From: Marsupella aquatica
Lineage: Eukaryota; Plantae; Marchantiophyta
DNA: 64,000 nucleotides
Direction: 5' to 3'
Assembly: GCA_973895155.1 (NCBI GenBank)
Contig: OZ316894.1
Location: forward strand, 20,094,451-20,158,450
A program made the position numbers and the translations under genes. How positions within the stretch are numbered: the stretch's first letter is position 1; each line of letters begins with the position of its first letter. The notes beneath the pieces were generated by a model. It was given only the letters and a program-made list of their open reading frames with translations. It had not been told where the DNA came from and did not search any database. Of this stretch, positions 1-64,000 are shown one piece after another.

Positions 1-978
1 GAGAGCCCTTCTTGAGCTGTAGCTCTCGATGGCATTATGGCAAGGTGTTAAAGTCCTGTTATAAGAGCATTGTGGCCGATAAGAGCCCTCAAAGCTCAAG
101 AAACTCTTGATTTTCGGGGCCTTATGGCATACAGTGCACGTAGACAGGACCTTACTATATACTTAATACACTTCGTGGTTTTTCTCTCTATAATTTTCAG
201 GGCAATTTCGACCAGGCGTTGCGGTATTCTATGTCTTAAGAACCGTTTCGCGAGACTTTGGGAGCGCGGGATTACTCTGGAGTATTCAAAATTTGATGTA
301 TTAATCAATTCAGGATAGACTTCCTTCACATTCATGACCATAGACTTTCATGACTATAGACTTTTCTGGTCAAGTAATCATAACGTCAGACGTCGTTTCA
401 AAGAAATTGTATCCTCTAGGTGCGACTCTGGTCCATATTCCAAGGCCGTGATTTTTTGTAGAAGAAATAATCCATGCACTGACAGCACGATGAGTTCGTC
501 TCCATCCATTGCCGGATCCAATGTAATGCTTATGATTCTTGCCTTCGAGAGTTGGAAAGCGTCCGGACTAATTGAGAATTTATTTCCTCATTCACTAACG
601 TAGACTCACGTGGACGAACCAGGGTAGACCCGTTAGCTTCTGTGCTCGTCTCGCTCTCAAGCTAAGCTTCTGAAAGCGAAATCACGGAAGTACAATATAT
701 CTGTCATAGATTGAACTCCACTGGGCCAAACGAGTTCAGGGTTCTTTCGAGATGAGCACGACCAAGCCAAGCAGAAGCCCATATTAAGCTCTTCAAGACC
801 ATATTAAGTTCCATATTTCTCCACAGTGCAGGTTCCGCCTGGACGGAGCTTCAGAGAACACTTGACAGATAAAATAACTGACTTTATAAAAATCATGCTT
901 ACTACATGGAACAACTCATCAAAGCGATTAAAAGATGTCACATACAACTACGGTACACTACTGGTCCAGTTCATGAAC

Positions 979-3213
979 TCATTTGCTCTTTTCCATCTCT
1001 GCGCTGAGCATATGATTCAGAAGATTTTGCACACGATTGTCTTTTCCCTTTCTAGCTCTCAAACGGGCTCGTTCACTTTTTGGGTCCCGAGATTGCAATC
1101 CACGGGCTGATTCCTGCTCCCTGTCAATTTCTTTCAATTCTTCCGACATATCTATTTCTGCAAAAAAGGCTTCCAAGACAAACGCCACAATCAAGTTCAG
1201 AAGGAACAAGACACCGATGACATAGAAGCTCATGAAGTACACAACGGCCCACCAGTAAGTTGAGAGGACAGCATAGGTCTCCAACCAACTTTGCCAATTG
1301 CCCATAACTAGCAAGTTGAACAAAGTGACCATCCCTGTTGTGTAATCGTTGAAATTGTGCACAAGGTAGTCACTCTCTTCCATGGGTGTTCCTATCAGCT
1401 TAGGGTTCCCCTGATATACAAGCCCGCCAAGTGTCTGGACCCCAATGGTGCAATAGATACACAACAGGAAGAATATGATCCCCAAATATGGTAACAGATT
1501 GGGAATCAAATTCAGGAATGTCGTCACCTTCACTCGGAATCTTTCCATCAGCATCAGCACCCTTACCAGTCGCAGAAGACGTGCAATCAGAAGATAGCGA
1601 ACCCACTCCGAGTTTTTAATGTAAGGGAGACCGTTGGGTAGGGTAAATGCCAGTGTCTCTCCAATAACTATGATCCAAGTGATGAAGAAATCAAATCTAT
1701 TTGTCCCTGACCGCCAGTAGTTCGTGAACCCGTACACAAGCACTTTCAGGACCAGCTCCACCAGATAAATCCATCCAAAGCTTAGCTCAACTCCCTGCCA
1801 AACTTTTTGAGCCACATCATCCTCTAAATCCAGTGTTGTCTCGATTATAACAGTAATCAAGTTCAGGGTCAGCATTCCTAGTATAATATACTCAAAGGTC
1901 TTGCTTTTCACGAAATCTCGCAGTTTGGTAAAGTAAGAAGAATTGTAGAAGGTCGGGAACTCCTCGAGCAATTGAGGCTGGTCATTCTTATCAAATTTGA
2001 GTGAGATTGCGGCGCAAAGATCTGCGAATTCTACCCTGTTTATCTTGAAGTCACCACTGTCATCCAAGGCAAGAAAGACTGCTTCCATATCCTCATCATT
2101 AATTCTTGGCAGCGTCCTGTACCTGTTCAGCTCTTTGAAAAGCCTTGAACACTGATGAAGATCCAAAGTACCCTTCCCATCTTCATCAAGAAGATTAAAT
2201 GTGGAACTCAAAATTTCACTTCTTGTTTTGTCCACCCCTACAAGATAATGTGCAAGCTGTCCCTTGAAACTGTCATACACAACAGCGAGAACAAGATTGG
2301 TGATAAAGAACACACCGATGAGGATATAGAGAATGAAGAACAAACTCGAGAAACGTGATTGCCTGTATGCTGGCAACCATACATCAGGATTGTTTGAAGT
2401 TGTAAACAGGACCGTCATTTGGTATAATGTTTCGAGATAGGATGTGAAAACCTCCATTCCTTGAACGGTATCCTCAAATAGAACATAAGCCAGCCAGCTC
2501 CAGAAGAGTAGAAACAACAGCGTAAGTGCTGCAACATCTGTGAAGTCTGGTATGATGCCCACGAAAGTCTTTATGCTGTAACGGACGTCAGGAATATTTG
2601 CAACAACAATAAATACCCGAATGTAAGGAGCCAATCTAACGGGCAGAGTACTAATTGCTCCTGAAGGTGACACATAAATTGTGTTCAATATACAGTCAAC
2701 AATCAGCAATAGGATCAGAACAACTTTGAAAGTGTTCAGCTGATTGCCCCAGAAGAGTTTACTCCCCATGAACAGGATTGGGAACAGAGTGTGCACAGAG
2801 AGTATAACTAAACTCACAATCTCAAAACCAAGAGATTCCCATCGAGACAAGTATGGCAACTCTCCCAAATAGAACTTATCCTTCGGGCCACATGGATCCG
2901 GAAAGTCTCCCTTACACCAAAGAGGTACCTCAAAGAAGTTGAGCAGAATGATTACTGCCAAATTGAGAAGCCACACATATCTCAGCTTGGTGTAAACGAA
3001 GTACAGCTTCGTTGCCAGCTCGGAATTCTCCTGCTCCAGTACTTCGGTGGGAATACCCTCCCCATCCTCCGCCAGATCAACCAGAGCAGCGGCTTTCTGA
3101 TACTTGTCACCGGTGGCAATGGCGCTGGCCCTCCCAAACAAATGATATTCCCTCGATCTCTCCTCTGGCCCGTCCCATGACGACTCCCTTCGATCCAACA
3201 ACGACTCCTCCAT
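979..3213 (-). CDS. TPC1: Two-pore channel 1 (slow-vacuolar cation channel), 744 aa, single coding exon
   Basis: Filter motifs TTSNNPDVW and LVMGNWQSW, S10 voltage sensor EWVRYLLIARLLRLVR, two EF-hand loops (DEDGKGTLDLHQ, DDSGDFKINRVE), N-terminal acidic dileucine motif EESLL. First ATG is at 3213 (ORF-track start 3219 is GTG). Confidence 0.96.
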   Translation of the reverse strand: MEESLLDRRESSWDGPEERSREYHLFGRASAIATGDKYQKAAALVDLAEDGEGIPTEVLEQENSELATKLYFVYTKLRYVWLLNLAVIILLNFFEVPLWCKGDFPDPCGPKDKFYLGELPYLSRWESLGFEIVSLVILSVHTLFPILFMGSKLFWGNQLNTFKVVLILLLIVDCILNTIYVSPSGAISTLPVRLAPYIRVFIVVANIPDVRYSIKTFVGIIPDFTDVAALTLLFLLFWSWLAYVLFEDTVQGMEVFTSYLETLYQMTVLFTTSNNPDVWLPAYRQSRFSSLFFILYILIGVFFITNLVLAVVYDSFKGQLAHYLVGVDKTRSEILSSTFNLLDEDGKGTLDLHQCSRLFKELNRYRTLPRINDEDMEAVFLALDDSGDFKINRVEFADLCAAISLKFDKNDQPQLLEEFPTFYNSSYFTKLRDFVKSKTFEYIILGMLTLNLITVIIETTLDLEDDVAQKVWQGVELSFGWIYLVELVLKVLVYGFTNYWRSGTNRFDFFITWIIVIGETLAFTLPNGLPYIKNSEWVRYLLIARLLRLVRVLMLMERFRVKVTTFLNLIPNLLPYLGIIFFLLCIYCTIGVQTLGGLVYQGNPKLIGTPMEESDYLVHNFNDYTTGMVTLFNLLVMGNWQSWLETYAVLSTYWWAVVYFMSFYVIGVLFLLNLIVAFVLEAFFAEIDMSEELKEIDREQESARGLQSRDPKSERARLRARKGKDNRVQNLLNHMLSAEMEKSK

Positions 3214-3360
3214 CGTCACAGAACTCTAATCCCTTCGATTCCCCCCGCCCTCCCCTCACTGTTCAGTCCTGATTGACCTGGACCCAATGCTTGATCTAGG
3301 GGACTAAGTCACCCAAAACTTTTGCGGGTCCGATGCTAAAGTGCTCTGACGAAGAAGGGG

Positions 3361-3556
3361 AAGCTCACACTCGAGAATTGGGACCAGATCTGCCCGAATC
3401 AGCCAAGGAAGATCATCATGGTCTCGACGTAGAACACCGCTGAAGAGGAAGGGCAAGCTTACTATCGAGAATTCGGACCAGATCTACCTGAATCAGCCAA
3501 GGACGATCAGCATGGACTCGATGTGAGAGCAGTTCCACTGACCCCGTGGAACTCAC
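3361..3556 (-). repeat. 94-bp-period tandem duplication in the TPC1 5' leader carrying repeated splice donor/acceptor modules
   Basis: Near-identical blocks at 3371-3421 and 3465-3515; minus-strand GT donors GTGAGT (3556), GTAAGC (3462), GTGAGC (3368) are exactly 94 nt apart. Confidence 0.7.
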
Positions 3557-6500
3557 ACACTCACTCCAGCAGCCCAGCTTCCTCCCCAACCTCCAAATGG
3601 ACTGAGATTGAGTTGCTATGAGCCTGGCTGGATAACATCTACCATAGCTGTATGAGCTCCAACCTATCTCCAAAGCCTGACCCACGCGAAGCACTGTTCC
3701 ACATGTGTCAGCTCTGCTATTGTAGAAGTGTATTTATCTCAAGATGATGACACGAGTCTCATGGCCAAATGCGGTTGATCAGGGCCGTTCCTGTGATTTC
3801 AGAAGTCAAAAAGTGTTACAAGTTCAAAAAGTGTTACTAAGCTCAGAAGTAAGGCAAGCAGCTGAGACACAGTCATTCACAAGGCCTTGTGGGGCTATAT
3901 TTATAGACAGTGCTATATGGTCACCACCTTAAATAATTGTTGTCATATATTTCTACTTCAATATGCCAGAACAAGGTGCATCACTTATATTATCTACATT
4001 TTAGATTACTGTGGCACCCCTCTAAGTGTTCTTTTATCTTCCGGTGCTAGAGCTCTCCTTCCCCTCTACATTTAGTTGGAAATTATTGCAACTAGTGAAT
4101 AAGAGAGAATTGGTACTTAATGAGATATATTCCTCCTGCTTTAAGTGCTACTAAAACTTTTATTTGCCCAGCTTATGGATTTTAGGCAAGGGAGAATCTT
4201 CTGTAATGTGCACAATTTTTGACTGATTTGAGTGTCATTAAAGCAAGTGTGAATCTGTACCTTATGTGCTCAATTTTTCAAGACTTGTGCACATGTACTT
4301 TTCCTAGTCATTATGGAACATGCACTTTTATTTGGCATGTGCTGTATTTTTCCTACTCAATCCTATCCAATATCATGCAATAATCATTAAATTTTCCACA
4401 TCTTTACAATACAAAAAATAAAGCATGTTCAAGTGTGAACATGCTATATATATGACAAGGCCCTTGTGGGAATAGAAAGGTGCACTATAGATGTAACAAG
4501 TAAGATCCATAAGTGTAAATATATGGAACAAAGATTTGATTGAGGGGGATCCGAATTAGGGGATGATCTGAGCAGACATCCATTTGTTGGACGGTCGGTT
4601 GGGTATTGTCGCCTGAAAGTTGCACAGGGCAGTGTTGCACAAGGCAACTATGCGGGTGGTGTCTTAAACTGTCATTGTCCCAAAAGCAAACCCTGGTGGA
4701 TCCAGCTTAACAAAACTACTCAAAAATATTTTATTTACACTTCTTATTTTTGTGTCTGCGAGTCCAAATGTGCAAGCAAAGCTAACACATCAGAAGAGAG
4801 TCTGGGGTGGAGGCCTTTAGTTCAAGTCTACAGCATTTTCCATCTCATCTCATGCTAAGCAAGAATTGGTTTTTGAAATATAAATGCCAAGTTTAGATTG
4901 AAGCTATGAAGAGGCAAGATTGGCTATTTTCAAATTTGCTTCCGGCTAAGGATGCCAACTTGGACAACTCTTTCTTTCTAATGAGTTGACATGTGGATGA
5001 AGAGCATGTGGCATAGTGCATACTTTGCAGGTAAATTAAATTGATTACAACTGGGCAGTGCTGAGTTAGCAAAGATGAACTTAACATATAGTTACACTTG
5101 GCACACTGAAACCACATCTGCCAACTAACTATGGATTCTCTTAATTTCTCCCTAGATATTGTTGGGGACTCAAATTTTAATGTTCTTTGAGTTGCCTTCA
5201 ATGTTTTACTGGGATACCTTCCAATTGGTAGGGACGAGGTATCCATCACCAACTTTGTGCGTATCGTACATACATTTGGAGGGAGAGGAAGATATTAAAC
5301 CACACTAAACTCTTTGGTCAAAATGTTTTGCAATGCCTTTCCACGTCACTTGCCAATTGAATGTTGTGTAGCATAATAATAGAACTTGGAAGATAACACA
5401 ACTAAAGTAGATACAGAGATGTCTCCCTTTGGAGAATGGGCTCTATTTAGGGGTCTCAAACCTCAAAATTTTGTGGAGTAGTAGTTAAGGCAGAAAAAGT
5501 TATGAACTACCAAATTCAGAATCTATCACATTTTGCCATAAAAATTGGTGTTATGCCATGACCAGAAGTCACTATGGAGGCTAGTGAAAGGAAATAAATT
5601 TACATAACCCTATGAAAAAGCTATGGCCATTTGTTTTTGGCCCAAAGCCATCATCTGCAACTTTAACTCCTTGTGAACATTTGAAGCTTTGAGACTCCTT
5701 GTGAACATTTGTGTAGTTGAAACTCAATTGACAACCTCCTCTTTCGGAAGAGGCTCAATTGTAGACATGTTGTGACCTTCAAATTCGAATTATTGAGTGT
5801 CTAAATTGCTGTGTACATGGAGACGCATCCCAGCTGGTTGAGCCATCCTTTGCGCCATCTGCAAGTGAAAGGTGAAAGAGCAAGAGTGTGGAAGCTACTC
5901 ACTACATTAGCTAATTTGGTAGCCACACGCTGCAGATGGTAAGATTTATCATCCATATTATGTACAGTACATCTCAAGATCTGAGATGGAAAACGGTCAG
6001 TCGGGTATCCTAGATCCTTTGGTCAAAATGTCCATTATAGCTATTCTGTCAATGATCCATTCCTGAAATGTCTCCTGTTCTCGATGGTCGAGGCCAAAAT
6101 TTCCTCTAGCCAGAGAATTCCCATCTAGCTTGCAGATGCAGTCGTTTCCAGTAGGTAACTGTCAGCATTGATTGTCCAGTCCACATTAAGCAAGGTACAT
6201 CTGAAGGACAGATGAATGGATCGACAGATGAATTAAAGCTGCTTCGAATTCGTGTGCAAAACTTGAGAAATGTATCGCCAGTAGAGACACCTTGCTACCT
6301 CTCCCTCTCCCTCTGTCTAGACGTGTCCTTGTTCAGCAGGCCTGCAAAATTAATGGCTCCAGTCAACCAGCGAGCCCGCCCAAAATTCTGGAAAGACCTT
6401 TGGGAGAATGGTGGTTGGAGGCTCTCATCCGAGCTAGAGTCAAAGTAAACCTCAATTAGAGGAAAGGCAAGATCGATTTAAAACCTCCAAGCATTGATGT

Positions 6501-6677
6501 AGTCACTGCAGTTGCTGAGCACGGTGGAGAGGTAAGACCCCTGACTCCCACTGGAAATTACGGATTGGAGGTTAGCTTTGATTTGAAGTTGTCGGGGAAG
6601 TTGTTGAGAGCAACATCCTGTAGTGGGCGTGTGAGGAGAAAAAGCAAGCGGAAGATCAGACGAAACTCGTACGTCCA

Positions 6678-7854
6678 CTAGCAATGGTTCTTCATGATTT
6701 TGCTCTCCTCACGGATCCTTTTCTCTCGCAAGTGGTGCGCTTCCTCCCTCAGAAGGTTTGCATACTGAGTCCCAACACAGTAGCGTTTGACTTCAGCAGA
6801 AGCCTGGGGCGGATGCCTGTTGTTGGGGCTGGGGTATCTCACCTTGGTGGGAGTTGAAAAATGGAGCTTCATCGGATAGTTGGGTCCGAATCTCTCTCCG
6901 TCTGTGTCAACATTCATGTCACAGTTCTTCATCTTTGCTTGCAAGTGGAGCCCTTGCTTACCCCTGTCCGTCCTGCACGTATAGCTCTTGCTATTGGGGA
7001 TCACCTTGATTCCACAAGCGCCAGTGCCCCCCTGCAACCTTATGCCATAATTCCCTGGATAAGTTCCGGGCATGAACTCTTCTCCTACTGCCCTTCCACC
7101 GGCCCCTCGTCCTGCTCCCCCTCTCCCTCCACGTGCTGGGGAGCTTTGGAGCTGTCTGCCACTGTGGTGCATCTTCTCCTTGAACTCGGTGTTCCTTCCA
7201 AAAGCACAGTAACCATGGGCATGGGATCTGTGGATGTTCCGATTGTAGGGATGTGGACCATCTTCTTCTTCAATACCATTCTGTGGTCCTCGTCGTCTCC
7301 CCGGGCTCCGGTGTGGAGCTGAATAGCATCTGGGTGATCCAGCCCTAGGGGGATTCAATCCTCCGTGGGAATTCACACAGTTGTTTCCATTGCTAGCAAT
7401 TTGGTTGGTCCCCCTGCCAGTTGCTGTTTTGAGAGGAGAATTGCTTCTTGACTGCATTAGGGATGCCAGCTGGTCCTTGGCATCGTTGAGAGCTTGAGCT
7501 AAACCTGACACGATGTCCCAAATCGGCTCCACGGTTTTCGGTGCCTCCCCTGCTTCGTTAATCCTTTGCTGCTGCTGCTGCTGCTGGCGCGGTACATGTC
7601 CAACGCTTTTGTTGTTGTATATTACATTGGTGTACTTCGCCTGCGCAGACGGAAATATGACGAGAACTGTTAGTGAGAATGAAACTATCAATTCATCTTC
7701 GATGGAGTCCCTTACAATCGATAATCTCCTCATACCTTCTATAACCACTGACAACGAAAAACTCAAGAGACAGAACATAGAGTGGAAAGAATCGTACCCC
7801 TGGTTTCAGCAATCCATGGTAAGGGCATGGCGCTCCAGAAGGGAATTTGGCCAT
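6678..7854 (-). CDS. Uncharacterised basic Gly/Arg-rich protein, ~339 aa, 2 coding exons (7854-7798, 7640-6678)
   Basis: gcaATGG start at 7854, phase-0 GT-AG intron 7797-7641 gives MAKFPSGAPCPYHGLLKPG|AKYTNV...; polyQ, helical segment, RGGRGGAGRG box. No family recognised. Confidence 0.65.
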
Positions 7855-8754
7855 TGCTCAACGACGTCGTCCTTGGCGAGAACCGCCAGAGGAAGAGAAA
7901 CGCAGCTCTCTTCCGTGGAGATGATCTGAGAAACCCAAAGCATAACAAAACCGTAGTGCAAGAGCCCGGATTTCAAATGAAAGAAACTAATAGAAGCTTG
8001 GCTCAGATGCGGTGAAACCCAATTTGGAATTGTGGCCCCTGCTTGATCTCGGATTTGGAGATGCTCAGAGAGACATCACGAGCATGGTGTTGGATGGAGT
8101 GGAGTGCTCAACAAAAAGTAATTGAATGATCTGTCATTCTGTTCGTGAGTCAGCCAGTGTTCAACCCCTGAAATGAGTGTTTTTCTTGCCATAGAGAACG
8201 GATGCTGCTGAGGTACTGCTTCTTCGTGCTGCAGTTGTTGTTTGGGAAGTAAAGATGCTGTAAATGGATTACCTTGACCAACAAATAGGGGTCGACCACT
8301 GAATACGAGATATTCTTCACTTGTCGTAATACTGCCATCCACAAAATTGCTTGATTGCCCACGAGTAACCATCATCATTCTGTGTAGAATTGATTTCCTC
8401 GAGAGTTTCTACAGAGCAGGGTTTAGGACCCCTTCAATGTTTAAATGTCTATCAACAGAACACGAGATGTAAGCTGGTGGTCCATACGCTTAATTGGTAA
8501 TCAAAAACCTGTTCCCCGGCGCAGCGGGAATCTCAAATCACTTTTTACAAGAAGTTCTACTTCTACAAGCTCTCGAAAAAATTGCAGATGATAGCTGGTC
8601 CATACTCCCAATTATGCAATCAAAACATACCGAAACAAGCCCGCGGTTGTCATTACCCAAGCGCTTCATTAATTTTCCAACATTTTAGTCCAGATCCGTG
8701 GCAATAATGTCAGCCGCACAGACCTCTCATCAGATCGACTCTCCTCTTGTCTTG

Positions 8755-8838
8755 TCTGGTCTGGTCTGGTCTCAAATCATCTCAGCTCGTCTCGTCCCAT
8801 CTCAACTCAACTCGTCTGATCTCATTCCATCTCAACTC
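8755..8838 (+). repeat. Degenerate pentamer repeat (TCTGG/TCTCG/TCTCA)
   Basis: gtctggtctggtctggtctc...ctcgtctcgtcccatctcaactcaactc, followed by a TATATAT. Confidence 0.55.
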
Positions 8839-11017
8839 TATATATGTCACGTCAATACATTAGACCGGAGACATGGCCAATGCTCACCGAGTCTGATGAG
8901 TCCCAAATTGCCACTGGTCGTTATCGTCGACCTTCTCATTAGCTGGATTCCGGATTTCAACATGGCTCCACAAATGGGCCGATGCTGCAGAATTGTCATA
9001 GAAGGTGCCCCCTGCATTTTTCTTAGTACCGTGAAATGCGTAGATCACATCCAATGATCAGTAGCACCGAATACAAGCACAACTCAATTCGGGATTGCAA
9101 GAGTTGCAACTCCTTCGCACCCCTTTGGACGAGTGTCGATCGACAGTCATCCCACAGTTCCGGTCATTGCGTTTGCTCGTCACATCGGACTGCCGGTCTC
9201 CTCTCCTCCGTCTATCCCTCACTTTGGAACTCCTCTATGAGCGTTACGATTGACTTCTTTTCCGGCTGGAGAGACGGAGATGAACCTAAAGCGAATACTT
9301 GTCAATGGTTCCAAGAGTTGACGGACGTACAGCTTTTTTGTGAGTGACAGAGAGATGAACCTTCGTTCCAAGAGTTACGGACGCACGAATCGTTGTGAAG
9401 AGATATAGAGGGGAAGAATGTCCCTCTCGTCCCAACTGATATGCAACTTACGTTAGAACGAATGAATGGTTTTTGTTAAGGTCAGTCCTCTTATGACCTC
9501 CTCCCATCACCTTGTAAGATTCGAGTACTTCAATTGATGAGCATCAGATTGTTATATTGCAAGGGGCAGGGACTAAATTAAGGCTCAATCCGCCGTAGAC
9601 CCACCAGCACGAGGAAGGGGCAACACCCCTTGGGACACTAAAACCTGTGGTAGACATTTTACGACCGACTCGAAGATTTCCCTCTCGTTTCCAATGCCGT
9701 GTGATTTTCCTTGGAGACAGGATCAAAGGATGGGCACCTGGGAACACCCGGGGAACCGAATGCTTGTCTGTGGACCATCGTCGTTGCCGTGGTCCCAGAG
9801 GCATTGAAGGCCAATAAACCCAGAATTCTTAACATAGAACAGACATACTCACATGAAGCATGTCCTTCGGGCACTCGGAACGGTCTAGGTATTTCCTTCC
9901 GCATTTAGAAAGGATCTTTGGAATCACCACGAAAGGACTGAGACAAGATTGAGAGATCGACACAGCACAAAAGGCAGAGAATGAATTAGCTTAATGTGCA
10001 ATCAGGAACTACAGTAGTTTGGCCCTGGGAACAAACCACCCAACATCGAGGATTGCAAGTCAAACCGGAGGGTCCGGAAGATAGGTGCCAAAGTACCAAG
10101 AAAATCAACCTCCCTAGTCTCGACCAGTGTCTAATCCGAAAACTCACAGATTTCTGCTCTGAGAGAGAAATCAGAAAAGTGCAGCTGGGAAGGGGGATAC
10201 TCAAAGATTACCTCCCCAACCTGAACTTCCTTCTTTGGAATTTTACGAATTACAGTTTTGGGGTGCAGCCGAGTAGACTAAACGAGAGTACTAGCTGTGT
10301 CCATGCTTTTATTTCTCTTTCTCCGCAATAACGACTCGTTGGAGAATCAAAGACAGATATTACTAATTTGATTAGGCAAATCCGACCTTGCTTTCCTCCT
10401 GTCATCAGAAACCCCCATTTGTAGATCTTTCCGAGTGATTTGCCTACGCTGGAGATCTACATGATTGTATCCCGTATTTCCTTTCATGGAAAGCCCACCT
10501 GACAGATTTATTGGAAAGGTAAGTCACCTGTGTCGTGCCATAGAGACCGGACTTGGGTCCCTCCTTTCCTCACTTGGACTTCCTTCTGATACCTGCAAAC
10601 AACTTTTGTTTCTGTTTCTTACCCGGACAATTTGTGAATATAGTGGCGAGATTGTGCGATGGACTGGAGATCTTCTCGCTATAATCTTAGCGTAAGAGTT
10701 TTCAACAAGTTGTCTTCGTTTACGAAGAACTGCAACATTTTCGAGTGGCCCAGGCAGTAAGAGACGGTGGGTCAAACAACCCTAACTCACCCAGATGCGA
10801 CGAGAATGTTGTAAAAAATACTCACTCAGGAAACAAGCAATTGAGAAAGTCGGTGGGGGAGACGAATTCTGGACGTCGAAATGCATGTACTCTCCGATCT
10901 CTTGAAGACCACGAAACGAATTCTCATTTACAAATCTGAAGGAACTCGCTGAGGACTTCTGTGGATTGATCAAAGTATTGGAGAGATTGCATCTTGCGGT
11001 TGTAGAAATCGAATGAC

Positions 11018-11308
11018 ATGCCTACTTCAAGGCATCATACCGTGAAGGAACCTGGGGGCCATTTGAACCACCAGCATTCGACGCATTCCAAAACCATCAT
11101 GTGGCGGCGGATAGCCCTGGCCTTTGTGGTCCTTATCTTCGCGCTTCTCTGGGCTTTCCAATATCAACTCCCTTTACACCCTTTCTCAACAGTGATGAAC
11201 CATCCCTGGCACCCGTGGAAGTGTGCGCAGACCAAGATCGGCAAATTCGTCATCAGCATTTGCGTTGAGAATCATAACGACAAGGATTGGTCGTTTGCCA
11301 ATAAGTGA
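11018..11308 (+). CDS. Possible small single-pass membrane protein (96 aa)
   Basis: ATG-started ORF with RR followed by hydrophobic IALAFVVLIFALLWAF, then a Cys pair; no homology recognised. Confidence 0.3.
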   Translation: MPTSRHHTVKEPGGHLNHQHSTHSKTIMWRRIALAFVVLIFALLWAFQYQLPLHPFSTVMNHPWHPWKCAQTKIGKFVISICVENHNDKDWSFANK

Positions 11309-11540
11309 TTCTCCTTCCCATATGCCCTCATTGGAAGGGCGTTGGGGGGGAGGTCATTCATCAGACTGGACAGGTAATCTCTGCATTCCTCCCCACCAAT
11401 TCACATCCTCAAGTGGAATGCCTTGATCCACTATGAACAGATTCTGACCTCGGTATTATTCGCATAGAGCTTCTAGTGGTTTGTAGGCAAATCCGTTTAC
11501 TCGTACGAGAAACCCATTTCCTACTTTCTGGAGACAGTCT

Positions 11541-11550
11541 CATATATAAG
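11541..11550 (+). promoter_or_regulatory. Candidate TATA box upstream of the 1258-aa ORF
   Basis: CATATATAAG ~240 bp upstream of ATG 11783. Confidence 0.35.
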
Positions 11551-11782
11551 ACACGTAGACGAATAAACACTGTGCATCGACCGACCCATGATCACGGTTG
11601 CTTTGGAACAGCAGCTTATATCCTCGGAGAGTGCTTGCTTATTGACTACGACAATACAATTCCCCAGCGTGTAGACTTAGTGCGTAGCAGACTCAGGACC
11701 TTAAGTGTACAGCTGACGTCCATAAAGACATTCACGAGAAGCCTTGTTATTTAGTAGATCGACCACAATTTAGTAACATTCC

Positions 11783-14700
11783 ATGCCGATGGAGGCTCTT
11801 GCTCCTCAGGACACTTCTCCTCTGGCTGATTTGGGCGTCCCTAAGGAGGTGAAGCAGATCGCATCCTGGGATGCTCCCAGACAAGTGACTGCTCCGGTGC
11901 ATGTAGCAGCAGAGCCTGAAATAAACCTCACAAAGATAGAGACGGAGTTTCTAGAGATTCTTCAGGAGCAAGTTGAGTCTCATAGGATCGACGAAGGGGC
12001 TCAAGAATATGAGTGGCACTTGTTTTTGAGGAACCTCTCGCCCCTGACTCCAACCGAGTGTACTGACATGGACGAAAATGGGCCCCTACAAGAGGGAGAT
12101 CCAAGTTGTGAAGATCCTTCCCTCGGTGAATGGGAGTCGCTCTTGGACAGGCTTTCAAAGCTGGAAACCTCCGTAGTACAGCAAATTCTTGGACACATTG
12201 AGTCTGATGTTCTTCAAGGAATGGTCCGATTTATGCACCTTCGGATAACCCGAGACACATCTGGAGGAGCTCCTTGCGAGGACTCCATTGCCCTGCCTAA
12301 CGAAGAGGTTCCTCTTAGTAATCCTCCCAATGAACCACTTCAAGAAGAACCCGAGACAATACAGTCCGTACCAGAATTGGATTCGAACACAGAATCTGTA
12401 ATGGAGGAGTTTCCTATTCTCGGGAAACATGGAATGGATTGGCTCCGTTGGCCCCAAGGAAGCAAGACCCGACCCCGGTCCGAATCCGTACAGCCCACAT
12501 ACTTTTTCCGGACAGGTGAGCAAGCCAACCGGGATCCGCTTGGACATTCATCACATCAAATCGAGTCAAAGCTTGAGGGAACTCTCCAGGTGTTTCAGCA
12601 GCAGTTGACGCCACAGAGCCTGCCTATGACATTGTCCCAAATTCCGGAACGAGGCAAATCAGGCATTTTCGAGCAGCCGGAGCACGACACGGACTTAAAG
12701 CCAGAGCGAGACTCTCAGGTGCGGGTGCCACAGGACTTGCTTCCAAAAACACCCTCACAAGGAGAGTCAGATCAAGAGGAAGTTCACGTAGAACAGACTG
12801 AGTCAGAGCCAGAGCTAGTCTCCGACAGGCCGGACACTGGACCGCAGCATCTTACCGATTCGGATTCTTGCAGGATATGCTCCCAAGGAATCGAGTCACA
12901 GCTTGCAGAGCTTCCGAGCCAGATTGCTTCCACTTTATTCATGAGAACTCCCCTAACTATGGATTCGAATCTACTCCATCAACTGTTCAGGCAGATTGAT
13001 CAGATTCTGTTTCAGGTAATGCCCAAGCAGAACAAGGCTCATGTGCACTGGCACGTGCCTCCAGATTGTTCTCTTCGGAGACACCTCGATGACGGTGTGG
13101 ATCCCCAATACTCTGAACTGAATGAACTGGAAGTGTTTAATCCTCAACATCGGCGTCAATTCCAGTCCGTTACCAAAGTTCGAGAAAATCTTCAGCAGAC
13201 TGCACAAGTAAATGTGCTCGCCAATCACTTAGGACGGACAGAATTGGATCAAATGTGTTGGCAAGGAAATCAGTCCCTCAATTGTCAAGACGTGCACTCC
13301 AGCAGTGCTTTTTGCCAGCACAGTCCTTGCCTACGGTCTGCTGTGTTTAAATACTCTGCAGCAGTACCCAACCACTTAGAGCTCTTACCCGACCTCATGC
13401 TGGACTCCAGTATTAGTGAGAGTCTAAGATGTCCAAAACTAGATGCAATGTCTTTCATCTCCTCTTGTATAGGTGGCGGGACTATTTGGAACCCACAGAT
13501 GATCGTGACAAAGCTACCCTCTTCAACGTATCCATTTCTTCTGGGTAGCTTGCCTCGTCCTGAAATGATCGACGACTTGAAACTACCTCAAGATGACTCA
13601 GACCAAAATATAGCACAAGCGCTCCCAATTGCTGACGAGTTAAACTCAGAGATTTTTCAGGGCATGGACTCGATTCATCACATGTGCGCGGGGTTGCCTC
13701 AGGAGAACCAGCAAGTGCAAAAGCACATGCCCTCACAGACTGACACAGACTTTGCAAATTTGCTACCCCAGGCGTCCGTCGATTCCCCTTTCCAACAGAT
13801 CGATGCAGTAGAACTCCAAGCATTGCGCCAGAATATGTGCTTAACAGTTCTCCAACAGATTGCCAAGCAGGTGGAGTACAACATAAGTCAGGGACTTCCT
13901 CTCGAAATTAATGCGGGCTTACTAGAGGCCCTCGATCTGCAGCCAGAGGATTATTGGCTACAGCCTTCTGGACAGATAACGGAGCCAAACCATGAATATT
14001 TCCAACACTATCCTGATGAATCCTGGGATCTTCAGGACGTAGATATTGACTCAGAAGCCTGCCCAGAAACCTCCCAACAGACTGGAAACTTCAACTACTT
14101 CAGAGAGTCGCATGAAAGTATGTTGAGACAGTCTACTGTAGAGAGTTCCACATCAGGCTGGACAAGTGATCTTAGCGAGACAGAGAGCCCTCCGTCCTAC
14201 ATGGTAGACCCGGCCAGGAAGGTCTACCATCCACATTACAGCTACAAGCACAGCCATGTAGACAGCCTGGGACTGCCAATTCCCCACGGAAAGTTCTTCG
14301 ACGAGTTTGAAGAACTCCACGGGAGTGCTCTGGAGTCTGGCATGCCACTGTATACCCCACCACTGGACTTTTTTGACGACGTTAGCCAATACTTGGACTT
14401 GGCTGACACCGCAGAGGACGATCTTGAAGATGGGTTCGAAAGATCGCCTGACTACATGAGCTCTTTGAATTTGCTCTGGGTGCCCGAGCAGGAGCTGCAG
14501 CAGCAGTCCGAATTCATTCAGTACGAACCAGACGATGAAATTGGTAATGCAATTGATTTCTATTTAGAGGGACTGGCGGGCACTGCCTCGGACTTGATTT
14601 GGTTTCTGGACCCAGACGAGAGTCTCAAGTCAGCTGCAGCTCTCGAAGAACAAGACGACGTCATAGCGAACGATCTTCCATACGATTTGGGTGTCTCAGG

Positions 14701-15559
14701 TGACCTTCAAGTGGATGAGGACTTTTCCGGGTCCTCGGCGGAACACATGTTGGACTCGAATGAGACGGAAGAGCCATTCCTTCAAGGAACTGACTCGAGC
14801 TCAAGGAGTTCTAAAGCCCAGGATGAGAGTGCGACCTCAACCACGACTTGGGATAAGACTGAACAGCTTCAGGCGAACGCACAGCTTGAGCATCTGCGTT
14901 GTGACTGTTATCCACCTCAGCTTCTTGAGGCAGCCGGACTGCAAGACTCACGTGGAGTTCAGCCAGTGCGTCTGCATCAACGAAGGATATCTGTTGAATG
15001 GAACCCACAGATTGCATCCGTCAACTCCATGAATGACTTAGGGGAAAGTGAGTCCAATCCAGCTCCGAATCCAGACCAACATGACGATGGCAGCAAAACT
15101 CCAAACCCAGCTCAAGGAACTCGGAATGACCACCATACTCTCGGCTCGGAAATTTCTGAAGGACCTCAAATGAATGCGACAAGCTCTGAAAGGCAATCAT
15201 CACCAGGGCAAGGCAATGGAACGCCTCCACAAATTAACACAAGCGCAGGAACTGACGAACGTGTGGAGGATCAAGGAGCTTCAGCACCGGACTCACCGGC
15301 ACTGAGCTCTTCCGTGGTGGAACTCACAAATGGTAGAACAAATCAGAGGGCTCCCACAGTTTCTCAGTTTCGTGATCCATCTACGTCCGTCCGCCGCACG
15401 ATCGTCGGACTCATGGTTGTCGCAGGCGGCTTGTATTTGGTTGATAATCGGGATGCGATCGAGCAACAATCCGTTTCTGCAGCAGAAGCTGCCGCAGAAG
15501 CGTGGAGATGGCTGGGTAGCTTTCTAATCAGAATGGCCAAAGGAGAATTTGACAACTAA
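11783..15559 (+). CDS. Large acidic, probably disordered orphan protein with a C-terminal hydrophobic anchor (1258 aa, single exon)
   Basis: 3.8-kb uninterrupted ATG-started ORF, far too long for chance; E/D/S/Q/P rich; IVGLMVVAGGLYLV near the C-terminus. No transposon or known domain motifs recognised. Confidence 0.8.
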   Translation: MPMEALAPQDTSPLADLGVPKEVKQIASWDAPRQVTAPVHVAAEPEINLTKIETEFLEILQEQVESHRIDEGAQEYEWHLFLRNLSPLTPTECTDMDENGPLQEGDPSCEDPSLGEWESLLDRLSKLETSVVQQILGHIESDVLQGMVRFMHLRITRDTSGGAPCEDSIALPNEEVPLSNPPNEPLQEEPETIQSVPELDSNTESVMEEFPILGKHGMDWLRWPQGSKTRPRSESVQPTYFFRTGEQANRDPLGHSSHQIESKLEGTLQVFQQQLTPQSLPMTLSQIPERGKSGIFEQPEHDTDLKPERDSQVRVPQDLLPKTPSQGESDQEEVHVEQTESEPELVSDRPDTGPQHLTDSDSCRICSQGIESQLAELPSQIASTLFMRTPLTMDSNLLHQLFRQIDQILFQVMPKQNKAHVHWHVPPDCSLRRHLDDGVDPQYSELNELEVFNPQHRRQFQSVTKVRENLQQTAQVNVLANHLGRTELDQMCWQGNQSLNCQDVHSSSAFCQHSPCLRSAVFKYSAAVPNHLELLPDLMLDSSISESLRCPKLDAMSFISSCIGGGTIWNPQMIVTKLPSSTYPFLLGSLPRPEMIDDLKLPQDDSDQNIAQALPIADELNSEIFQGMDSIHHMCAGLPQENQQVQKHMPSQTDTDFANLLPQASVDSPFQQIDAVELQALRQNMCLTVLQQIAKQVEYNISQGLPLEINAGLLEALDLQPEDYWLQPSGQITEPNHEYFQHYPDESWDLQDVDIDSEACPETSQQTGNFNYFRESHESMLRQSTVESSTSGWTSDLSETESPPSYMVDPARKVYHPHYSYKHSHVDSLGLPIPHGKFFDEFEELHGSALESGMPLYTPPLDFFDDVSQYLDLADTAEDDLEDGFERSPDYMSSLNLLWVPEQELQQQSEFIQYEPDDEIGNAIDFYLEGLAGTASDLIWFLDPDESLKSAAALEEQDDVIANDLPYDLGVSGDLQVDEDFSGSSAEHMLDSNETEEPFLQGTDSSSRSSKAQDESATSTTTWDKTEQLQANAQLEHLRCDCYPPQLLEAAGLQDSRGVQPVRLHQRRISVEWNPQIASVNSMNDLGESESNPAPNPDQHDDGSKTPNPAQGTRNDHHTLGSEISEGPQMNATSSERQSSPGQGNGTPPQINTSAGTDERVEDQGASAPDSPALSSSVVELTNGRTNQRAPTVSQFRDPSTSVRRTIVGLMVVAGGLYLVDNRDAIEQQSVSAAEAAAEAWRWLGSFLIRMAKGEFDN

Positions 15560-16366
15560 GTCTCCGAATTTATCTCGAATTGAGTGGCGCTGTAACCGTC
15601 TTACTCAGGCGCTCGATATAGTGGTACAATGATTTGATGCCATGGAATCATCCTGTCAAAACCAATCCCACTATTCCCAGTGTAAACTGATGTGTAGGGA
15701 CGCTGGCTTTCAGCCATGTTGCCTATCCGTTCACTGGGAAACCTTGTCTAGCAATTACTGGCATGGTACATTCGAAGTCTGGGAGTTGCCAAGCTGCGGT
15801 AGAAAACTGTTCAATTCTTGGTCTAGGAGCTTTCGTGTCACTGAGGTCCCATATGAAACACAATAAGCATGTCTCTAAATATGACGACTTATTCCGAATC
15901 TAGCACAGAAAAGGACGTATGAAACGTACTGCCATATCCTCATGGGAAGCTCCGGAACGACGACCCCTTCCACTAGAAGATACTGCTGTGCCAACTTCAG
16001 AGTCCAGCTGTGACTTCTGATTATTTGGCACTGGCCTTGGAAGGCCACTTGTAGAATAAATATGAAGCTAAGAGAACATGTTTCATGTTTAGCAAGGAAT
16101 CCAAACCGACCAGTCTCCCTGGCTCGCAAACTGGGAGCATAGCAAATGCAAAAACGTCTCCTGAGAGTTGGCTCATGAAATGTGACATTTCCAATTCAGT
16201 AAGGTCAATGCGGGGAGTTGCCTTCGTCTCTCCGGAGAGACCATGATTCCATGTCCAGCAAGCATTCATAAAACACCAGTCCGGCTCGGAAACTGAACAT
16301 TGCAAACGCAAAGATGATACTCGCTTTCTAAGAGTGGGTGTATGAAATGAGATTTTAAACCACTTA

Positions 16367-19300
16367 TCAAGTTGGAATAGACACCTTCATAGAAGGTTCC
16401 AAAGTTCTAGAATTTTTAGGAGGCAAGACATGATAATGCATGATCCGACAATCAATCCCACCAACACTAACTGGCCATTTTTTATCGGCCTTCATGTGCA
16501 TTGCATGAGTGACAGTCGAGTTCCCACTAAGCACATAAACATCTGCATGACTGCAATGAGTTTTCAAAAACCTGCCTAAAGCCTGCCAGGTTGTGATTAG
16601 AGATTGGTCATCGTCCCGGTCACTGCAATCACAATCACGAAAAAGTTTGTCAATTTCCAGGACAGGACAATAGAACATAAATCGAACATATCTGGAAGTG
16701 AGTCAACTCATTTCAAACTGCACACCAGCTACTACCAAAGACTCCCCTCACGAATATCTGCATGAATTGCTTCCAGGCTTCAACAGAATGACCCTTCGTG
16801 TTCGTCTCCCATGGCCCACTCGATCCATCGCGGACAATTGCTAAAAACTATCCATCAGGACGATGTACCTTTCTCCGAAGCCCCACACTAACTCTCTACT
16901 TACCATCGTTCAGCTAAACGAAACACAGTGCAAGATCATCCGAAGTTCCAAGCTCACAAAGTATTTTCCTCGATCAAGGGGTCTAGCCCAGCACTTTCAG
17001 GACTTTGCTGGCAGGAAGCTAAGGCACAATTCCACGGATGTACTTTTTCTTTCAGGAGTCCTTCGGGACGAGATGCTCTGCTGTTTTCACAGATGAGACC
17101 AGTTTTGGTGTGCCCACAAGCACTCTATTTCTCTAGTCTACTATTCGCAGTTTCTCATTCTTCGTTTCGGTTTTACTTCCACATCTACTCACTTATCAAA
17201 AATTGTTATCTCATGGTCTTCGTCCGGTCATGAAAACAACTGAAAAAACAAGTCCAGTAACCTGCGAACCGAATTCCTTTTCCGGTTGAATGTCTTTCCC
17301 TGAGTGAACAAAGAATAAATGACGACAGAACAAACTGACCTGGAATCTCCAAGTCGAGCACCCCAAGGTGGATTCACGACGACGAGCGATGGCGTCGCGG
17401 AAGGAGAGTAGTCCCGGCAGTCTCTGCAGCTAAGTTCGAGCATGGAACGAACGTTCGCTGCCTCCGCGTCTCGCTTACATAGCGACAGAGCCCCTTCATG
17501 AATATCATTTCCAAGCAGTCTCAGCCCTTTCGGCGCAGAGATTTCTGCTGCTATGGCATCCTCCCGGCAAGTTTTCAGCAAGGATGGGTCAAAGTCATGC
17601 CAACGCTGGACACAAACGGAAAACCATCGGATGTATCTTAGACTCTGTCTGAGCAGTAGATACTCGTCTAACTAATTTGTCAACTTCCATTCATGCTTGT
17701 TTGATCCAAGTTCGCCTTATTATCCGAAATATAACGGATGAGAGAGCACATACATAAGTGGCCCTGAAGAGATGTATTTCATTTAACAATTTTCTTCTGA
17801 TATAATCTTGGTAATTTGATGTTGAGGAACTCTGTTGTCAGTTTCTCCAGGAATAATGAGAATTTTGTGAATAAGAATCCATCGAGAAACGCCGAGGAAT
17901 CACTGAAGAGTACGAGTTCGCAAAATCTTACAAATGGCAAAATCAGCCTAGGTGACGGAGCTTAGCGTACCTCAAATGGCCATCTAGAGCGCATCAGGCC
18001 GGGAGCACTGTTCACAGCCATGAGAGCTGCCTCGATGAGTAGCGTCCCGGACCCACACATGGGATCCATCAAAACGCCAGGATTTAAGCCAGGGCCTTTG
18101 TTGGAGGATCCAAGTTCTGGAACCCCACGATTCCAGCCAGCCACAGTGAGCATTGCAGCAGCGATGGCCTCATTAAGACCCGCCTTGTGCATCACGTCCC
18201 TGTAACCTCTCTTATGCAAACTCACACCCGTCATGTCCCTGTAGAGCACCGCATGATCTCGATACAAAGAGAGGAACAACGGCACGTCCGCGCTGGCACC
18301 GCCGTCCTCTGGAGGATCAGGTCGAGAGCCCCCACATGCGTCTTTCACAGCATCGCATATTGCATCCTTAGCTCGAGTCGAAGCGAACATAGAGCTTGTG
18401 ACCCCATCGCAGTCCCAGACGCGACTGCTGACAGAAAATGTCCTAAATGTCCACCGCTGAAGCTGTTTCGTCCTCACACCCTCCGCATCAAGGACACCTT
18501 TCTCTCCATCCCTCCCCGATGATCGCAAAGGCTGTTGTTGCTTCCGAGAAGCGATTTCATCCTATCATTGAATCAAAGCGTGCAATGAATTTATGTGTAC
18601 GATACTGTTTAGCACAGTGGGAACAACAACATGCAATTTGGCGCACTCGTCAGATATATCGTTGTCATGCAAGCTTTAGAAACAGAGTTTTAGGGTGCTG
18701 CATCTGCCCTACGTGTGGCAAAACAATCCTCGTAGTGGAATCCCCATACCTTTCTGGAAACGACAGAATCAGAATCGTCGACGAGGAGTGTCGGCCAGTC
18801 CGCAGCCTGCCGGACAAACTCGTACACGGGATCTTTTGCAATTCTAGTCAATCTCGTTGGCAACAGGCCTGAGGCAAGCTCCAGCAGAACGCGAGTGCCC
18901 GACCTAAGCCACAGATTAGCCAGCACGCCGACGCGTTTGGAGCCCTGAAACGAGACCCCGGCCGATCCCACTTCCACTCGAGTGGCGCCGATCACCGTAG
19001 AGCGCAGCTCTGCGGCCACTATCTCTTCCAGACCTGGCGGACATGTTGCGAAAAACCTTTCCACCTCCTCCTTTCCTCCTCCGGCTCCGGCATTGCTCCG
19101 CTCTTCTCGAACCGTCGTTTTTCTCCAGCTCCCTTCTCCACCATCTCTCCGAGACGGCGGAGATCGAGGCGACCTGGAAGAAGACGATGCCGGCGGTCTT
19201 CGTCCATTGCCTGGAGCGCTCCGCGACAATGACGCCGTGCTGTGGTAATTCGAAGCTCTGTACTCGGAAACCCGGCGTCGCCATTGCCCGAGCTTCCGAT

Positions 19301-19511
19301 CTTTGGAGTTGCGCTCTAGAAGGTCGACGAGGAGCAAATCGGATCTCCTACCAAACGGAGAGGTATTTGTGATGACTCCGGCGACGAATTTGTCGACATT
19401 GTCATGGCATAGTTCCTGCTGCATAAAAGCTCGAGAAGAAGAAGACCTTCCAATCGGCGATGCCGCGGAGTTGCATCGAGCTAGAATCGTTCCTCCGCGG
19501 AGCGCAGCCAT
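16367..19511 (-). CDS. THUMP-domain RlmL/RlmK-like (UPF0020) RNA methyltransferase, ~624 aa, probably organelle-targeted; exons 19511-18750, 18561-17971, 17605-17340, 16622-16367
   Basis: FFATCPPGLEEIVAAEL, ANLWLRSGTRVL, SLHKRGYR, SAM motif DPMCGSGT, catalytic NPPWG; three GT-AG introns keep frame; R/S-rich N-terminus. Confidence 0.9.
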
Positions 19512-19816
19512 TATTTGTATCCTGGGCCGAGGTAAAGCACTCCATTCCTCCCGACTTTGATTGGACAGACTGACGCTTTCGATGCCTGCGAAATCCACCA
19601 GGACGGATGTTATTTACCAGAAACATAGGATATTGAGGTGTTTTAGAGGAATGATGCTCCCATGGACCACAAGGTTGGTAATTGAAACCCTCATGTATCA
19701 CATTTATTAAAACCTTTTAGGGGTTTTAGGGGGAAAATGATGTTCCCATGGACACAACTTAACTTGGTCCTTCAAAATCCCCATCTACAACTATAATAGG
19801 GGTTCCCTCCCTTTTT

Positions 19817-19886
19817 TAGTCCTTCCTCCCAATACAAAAAAGTTATTGGGTTAGTCCTTCCTCCCAATACAAAAAAGTTATTGGGC
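19817..19886. repeat. 35-bp perfect tandem duplication
   Basis: tagtccttcctcccaatacaaaaaagttattggg occurs twice head-to-tail. Confidence 0.85.
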
Positions 19887-22008
19887 TAGAAAGATCCACA
19901 GCCGTTGGATTTGATTAGTTTTTTTCCTTGACCATTGATGGAAAATATGTGCACCCCTGGCACATATGTGCTGCCCCATAAATGCCCCGGCTTTACTCAA
20001 TATGGGCCGGCCCTCCTTGCACAATGCAATGCACCGGCATAGGGCTCGTGTATCATATTTCCCAAAATTTGGTCTTTGAAAATCCCCATGGATCATATTT
20101 CTCAAATTTGAGTTTCATATACCAAAATTGGAGTTTAATTGTAATAAACTTGACGTTCATATATTCCAATATTTTTTAGTTTTGACATGTACCAGAGGAA
20201 TAGGTAAGTTACACTTCTATCAAAGAAATAATGATTTTTGGTTGAGTTATTCATCATGCAATGGAGAGGGGTAAGTTCTATTCCATTAATTTTCATTGCG
20301 TTAATATAAATATTAGGGCTAGTTTTTTTTCAGGTCTCCTCTTTCTCTAGTTGCCTTGCAGGTCAAGAACTATAAATTATAAATTATCTCATGATTAATA
20401 ATCATCCATGGACCACCAAAATGTGGGCTAAGGGAGCACTCTGCCAACATGTTGGTCCATCTGGGCTTCATTTTGGGTTTTAGGGGTAGCATAGAGTTTT
20501 ATCTTAGCCAACTTTTGCCATGTTGGACAAATTTGAGCTTAAAACATAGATGTTTGCCTAATATGGAGCTGATGCAAAAGCTCATCTACCCCAATGGACC
20601 TAGATTTTATCCCCACCCATTCTATGGACTACATATAGTCACCAACCAATTTACACTGATAATAAAAAATGATTAGCTGCTTTTGGAAGAACACTTTTGT
20701 GAAGGACATCCCACTGACCTAGTGTAAATTGATAGTTTTGGGGTAGGCTTTGTGTATCTTGTCTCTAGTCAGCTCAAATGCTTTCTTTCTTTTCCAGCCC
20801 CTAATGGTTGATGGGTCAGCCTCCCCCTGTCCCGTGACAGAAGTTGGGCTTGTTTAGATTGGACTTGGGTTGGGGGAGCTGGTAGGCTGAGAGGGTGTGG
20901 GTCTATCCTGCCTCTATGGCCAGTCTCCAAAGCAGGAGCTGAAGTATCACTAGTGGTTGATGGCGGTATGTAGGGGAGCTGTCAAACGGCTCTACATCAG
21001 CATCTACTTAGGTCCTTACGCACAGCATCAGACAGGACTTTGGTCATATGTCTCTCCTCCACCCATCTTAGAATTGATATTGGACCAGGGTTGGGATTAG
21101 GATTCATGTCTACTATGGATTGTGGAATAGCTTTTGTAACCTCTGCATCTGTTGTGGTGTTAACATACTCATTTGGGTCTGGATTCAGTGCTGTATTTGT
21201 TGGCATAAATACCATCATAGTCTCATAAACATCTTCCTGGAAAGTAGTGGGCAAGCTTCCATCCTTCTTAGTAGACCTAGGCAACTCGAAGTACCCATCA
21301 CCACCAGAGGGGAGTGTGTGCTTGGAAGTCATAAATCTTCTTGAAGTCTCTAAGGAGCTTCTCTCATGTTTTCTTGCATTGCTTCCAGCCCCATTGAACA
21401 TTGTTGGCTTTGCAAACTTTTCAATGTCATTCCACCTGTGTTCGCTGTCCAAATTTGTTCTCTAGATGAGTCCAATTGAGACTGGTCTTGCTGGAATTTC
21501 TTGTTGTCCACAAGAACCAGAAGTTCTCTTGTGTCCCTTTGAGCAATGTTGAGTCTATCCTCTGCCATTTGCAAAGATCATTTAGGATAATGAGTTCAGC
21601 AGTATTGATTTAGGCACATCAATTTACATGTCCATTTGTATAAAGGCCAATTTCCATACCATTTTCAGGTCCAGGTGAGAGAGATGTTGAATATCAACCA
21701 AGCTTTTGCTTACTTCAATCCAGACATGTATATGGTAAGTTTAATTTCTATGATAAAATTGGTTGTGTCCAATGGCCCTACTTCACAGTCAAGTAATACA
21801 AGTCACAACGAAAAGGAAACACAAACATGTAGTACAGTCCAAAGACTATCAAAACATCAATCATAGAGAGCTTTTGTCCATATATGCACGATAACCTCCA
21901 TTATGTGGCCTGAAAACACAAAACAGAGAATTCATAGGATTGGAGACTTAGAAGATTTGAAATTTTACTATTTGATGGTGTTGACTTCAAATGAAGCTTT
22001 ATTAGTTG

Positions 22009-22349
22009 TGTTAGGATTTACTCTTAGGTCTAGAGTTATGATTGTACCGCAGTTAGGGTTAACCTTAGTCGCAGACCAGGTTAGGTTAGTCATGGTGCAC
22101 ACACACTATACCCAAGCGGTGTTTGCTTGGAGAGTGGGAGCTCAGGTTCATTGTTACGGAGCCAGTAGATAGGGAGAGCTTGTGCTATGGATACTTGGTA
22201 TGGCCGGTCGGCCTAGAGTGCAATAAAGCTCTTATGTGTTCCCGTGGACGTAGCCTTATGAGGAGGTGAACCACATATCTCTCTGTGTCGACACTTGTGC
22301 ATTGGATGGTTCATGGGCTTGCCGTTGCAATGGTCGTCTATGCTCAACA
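22009..22349 (+). mobile_element. Solo LTR (copia-like), 341 bp
   Basis: TGTT...AACA termini flanked by 5-bp TSD AGTTG (22004-22008 / 22350-22354); internal GTGGACGTAGC...GAACCAC; high similarity to 52111-52454. Confidence 0.9.
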
Positions 22350-24364
22350 AGTTGAACATTGAATTTCAATTACAATGCCGGATTGGATCAGCGTAGCCCC
22401 TAGCAGAACTCTATATTAGCCTATGGCTCCAGGAACTAAATGAATGGACACTCAATGTGTCCCAATCAAAGTTGCCAAAAAAACAAGCCAGAACACTTCA
22501 CAAGCAAGGATTATTCAGCAAGGTGAGCTATGTTGGAAGCGGCAGCAACAACATCAAAGGAGTTCGAGCAAGGAACGCAGCAACAACAACACGAAATGAT
22601 ACGGCGGGAGCAACAATGTTTCCTGCCTCAAGAATTTCTGCAGTGCAAGCGAGAGTGGGGTGAGGCATCCCAGGAAGGTTGTGAGGTGGGCCGCTTTGCA
22701 GCCCTGGCCTTGAAAGATGACTGTTTGGCGATTACTTCGGGAGCCCTCACCCAGGCTAGCCAGTTTCCTTGTAAACAGAAGGCGGAGGAGGTACACTACA
22801 AGGGGTGAGTGGGCAACCCTTGGTCCTCGCTCCCCACACCCCCTGCTCCTAGGTACGGCTGGTGCATGGCAGCATGCCAAAATTGTTCTTGCGGGGGTCC
22901 ATGCATGCTCACACTCCCTGCCCGTACCTTCATGGATGAGATAGGCACGAGTATGGTTGATGAGGAGGCATCAAAACATGTCATCAAGATATAATCCTTA
23001 GTTATGACAAGGGACAAAGCCTATGGAGGATTTGGTGTGGCATAGTTTTTTATGCTCCCCTCCATTATGTCTTAATTTTCCTGTAGGGTGAAGACAGGTG
23101 GTCTTATGACCTCTCATTGGCAGGCCATGAATTTCATAATGGGATCATTGTGGCTGTTCAACCTCAATGAATTTCATAATGGGGACATTGTGACTGTTCA
23201 ACCCCAAACAAGGGGTGGATCCAATGGCTCTAAACAGGTCACAAATTTACAAATGAATATTGTGTGTCCATAATATATGCAAGGAGGGGGGGGGGGGGGA
23301 GGCAGGCTATGATTGGTTGTTTTGTGGAGTGTGATTGAGAAAGCTATATATTGTAGACACATGCATGCATGTATAAACCAAACCAAACACATCTCAGTTT
23401 TACTCAACAACCAAATGAAGGTTTGCACAAAATTATATCAAGGGCTTCAAGACACGAAATTTTGTACAAAATCATATTAAGGGTTTCAAGATGTGGTTCA
23501 AGACAGGGTACACATGCAATAGATGTGGACAGGAGCTATATTTTGCCTACACATATGGGGGTAATGTGTACAATACATGCAAGCATATCAGGATACCATA
23601 CTTACTGTTTGCATGTACATTTTTTCTCACCCCGAGATAAATATAACAAAGCTCGTTGAAAAAAACATTTTACTCACCTCACATTTTTGCCTCATCTCTA
23701 CATCTGATACAGTCAGCTCTCTCCAAGCGCTCACTCCATACGTGCTTACCCTCAATTAGTGCAGGTCATCCTGTTCTTCCCTTTTTTTATATACACAGGA
23801 TAAGCACTTTTTAGGCTCTATTTCTAAACCCACACACTAAAATCATTTAGTTGAATGACAATTTTATAAGTGCTTACCCTTGATAAATGTCTCTATGCTC
23901 TTATTGGTAGGAGCACAAAATCATGAAATTGCATTTACAGACAAATGCATGTCCATTCTTAGTAGAGTATAGAATGCACTTAAGGAGGGTTGGCACAGAA
24001 ATTAGGGCATGGATACCAAGAGGGTGACTTCACTAACAGAGGGGCTCTAAATTTAACAAAGGAATCTAAAACAAGTGCACTTATCAATAAGTGCACTTTT
24101 AGGGGGGTGGGCTTATCAAGGAATGCAACACCTGCTTTAGTGCATGCCCGAGAGTGTGCACTTAGCGAGAGTTAAGTGTATTCATCTGAACATCTGTTTG
24201 TCACCTCGATATAAACGTGACAAAGCTCATCGAGAAAATTGGAACTAATGAATGGTCAACGCTCTGACAGAGCTGGACTCCTTCTAACATTCACCTTGCG
24301 GGGTTCAAGAGTTTTCTCCTCATTCAACACTGCCAAATCGTGGCTGCCGCTGTCTGATTAAAGC

Positions 24365-24461
24365 TGCTGTCGTATTAAAAACTGACTATTAAAAACCAAA
24401 CGAATTCTCACTACTTAGTGTACAGAACTTCCTGCCAAGGATGTCCGTATAGAGGCTGCTT
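24365..24461 (-). repeat. Tandem duplicate of the last ACLB codons and proximal 3' UTR
   Basis: Minus strand reads KQPLYGHPWQEVLYTK* and aligns with 24462-24554 (KQPLYRHPWEDVLYTKY*). Confidence 0.9.
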
Positions 24462-24500
24462 TGCTGTCCTAATAAAAACTGACTGTCACCGAATGAATTC

Positions 24501-26330
24501 TCAGTACTTTGTGTATAGAACATCCTCCCAAGGATGTCGGTATAGAGGCTGCTTCAACCTCTTCTGATCGAAAGTGTGCCCAATGAGGCCAATACTACGG
24601 GCTAGCACAAAGAGCCCATTCAAGTAACCAATTTCTACAATTTCGTCTATTTCCTGCTGTGAGAACAAGCTGGAGCTCACAAGGAGATCCAGGAATAGCG
24701 CTCCTATACAACCATCGACGTTCAACACCAAATTGTTTCCCTTCGTCAAGGTATACGTCTCCACAGTGACCGCATATTCCATATACTTCACGGAAGGAAA
24801 GTGGGTGCGTGCATATTCTTGGAGCAATTGCACCCGTTTGTCCCGGTTGTCACGGCTCTTGATCCTATGCCCAATTCCAGGGACTCGGATTCCCTTCTTC
24901 TTCATCGCTTCCACGAATTCGTAGGGAGTGAGTTTCTTATCATATGCATCTTTGAAGTACCGAGCTGCGTCATCGACAGCCCCGCCGAAGCGAGGACCGA
25001 TGGTGAGAAGCCCGGACACAAGACAAGACACCAAGTCTTTACCAGCACGAGATGTGACAATCGCGTTGTGAGCACCAGACACACAGGGTCCGTGATCCGC
25101 GCACAGCACGACGCACATCTCGATGAATTTCGTGCAGTAGCGAGGCAGGCTACGCTTGAACCAAAGGAGAGAAATAACATCACCAATGCCGTAGTCTTTC
25201 TCGATGATGGTGGACATCGGAACTCCGGCATAAGTTGGCTCCTCTCCCCTGTCATCACAAATGGTAGACACGATGTGCGTCGGCGCTCTCACTCGCCCGT
25301 TCTTGATCGCAACGTTGAGATCCTCAGGCACCTTCGGCGGGCTGGAGCTGACTACGGGAGTGATGACTTTCTCTGCTAGCAATCTTTCGTACGTGTCCTT
25401 GACGGCCTGCTCAAAGGATTCAAAAGAAGTTGGGACAATGGCACCTGCTTTCTGCAGTGCCTTGTTCTTTGCTTGGGCCGACTCCAGCTCTCCGCCGCTC
25501 TTGGCACCAGCATGGCCAAACTGAACCTCTGACTTAAACAGCGACGCGCAAGTGCCGCTAACCCAGGCCACCACTGGCTTCTTCACTTTCCCTTGTTGTA
25601 TTGCGTCGACTAAAGAGTACTCATCCTGACCGCCTAATTCTCCCAAGACAACTATCATCTTGATCTGCGGTATGTTGTTGAATCGGAGGACGTGATCAGA
25701 GAGAGTGGAACCTGGATAAGCATCTCCGCCAATCGCAATTCCTTCGTAAAGACCGTCGGTCACCCGTGCGAGTACATTGTACATCTCGTTCGACATGCCG
25801 CCAGATTTCGAGACGAACCCGACCGATCCCGGGCGGTAGAGCTTGCAGTGGACGATGTTGTCCAAAGTGCCTGCAGTGTCCCCGATCTTGAACGCTCCTG
25901 CCTGTATGCCTCCCACTGTGGCAGGCCCGATGATCACCTTGTTGTTGGCCCGGGCGTAAGCAATGAGCTTCTTCGCATCGCCTTCTGGAACCCCTTCTGC
26001 AATTATCGCTACAACCCTGACCGTGGGCTGGAGCAGAGCCTCCATCGATGAGGCGAAAGCGCTCCGGAAGGACGCGAAGTTGATGAACACATCTGCAGTT
26101 GGATGGGCCTTGCAGGCCGCTACAATTGATCCATGGACGGGGATAGCGATCTCCTCCTGTCCGAAGAAAAGCTTCTGGAAGCCATCTGAGCCGGGGTTGA
26201 TCACCCCTGCCACTGAGGGGACCTCTCGTCCACAGAGGAAATCGAAATCGAGCATCCGCTGCACGGGGCTCTGTTTGTAATTGTAGAAAAGAGCTTGTGT
26301 CGTCCGCGAGAAGAGCTGTCCGGATGCCAT
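24501..26330 (-). CDS. ACLB: ATP-citrate lyase subunit B (609 aa), single coding exon
   Basis: MASGQLFSRTTQALFYNYKQ start, phospho-His motif FGHAGA, citrate-synthase-like DHGPCVSGAHN and GIGHRIKS, C-terminal YRHPWEDVLY. Confidence 0.97.
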   Translation of the reverse strand: MASGQLFSRTTQALFYNYKQSPVQRMLDFDFLCGREVPSVAGVINPGSDGFQKLFFGQEEIAIPVHGSIVAACKAHPTADVFINFASFRSAFASSMEALLQPTVRVVAIIAEGVPEGDAKKLIAYARANNKVIIGPATVGGIQAGAFKIGDTAGTLDNIVHCKLYRPGSVGFVSKSGGMSNEMYNVLARVTDGLYEGIAIGGDAYPGSTLSDHVLRFNNIPQIKMIVVLGELGGQDEYSLVDAIQQGKVKKPVVAWVSGTCASLFKSEVQFGHAGAKSGGELESAQAKNKALQKAGAIVPTSFESFEQAVKDTYERLLAEKVITPVVSSSPPKVPEDLNVAIKNGRVRAPTHIVSTICDDRGEEPTYAGVPMSTIIEKDYGIGDVISLLWFKRSLPRYCTKFIEMCVVLCADHGPCVSGAHNAIVTSRAGKDLVSCLVSGLLTIGPRFGGAVDDAARYFKDAYDKKLTPYEFVEAMKKKGIRVPGIGHRIKSRDNRDKRVQLLQEYARTHFPSVKYMEYAVTVETYTLTKGNNLVLNVDGCIGALFLDLLVSSSLFSQQEIDEIVEIGYLNGLFVLARSIGLIGHTFDQKRLKQPLYRHPWEDVLYTKY

Positions 26331-27056
26331 TTTGCCCCTGCCAGCAGAGTCCCTCGCTCCCTCCCTGATTGAGATGCTCTTCTACTACCCTGCGCTGATT
26401 GATAATCTTCCCTTTCCTAAACGCCCACCTTGAAACTCCTTTCCACCTGCTGAAGGCCAGCCCACACAGCTCACAACCTGGTCCGTAATCCGCAGACGAC
26501 CAACGCCTCACGAATAATCCCAACTCTGTCCTCCTGTGCTCGTCTCGTCCGAATTATCAAGGATCAATCCATCCCTCGCATCACCGTTTGACCAACGCAG
26601 CCACGCACTTTAACATGGATTCTCGCGGCCGGCCACTTCAACTCCCAAATCAAGGGGAATTGGATCCGTCTCGCTCACCCACTGTCGATCACAATCTTGG
26701 TCACTCTCCGCTGCGTTCGTCATGAAATTCGGTCTTGCAGCGACAGTAGGTGCAGCGACAATGCATCGAGATGGTGCTGCCAGATCCGCCAACCATGAAA
26801 TGCGGAGGAGACTGCTGGTAGATACCTTTCCTCGCAGACGACGATGACGCGAAAGCTCCACTGGTCGTTTGTACACCCAGACCTGTGATTCCTCTCCGTC
26901 CGCTCTTTCTGCTGTATTGTTGGCGACTCCGTGCCCGGCGAGTGACTCCCACTCCCAGCGGCCTCAGCCGGGTTACATGGCGGAGCCCCGTTCCCACTAA
27001 CAGAAGAGTGGACTTTGTGGTGTGCGGGCTGGTGACAGGCAATATTAGGGGATTGA

Positions 27057-27102
27057 CTAGTAATATTCTTGAGGATGAGCCCAATGCCCGTGTGTTGCAT
27101 GG
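27057..27102 (-). mobile_element. Possible degraded Helitron 3' end
   Basis: Minus strand CCATGCAACACACGGG (CpG-decayed form of the CCGTGCAACGCACGGG hairpin) followed by CTAG; the spacer is longer than typical. Confidence 0.3.
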
Positions 27103-27406
27103 CATAATGAGGGACTATCCATAGGGAGTTGGCCCCGGAGTGATAGGCAGGGGCGAGCGCATTGGGACCAAGGGGAGGGCAAGGCAGAGTGTCAGGGCTG
27201 GCGAGACATTGCAAGCATTGATGCCCATATATGTATATTGCGAGGGGGGTCCACGATGAAGGCACAGGCGTGGGAGGCCTTGCCAAAGAGGGCAAGTGCT
27301 AATCAAACGGATACAAAAATACTCTAAAATATCTATGGCCAATTTTGATCCCACTGATTCTGGATTTCATTGCGGGACAAAGGATGAAAAAAGACGGGAT
27401 CACTTA

Positions 27407-27676
27407 TTACGGACCCCACTAGAGGTCACTTCCAAAATTCCTGGCACCACATCGTGCCATGTCAACAACAACCGCAACAAACAAGACTCGTCGGTTTTGT
27501 GAATCAAGCTTATAGTTTTCATTCGTGTTTGTGTCAATTTGTTACGGACCCCACTAGAGGTCCATTCCAAAATTCCTGGCACCACATCGTGCCACGTCAA
27601 CAACAACCGCAACAAACAAGACTCGTCGGTTTTGTGAATCAAACTTATAGTTTTCATTCGTGTTTGTGTCAATTTG
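27407..27676. repeat. 135-bp near-perfect tandem duplication (2 copies)
   Basis: Copies start ttacggaccccactagaggtc at 27407 and 27542, with only a few mismatches. Confidence 0.93.
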
Positions 27677-30600
27677 GGTGTAAATTTTGGGACGCCGTGC
27701 TGTAAAAAGAAAAATAAAATCATTGGAAATGCAAAGAGCAAGACGATTAAAACTGTCACTATGTAACCGTTTTAGTTATATTTTCAATTTTAAAACTTAA
27801 ATTCAAAGATTTATAAAAATTATTTTTCATATAATAAATAATGACTAATAATTAACTTGATAACTTCCTTGTTAAAACGCAACTCCCGGTATGTAAGGAC
27901 CTCTCGTATTGTACGGCCATTAATGCTCGGAAGAGCACATAGAAACCCAGGATCGGGGAGGAGGAATGGCTGGAATCTTGAAAGTTCATTCTCAAAACAA
28001 AAAATACCCAGTCGTAGATCTCATTGAGATCTTTCTTTTGCACCCTAGATCGCCTTCTAACATGGATGAATAAGATTTCTAGAGGCATTACAAAATGGAC
28101 AGCAAAGATCGTAAAATCAACAAAATCAACGGCTAGGAAGGCTTGGATTTGTTTAATTTGTCATTTGAAAAATATTAACCCATTTGCAAAACGGACAGAA
28201 CCCATCCATAGATCTATTTGAGATCTTTCTTTTGAGCCATAGATTGGCCATTATGATGGACGGACGAGATTTCCGTTGATAAGAAATGGAGACGGCTCAG
28301 ATCGACTCTTCCCCTGATTTTATTAGCCAAGGGGTCCACGAACTAATTATAGTTGCAGATATCCAAACTTGGTAGTAAAAATGTATAAGCACATTCATAA
28401 ATGGATTGGGGGTTTTTTGACCAATTGGAAGCTCAGAAAGCTCTGGAATTAAATGGTTTTTTCAAAGTTTTTAGGAAACTTGTACACTTCTACTAGCCTA
28501 TGTGTTGCACAATTTTAGTCCAAGTCACCATAGGGTTGCAAAGTATTGCTGGCACAGAAAGTACATAATTGTGAAGAGTTTGTTCTTGTGTAAAGTCTTG
28601 TCCAGGTTATGTAAATGTTCAGGTTATGTCCATACACAAAATCCATTGTGGATGGTTGCATGATGAAATTTGGGGGATGAAAGGCTTCAATGGGGGGAGG
28701 AGATGGGGCAAGAGTTGAGGCAGAAGCAACAGTGGGAGAGAGGGGAAAAGAGTTGAGGCAAGAACAACAGCCAAAGCTGGTCGGGAGAATTGTCAGGCAT
28801 AAAACTTTGTTCGGTTGTTCCTTCCATCCCAAGTTTGGAACAGACAATGGGGAGTACTTTTGGTGAGATTCGATCTTATAGTGCTTCGATTGCAGTGACA
28901 AAATTTCATGGTAGTATTTTGGTAAATTTAGAAGTAGATCTGGGCTCTACTTTCCAATAATGGGAGACATTTATGCTTTATACAGTATCCATTATTAATT
29001 AAGTCGGGGAGAGGTTGGTGATGCGGGAATCAGGTTGGGTGATTGGGTCCCACGCTTTTGACTCGTTGCGCCATCAACATTTGAGCTTTGATGCTGGCTG
29101 AGGAACGGAAGGCTGATAGAGTCCTCTGTTCTCGACGCGATGGAAAGGGACGAGGTCCACTCAAGACCACCACATCCGTTAGTCATACATCCCTTGTTTC
29201 GTTTCTCCTTATCCCCGGAAAATAGGAGTCTCTATACCGAAGGTAAGACGTCAATCATGCTCGCAACTGTAATGATATTGGTGAGAACTTGCGCTAGCTC
29301 CAGAAACTTGTCCCTTGTTGGGTTCAGCGAAGGCACGTGATGCCGCACACCTATGGGCTATGGTCTGTTCGACCTCCGCGCCCTTCCCAAATCATCCCTC
29401 CAATCATGATCGATCTGCATGTCTTTGACCGCAGCTGAGTGTGTAAACTGTAGGGCTAGTCTATGAACGCCAGTTCCGTCTTCCTGGCTTAGGAAACCAT
29501 TGACGGCCAAGAATAAAACTGCATTTCCTGAAAATGAACCTCTCAGTCACAATCTGTCCCCATTTCTTGATTCTCCGATTTACTGTAGAGGGGATATAAC
29601 CCTAGTCGACGAATTAATAATTGTTCTCTGGTTTTGATGAATGATGTCTGGTTTTGATGAAGGATGTACTGTAGTTCTATTCTTTGGTTCTGTGACTGTT
29701 GTATTCTTCCTTCAAGAAACGATCAATCAACTTACCAGAGAAATAACCCAAATGATGCAATCTATAAGCTGAGTGATCTGTAAAGCGCTGCCAATTTAAG
29801 GCTCGGGAGATACGACCTCTAAACAATTTTTATAGTTTTCCATCATCAGCTGATTTCCCATCTGTTGGTGTACTAATCTTCATTTGTAACGCAGGCCATG
29901 ACAACCAGTCCCCATTTCATTCAGATGAGAAGGTGAATTGCTTGGCCGAGCTTCTGCTCGTGAAGTCGAGTACAGTTGCACTTTGCACATCATGCCTGGT
30001 CGGGTATGCGGATGAAGGCAATAGACACCTGGCATGCGGGTACTATAGAATCATTTGATGGTTTTCCTTGTTCCTTTCGTGGCCCTTTCAGTCCACTCTC
30101 TCCACATTAATATTTTCTATCACAGTATCTCATGGACGAGGCATTCATGAGTTTTCATCACTACTATGTGGTTTTCCTTTGAAAGGTGCAGGGAGGTGCC
30201 AAGCCTCTGATACGTGACTAGACTTTCATGAGGACCATTTGTACCGTAACATTGACACCTGATCCGTCGAGACTGGGGTTGTTGAGTTGTGAGAATCTTA
30301 TTGCTATGTGATTAAACACAAACAGCTCTGTTTCATACAGATCTGGGCTGTCGACGATCGGAATGGGGAGTATTTTGATCCAATATGCTGGAAAGGAATA
30401 GTGTGTTTGGATTGAGCTCATCGGAACAAATTTTTAGGATGAATTCCACATGATCTTCTGGGGACCCTTCCTTCGAAAGACTGTGACTTGTTTCCTGATC
30501 TGCCGTGTGCTAGAGTCACCGAGATGCACCTCAAAGATGTCATGGCGTTTCAAGTCTCGGCAGGTCTTTCCACATTGCACCACTGGCCAGGATGCTGATT

Positions 30601-32855
30601 ATAGATCGATGGCTGGCGAAGGTTTTTGTCTGGAGTCAGACACAATATACCTTTGGTATAAAGGACGCTGACTTGAGTCACATACAAGGCAGGACCAGAA
30701 TCTAATCGTGGTTGTCGTCCCGCCTAGAGTCTGTTCCGCAGGAATCTGCTATTTCGTTCCATCGAGAAACCTCATACACCTCCTTTTTCAAAATGGCGAC
30801 CTTGGAAGTAGTTTAGCTTCCGTTGCTTGAAGGTTATTTATTTCCTCTCTTTTTTGGTGAACTAAAATAAGTAACCCATTGTCGACTACAAGGCTACCTG
30901 AGAAGGCACCAAAGGCAAGTAATTTTTCCGTTTCTTTCTTGGACAAACCGTGAAAATTTGCTTGAAGTTTCTGAGTTTCTGGAGTACTGATACTATAGTG
31001 GCTGATATTTCCCTCCACCCTAATTCAGGACTTACCAGTTGGTACCTTTCATTCCTTCCTATTTTTCCTTCCTTTAACCTATCTTTACCAGCTTTCCATC
31101 GCCCTTCAGCCATCTGTTCATCAGTGAGCTTGCAAATATACCTCCAAGCGCAGATATGTCTTGTGAGTTAGTGCATTACGGCAACAAATCAAGTACAAAG
31201 AGGGCCTCACAAGGTACGCATACTGCGGGAGATTCCTTACATAAAAGGCGGGGGAGAGGACAAAGAGCATATAGTTATACATAAATGTACTGGATGAAAT
31301 CAGAGAAATGTGTTACGCCAAAAACAGGGTAACGGTAAATACTCCCCTTAACGCTCTTGACTCACCAAAACTCAGGTTGGGTTCGCCAAGAACTCCACTC
31401 TGAGGCACTCCACAGACTGAACATAGACTAAACATAAAGATGTAAGAAAACAAAATTCCTCACTATCAATCCAAACCATATTGCAATCCCCATTGACATA
31501 GCCCAATTGACATAGATCTGAAATTTTGAACTGTCCAGCCTAACCAGAACCAGAACAAAACTGAACCAGATCCAAATATCAAACTGTACAACTGAACCAG
31601 TAACTGAAAATTCAAGATCCCTAAGCTGGGAATTCAAGTTGTCAACCATACACATCAATTCAACACTCTTGTCCCAACATTAAACTGAAATCAATTGAAT
31701 TGAGCTCCTGACTCCAAATTGCATGGAAATGGGCAACGTCTGTTGCAGCCCATGAACGAGCTCATGCAGTACAAAACGAGAACTTGGGGTGACTTAGGGT
31801 AAAGTCACGTTTAGAAGCATTAGAACAATTTCACCCGGTAATTGTACATGCAACAGGTTGCCCGGAACCTTAAGTCACCCTGAACACCAGTCAAAATGAT
31901 GGACAACTCACCCGCCTTTTGGCACATTACGGAAAACTCTCATATCTACTGATTACCGTGATTCAGTCTAGACCATTTTTATTTGCACAAGGAGGGACCC
32001 AGGGCGCCATCAACACCAAGCAAGGGGATGAAAATGGTGCACCTAAAGGGAGCATATGGTGCAAAGAGTTGGGGGGAGGCAAACCAACACAAAGAAACAC
32101 CCAACTAGTCTGCACATTGAGACTCCGAAGAGCCACAAACACAATAGCTCTCTCAAAATTGCAGCCTGGTATCATTTTGTTCTGCCTACAGCTATTGCTG
32201 AGTAAATTACTCAGTAAGTCCTGCTGGTTTGGAGAGCTACTGAAAGAATGCAAGTTACCCTTACCACCCATGCAATTTTCTAAACATTCAGCTATTCAAT
32301 TGTTAGAGATCTGCTACAAACAAACAATCTAAAAATGTGTCATTAAAAGTCACAATTTCCAAAATAATTCAAAATATTACATTTTTTGCTAGTGTCAAAC
32401 GATACTATTACTAGCTGCGGGCGCTAGCCAAAACATATCGACTATACAACAAAAAAACAAAACAAAAAATTCCAAAAAAAACTTTTCTAAAATAATTTCC
32501 CAAAAAAATCTCCAAAAACTTTACTACCCGTTTGCTGTTACAAGCAACTATTTGTTGTTTGCTGTTTGTTGTCACGTTGGTTATACCCCCCTTGGATATA
32601 AATCCCCTTCCTCTTTTTGTCATTAGCTTCAACTATCATCATCATTGGAAGGACAAAATATAGCACTTTTTACTGTTTTGAGCCCATTTTTGGTTTATTT
32701 TAGTACATGGATCCACCAGGTTTTGCTTCGGGGACAGTGACACTTTAAGCGCAATTGGGGTTTCAGTAGTCTCCAAGGGCTTGAAAATAACCTGAAGTTG
32801 GTCAATGGCATGCCTGAATTGTTTTCACTTCTTCTCAGACTGACAAATGTTAAGC

Positions 32856-32901
32856 ATAGAAGGGAGCATAGACTTCAGATGTGTTCTATGCTCCCTTCTA
32901 T
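32856..32901. repeat. 17-bp perfect inverted repeat with 12-nt loop
   Basis: ATAGAAGGGAGCATAGA (32856-32872) / TCTATGCTCCCTTCTAT (32885-32901). Confidence 0.9.
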
Positions 32902-33349
32902 AGACAACCCATTCAGGAAGTCTCTCAACAGCTTGGGAGTACATGTGCTTGTTCTTCTCATTGCATATATTGGAACACGTTTCCGAAAGCAACAGAGAAT
33001 TTTTCAAAACTCATTTTGACATTAAAAAAATAAATCATTGGGTAGTGGACATTAATGGTACTTGGACAATTCCTGAAATATGTACAATCACATTGTTAGA
33101 AAAAGAAAGGTTTGACAGGTCAAGTATTTTACACTCACTTGAGATGCATCTGGATCATGCAATGTTTTGTTTTGGGCATGGCTTCCACAATCCTGGAGCA
33201 AGGCAATTGATTACTCATAGATACATCTTACTAAATCATAAAATAGTTGATATTCAAGTTACAACACCAATTGTCAGGGTTGGGTTTACTCTTATGCTTG
33301 TAAATGGAGGCAGTGACAGTTTTGTAAAGCAAACCTTTGTTGTATCGTG

Positions 33350-33530
33350 AGTCATGGAGTCTGACTGTTGCACAAGTCTGTGCACCTCTCTCCATCTCTT
33401 AGTAATTTTACTGCAGTAGAAGAACATGTGTTCAGTGCGCTCCAGCTGAAGGTTGTGCCTAGCACAAAGGCCATCAGAGACCCCTTAGCGGCTTGCCTTG
33501 TCATTGGTGAAGAACTGATAGGCTACAGAG
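33350..33530 (-). pseudogene. LINE (L1-like) ORF2 C-terminal zinc-finger (zf-RVT) relic
   Basis: Minus strand FFTNDKASR*GVSDGLCARHNLQLERTEHMFFYCSKITKRW resembles the C..E..EH.FF.C.....W motif; internal stop. Confidence 0.65.
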
Positions 33531-35959
33531 TCTAGCTTTTGATCATGAACTATTAGTTACATTGTAAGTGTGTATGTGTCTACCTACAGTAGCTATCTAT
33601 ATGCAAGCCTATGTGAATGCTAACACCACTACCTAAACTTTAGTTGAAGGTTCTACAACCAAGAGCGAGTTATGGACTGATATGAATCGAGCTCCAAATT
33701 CTTCATCATTGTAATCTTCTGCCAAGAGGAATTCTTTGTTGATTGTTTATGTGTTCATGATGTGACTGCTTCAAGATGTCCCTGAAACACTGACTAGTCC
33801 AACCTTTGATCTCAATGAGCATTTAGATGCTTGTGGTTTGTGTCCTTTGGATGCTCTTGACCAATTTAGTATCAGGTGTTTCATAGCAGTTGGCGATGAC
33901 CTGCTTTCACTTGAAATCTCCTGCCGGGGTTTGTATCTCTTTGTTGTTTGGACCAAAGTTAGTATCAAGTGTTTCATGGCAGCTGGTAATTGATGACCTG
34001 CTTTTTTTACAAGAACCTGCATTCTGAGAGTCCCTCTTGCTGAAGTAGAAATGGAGGGAATGGAGTAACCAGCTGTGTTCATGGAAGACTCTTGCAATAT
34101 TCTTGAAAATGTCATCCACCCACTTCAGTCCCACAGCAGATACCCCATTTTTCAAATTCTGGTGACAGTGTGTTGCAAAGGTCAAAGGAATGTCAACTTC
34201 TAAGATGGTAATTTAAAACCAGGTGTTATCAACTTTGTTTATTTATACTGATTGGAAGGCAACTAATCCTATTCTAAAAAAGTTCAACTGAATAAAAGTA
34301 GTTGTAGATATTCAGTTAGAGCCTTGTTGTCATGGCTGGTCTCCTGCATAAAAAATCCTCCTGCAACTACAAAGGGTTATTGTAATTATAATAAGTTGGT
34401 GGAGTGCATCTTTGGGTTTGAAAGTATATGCCAATATCATCCTGTTTTGCCAATATCAAGCCAATTGAAGCAAATATGGACCTTCATGTTTGCCAAAATG
34501 CTCAAATGAACTTTTGTAAAGTAGCCACAAAACCACCTTTTCTCCTCATATAGTTCACATTACACCAGTGAGCAAAATGTGACAAGAAAAGTGGACAGTC
34601 ATGCATCTTTAGACATTTGTTGGTCTCAGTTCATAAGAGACCTACATTTTTGCCAAAATATTCTCATGGAGTTTTTCAACTCGGATGGACTGCAGAAAAC
34701 CTCTTTTAGATTCATGTCGAACGTATTACACCGACATGTGAAATGTGGCAAGACAAGGAAATGAGACAGTAGTCTTTGAAACCCTGTAGATCATTCATTT
34801 CATAATAAAATTTAACAGTATTAGGCTCATCAAAAAGATCTTAAGTTGTGATAAATGTTTAAAAATCACAAATCTTTAATGGGATAAACCAAAGACCTAA
34901 CTTTGTTATCAAAATAGAAGAGTGGTGAAATAGGGATATACCAAAGACCAATTTTACTATTGAAAGAGAACAGGGTCCATTAGTGAAGATGTAAAAGGTG
35001 TCATGATCAGTAGGGGTTTCATGGTTCACTGGCTGGTTTATGGGCCAGCGTCAATTTCTCCAGGGAAGTGTTTTTCGAAGGGTGCAATTCTCGAAGGCAC
35101 TTTTCCTTTTGAAGAGTTTCCATTGACAAAAGCAAAAGAGCTTCCGATAATGGAAACTCGTCATATTCACAACAAGCTCTGCCAGTTTCATAAAATAAAT
35201 GATGGTATACATTCTCAAATCTCATTGGGTTCAAACGTGACTGGTACCGTTGTCCGCCGCAGACCACTTGCCAGCAGCTCTTACCCAATCACAACCCGGG
35301 AACCGCCTTGGCAAGAGATGTTACCCAATCACGGCTGGTTTCCCGGTTCCAGACCCCGGAGGATCGTCCCTAGTCCGGCGCGTGGCATTGACGTGCCAGC
35401 GTTGCCAGCGTTGCCAGCGTTGCATATGCCACCCGGGAACCATGTGAACCGAACGGTTCTCCAACTCAATATCTGGCCGCTCAAACTATAATCGACGGCA
35501 GGAACTGTGTGCTCTTCAGTTCATTGGGTGACGATGGTCAAGCCTGATTGGGCGATTGGCAGAAGGAATCTAAATTCTGTCGTTTATCCGTCAATATCCC
35601 GGGAAATCTGCTAAATGTTATGGACACCTGTCTCTAACTGTATGAGCATGATAATTGGCTTGAGTGAGCACTTCCCCTAGTCCCCCTCATCAGTGATACG
35701 CAATGGCCACGTACACGGAAAGTACCCGACTCAAGTGATTCATCTTGATATTCGCAATTATCTAGCTTAATTATTATAAGAGTAAGCTCAATGCCCTGAA
35801 CTCTAATAAGCATACATGGACCACCACCCTGTCCCTGAGAAGTGAGAACTACTGTCGAAGGCATTTGCACGGTTTACCCCCAATGGCTATGACACTCGAC
35901 AACTTTTTTGAAGTGTTGGCTGGAAGGTGCTGCCTGCTGATTAGAACAAAGTGTCACCC

Positions 35960-36480
35960 AAGATGTTGTTAAGAAAAATAGATGTTGTGTCACCTAAGAT
36001 GTGGTTAAGAAAAAAAAGATATCGTGTTGTCAAGGATGTCGTTTAGAAAAAAATGATGCCATGTTGCCAAAAATTAAAATGTGAAAGTGAGAAAAATGTC
36101 AGATGTTGAGGTCCAAACAAATGTCAGTTCAATGAGAAAAAGAGATGTTGAGGTGAGGCAATGAAGTCAAGGTGAAAAAAACATGGCGAGGTGAGAAAAC
36201 GATGTAAAGATGAGGAAAAGATGTTGAGGAGGGAAACGATGTGAGTTGAGGGTGAGGGAAAGATGTTGTGGTGAGATAAAGATGTTAAAGTGAGAAAAAG
36301 AGAAGATGTTGATGTGAGAAAAATTGTGGAGGTGAGGAAAAGATGTCGAGTCAGGTGAGAAAATATATGGAGGAGAGAAACAAAAACCAAGGACCTAAAA
36401 GATGTCGAGGGTGACAAAAAAATTGTCACGATGAGATAAAGATGTCAATGTGAGGCAAGATGAGAAAAAGATGTCAAGGC
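35960..36480 (+). repeat. Degenerate purine-rich minisatellite (~20-bp unit GATGTTGAGGTGAGAAAAA)
   Basis: Many recurring gatgt..aggtgagaaaa units. Confidence 0.75.
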
Positions 36481-38644
36481 AAGGTAGAGTTGTTGTGATG
36501 GTGTTCAACAACTTGTGCATGCGCATAGAAATTCGAGATGCAAGATAACTGTCACTATAGCATAGAGTCCAAGCACAACCAAATGAGAGAAAAAAAATGT
36601 TTTTTAATTTTAATTTTTTAGAGAAATTAATATTGCATACATTTTATTTATAATCAAGTTTTTCCAAAACTTTAAGGCTAATATCCAATTCTTTAAAAAT
36701 CATTTTTAATACTTAGTTTTTAATTAATATTCAATTAATTTGTCATCTTTGTTAATTTTGGGTAGGTTTGGGGTAGCTTGGGCAGAGGTAATTGAGATTA
36801 ATAGTTTTATGGATGGATTGAGCTGTTGCAGAAAAACAATAACTAAAAGCTAGGAATTGTTCCCATTTTTTTGAGTATATAAATGTACCACTTCTAGAGT
36901 ATTTGGTATTCTACTAACTTTTTCCCTCCTTGTATCAAATAAGTTATTATGCTTAACTTTAGTCAATTAGTTTTTACTCATGATTACACTATGCATTCAA
37001 TATTGTTTTCTTGTGTATCTATGATGGTACAGTCAGGTTTGTCCTTGCTACTAGTGTATGCAAGAGGGTAGTTCCATTTTTTGTTTTTTGTTTACACCAT
37101 TTGATTCATTTCGTGTGAAAAGATTTGGTGTCTTTTGGTCCACTCTATATTTAATTTTCTTTTGGTTTTATCCCTTCTGTTTATTGACTACCTTTTTCTT
37201 GGCACTGCATTTTTTAATGACAACCACGGGCAAAACAGGGGGCAAGAGTGTATTCTAGTTTAGAATGTCCCTTACAAAACTGTGACATTTCATCTTTCTG
37301 AAAAACTGTGCCGACAGATTTTGATTAGATGTTAGTCCATACTCAATACTTTCTCATTGCTATCTTTCTATGGTACATTCCTAAGCCCTTGGAAACATGC
37401 ATCCATCTGTTGACACCAAAATTGCAGGTTTTAACAGAAAATTACTTCGGTAATGTCAGGAAAGTAAAGCCTCTATGGACTGAGGGGTTTGCTCTGAAGC
37501 CCCCATGGATTTCCAAAGTTGAGATGGACTGACTAAGAACATCAAAGTACTTTAGAACATAGGGCTTCCTGAAGTAGTTTCAAGTCATGAGGCCCTTTGG
37601 AGTCAATTATTGTGTGTGGGGGGTTGAGTTGTTTCCTCAAGGATATGCTATCTAAAAAACCCAGTATTTAATGGTAGTCTTATTTCATTTCAAGTATATC
37701 AGAAAGTGGACATGCTTCTACATCAAAAAACATTTATATCTTACTTATAAAGCGTCAACTACAAGTTAGAGTTGGGGACTATGCTTCTAGAGTGAACACT
37801 CTAGACAATAACTCCATGGCTCATCATGTGGATGGGAAAATTCATGATTATCATGTATATCAAACTATAATGATGAGAAAACTCATAATGTATGTCAAAC
37901 TATAAGCATGCATGTTTTTTTTGTCATGGTTTCTATTTACATTAAAAAATGGACTCTATGGCCCCACCATAACATATGTGCAAAGAAAGAGGGACGTGCA
38001 TAAAAAGGAGTATCCTATCTTATGTATGATTAATAAAATGATGACATGCATGATATTTTTTTATCATTTAATTCACCTTCAAAGACTATGAATAAGGAAT
38101 AGATTTTGGGCACATTTTTATTGTATTCCCCACTATTCATGTTCAAAGAACGGGTAGTTAGGGTTAGTATTTATTATGATGAACCTGAGTTGTCCATCAT
38201 CTGTTACATAGCTGGATGCTTGGAGATACTTGGTAAGAGCAATTGTTGTTTTAGTTTTGCTTGCAGGCAAGGAGGTGAGTGTCCAAGATGTCATGACGGG
38301 TAGTCCTGCTGGCACCAAGGTTCAAAGCAGACCATGCAAAGGGTGTTGTACTTTAGATCTTATTTAATCAGGTGAGTACCATTTATTTTAATGTGAAGCA
38401 TATGCCCAATGCTGTAATTATTAATGCTCTTTGTTACTCTTCAATCTGGAATGCCCATTGAAGGAATGGCTTCATTTTTTATATAACGAGGATTAATAAG
38501 AAAGCTCTTATAAATAATGCCAGGTTAATCCTAGTTAGTCCTCACTAAATCTAGTTGTACCAGTGAGGACTACTGGTCTAGTAGATTACCCTAATGCCAG
38601 TCCTTTGGAGGTAGATAATTCATGAGGAAAAAACAAATCATTTT

Positions 38645-38829
38645 ATTTCTCACCCAATCAACTTTTCTACCGCCTGCCAGGTTAGAGTCACAATCTAGAG
38701 GTTTCAAACTAGATTATCTATCTATATAATATATTGTGATCAAAAGTTGGGATAAGGACCTGCAGTCTCGAGTGAAACTTCTAGACTGCGACTCTTGAGG
38801 GACAGATAGGGTTGGGTGAAACTAGAAAT
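38645..38829. mobile_element. Fold-back / MITE-like element with long imperfect terminal inverted repeats
   Basis: atttct-cacccaa...gagtcacaatctagaggtttca is the imperfect reverse complement of tgaaacttctagactgcgactc...ttgggtgaaactagaaat. Confidence 0.5.
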
Positions 38830-40016
38830 GGACACCATGGTATTCAACTGTTTATGTATGAGCAAAGCTCAAGCATTCAAGCTGTATTCTAGTTTCTCTT
38901 TGTCATTATACTATTAGATTTGTTTGTCATAAGAGCTTGTATGTGAGAGTGAACCAATGTTCTAGCAATGTATTACACAATCTGCCATTGTCCTCAACAC
39001 AAATTCTGGTGGATCCAGGTCATTAAAATAAGTCAATAATGTTCTCAAAAAAGTAAAAAAGTGCACTATCTTGTCATACCAAACCTGGTGGACAGTGGAG
39101 ATTAAAGGAGAGAATCATGCCTAAAATGCCTCATCTGCCAGGTTCAAGGGTTCTTAAATGGGTAACTGAGGGGAGGGCTGCAAAGAGTCGGGCCCTTCTG
39201 ATCCCTACCTTTGAGAAAATAAGACGAGGCCACCCTGCACTCAATGCTTGATCTAGGAAATTAAGGGATTTTAGAGGCCCAAAGTTTTCAGGGCCAACTC
39301 CATGCAAGATTGCATTCCACTGGTGGCTGGGATTTACACAAATTTTACTATATAATCGCAAGCACAAGCTACTGTCTAAAGTGAAGCCTTAACTCAAATA
39401 AGAACAAAATGTATAATGACTCTCAGTAAGACAAATCTAAAAGGTGCACAAAAAAATAGGTATGTAAGATAAAGGAAAAGAGTATATATATGTTATTTTT
39501 CTTCAATTTTTTTGGTTTGCACTTCTGTTTACTTTCAAGGAAGGGATAGTCAGGCTAGTAAATAAAAGCACGGAACCAAGGTGCAGCAGGACGGTAACCA
39601 GAGTCGGTGCGCCGTTGCTGGGACGACGGCTATTCGCGACTGCAGTAGTAGGGAGCGACTGGTCGAGACAGAGAGTGATCGATGGCGACGACGGAGGGCC
39701 TCTCGTGTGTGGATCGTCTCTGTCCGCCGATGACTGCGCATCGGTACACTTCTCGTTTCCTCTTGCCTTCCTAGACTGATCGCGTGGCTGTTTGGCTTTG
39801 TTCAGTTTGTTGAATGGCTGCAGCAATCGATTCCTTCATTGATTCATTTGATCGATATCCGAGCAACCGAGCAGGCATTCTTGCGTTCTCGTTCTTTCAT
39901 TCATTTTCAGGCGACGGAGGGAACAGTGAGTCGTCTGTTTCGGGCGGGCGATCGCTCAGCAGGCGAGTGCGGCACTCACTGGACAGGATTGAAACTCGTC
40001 GACCCTGAGCTGAGCT

Positions 40017-40043
40017 GAGAGAGAGAGAGAGAGAGAGAGAGAG
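40017..40043 (+). repeat. (GA)n microsatellite upstream of ZTL/FKF1
   Basis: Uninterrupted GA run. Confidence 0.9.
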
Positions 40044-41059
40044 CTTTATTGAACAATATAGTAGTTGTGGTCGTGGTTGTGGCGGTGCTGGTGTTGTCGT
40101 CCCAGGGGTGCGAGGCGGACTGGAGGTGGAGCAGCAGCGGGCTTAGTGGTGGTGGTGGTTCTCTGTTTAGCTTGGAGCTTGGAGGTTTTCTAGTGGTTGT
40201 GTGGAGGAGACGGGGCAAGTTGGTGAAGGTCTGATTCTGAGCGGCACCTTCGGAAAGGGTGGATTGATTGATTGTTGGATGATAGATCGGTGTACGAGTG
40301 ATAGTTTACGGCAGTGGTGAGGAAGGTGGAGTCAGAAGGGAATGAGATGCGGAACGCGCGAACGGGAGAGGGAGAGAGATAAGAGATCGACATGTTTGTC
40401 GTGAATGAGACCCAGACCGTACGAATGGGAGCGAGGGAAGACTGTAGGCGATGACAATGTGTGGGAGTGTGTTGAGCGTTAGGTTTTGAGCTTGAAGAAG
40501 CTGGCGAAGGAGTGGATGGATGTTGTTATTGGGATGAACTTAGAGAAAGGAGAGGAAGAGTGCGGATGTTGGTGAGGTGACGTTTGTGGGTGATGAGGTA
40601 AGGTTTTGTGGAGGTGGTCAGCACGGAGAAGATGGGAGTGGGCTGTGATATTTGTCGGTACTTTGACGGCATGAAGGATCGAAGCTACCACACAAGAAGG
40701 ATTGTTCGGGAAGTGTTGGGATTAGGGCTGGAGAGGGGCGTTTTATGTGGAGAATGTTCGGACGGAGGAGGATGAAATTGGAATGAGAGTGTGTGTAAGA
40801 AGGATATGCTGTAGATGGCTGATGCAAGGACACTTTTGCAGAGGATTTTGATTCGATGGGCATATGCTGAGATTAGGCGTAGCGGTTGAGGTGCTGCGGA
40901 TTTAGGGAAGGAAGTTAAAGAAGCTGGCTGTGTAGTAGGTAGTGTAGTTAGGGGAACAGTAGCACCTTATTTAGTAGGAAGCAGCAGTAAAGAAGATATC
41001 TCAACAGAACTCTGATTTGGTTGTGCGTGAACGGCCAGGTTGAAGATTAATTTGTGTGA

Positions 41060-43647
<2,588 letters not shown>

Positions 43648-46019
43648 CTCCCAGCACAGGCGTGCATGGGCACTGGAGAGGGACAGGGCTTAAGAACCAC
43701 AGGGCACATTCCTTGCCAGTAGAAGGAAGGTTATATGAATCCAATTATTGGACGACTAACTCAGCACCGTGCATGGTACTGCACGGCTACAAGAGAGGGA
43801 TGGGGTTGATATGAATCATTACCTTGATGGGGTATGCGTTGCCACGGGAGAGGGAGCTGACAGATAAATTTAACATGATTGTAAATATCACTTTCTTGCG
43901 GAGGTGGAGATGTAGCAAGCACTTGCTCTTGGATGTCTGTGAACACCTCATAGCATTGTATTCTCTCTTAGTACCCACAGGGGTTTAACTTGGGAGAGAA
44001 CCATCTATCTTCTTGCAGTGGACTACCTTATGTAAGATAGGCAACCGTATAGGGCATCGATGCGAAGTGGCGAACCATTTTTCAGTTGACATTTGTGCCC
44101 TAGGGACAACTGTGGATTATTTTGAGACCAATCACAATGTTCCGCGTACACAATTGCAATTGGAGTGCGCACATCTGTTCTGTTGAGTTGAAGCTGTTGT
44201 TCCAGGAAAATTTTGAACGTCTTGTCCATCACTGTCGTGCTTTGAGCGTTTTCTCAGTCTATCAAAATGCGTTGCAAATGTTCACAAGTTCCATTGGTAC
44301 CCTATCCTGTTAAGGCACCTGTTACTTGGATACTCTAGTGATCAAATAACTTCACCTTCTGGTTCCTATTTCACTGTGTGCTAGTCAGGTCAATCGTATG
44401 CGTAGGTAACAGGATGCGAGATTTCTTATGCGGTCGCAGTAGTAGTACCAAACCAGTATTTCGAAAACTGTCTGTTTAACGTCTTCTGATTGTGATTGTA
44501 TCAGTAAGACTGACTTTCCTTATTTTCGTCAAGATTCTTCCCTTGAAGTTGGTTCACAGCCTTTTGGTTGTGATGATTGCACAGAAGCAGGTGAGACATG
44601 AGCGCCTTATCCATCCCACTTTGCTTGCTTTTGTTCTATATTCATAGAAGCTAATGGACTGTTACTGGTTTGCTGGGTGGATTGGTGTAGTCGTATAGAT
44701 GAGTTGGGTTGAGATACATGAGTTGTGGTGGTTGGCAAGAGTTTGTGAATGTTAATTTCTGTCGAATGCGCTTTGGCTGAGACGTTCATTGTGGTTTGTC
44801 TGGGGGCTTTTCATGCCTTCCTAATCAGGCAATGCCGTGGCACAATTACACTCGTGGTTGCTGCGAGTACTGTGATCTATCCAGATCCAGTCTCTCTTAC
44901 ATTATTTTCAGATTTGTTTGGGTTCTTGGCGCTTCTGCTTATGGTAGTGAGAATCACTAGCTAATTGATGGCATTTCTGGCTGATGGAGTTTATAGTTGT
45001 GAGGACTACCTGATTGACGACAGTTATCACGAGTTGGTGGAGGACTGAAATCGGAGAACTAGACCAGAAGTTCAGAAGGGATTTCTGAAAAGTATCTCAA
45101 TAGCAAGAGATGTCGTTTTTGGAGCCTTGAATGTAGTGAGGGTCCCAGACAACTATCATGAAGCACAAGGGTACACTTTTGACTCCTGGGTACACATCTT
45201 TAGATGCCACGAGAAAGAACTCCCGATTGCTGTAGCAAAATAGATGTCCACGTATACGTCCTGTCTTCTAGATAATTTGCCATGGGCGGCACTAGGGACT
45301 GTAGTTCCGTTTGCTCACAATTGTGGTTTCTTGCGAATGGAAGTTCAGCTAACATCTGTGTCAACCATTGCGTTCCTTCTAGGCGATTCCATGTGGAACA
45401 TACTTTAACTAAATAGGTTTCCAATTATGTTTGTCGTCGAGGCCAATCCAAGTGGAACATACTTTCAACTAAATAAATTTACAAAAATTATGTTCGACTT
45501 TGAATTTGTCCTTGCATAATGCACAGTTTCAACTATTACGGTTTCAAGTGTCTTGAACTTTGAGCCTGTCCACTTTCAACTATTAGAGGTCCAAGTATCG
45601 TGGAGTTTGAGCACGTCCCTGTAGAATGCACCAGACTTTCAATTTTATGGCGCTCAAACTTAGCTTGGGGTTGGGCTTATCTTAGCAGAAGCACTAAAAT
45701 GACCAGGCCCCCATTGTTAACTTCTTAACGCGATTATTTAAAAGCCCGTCCCTACAAATCGATGTCGAAAACGCAGGTTTTTATAATTTGAAGCGTTGCT
45801 AAGGGCCTCTTTACGAAAACTATGCCCCATTTCATTCCCCCATTCCTTTCTACCAGATTATACCTCAGCCATCCAAAATACTCAGATAGAAACGACTTGC
45901 TTATTTCCTTGGCCTGTGCCTTGTTTTCGGTTGATTCATCACACTTGAGATTAATTTCAACATGAAACAGCCTCAGTTAAGAGGAGGAAATTCCCAAATC
46001 ACCCGAGAAGATGTTTTCA

Positions 46020-46712
46020 GTAAAGTCTGCGTCGACGGCAAAAGGTATCCACATCTATTTAAGAAGTGTGCAGATCTATCTAAAATTGAAGGTGGAACGC
46101 AGTCTGCTATCGTGGGACTATAGACATGGGTGAGACTAGGGTACTGTCCTGGGAGTACACAATGTGAAATTAGAGTTTCCATAAGTCTGCCGTCACGGCA
46201 TAAAGGTGTGCACATCTATCTAAGAAGTATGCAAATCTGCCAAGAGAGGCATGGCAGCTCACTTTAGTGATTCATAGGTCTTGGGTTCAAAAGTTATGAA
46301 TGACTGATCCAGTTATATAGAGTTTCACAGATTTCCCCTTAAATTTGAAAAAGAAAAATAAAAAATATGCAAATCTATCTAAAATTGAGGGTGAAACACA
46401 ATCTACTATCCTGTGACTATATACATGGTTGAGACTAGAGTATTATCCTGGATTAGCGGTGAAACTCGTTTTTGCTAGTGGGGTTCTAAATTGAAGGTGA
46501 TGCACAGTTTACTCTCCTTGTTTTGCGACTGGAGGTCACTGGGGTCTCAATTTGAAGGCATTTTGCAACTACGGGTCACTGGTGGTCTTAACTTGAAGGT
46601 GAATGACACGCACTCTCCTAGGACTGTACATGGGGTGGGGTCTAAAATTGAATGTGAAACACAGTTGACACTCCTGGGAATGTACATGGGGTAGACTAGA
46701 GGTGAAACTCGT
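46020..46712. repeat. Degenerate tandem repeat array between ZTL/FKF1 and ELP4
   Basis: Recurring tctaaaattgaaggtg...gactatagacatggg..gagactag units. Confidence 0.7.
46239..46365 (+). mobile_element. tRNA-derived SINE-like insertion with A-rich tail
   Basis: 11-bp TSD TATGCAAATCT (46228-46238 / 46366-46376), B-box-like AGGTCTTGGGTTCAAA, A-rich 3' tail; removing it restores the repeat unit seen at 46061-46092. Confidence 0.75.
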
Positions 46713-47681
46713 TGTTTGCGCTGGGGAGGTAAGTGAGATGACCTTCAGTTCTGCTCAGTCCGTACTGTTGTGTACACAGTTTCAGCTGCATCTCACAGTG
46801 ACTTATTCAGTCTCGTTTTCTTGGGAGACTCCACAGTAACTGACCTTTTGGCCTAAAAACTGACTTCATATGCAGGATTCACCCCCTGAAGTTTAGGGAC
46901 ACTAACAGAGCTATGTTTTCCGTAGAGGTTTATTTGGGGGGGGGGGGGGGGAGGGGGGGTGTTTGTATTGCACAATGTCCTGTGCTATTAAGGCGAGTGG
47001 ACAATCTCTTGGGTTCAATAAATCTATGCACAGAACTGCAAGGAGCTACATTTTGCATACATGTAGGTACCTGAAAAGACGGCCAATTGCATATTTCTTT
47101 AGCCTCCTCCGATATTTGGGTCCCTATTCTCAACCTACCCTTTGCTTCAATGCCACATACATCGGCTTATCATTTTCATATAGCAGGCTCATACTGAACT
47201 AACTTTGTTATTTGATCCTCTAGTAAATTGTCTAATCAAGAGTAAATGCAGTTGCACCAGACTCCTTCAGTTGCCACAAACAGAAGACTGCTATTCACAT
47301 CCCCTTGATCTTGTTCCTCCACTTTTATGATTGACTTTTGGCAACACTTTTTCTTCTAACGTGGAGGGTGACGCATTTGAGAAGTCAATATCTCCTTCGG
47401 CAAAGGGTTTTATTCCCCATGCATGTTATCTCAAATTTGCCTGCACAGTTGCATCGAAAAGGCAAGAGGGTCAAACGATAGAAGGACGGGTTTAAAACCA
47501 GAAGCACACGAGCAAGGATCGAATTGGATTCGTTAGAAACATACCAAAATTTGTTCTGCCCCGCAAACTGCAAGAAGTCCTGGTCAGACGTACCCCCTAC
47601 TGCTTCTTCCATTTGTTCCACCAGAAAGGACACAAAAGACTGTCCATGTTATTCAGGGTGCTTAAATGCTTTTAATTTCTC

Positions 47682-50600
47682 TCAAAAATCAAGGACAGAC
47701 GGTGCATTTGCAGGTTGTGCACAAAGCAGGCTGCTCGCACCGCCTCCTTTTCCACCAGAAGCGTCAATAGGGGTCAAATGTAGCCTTTCCAGTGCTACCT
47801 TCTTCTTTTGGAGAACCTTAATAGCGAAAGGACCAACCTGCGGAACTCTTGGGACCTACAAAAGGTATGAAAAAGGTCCGCTTCTCACAATGTACATGCA
47901 AAGCTGTCATAAAGTGAAACCACTTGTGATATCCGAAAGCCATGAAATAAAACGGTGACAAGACTCTATCATCCACCTTTGTGAATCCGAGATGAATGGT
48001 AAATGACATGTGGGCGAGCCATTAAAAAACATCCAGGAAATTGAGGACCCACCTGAGAATTGATGTTAGCCATTTTATGAACCCTCAGAAAGCCTACCAT
48101 GTCCTTATAGCCCGTAAACATTGATTCCATGTCCTTGTCTTCATCTACATATCATGAATTATATCGCACGCATTTCAGTGAGAGTTTCAACGTCAAAGGC
48201 TTCTGATGAACCGTTACGGGATTTGGACAATGAGGATCGATATTTCACCAACTAACGAAGCACTGAATACTCACACCTGTGCTGAATATCTGCCAAAGAC
48301 TTGCATAGGGTGCAAGGAAAGAGTTGTCACAGCACTAGCTCACAACCCAGAAATCTTACCTCGAATAGCTTCTACGGATAGCAGAATATCAGATAAATGT
48401 TGCCAGCGGGCACTGATAGAAGCCCTCAATAAAGCACTTGGAAAGGTTATGAAGCCCACAGCCCTTGCCTCACGTAATCTGCTTTTGAGTCCGTGCAAGA
48501 AGGCCAACATTTCCCAATCCTGCCATAGAACCCCCGTTTCGAGCAATCACGATTCCAAAGTCTGATCATGATCAGGCCACTTTAGACTACCCTTTACACC
48601 GTCTCTTGCAAAAATGAAGCCCAAAATTTGCAACAGCAGCCTTCAGCAGTTCCTTGACAATAGGAACGATTTAACACGAGATTACTACCTCATGCTTATT
48701 TCAATCACTAACAACAAAGAGGGAATGTAGACAACCAGAAAACAATACTAGGTTCACACTAGCCATGATGAGTTCACTTACTGACAATGACACCATACAC
48801 TGGGGTGCGCATAAAGATTGAAGAGCAACCCTCCCAACATGATTGCCGCCAGCTTCGGTCCTGTTCATTTTCAAAACCAAACCAACTAAATGAAGTTGAA
48901 CGCGACGAGTTGTGGAACAACCAAGATCGGTGAATCGTAATGATGAACAAACTGTCATGGTCTACTGCTGTCCCAATCCTGCAACCACTTCTGTCGAGAA
49001 AGACATATGTAGACCTACCTGGCGAGCGAACCAAAGAATGTGGAACACTTTTCTTGAAGTGAAGCAAAGTTCGTTCCACCCTGAAGGCTTAAGCATTCAA
49101 TGTTTGGGGCCGTCCACATTGTTCGATCCAGGGGCTTACGTAGATCAAAATGTGTAGTGTATTCTCGTCTCTGTCCTGATGGTCAACCACAAATCCCAAC
49201 ATTCTCTCGTGTCAGCCCTCACCCTTGCGAGATCCACAGCTCCTCGCGGACATCCTTTTTCTGCACCTTTGTCTACACTACTACGTAACATTACTTCTCC
49301 ATCCGCACCCACATACCCGGCCCCATTGGAAAGACAAAATCTGGATACCGACAGGTTCAAAAGTCATCGATGAAACCTTGAGGAAGCTGGTTGTCAGTGG
49401 ACAACGATGACGCTCGCAATTCTTGCTGTCGGAGACGGCGATCTGCAAGCTCTTGTTGTTCACTCAAGTATCTTCGATATTGCCAGGCAATTCGCAGGTC
49501 TTCACCCTGAACGAACATCATCTAGTTTAGAGACTATACGATGAGGCAAAGGGAAGGACTGATCTTGACTAGAATCATAGAACAGTCTTTTATCCGTCCG
49601 GCTCCCCCTGCTCCGTTTCTTGTCGTGTGATAGGAGCTCCTCTGGACCCATTTCAAGATTATTCATTGTGTGTCAATGCCAATTGACTTTCACCTTACGA
49701 TCGAGACATGAAAACACAGCAATAGCCAGCAGAATGCAAACCAACCTGTGCCTCTGGACCCTTTCGCGAGCTCTTGTGCTCCTCTTTAGTGGCCAGACCA
49801 GGCAAAGTCCCAAGGAAAGACTTTGGAGATGGCAAAGGACTCGCAAACAAAAGAGGCTGGCCATGAACGAGACCCTGTGCCATAAAGTAGCGCATCAGGA
49901 GCATGTGATGGGGAGCCTCTAAATCCTCCATCACCATCACGATTCCCCCCACTGGAATGCCTCCCCCTATGATCTGTGGGTCAAGGTCAAGGAACAATTA
50001 CCGATGAACTGAATACACCACAAATGCAATGAACAGAAGCCCGGTTTATTGTCAGGGTGAGAGTGTGGTTGCAATTTCCATGTTTGCTGACTTTTACTCA
50101 ACGATTCCCTCATCCACTTACGACCCATGGGAGCCAATAAGGAGACCATAAAGTAAAATTTCCAATTGTAGGAAGAATAATGTTTTTGCAGCGCAAGGTG
50201 CTTACTGCCCTGGAGGGCTTTGACCATACACAGTTTGATTGAATGAGGGAGAGGACAACAGGAAGAAATTCTACGGGTAGGACCCCAATCGGACGACAGG
50301 ATTGGGAGGAGTGCCAATGCAGGACACTAAGAAGAGCCAGAGATGGCCTAGAAGTTGGACTTGATCAATATTTGGATCAACCACCCAATCATCTGCAGTA
50401 CAAGTAAATCTGTCATGACGTTAACAACCTATCAAATCTTTCACTCTGATTGAAAATACACAACCGACATCTTTGGACTTACATCTAGGGTTTGGTTAAA
50501 CCCTAAACCCTGGCAGCAATTATTGGATAAAATTACTACGTTACGGCTACAATCAGAATCGACAAAGCGTCTTCCTTTTCAAAATGTAGAGAGGATATCA

Positions 50601-50826
50601 TCGACTTCGTTTTTTCGCTAATCCCTAAACCCTGGCAGTAACGCAAGTAAGAAATTTACTACGTTGTGACTGGAATCAGAATTTTCGTTTTCAATAATTA
50701 TGTAGAAAGGATATCATCGAGATCGGAGAGGCCCGAGGAGACGAGGGACGTTCCGTGAGGCCCTGCCCTGGCGCCCACAGCCAGCACGTCCCCAGCCGAG
50801 GCGGCTGCCTTTCTCACGAAACTCAT
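47682..50826 (-). CDS. ELP4: Elongator complex protein 4 (377 aa); exons 50826-50715, 49975-49746, 49506-49377, 49175-49019, 48860-48782, 48519-48360, 48144-48053, 47855-47682
   Basis: SSGLSDLD|EIIGGGIPVGGIVMVMED, HHMLLMRYFMAQG, LRIAWQYRRY, FDLRKPL, RWQHLSDILLSV, C-terminal LDF*; all exon phases are consistent. Confidence 0.92.
49976..50714 (-). other. U12-type (minor spliceosome) AT-AC intron 1 of ELP4, 739 nt
   Basis: 5' splice site ATATCCTTT at 50714, branch point TTCCTTGAC at 49994-49986, terminal AC at 49977-49976; this junction keeps the ELP4 frame. Confidence 0.92.
50498..50511 (+). promoter_or_regulatory. Telo-box-like motif (AAACCCTA) in ELP4 intron 1
   Basis: aaaccctaaaccct, partly repeated at ~50623-50633. 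Confidence 0.4.
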
Positions 50827-51389
50827 GAGAGTGGTCTTGAAGCGAATCAGGGTATATAAACCGATCAAATCCTATTCAACAACTCGTCCTGCGAATTTCA
50901 CGTCTTCAATTGTACATACTACAGGTACCGTAGAAGACTGATGATGCTGTTACTCACTGCTCAAAGATCACACTACTCTCTCTCAAGAAAATGGTCTGTC
51001 GCCACCAACCGATCTCGCCCAACCCTGCAACTCAAGCTCCACTGAATACCAACAACTCCATCGATTGATTCACTTTTCTCGTGCAGCTCTTCGGGCCTCT
51101 CTGGCAATTTCTGATTGAGGGCGATTTAGATTTTGCCAATTTTATCTCTACTACTCTTCAAAATCACACAGAACAGTCGTAAGAAGTTTTGTAGCATTGG
51201 TTTTCTCTGAGTGTTCACATTATTCCTCTGTAGAGATAAAGCAAGTGAGCCCAGGTTTTTTGTGCTGTAATTATTCCTTCAAAGATTTCTTCCATACACT
51301 AGGTTGCGTCTGAGTACACATTGCTTAAACCTCCATCTACTCCCATAAAGGCCAAAGTTGGTGTTAACGACTCTAGTCAGATTCCTGGA

Positions 51390-51650
51390 AATGACCCTCC
51401 TATGCACTTTACCTGGAGCTCTACCAGGCTTTTCAATTTGCCAATGGGTAGGGTTTTAGAGTTCTTAGTTTTTGGGTGTTGTTGTGGGGGCTCTTGCTGG
51501 TGACTCTCCGGGTTTTTGGCTCTTTCGTCTTCCTAGATATTCTCTTGTTTCCTCTTTCTTTATTGGGTCTCATGGAGGGATCCTGTCGCTGGGTTGGGTG
51601 CCTTTTGTTTTTTGGCAGTGTGATATATTTCCATATACTGATCATATAAA
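51390..51650 (+). mobile_element. Dispersed repeat (probable non-LTR 3' end) related in inverse orientation to 55140-55400
   Basis: gaccctcctatgcactttacctggag / gaccctcccatgcagttcaccttggag and tttgttttttggcagt / tttgtttttttgcagt are shared between the copies. Confidence 0.45.
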
Positions 51651-52110
51651 AGCCACATAGGCCACAGCCCACACACCTCATTTGCTCCTCTCTGCCCAGG
51701 ACACTATTACTAGCACCAATTATGCCATTGTTTATTGTCCTATAGATCTGTGCACAGTCAGAATTGGGCAGTTGATTTTGCAAATAATCACTACAACTGC
51801 TTAAAAATATCTTTGTAGCATTCACAACCCAATTCACCTGGTAGCATGTGCAAAAGTGAGCACAAAAAGGAAACTCTGGTGGGGGCACAATAAGAGATGG
51901 AGTTGCACCAAGTCGCATGTTGAAAACTTTGGTGGTGGTAAGGGAGCATGACAACATCCCACTTGGAACCTACAATCCTACAATAGATTGCGTGCTGCCT
52001 CAGCCCCAAGATCACATCAAGATTGGTCTGTCTCTAAGTATACCCAGGACAGGTTCTGCAAATTGGGTCTAGCTACACTCATCTTGCTACTGTCCATGCC
52101 CACTTAGCTT

Positions 52111-52454
52111 TGTTAGATATTGCTCTAGTCTTGTGACTCTTGTGCTAACCACAGTTAGGCTAACTCGGGTTAGGACCTAGCTAAGGTTAGCGGTAGTGCT
52201 GTTGTGCATATAGCCAGGGCTGATGCCAGACCCTGGTGGAACTTAGGCTCATTGTTACGGAGCTAGTTGAGAGATAGGGAGAGCTTGTGCTGTGGATGCT
52301 TGGTATGGCCGGTCGGCCTAGAGTGCAGTAAAGCTCTTGTGTGTTCCCGTGGACGTAGCCTCATGTGGAGGTGAACCACGTATCTCTATGTGTCGACTAC
52401 TGTGCGTTGGATGGTTCATGGGCTTGCCGTTGCGAATGTCGTCTATGCTCAACA
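52111..52454 (+). mobile_element. Solo LTR (copia-like), 344 bp
   Basis: TGTT...AACA termini, TSD AGCTT (52106-52110 / 52455-52459), GTGGACGTAGC...GAACCACGT. Confidence 0.92.
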
Positions 52455-53532
52455 AGCTTAGTCTCAATACCATTGGCCACTTTCTCAAGCAAAAGCTCTG
52501 CCCTGGACAGGTAGCGCCTCCACAAACGAGTTGATGCATTACTGTAGAAACTTGCTGAAAGCCTCGTAGAAACTTGAGTATGAAGTTGAACTGGATGGCT
52601 CTTGCCGTGTGACCATGGCTCTTGCCGTGTGACCATGCTAGCTTGGATAAATATACATGATGCACCCCATCATGAAAAAATGTTACTCATGATAGACCTT
52701 AAATTGACAAATTGAATATCTCTTGGGGTCTCATGGGGTCCATCAAGTAACATTTTTACACACCTCCATGGGAAGTTGTTTCCAAAATCCCTGGATGCAC
52801 ATGTAGCCACCTCAATATGATTTCTCACAAACAAGAATTGTTAGTTATGCAAGAAGAACCAAATTTGATTATTTGTGTTTGGCAAGACAAAGAATTAGAC
52901 TCTGTAACTGTAAAAACAATGGAAAACTTAAAAGTAACATTTTGAGTAAACAAAGACAAGGGTAAGATAAAGGTTAAATACAATAATTTGTGGATAAATT
53001 ATGATTCATATATAATATATGAGTGTATTTTGGTAGTTTGTTTCAATTTTCTATTTAATTTACACAGTTTTAAAATACTGACAAGTAGAAGGAATCTCTT
53101 CAACTGTTCTAACATTTACTCAGGAAACCCAATAAACTTTTCAACTTTTCTAGCACATACCAGTGTAACTTAAGAAACACTTTGGCTACTATGGATAGAG
53201 GAATAACAAACAAAGATAAGAAACACCATCATTACTATGGGTAGAGGAATACCAAGGGGCTCTAAGAACTTTCAACTACTACAACAAAGCAGGGGACAAA
53301 GTAATAATCTGCATGAACTATATGGAATGTTACATGTATTGTATAGACATAGAGGTAATTTTGCATGGAGAATTACCCTCAGTATTACCATAAATGTATT
53401 CTTATTTGTTGTCAATGAAATTATCCTAACTACCTTTAAAATTCACTTCATTTAGAATATTCCGTTTAATCTTTGTACTCATGTATCTATTCCAATGTGC
53501 AACTCTTCAGGACTCTAAATAGTTCAATAAAA

Positions 53533-53864
53533 TGTTAAGGATTGCTCTTAGTCTTGTGACTCATAGGTTACGGCACTCAGGCTAACCATAGTTAGGGTCT
53601 TAGCTGAGGTTAGGTTAGTCGTGTGTGACCTTGTATATACCAAGGCTAGTGTAAGCCGCTTGTGTGTGGTGCTTACTCATTGTAATGGAGCAACTTGAGA
53701 AAGAGAAAGAGCATGTGTGTTCGTCTACTTTTGATGTAAAGCTTGAGTGTTCGTGTGGACGTAGCCTTGGAGAAGAGGTGAACCACGTAGAGATTGTGTC
53801 GACTACGTGTGCATGAAATGAATAATGATTGGATCGTCATGAAGGAAGACGTCATAGTTCAACA
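53533..53864 (+). mobile_element. Solo LTR (related subfamily), 332 bp
   Basis: TGTT...AACA termini, TSD TAAAA (53528-53532 / 53865-53869), GTGGACGTAGCC...GGTGAACCACGTA. Confidence 0.88.
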
Positions 53865-56036
53865 TAAAAGAAGCTGACATAACCAAGGGGTCCTCCAACT
53901 CATTCAATTTAAAGATCGACCTATCCAGTATATCTCTAGCTAGCTTGCAAGGTAGACCATGGTAGCTCAAAAACACCCTAGCACCGAAATGGGGTCCACT
54001 CGTGATGAACCTGGCCGCAGGGAGGGACTGGGGCCAAGGAAGTCCCTTTCAAAACTAGGGAACCTGCCGAAGGTTCCTTCCCTCCAACATTGGCCACCCT
54101 GGAGAAAAAAGAAAAACCTAAAAAATGCTTGGAGAACCTAGGCCTCATGCATGCTTCCCCTTAGCCCTGACCCAAGTGGGGAGCTTTTCGGGTGCACTCC
54201 TGGGCGCTCTGATCAAGGTGAAGCGAACTATTGGGTGCATCGTTGAGCCCTCTGTGTTTTTATTATTTTATTATTGAATACAAAATTAGAGGTGAACAAT
54301 ACGAAATGTTTCTAGAGGTGAAAAAGTTCAAAAAAGTTATTCAAAAATAAAAGATTAGAATAATAATTAAGTATCCAGGGCAAATTTGTTTGGCACTGTA
54401 AATCTTTTATTATATTAAAATACACCTTTTTTTCTTACAAAAAGGGAAGGGAAGGTGGGGGGCGGAGGGGATGGGGTGGTGGGGTGCACAAACAGCAAGC
54501 AAAGGGGCAAAAACCACCCGAGCCAAAAGGACACAGAGCATCAAATGCCCCCGAGCAGGCAATGCCCACCCCCACGGAGGCCATGGGAGCCAGAGATTGA
54601 TATTAAAACACTAATTTATCAATGTACACTTTATTAAAAGAATATATATTTTTTCTATGATATTGTGCTATATTAAGTTTTTGTACAGGGCATGAGTAGC
54701 CCTGATATACCTTACCAAAACAAGCGTCCTTACCAAACACTAGAAATAGGATGCCCTAAACTGATCATCTGTACTAAAATAAACTAAGGAAAAGGATGTA
54801 AGTTATGAGACTGGTTAGTTACCCCTTACATTTCAGGTGAAGTATGAGGTTTCCTTTTGTATTTTGGGCAGGTTACACTTATGAATCATCCAGAAGCCTC
54901 CTCTTAGCAAAAGGTTTGTACCATCACAATGTCACCCTTAGATCCATGTAGGGTAAGATCTGATGGTTATTTGCGGTGAACAATTTCTAAAACTCTCCAA
55001 AAATACTCTTGGTATCATTCTCAAGCCACTTTAGCTGGAAGCAAATGTGGGAAAATTTGAAAGGAAACACTGCTGGGTATGTTCTGCTAACCAAACACAA
55101 CCAGTAAACTTTGGCAATCTATAGTAATAAAGGAAGCATGAAAACATCCCACTTTATTTCAAACTGCAAAAAAACAAAGAGACACGATCCCACAGGCTAA
55201 TAACCCAATCAAGGGGAGTCAACCAAAGAATCAAAAGGCCAGAGCTACCAAGTCAGGAGAACACCACTAAAACAACCAGCAATAAAGGACCTAAAATCCT
55301 TCCTATCAGCAAACACTTATGAGCCGGGTTGAACTCCAAGGTGAACTGCATGGGAGGGTCTAGTAAAAACAAACTCACTAGACACCCTCGAACTAACTTA
55401 CAACCTCATCCCTACAAAGAATGGTGAATCCTTGAGCCAACAAACACCCACTGATTAAAAAAGTCCGGCTAAAGAAGTCTGTGGCCTCTGAAGTGCACGA
55501 GACACCCCCTTACTAAAACAGTTGGGTGAAAAAAGTCCATATGACAAACACAAGTTGGTGATGGGTGCAAGGTCTCTGATCCCAGGGGATCATTTGTTGA
55601 TAGAATGCTTTGTCAGCAGGATCACAATAGAACGTCGCAAAGCTTCAAAATAATGGACGATGACATTTGGCCATAAATGAAATAGTCATAACTTTTTCAC
55701 AAAGTTCTGGAAAAGTTCTTTTTGCTTTTTATGTCACTAGCCTCTACAGTACTGGGCCTGTCTAAACAGTTCCAATAAGGGAGATCCCTGCCAAGTACAT
55801 AAAAATCTTTTATGACCAAGACATAACTCTCTACCGGCTACCTACATACATGTCCCATAAGAATTTTAGGCCCAAAAAGTTTCAGCTACTTTGACACACC
55901 CTAATGACATACTACCAATCCTTATGACAAAAAGTTATGGACTTTATTTCATAGTGAATAACTTTTTGTGTCCTTATTATTAACCAGTAACTACTGTAGG
56001 TAGTTAAGGTTAACTTTGTGTGTCCTTAACCAGTGA

Positions 56037-56326
56037 GTTAAGGTCCATCAAATTGTGAGCTTTGAGACACCTATGATGCAATGCTGTTAAGGTTCATCAA
56101 ATTGTCAGCTATGAGACCCCTATGATGCACAGCTAAGGTTCATCGAATTGTCAGCTACGTGACCCCTATGATGCACAGCTGTTAAGGTTCATCAAGTTGT
56201 TATGAGGCCCCTATGATGATTTGCTCTTTAAGGTACACAAAATTGTGAGCTATGAGACCCCTATGATGAATTGCTCTTATGGTTCATCAAGTTGTCAGCT
56301 TTTAGACCCTTATGATGCAATGCTAT
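56037..56326. repeat. Minisatellite, six ~46-50-bp units upstream of the globin gene
   Basis: Consensus gttaaggttcatcaaattgtcagctatgagacccctatgatgca..gct, head-to-tail with no unique spacers. Confidence 0.9.
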
Positions 56327-56723
56327 GTTATATCGCACGTTCCACTCCTGTACAGTCCTGGACGCGACGAACCTGCCTGCTCCAGGAATTGTGGTCAAAC
56401 GAAACGGATGCCTTTTGGACCACTCGCTGAGGTGCTGGCCAGCGTGGAGTGACCTCAGGCCATGGCCGAAGGACAATATCCTGACAGCATTTTACATATC
56501 ACTATTATTAATTTTGTTTCGCTGCTTGTCGACAGAATTTGCTCCAATTTTGCTGATAGAAATTGTTGACATCAGACAGTCTGTGGTCGCGGTCCCCTAT
56601 AGAATGTCAAGGTCCGGGCCGCCTATCGTCATCACGAAACTGGGTCCGAAGATGCGAGAGCGGGGCTCTCTAGAGAGCTGCTGCTAGGAAGGTATGAATG
56701 AGTGGAGCAGTGCTGCTTCTTTG

Positions 56724-56735
56724 TAATATATAAAG
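56724..56735 (+). promoter_or_regulatory. Candidate TATA box of the globin gene
   Basis: TAATATATAAAG; a 5' intron acceptor cattcag|G at 57787 precedes the ATG. Confidence 0.4.
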
Positions 56736-57813
56736 GGCAGGTACAAGACGGTGAATTTCACTTCAGACTACATACAGCAATCAGTTCCTCGTCAATATAT
56801 GAATGCAGTTTATTTTCTCATCGGCTGTTTTCTTGATCAAGTCGTGTTCCTTACCGCGATTTCCTGTCGTGATTCTGCTACCACACAACTCGCGCATCGT
56901 GTTTGCTAACTCACTGGTTGTTCCCTTGAACATTCTCCTTCAACGATTTGGGTGCTGGTTGCAATGGCAGCGTTAAGGACGACCATTACATCGGCGAAGC
57001 AGTCTCACGTTCCCATTCCAGGTGACCTCATGGTTCTCGCATATTCAATCGTAGCTATCTCCGAACGTCGTGGGGTCAAAATTAATGGTGAAATGTTGCA
57101 GTTCAACCTTCAAGAGTCTTTCCAGAGATTAACGATGAATGTCTGACATTTCTCTCGGCATCAAACGTTTTCGGAAGACAGTGCTTAGAGCAATTGAGGT
57201 TTATTTGACAGTGTTCAAGCTTTTAGAGTCTTTCCAGATATTATCAATGAAGTGTCTGACTTTCCTCTCGTTATCAAACAGTTCCGAAGACTGTCTTGGA
57301 AGGATACAGTTTTATTTGATCTCTTACACTCGATGCTATTAAGTTTTCGTGCTAACGATACCTCTTCTGACAGCTGGAAGAAATCTTCCTCGCCAAACGA
57401 CATCTAGCAGTGTGGTCCAATTTTCGATACGGAGACCCTCTGTGACCATTCTTAATGGCAAGTGTGGATCAGCTCTTAGGTGGACGAACAGCGGAGGACT
57501 TGGAAATTCACTATCTCACTTTCTACCTTGCAGATCTCAAACTGCTAAAGCTGGTAAGAAAAGCATGTCATTCCAGTTGAAGATCATGATCCAAACTCGG
57601 TCTACTATTCCGAGTTAGCATTCACCAGTATGGTTTCCCACCAATGCTCCATAATTAGCCTGTACAGAAATTTGTTGCCTTCCAACTTGGTCAATTTCAC
57701 TGTTAATTACGAGTGACTTATCGTAGACTCTGCTTTAGAACGTTGTTGCTGAAGTTGCATATCTTTGACATTGTAATGTACATTCAGGTCGTCCACAAAC
57801 AAACTTACAAGTG

Positions 57814-58953
<1,140 letters not shown>

Positions 58954-60659
58954 TCGACGTCCTTGGCTGGCTCGAAATTTCAGAACCAGAGAAAATGGTA
59001 GTATAGTTTCAATGATCTTGCTAGGTATATCTAGTGATTAGAGGAGCAAGGCAAGGCGTATTGTTTCAGAAGACGGTGGTAGGGACAGCCAGCGTGTGTA
59101 GTTAATATTCTTGGTCGTCTCATTGTGTATGCCGGCTTTAGTGCTAGCTGAATTTGGGGAAGTTACTGTGGGAATTTATAAAATTAGGGGGTAAAAACCA
59201 AGCATCTGTTGGAGATTCATTGTCTTTTTCATTGCTTGCCTTAACGCTGGCGAAATGGGAAAGTTCCATGAGAAGGATTCATAGACTCTACAGAGAAGCT
59301 AGCCTCATCCAGATGTTGAACCGTACGGGCCAGATAGGCTTGCGGCGAGTCTCATTCATTTTCAACATGCTCATCTGGTAGTCAAACCCTTGCAAAGTGT
59401 ATATTCAGAATCAACAAAATTGTTGACGATCGACCACATCCCCAGCAAAATTGTTGACGATCAACCACATCCCCAGAATGCAGTCTAATTGATTGTGGCC
59501 TACGTTTCATAATAAATTTTTCACACCATGGACAATTTGTGTGTCTACTACTGCCCTAGATCTAGCTGCTTTGATCGGCGGTACACTATTTGCCAGAGCG
59601 ACAAGACCGATCATTCGACTCTTCTTGCCAATTTTCTCATGACTGGGCAGAGTATCTACCTGAGCAGCTCCCAGCTGCACTATTTCAGATTTGGTGAAAA
59701 TATGTGGAAACAGGGGATAAGGCACTAAATTGCACACCTAGCACATGAGAGAATGTAGACTTTTTCATCCTCAGGGCAACTATATGTAGGCAAAAACTCA
59801 CTCATCCTTCCTCATCATGGAAAATTTGACAGTCTCAGAGCAGGGACCTAAGCACAGCCCCATACGTCTCAGACAAGGTGGACGGATGTACAAAAAAATC
59901 CGTGTAACTCTGCCAGAGTGTCAGTAAGAGGACAATGAGAGAATATTCTTGCATCGGGAGCAACGTTTGTTGTGCACTTCATTTGATGCCTCATCGACAT
60001 AACGTCCGAAGTATCCACAAAAAAGTATTCGGAAGGTATGCAACTCCGTGGACAGAAAATGAAGACAACAAATTCCTTCAGTGTCTGCGGGTAGCAGTCG
60101 TTCTCCTTAGCTAAGGGCTTCCCCAAAATATCCAATTTAACAACTAGCTGAGTAAATATCAGGAGAAGGTGTTAAGAACGTTCTCAGCTGTACGTTCACA
60201 TAAACTTCGCATGGTCCCAGCAATGCTCCTGACGCCGTGACAGCAGGTTTGCGTGATCGTCTTGGTCATTATAGTGGGTTGCCTCCTGGAAACAGCTGGT
60301 AATCTGCACTGTCGCAACATAACTAGCAACCTGAGGAGATTGCAGTGGGAGCCTTGCTTCCTTTAACAAGCATGAGTAGACCCTGATTGTCCCTTCCCCT
60401 AGGCGCTTTAGAAATGTTTGTCATATCCCCTGAGGTAGGGAATATAGCACATCTAATTAAGGACCTAGACAAACATTTCTTTCGAACTCCATGCTTCCAT
60501 CGTTATTAAGTGCCAAGTTCGAGTCCTGGAGCTTTATCCCTCACCCTCAAGCCCAAATCATCCCCATAGCACCTGTCCATCTCTTTCTTGGCTACAAGCC
60601 ATGGTGTCATCGAAATCTTAACCATTGTTACTGTCAAGTCCATTAGAGCAGGAGTTGTC

Positions 60660-60790
60660 AATTAACATCCGGGGGTAGCTGACAGTGACAACAACATGAT
60701 CATCCAATGCTCGCCGATGATTAACATCCGATGATCATGTTAATCCGATTAACATGATCATCGGTTGAATGATTAACATGATCATCCAAT
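60660..60790. repeat. Short degenerate repeats in the PPR 3' region
   Basis: Recurring attaacat / aacatgatcatc motifs. Confidence 0.55.
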
Positions 60791-60909
60791 GGACTCGCAT
60801 CGCCTGCTGAGAATTATGCTCTCTGGATGACGAAGTCAATCGGTGCATCACAAACAATCTCTTGCGTGCATTGCAGTAAAGTCGCACATATGCCAGACTT
60901 GCAATTGCT

Positions 60910-63001
60910 TCAAGAAACCTCACACCCTTCTTCAGATGTCGCACATTCTCCTTGAGTGGCACATGATACTTTCAGAACCTGGACGAATGTATCAGGAGCA
61001 GACTCAATTCCTTCTAATTCCATTTGGTAATATAGTGCTAACGCATTTTGACATTGCCCGCTATTGACATACCCCATAATCATTGCAGTCCAAGCAGCTA
61101 CATCCCATACGGGCATCTGGTTGAACACAGTCCATGCATCTTCTATGCTCCCACACTTAGCATACATATCGACTAGGCTGGTACCAACAAAAACATCTGA
61201 CTGACATTGGTTTTGCATGATATCTCCATGAACGCGCCTGCCTTCGTCCAGTGCCCCCAAACTCGTGCATGCATTGAGTATCACTGCAAACGTCGTAGGG
61301 ACTGGCGTCACACCTTGTTCTAGCATTTGCCTGTAAAGATCTACAGCCTTTGTTGCTAGCCCACATTTCACATATCCTGTAAGAATTGCATTCCAGGAGG
61401 CTACATTCCGATTTTCCATATCATCGAACACCTTCTTTGCCTCTTGCATTCTCCCACATTTGGCATACATGTCGACAAGAGATGTGCTGACAAAGACGTC
61501 AGATAAACAGCCACTTTGAATGATCTGGTCATGGACACACTTACCTTCTGCTAGTGCCCCTACGCTGGCACAGGCATTCAGAACCCCTACAAACGTGAGA
61601 GGTACTGGCTCAACCTGTCGCAATTCCATCAGCCCATACAGTTCTAATGCCTTTCGTCCTTGCCCACACTTAACATATCCCATGATCAAGGCAGTCCAAG
61701 AGGCCACATTGTCAGTGCCGGTCTTTTGGAAGACTTCCAGTGCCTCATCAATGCTCCCACATTTGGCATACATGTCAATTAGGCTGCTACTCACAAATGG
61801 ATCTGAATCGCAACCACTTTGAATGACTTGTGCATGTATTCGTTTCCCTTTTTTAAGTGCTCCAACATTTGCACAGGCATTTAGGACACCCACAAAGGTG
61901 ACAGCCGCTGGCTCCACCCGTGCCACTTTCATCAAGTCATACAATTGTAATGCCTTTTGTCCTTGATCACATTTCACATACCCTACAATCATGGCGGTCC
62001 AGGTAACGGCATCCTTTGCAGGCATCTTATTGAACACACGACGTGCATCCTCTGCGCTCCCACATTTAGAATACATATCAATAAGGCTGGTCCCTACAAA
62101 AAGATCCCGTTCCAAGCCACTTTCTATGATCAATGCATGGATCCGCTTGCCTTCCTCGAGGGCTCGTAAATTACCACATGCCTTGAGCACCGGGACAAAG
62201 GTGAATGTGTCCGGATTCCTCCCCTCGTTTTGCATCTGTTGAAAAAGCTCCAGCGCCTCAACCTCTTGCCCATCTCTTACATATCTCGCCAGTTTTTTAT
62301 TCCAGAACACAACCGGTAGTTCTACGGTTCCTGGTGCCATTGCAGCCAGCTCTACTTTCACCCATTCAGGATTTGAGTTGTCATGGATCCAAAGCGCTTC
62401 CCCTGTCTTCTTATGTTTGAAGTCGGGATATCTCGCACTTGTCTACCCACCAGAAAGCCCAAATCAAGTTCGTTAGTCGTTGAATTGTCATAACCCGAGG
62501 TTGATATAAACAGTCACGCCCTAAATTAACTACTATTCAAAGAAGCCATGTAGCAGCATCTTCTTACAATGAAAATCACTGTGATGTGCATTCCATTTTG
62601 CAAGGGATAAGTGAAGTATTCACCTTACCCAACCTATGGTCCCACCATTGCGATGGGTCGATGAAAAACTGTCTCCAGCGTTCTTCGACTACACTTTTCT
62701 TGCCTGCCACGATTCCAGGTTCGAAGTTGTAAATTGGGGCCAGCTTCTGGAGCTGTAAGCTCGATGACGATCGCCTCAAGGCACGGAACAGCACTGGTCC
62801 GAATCCAGTCCCGGCCGCTCCCATGAAGGGAGCTGGAGCGGAGGAAGACGAGCAGGGCATCGGCAGAGCCGAGCATGGAATCGGCGCTGTGGAACCCACA
62901 TAGGAGGAGCCAGCCTCCGATGCGAGCGAACAACGCATCAACGGAGCAGCAGCTGATGACGATCCTCCTCCTCCTCCTCCGCGCAGGAACGCAGCAGCCA
63001 T
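60910..63001 (-). CDS. Organelle-targeted PDF-motif (OSB-type)/PLS-class PPR fusion protein, 636 aa; exons 63001-62624, 62442-60910
   Basis: Phase-0 GT-AG intron joins two ORF-track entries, giving transit-like N-terminus + WRQFFIDPSQWWDHRLGK|TSARYPDFKHKKTGEALWIHDNSNPEWV + (P-L-S)x4-P-partial L; no E/DYW. Confidence 0.9.
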
Positions 63002-63003
63002 GC

Positions 63004-63266
63004 TCAATCACCTCTGGCACTCGAAGGACTACATTTGTGGGCGATTTCTTTCTTGAAGCTCTCTCGAGCCATGGTCACAATCAGCTGGGCCTAGAATGAC
63101 TGCCTTTGTGCGCATTTCTTGAGGGGTGCACTGTCGATTTGTGCTCACTGCTTTCCCTCCCTCTCGGTGACATTCTCATGCCTGCCTTTCTGCCTGCGTG
63201 CCACGAAGCTTTTGCCCTCTCACCAAGGCAAGAACACGAACGAAATCGAGAACGAGCAATTGCCAT
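63004..63266 (-). promoter_or_regulatory. Two consecutive upstream ORFs (63266-63081, 61 aa; 63072-63004, 22 aa) before the PPR ATG
   Basis: gccaccATGG and gtgaccATGG contexts; gaps of 8 nt and 2 nt to the next ATG. Confidence 0.45.
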
Positions 63267-63351
63267 GGTGGCAAAAATACAGACTTCAATGAATTCCTCT
63301 GTTTGGCTGAAGAAAATCCAAAATCCCGGATTGTGTGGCCCTATTGAATAT

Positions 63352-63518
63352 TAGGGACTAGGGGAGGGAGAGAGAAAAGGCCTTGATGGCCACTCCAGGG
63401 AAACAAACCCCTGACAAGGCCCCCTTTCTCTAAGGGATTTGTTGGGCCCCAAGTCCCCGTAGCCCATGTACTCCTCCATTGTCAGCCAGCTTGGTACTAT
63501 GGAAGCCTAGTGTCCCTA
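63352..63518. mobile_element. Possible MITE with TAGGG...CCCTA termini
   Basis: tagggactagg / cctagtgtcccta imperfect TIR; internal segment resembles the reverse complement of ~54010-54050. Confidence 0.35.
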
Positions 63519-64000
63519 CCAACCAAGTTTTTTTTAAAGGTTTTTACTCTCTTTTTTCAGAGTGGCGAATGTCATCTGGTGTGAAGTCCTTATATAATTT
63601 TATTAGATTTGGGCAAAGGTCACGTGGTGTGAAGTGGAAGATTCTCAGAATGTTCCACATATAGTTTTCTTAAATTAATTTGAACATTAGATCTCCACAG
63701 ATTGAATGCCAACTAGATTCTGGTAAATGGGGTTGTGGCTAGGTGAGAATTTGGCAAATACTTGCACTTTAAAAATTCACTTCCTTCCCTCCTTCTGGCC
63801 GCCATGTTGCAGCATGTGTTGGCATTCTAGAGGCTTCCTTGCAACCTACAAAAGGAGAGCAAGAGGCAGATAGAAAAGTTCTGGGTTTGCGCTAGGGCAT
63901 CTCAAAGTAGCCCTTCCCCAGTTAGTTTCTATACCCAGATTGCTATGGGTTGGATCATGGGATGTTTCTCCACTAATTGGTAAAGTGAGGACATGGTTGC

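What the first reader, a model, noticed from the sequence alone, without database searches (positions are those of the whole stretch)
60910..63001. Hidden chimera: OSB-type PDF ssDNA-binding motif fused to a PLS PPR array without editing domains
Seen: splicing 62624^62442 creates EERWRQFFIDPSQWWDHRLGKTSARYPDFKHKKTGEALWIHDNSNPEWVKVEL directly ahead of 13 PPR motifs; the motif is invisible in the ORF track because an intron cuts it. Known: W..WWD.R..K....PDFKHK.TGEALW...P.WV is the PDF motif of plant organellar ssDNA-binding (OSB) proteins, where it accompanies an SSB-like OB fold; PLS PPRs normally end in E1-E2(-DYW) and act in RNA editing. Here there is no OB fold and no E/DYW. Inference: a protein coupling ssDNA binding to sequence-specific RNA binding, e.g. 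recognising R-loops/transcription bubbles, tethering transcripts or editing complexes to the nucleoid, or locus-specific recombination control. I know of no functional description, but cannot exclude that similar fusions exist unannotated in bryophyte proteomes.
Basis: partly seen in the sequence, partly recalled or inferred. Interest (0 to 1): 0.88.

Follow-up and report, generated by a model that had tools for sequence, protein, structure and literature searches.

The report
PDF-motif PPR protein lacking editing domains

Summary
Observation confirmed. A 181-nt GT-AG intron (62623-62443) splits the motif; splicing gives a stop-free 636-codon frame: targeting-like leader, PDF motif, 13 P-L-S repeats, no E/DYW. 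Contigs of an RNA-like run from a related organism are spliced exactly there, while DNA runs cover the intron. An orthologue labelled Calypogeia fissa has the same junction and stop; its PDF is 93% identical, its repeats 81%. The motif is 56% identical to named OSB2 PDFs. The chimera is not unique: 141 collected proteins carry PDF ahead of PLS repeats (Sphagnum, Calypogeia, Diphasiastrum, two ferns), 116 with E or DYW ends. The PDF is therefore chiefly an add-on of editing-type PPRs, and this gene is an editing-less member whose P repeats have lost the usual last code residue. Best reading (0.5): a non-catalytic organellar RNA factor (splicing or stability, like moss PpPPR_9/31) whose PDF clamps single-stranded nucleic acid beside the PPR footprint. 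The nucleoid or R-loop tether is a live rival (0.2). No binding was tested. Ten literature searches found no description. This scan noted the family at least nine times before in moss DNA; new here are the splice evidence and the conserved editing-less state.

The parts
62693..63001 (-). Exon 1, N-terminal leader (aa 1-103), Ser/Ala/Gly/Pro-rich and acid-poor, probable organellar transit peptide; start at 63001 or 62938
   Evidence: Residues 1-100 hold 17 S, 17 A, 14 G, 10 P, 6 R+K, 2 D+E; an X1 contig covers 62624-62973; targeting is inferred from composition only
62624..62692 (-). First part of the PDF motif (aa 104-126), end of exon 1
62443..62623 (-). 181-nt phase-0 GT-AG intron inside the PDF motif; the same position is used in moss-type loci L073, L076, L079
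62338..62442 (-). Second part of the PDF motif (aa 127-161), start of exon 2
62314..62337 (-). 8-residue linker (aa 162-169) of nearly fixed length in the family
   Evidence: 8 of 8 identical to P0003; length 8 in 42 of 51 relatives, 9 in two, 1 in one, not measurable in six
60997..62313 (-). 13 PPR motifs, (P-L-S)x4-P (aa 170-608); S motifs keep canonical purine pairs TD, SN, TN, TD; P motifs read ND, TA, TV, NV, TA
60910..60996 (-). Truncated L-like tail and stop codon; no E1/E2/DYW follows
   Evidence: Same end in P0003; an X1 contig aligns without gaps over 60908-61102 and its match stops just past the stop codon

Best explanation
This gene encodes a spliced, conserved PLS-type PPR protein with an N-terminal OSB-type PDF motif and no editing domain, which is likely imported into plastids or mitochondria, where its repeats likely read a loosely defined purine-rich RNA stretch while the PDF motif would clamp the neighbouring single strand without regard to sequence, so that it likely helps splice or stabilise a transcript rather than edit it. 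Shown: gene structure, junction use in a related organism's RNA-like run, conservation, family membership, lack of E/DYW, degenerate last code residue in the P repeats. Inferred: organellar import (leader composition), RNA as ligand (PLS class and the E/DYW-bearing family), PDF as an avidity or unfolding module lying 5' of the PPR footprint (N-terminal position and fixed linker; PPR polarity recalled), and a splicing or stability role (precedent of PLS-only moss proteins). In the E/DYW-bearing relatives the same module would be a built-in helper in lineages that lack MORF proteins.
For: The PDF is more conserved than the repeats between the window and P0003 (54 of 58 against 355 of 439). In 12 moss-type loci with long frames pooled dN/dS is 0.11 for the PDF and 0.31 for the first triplet. 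All columns invariant in OSB PDFs are kept. 116 of 141 PDF+PLS proteins end in E or DYW, and the DYW domains show HSE and CxxC and mostly a PG box, so the family's native ligand is RNA. The linker length is nearly fixed and the first P motif has N at position 5 in 33 of 33. The last code residue is D/N/S in 104 of 110 P motifs of the family but in only 1 of 5 here, and the orthologue is likewise degenerate; weaker base reading fits a need for extra grip. PLS proteins without E/DYW act as group II intron splicing factors in Physcomitrium (PpPPR_9, PpPPR_31; PMC9459714, passages). MORFs are absent in that moss (PMC7190159, passage).
Against: No binding, localisation or target was tested. OSB proteins prefer ssDNA over RNA in vitro (PMC4166229, passage), which argues for a DNA ligand of the PDF. 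Physcomitrium DYW factors edit alone in E. coli, so a helper module is not generally required. Synonymous sites in the dN/dS test are near saturation (pS 0.65) and the pairs are not independent. Degenerate code residues could also mean the repeats no longer read RNA specifically.
Confidence: 0.5

Rival explanations
1. Nucleoid or R-loop tether: the PDF binds ssDNA of transcription bubbles or R-loops while the repeats bind the nascent RNA, so that processing (and, in relatives, editing) happens co-transcriptionally at the nucleoid.
For: The PDF alone suffices for ssDNA binding in OSB1 and OSBs prefer ssDNA to RNA (PMC6963530, PMC4166229, passages). The signature residues are fully kept. Some relatives carry 2-4 PDF copies like OSBs (64 of 141).
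Against: No direct test. The short fixed linker in this subfamily suits binding the same strand next to the footprint better than bridging two molecules (inference). A single PDF without the OSB oligomer may bind DNA weakly (inference).
Confidence: 0.22
2. Sequence-guided ssDNA factor: both modules act on single-stranded organellar DNA, and the repeats direct an OSB-like anti-recombination activity to particular repeats or origins.
For: OSB mutants alter recombination at subsets of repeats (PMC13393729, passages). This member has no editing domain. Designer PPRs binding ssDNA is recalled, not checked.
Against: The family is dominated by E/DYW editing architectures, and the window gene sits among DYW- and E-bearing members in the tree (97/89). 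A separate OSB gene is listed for Marchantia.
Confidence: 0.1
3. Editing specificity factor that borrows a DYW domain in trans.
For: Trans DYW donors exist in flowering plants (PMC10226603, passage). DYW-bearing paralogues are labelled from the same liverwort genus (P0040, P0345).
Against: It lacks the P2-L2-S2-E1-E2 end; the trans partners described are E+ proteins (PMC9459714, passage).
Confidence: 0.08
4. Passenger or structural cap: the PDF exon came along with a targeting exon, or only caps the first repeat, and binds no nucleic acid.
For: The first P motif is invariant at its code positions, as a structural cap might be. Many family copies end early and may be decaying (38 of 73 motif rows meet a stop within 250 codons; some may hold further introns).
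Against: The PDF is the most conserved part and keeps the basic and aromatic OSB signature in liverwort, moss, lycophyte and fern members.
Confidence: 0.1

Closest known systems
OSB proteins (AtOSB1-4; Zaegel et al. 2006 not held, seen through PMC6963530, PMC4166229, PMC6451138, PMC13393729)
   Same: The ~50-residue PDF motif, 32 of 57 identical to OSB2-named proteins of Morus and Cannabis; probable transit peptide.
   Different: No OB fold; the PDF is N-terminal and single, followed by 13 PPR motifs. None of 148 scanned representatives held both SSB and PPR families.
PLS-type PPR proteins without E/DYW (PpPPR_9, PpPPR_31, PpPPR_25; Arabidopsis PDM1/SEL1), PMC9459714
   Same: P-L-S array ending without editing domains; PpPPR_9 is listed as (P1-L1-S1)x3-P2 and helps splice cox1 intron 3.
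   Different: No PDF motif is mentioned for them (0 hits for 'pdf' in the review); their sequences were not compared here, so orthology is untested.
PPR-E/DYW C-to-U editing factors of seed-free plants
   Same: Same PLS repeat types; most PDF-bearing relatives are of this kind (53 DYW, 63 E of 141).
   Different: This member lacks E and DYW and has non-canonical last residues in 4 of 5 P motifs; the N-terminal PDF is not part of the described architecture.

Membership tests
PDF motif (OSB type) | ~50-residue motif with the W, P, WWD.R..K, PDFKHK, LW and P.WV signature | tested here: met
   Every column at 100% in 27 SSB-bearing PDFs is matched by the window; 32 of 57 identity to OSB2; Atlas label PF30937 shared with an SSB-family cluster, TM 0.85 (the family's name was not shown)
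PDF motif (OSB type) | Binds single-stranded DNA | not testable with these tools
   Needs a binding assay
OSB proteins | SSB-like OB-fold domain | tested here: not met
   No SSB Pfam hit in either exon; the spliced frame leaves no room between leader and PDF
OSB proteins | PDF motif(s) at the C-terminus | tested here: not met
   PDF at aa 104-161 of 636
OSB proteins / plant PPR proteins | Organellar transit peptide | tested here: inconclusive
   Composition fits; no predictor or localisation available; start codon uncertain
PLS-class PPR proteins | Repeating 35-35-31 P-L-S motifs | tested here: met
   helical-repeat model of P0003 with pLDDT mostly 70-90 over the array
PLS-class PPR proteins | Sequence-specific RNA binding by residues 5 and last | tested here: inconclusive
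   S motifs canonical, 4 of 5 P motifs non-canonical at the last residue; no target searched
PPR-E/DYW editing factors | E1-E2 motifs and DYW deaminase (HxE, CxxC) | tested here: not met
   the same stop in the orthologue P0003

The most novel reading that the evidence does not exclude
Seed-free land plants have, perhaps more than once, bolted the OSB ssDNA-binding motif onto their PLS-PPR(-DYW) proteins so that RNA editing and processing factors dock on single-stranded DNA of the organellar nucleoid (transcription bubble or R-loop) and work co-transcriptionally; DYW-bearing members could then even reach ssDNA cytidines. The editing-less member here, with relaxed base reading, would be a general RNA-to-nucleoid adaptor.
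Probability: 0.2. Interest if true: 0.9.

Novelty: new variant of a known kind. Interest (0 to 1): 0.6.

Why it matters
PPR editing factors are a heavily studied family and are used for programmable RNA editing, yet a second nucleic-acid-binding module on a large share of them in peat mosses, a liverwort, a clubmoss and ferns seems to have gone unremarked. It offers a testable answer to how plants without MORF helpers support PLS proteins, and possibly a physical link between editing and the nucleoid. This intact, spliced, non-catalytic member isolates the binding function, and a 57-residue module with no solved fold is easy to assay and to add to synthetic PPR editors.

Tried and rejected
No whole genome is held, so copy number in this organism could not be counted. 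No run on record as RNA holds the stretch; X1 is only guessed to be RNA. A hidden downstream E/DYW exon was sought and not found in the window. The Pfam copy on hand has no model that names the PDF. No solved relative by sequence (one chance hit, E 0.79), by Foldseek against PDB or viral models (0 hits at E 0.001) or by VIA-align (best Z 2.4); the PDF model (pLDDT 84.5, helix, three short strands, helix) matches nothing clear, which does not show a new fold. The single-sequence model of P0003 left the PDF unfolded, so PDF-PPR packing is unknown, and no complex prediction was obtained. A PDF-only tree placed PPR-fused motifs in separate groups, but one origin was not rejected (p-AU 0.149), so repeated fusion is unproven. 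Weak Atlas matches to 187-residue phage proteins (TM 0.65, under the naming bar) were not followed. No organellar target search was done: no plant organelle collection is available and the predicted pattern is too loose. Whether OSB genes share the intron was not testable (no OSB locus examined). Literature: ten searches gave no paper describing PDF with PPR; the 2026 OSB survey has no 'PPR' or 'pentatricopeptide' in its text and no 'PPR', 'pentatricopeptide' or 'DYW' in three supplement files, and it kept only proteins with both PDF and OB domains. Zaegel 2006 and most subscription papers (for example Gutmann 2020) were not seen, so a mention there or in their supplements is not excluded.

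Full report
Gene structure. On the minus strand a frame opening at 63001 runs to a GT at 62623; a 510-codon frame runs from 62442 to a stop at 60910. The 181 nt between them end in AG, hold stops in all frames and are AT-richer than the exons. Removing them gives 636 codons without a stop. The product has a Ser/Ala/Gly-rich, acid-poor leader of about 100 residues, the PDF motif at aa 104-161, an 8-residue linker, 13 motifs of 35-35-31 residues, (P-L-S)x4-P, and a 28-residue broken L-like tail. Pfam gives PPR families and no SSB, E or DYW. C-terminal parts of four DYW-bearing relatives find no E or DYW exon anywhere in the window.

The junction is used. No run on record as RNA holds the stretch, but run X1, guessed to be RNA and from another organism, behaves as spliced RNA. 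One contig stops at the acceptor and continues with the last bases of exon 1. Another begins at the donor and is preceded by the first bases of exon 2. A third, more diverged contig joins across with a net loss of 181 nt. X1 has no cover inside most of the intron, while X3, X4 and X5 have contigs through it. An X1 contig also aligns without gaps across the stop codon, and the match ends two bases beyond it. Of the X1 differences that the tool listed (40 of 403 rows and 40 of 72, of which I classed 40 positions), 23 codons were synonymous, 15 were not, and none made a stop. This is one run of a relative, not the organism itself. The first ATG appears as GTG in the X1 contig, so the start may be the Met at 62938.

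Orthologue. The best protein hit, P0003, labelled Calypogeia fissa, is 80% identical over 571 aligned residues, has the same junction and ends at the same residue. The two group at 100/100. The window is therefore likely a leafy liverwort, and the loss of E/DYW is older than the split of the two species. The PDF is 54 of 58 identical, the linker 8 of 8, the repeats 355 of 439.

The motif is an OSB-type PDF. A profile from 11 PPR-fused copies hit 1,172 representatives at E 0.001. Of 148 of the top 150 scanned, 24 carry Pfam SSB, 10 carry PPR families and none both. Several SSB-bearing hits are named OSB2 or OSB3. The window motif is 32 of 57 identical to two OSB2-named proteins and keeps every column invariant in 27 OSB copies. 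The Atlas aligns it by predicted structure with an SSB-family cluster (TM 0.85) and three PPR clusters, two named DYW, all under the label PF30937. Reviews state that the PDF is sufficient for ssDNA binding and that OSBs prefer ssDNA to dsDNA or RNA (PMC6963530, PMC4166229, PMC6451138; passages). The protein is not an OSB, since the OB fold is absent.

The fusion is a family. The first search returned 51 proteins of 94 candidates; 37 have a full PDF and most end in E or DYW. A second profile returned 305 hits; about 80 of the 120 listed are Diphasiastrum PPR proteins, and the six rows labelled as seed plants carry no PPR family. Named PDF-PPR proteins come from Sphagnum, Calypogeia, Diphasiastrum, Adiantum and Pteridium, the last from a transcriptome. 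After dropping 54 cluster isoforms, 141 of 302 PDF-bearing proteins have PLS repeats downstream: 53 DYW, 63 E only, 25 neither, by regular expression, with at least one false DYW call and many partial gene models. These counts are biased by queries built from fused copies, and absence from seed plants, Physcomitrium or Marchantia is not shown. A metagenome scan confirmed 510 stretches and kept the best 80. Three of them (L073, L076, L079) have a GT-AG intron at the same place in the motif as the window. The ranking favours uninterrupted copies, many of which end early. A shared intron, a shared linker and one side of a branch at 94/85 point to one old origin for the liverwort, moss and one lycophyte subfamily. 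Other lycophyte and fern copies fell elsewhere, but a single origin of all was not rejected. In 12 loci that I chose for long frames, pooled dN/dS is 0.11 for the PDF and 0.31 for the first triplet, with synonymous sites near saturation.

What is special about this member. Residues 5 and last of P and S motifs specify bases, while L motifs act mostly as spacers (PMC7190159, passages). Here the S motifs read TD, SN, TN, TD (G, A, A, G by the recalled code), but the P motifs read ND, TA, TV, NV, TA. In 33 relatives the last residue is D, N or S in 104 of 110 detected P motifs, and P0003 supplies three of the six exceptions. So the lineage kept its purine/pyrimidine-reading position 5 (14 of 14 the same in both species) but relaxed the second, while holding the PDF nearly fixed.

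Mechanism. The family's majority architecture is an RNA editor, so the PDF most simply serves RNA work: a non-specific single-strand clamp just 5' of the PPR footprint that adds avidity or keeps RNA open. MORF proteins raise PLS affinity in flowering plants and are absent in Physcomitrium, so a built-in helper is plausible, though moss DYW factors work alone in bacteria. Without E/DYW this member cannot edit by itself. PLS-only proteins PpPPR_9 and PpPPR_31 are splicing factors (PMC9459714, passages), the nearest functional precedent. All functional steps are inferred.

Novelty. Both modules are known and the proteins lie in public proteomes as plain PPR or DYW proteins. Ten searches of the held library found no description of the combination, and the 2026 OSB survey (PMC13393729; passages and three supplement files) does not mention PPR. 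PMC6627324 (passages) added nothing. Subscription papers were not seen. This scan's own notes already record the family at least nine times from moss DNA, one noting that the liverwort protein lacks the editing end; these are unchecked AI notes, and my family result was reached before reading them. The additions here are exact splice evidence, a conserved editing-less orthologue pair, the shared intron and the relaxed P-motif code. Verdict: new variant of a known kind, interest 0.6.

Noticed in passing
window 61764-62492 (as matched by other contigs): Runs of the same organism hold a diverged second copy: a 5,708-nt contig matches 61764-62455 with 99 differences and 21 gap positions, a 1-nt loss is listed at 62207, and another contig matches the intron's 3' end. 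It is likely a decayed paralogue with the same intron.
   Followed up: no
window 62766-62872 and 62971-63010: A different contig in all laid runs (depth 125 in X1) shares these two pieces of the leader exon, so another expressed gene has a related targeting region; its identity is unknown.
   Followed up: no
window about 57760-58953 (+): Multi-exon plant globin gene convergent with the PPR gene (Pfam Globin in 2 of 3 exon frames scanned).
   Followed up: partly
window 979-3225 (-) and 24501-26381 (-): A two-pore-channel-like gene (two Ion_trans stretches with EF hands) and an ATP-citrate-lyase-like gene each lie in one uninterrupted frame; that their flowering-plant homologues are intron-rich is recalled, not checked.
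   Followed up: partly
window 42010-43647 (+): PAS, F-box and Kelch domains: a ZTL/FKF1-like protein (name recalled).
   Followed up: partly
window 11777-15559 (+) and 6678-7805 (-): Open frames of 1,260 and 375 codons with no Pfam match at E 0.001.
   Followed up: no
proteins P0064, P0065: Proteins with 11-13 tandem PDF motifs and no Pfam family; P0064 is labelled Kingdonia, P0065 is an unnamed record with diverged repeats.
   Followed up: no
Atlas rows 6-7: 187-residue phage hypothetical proteins match the PDF model over 56-58 residues at TM 0.65, under the naming bar; a possible lead to the motif's origin.
   Followed up: no
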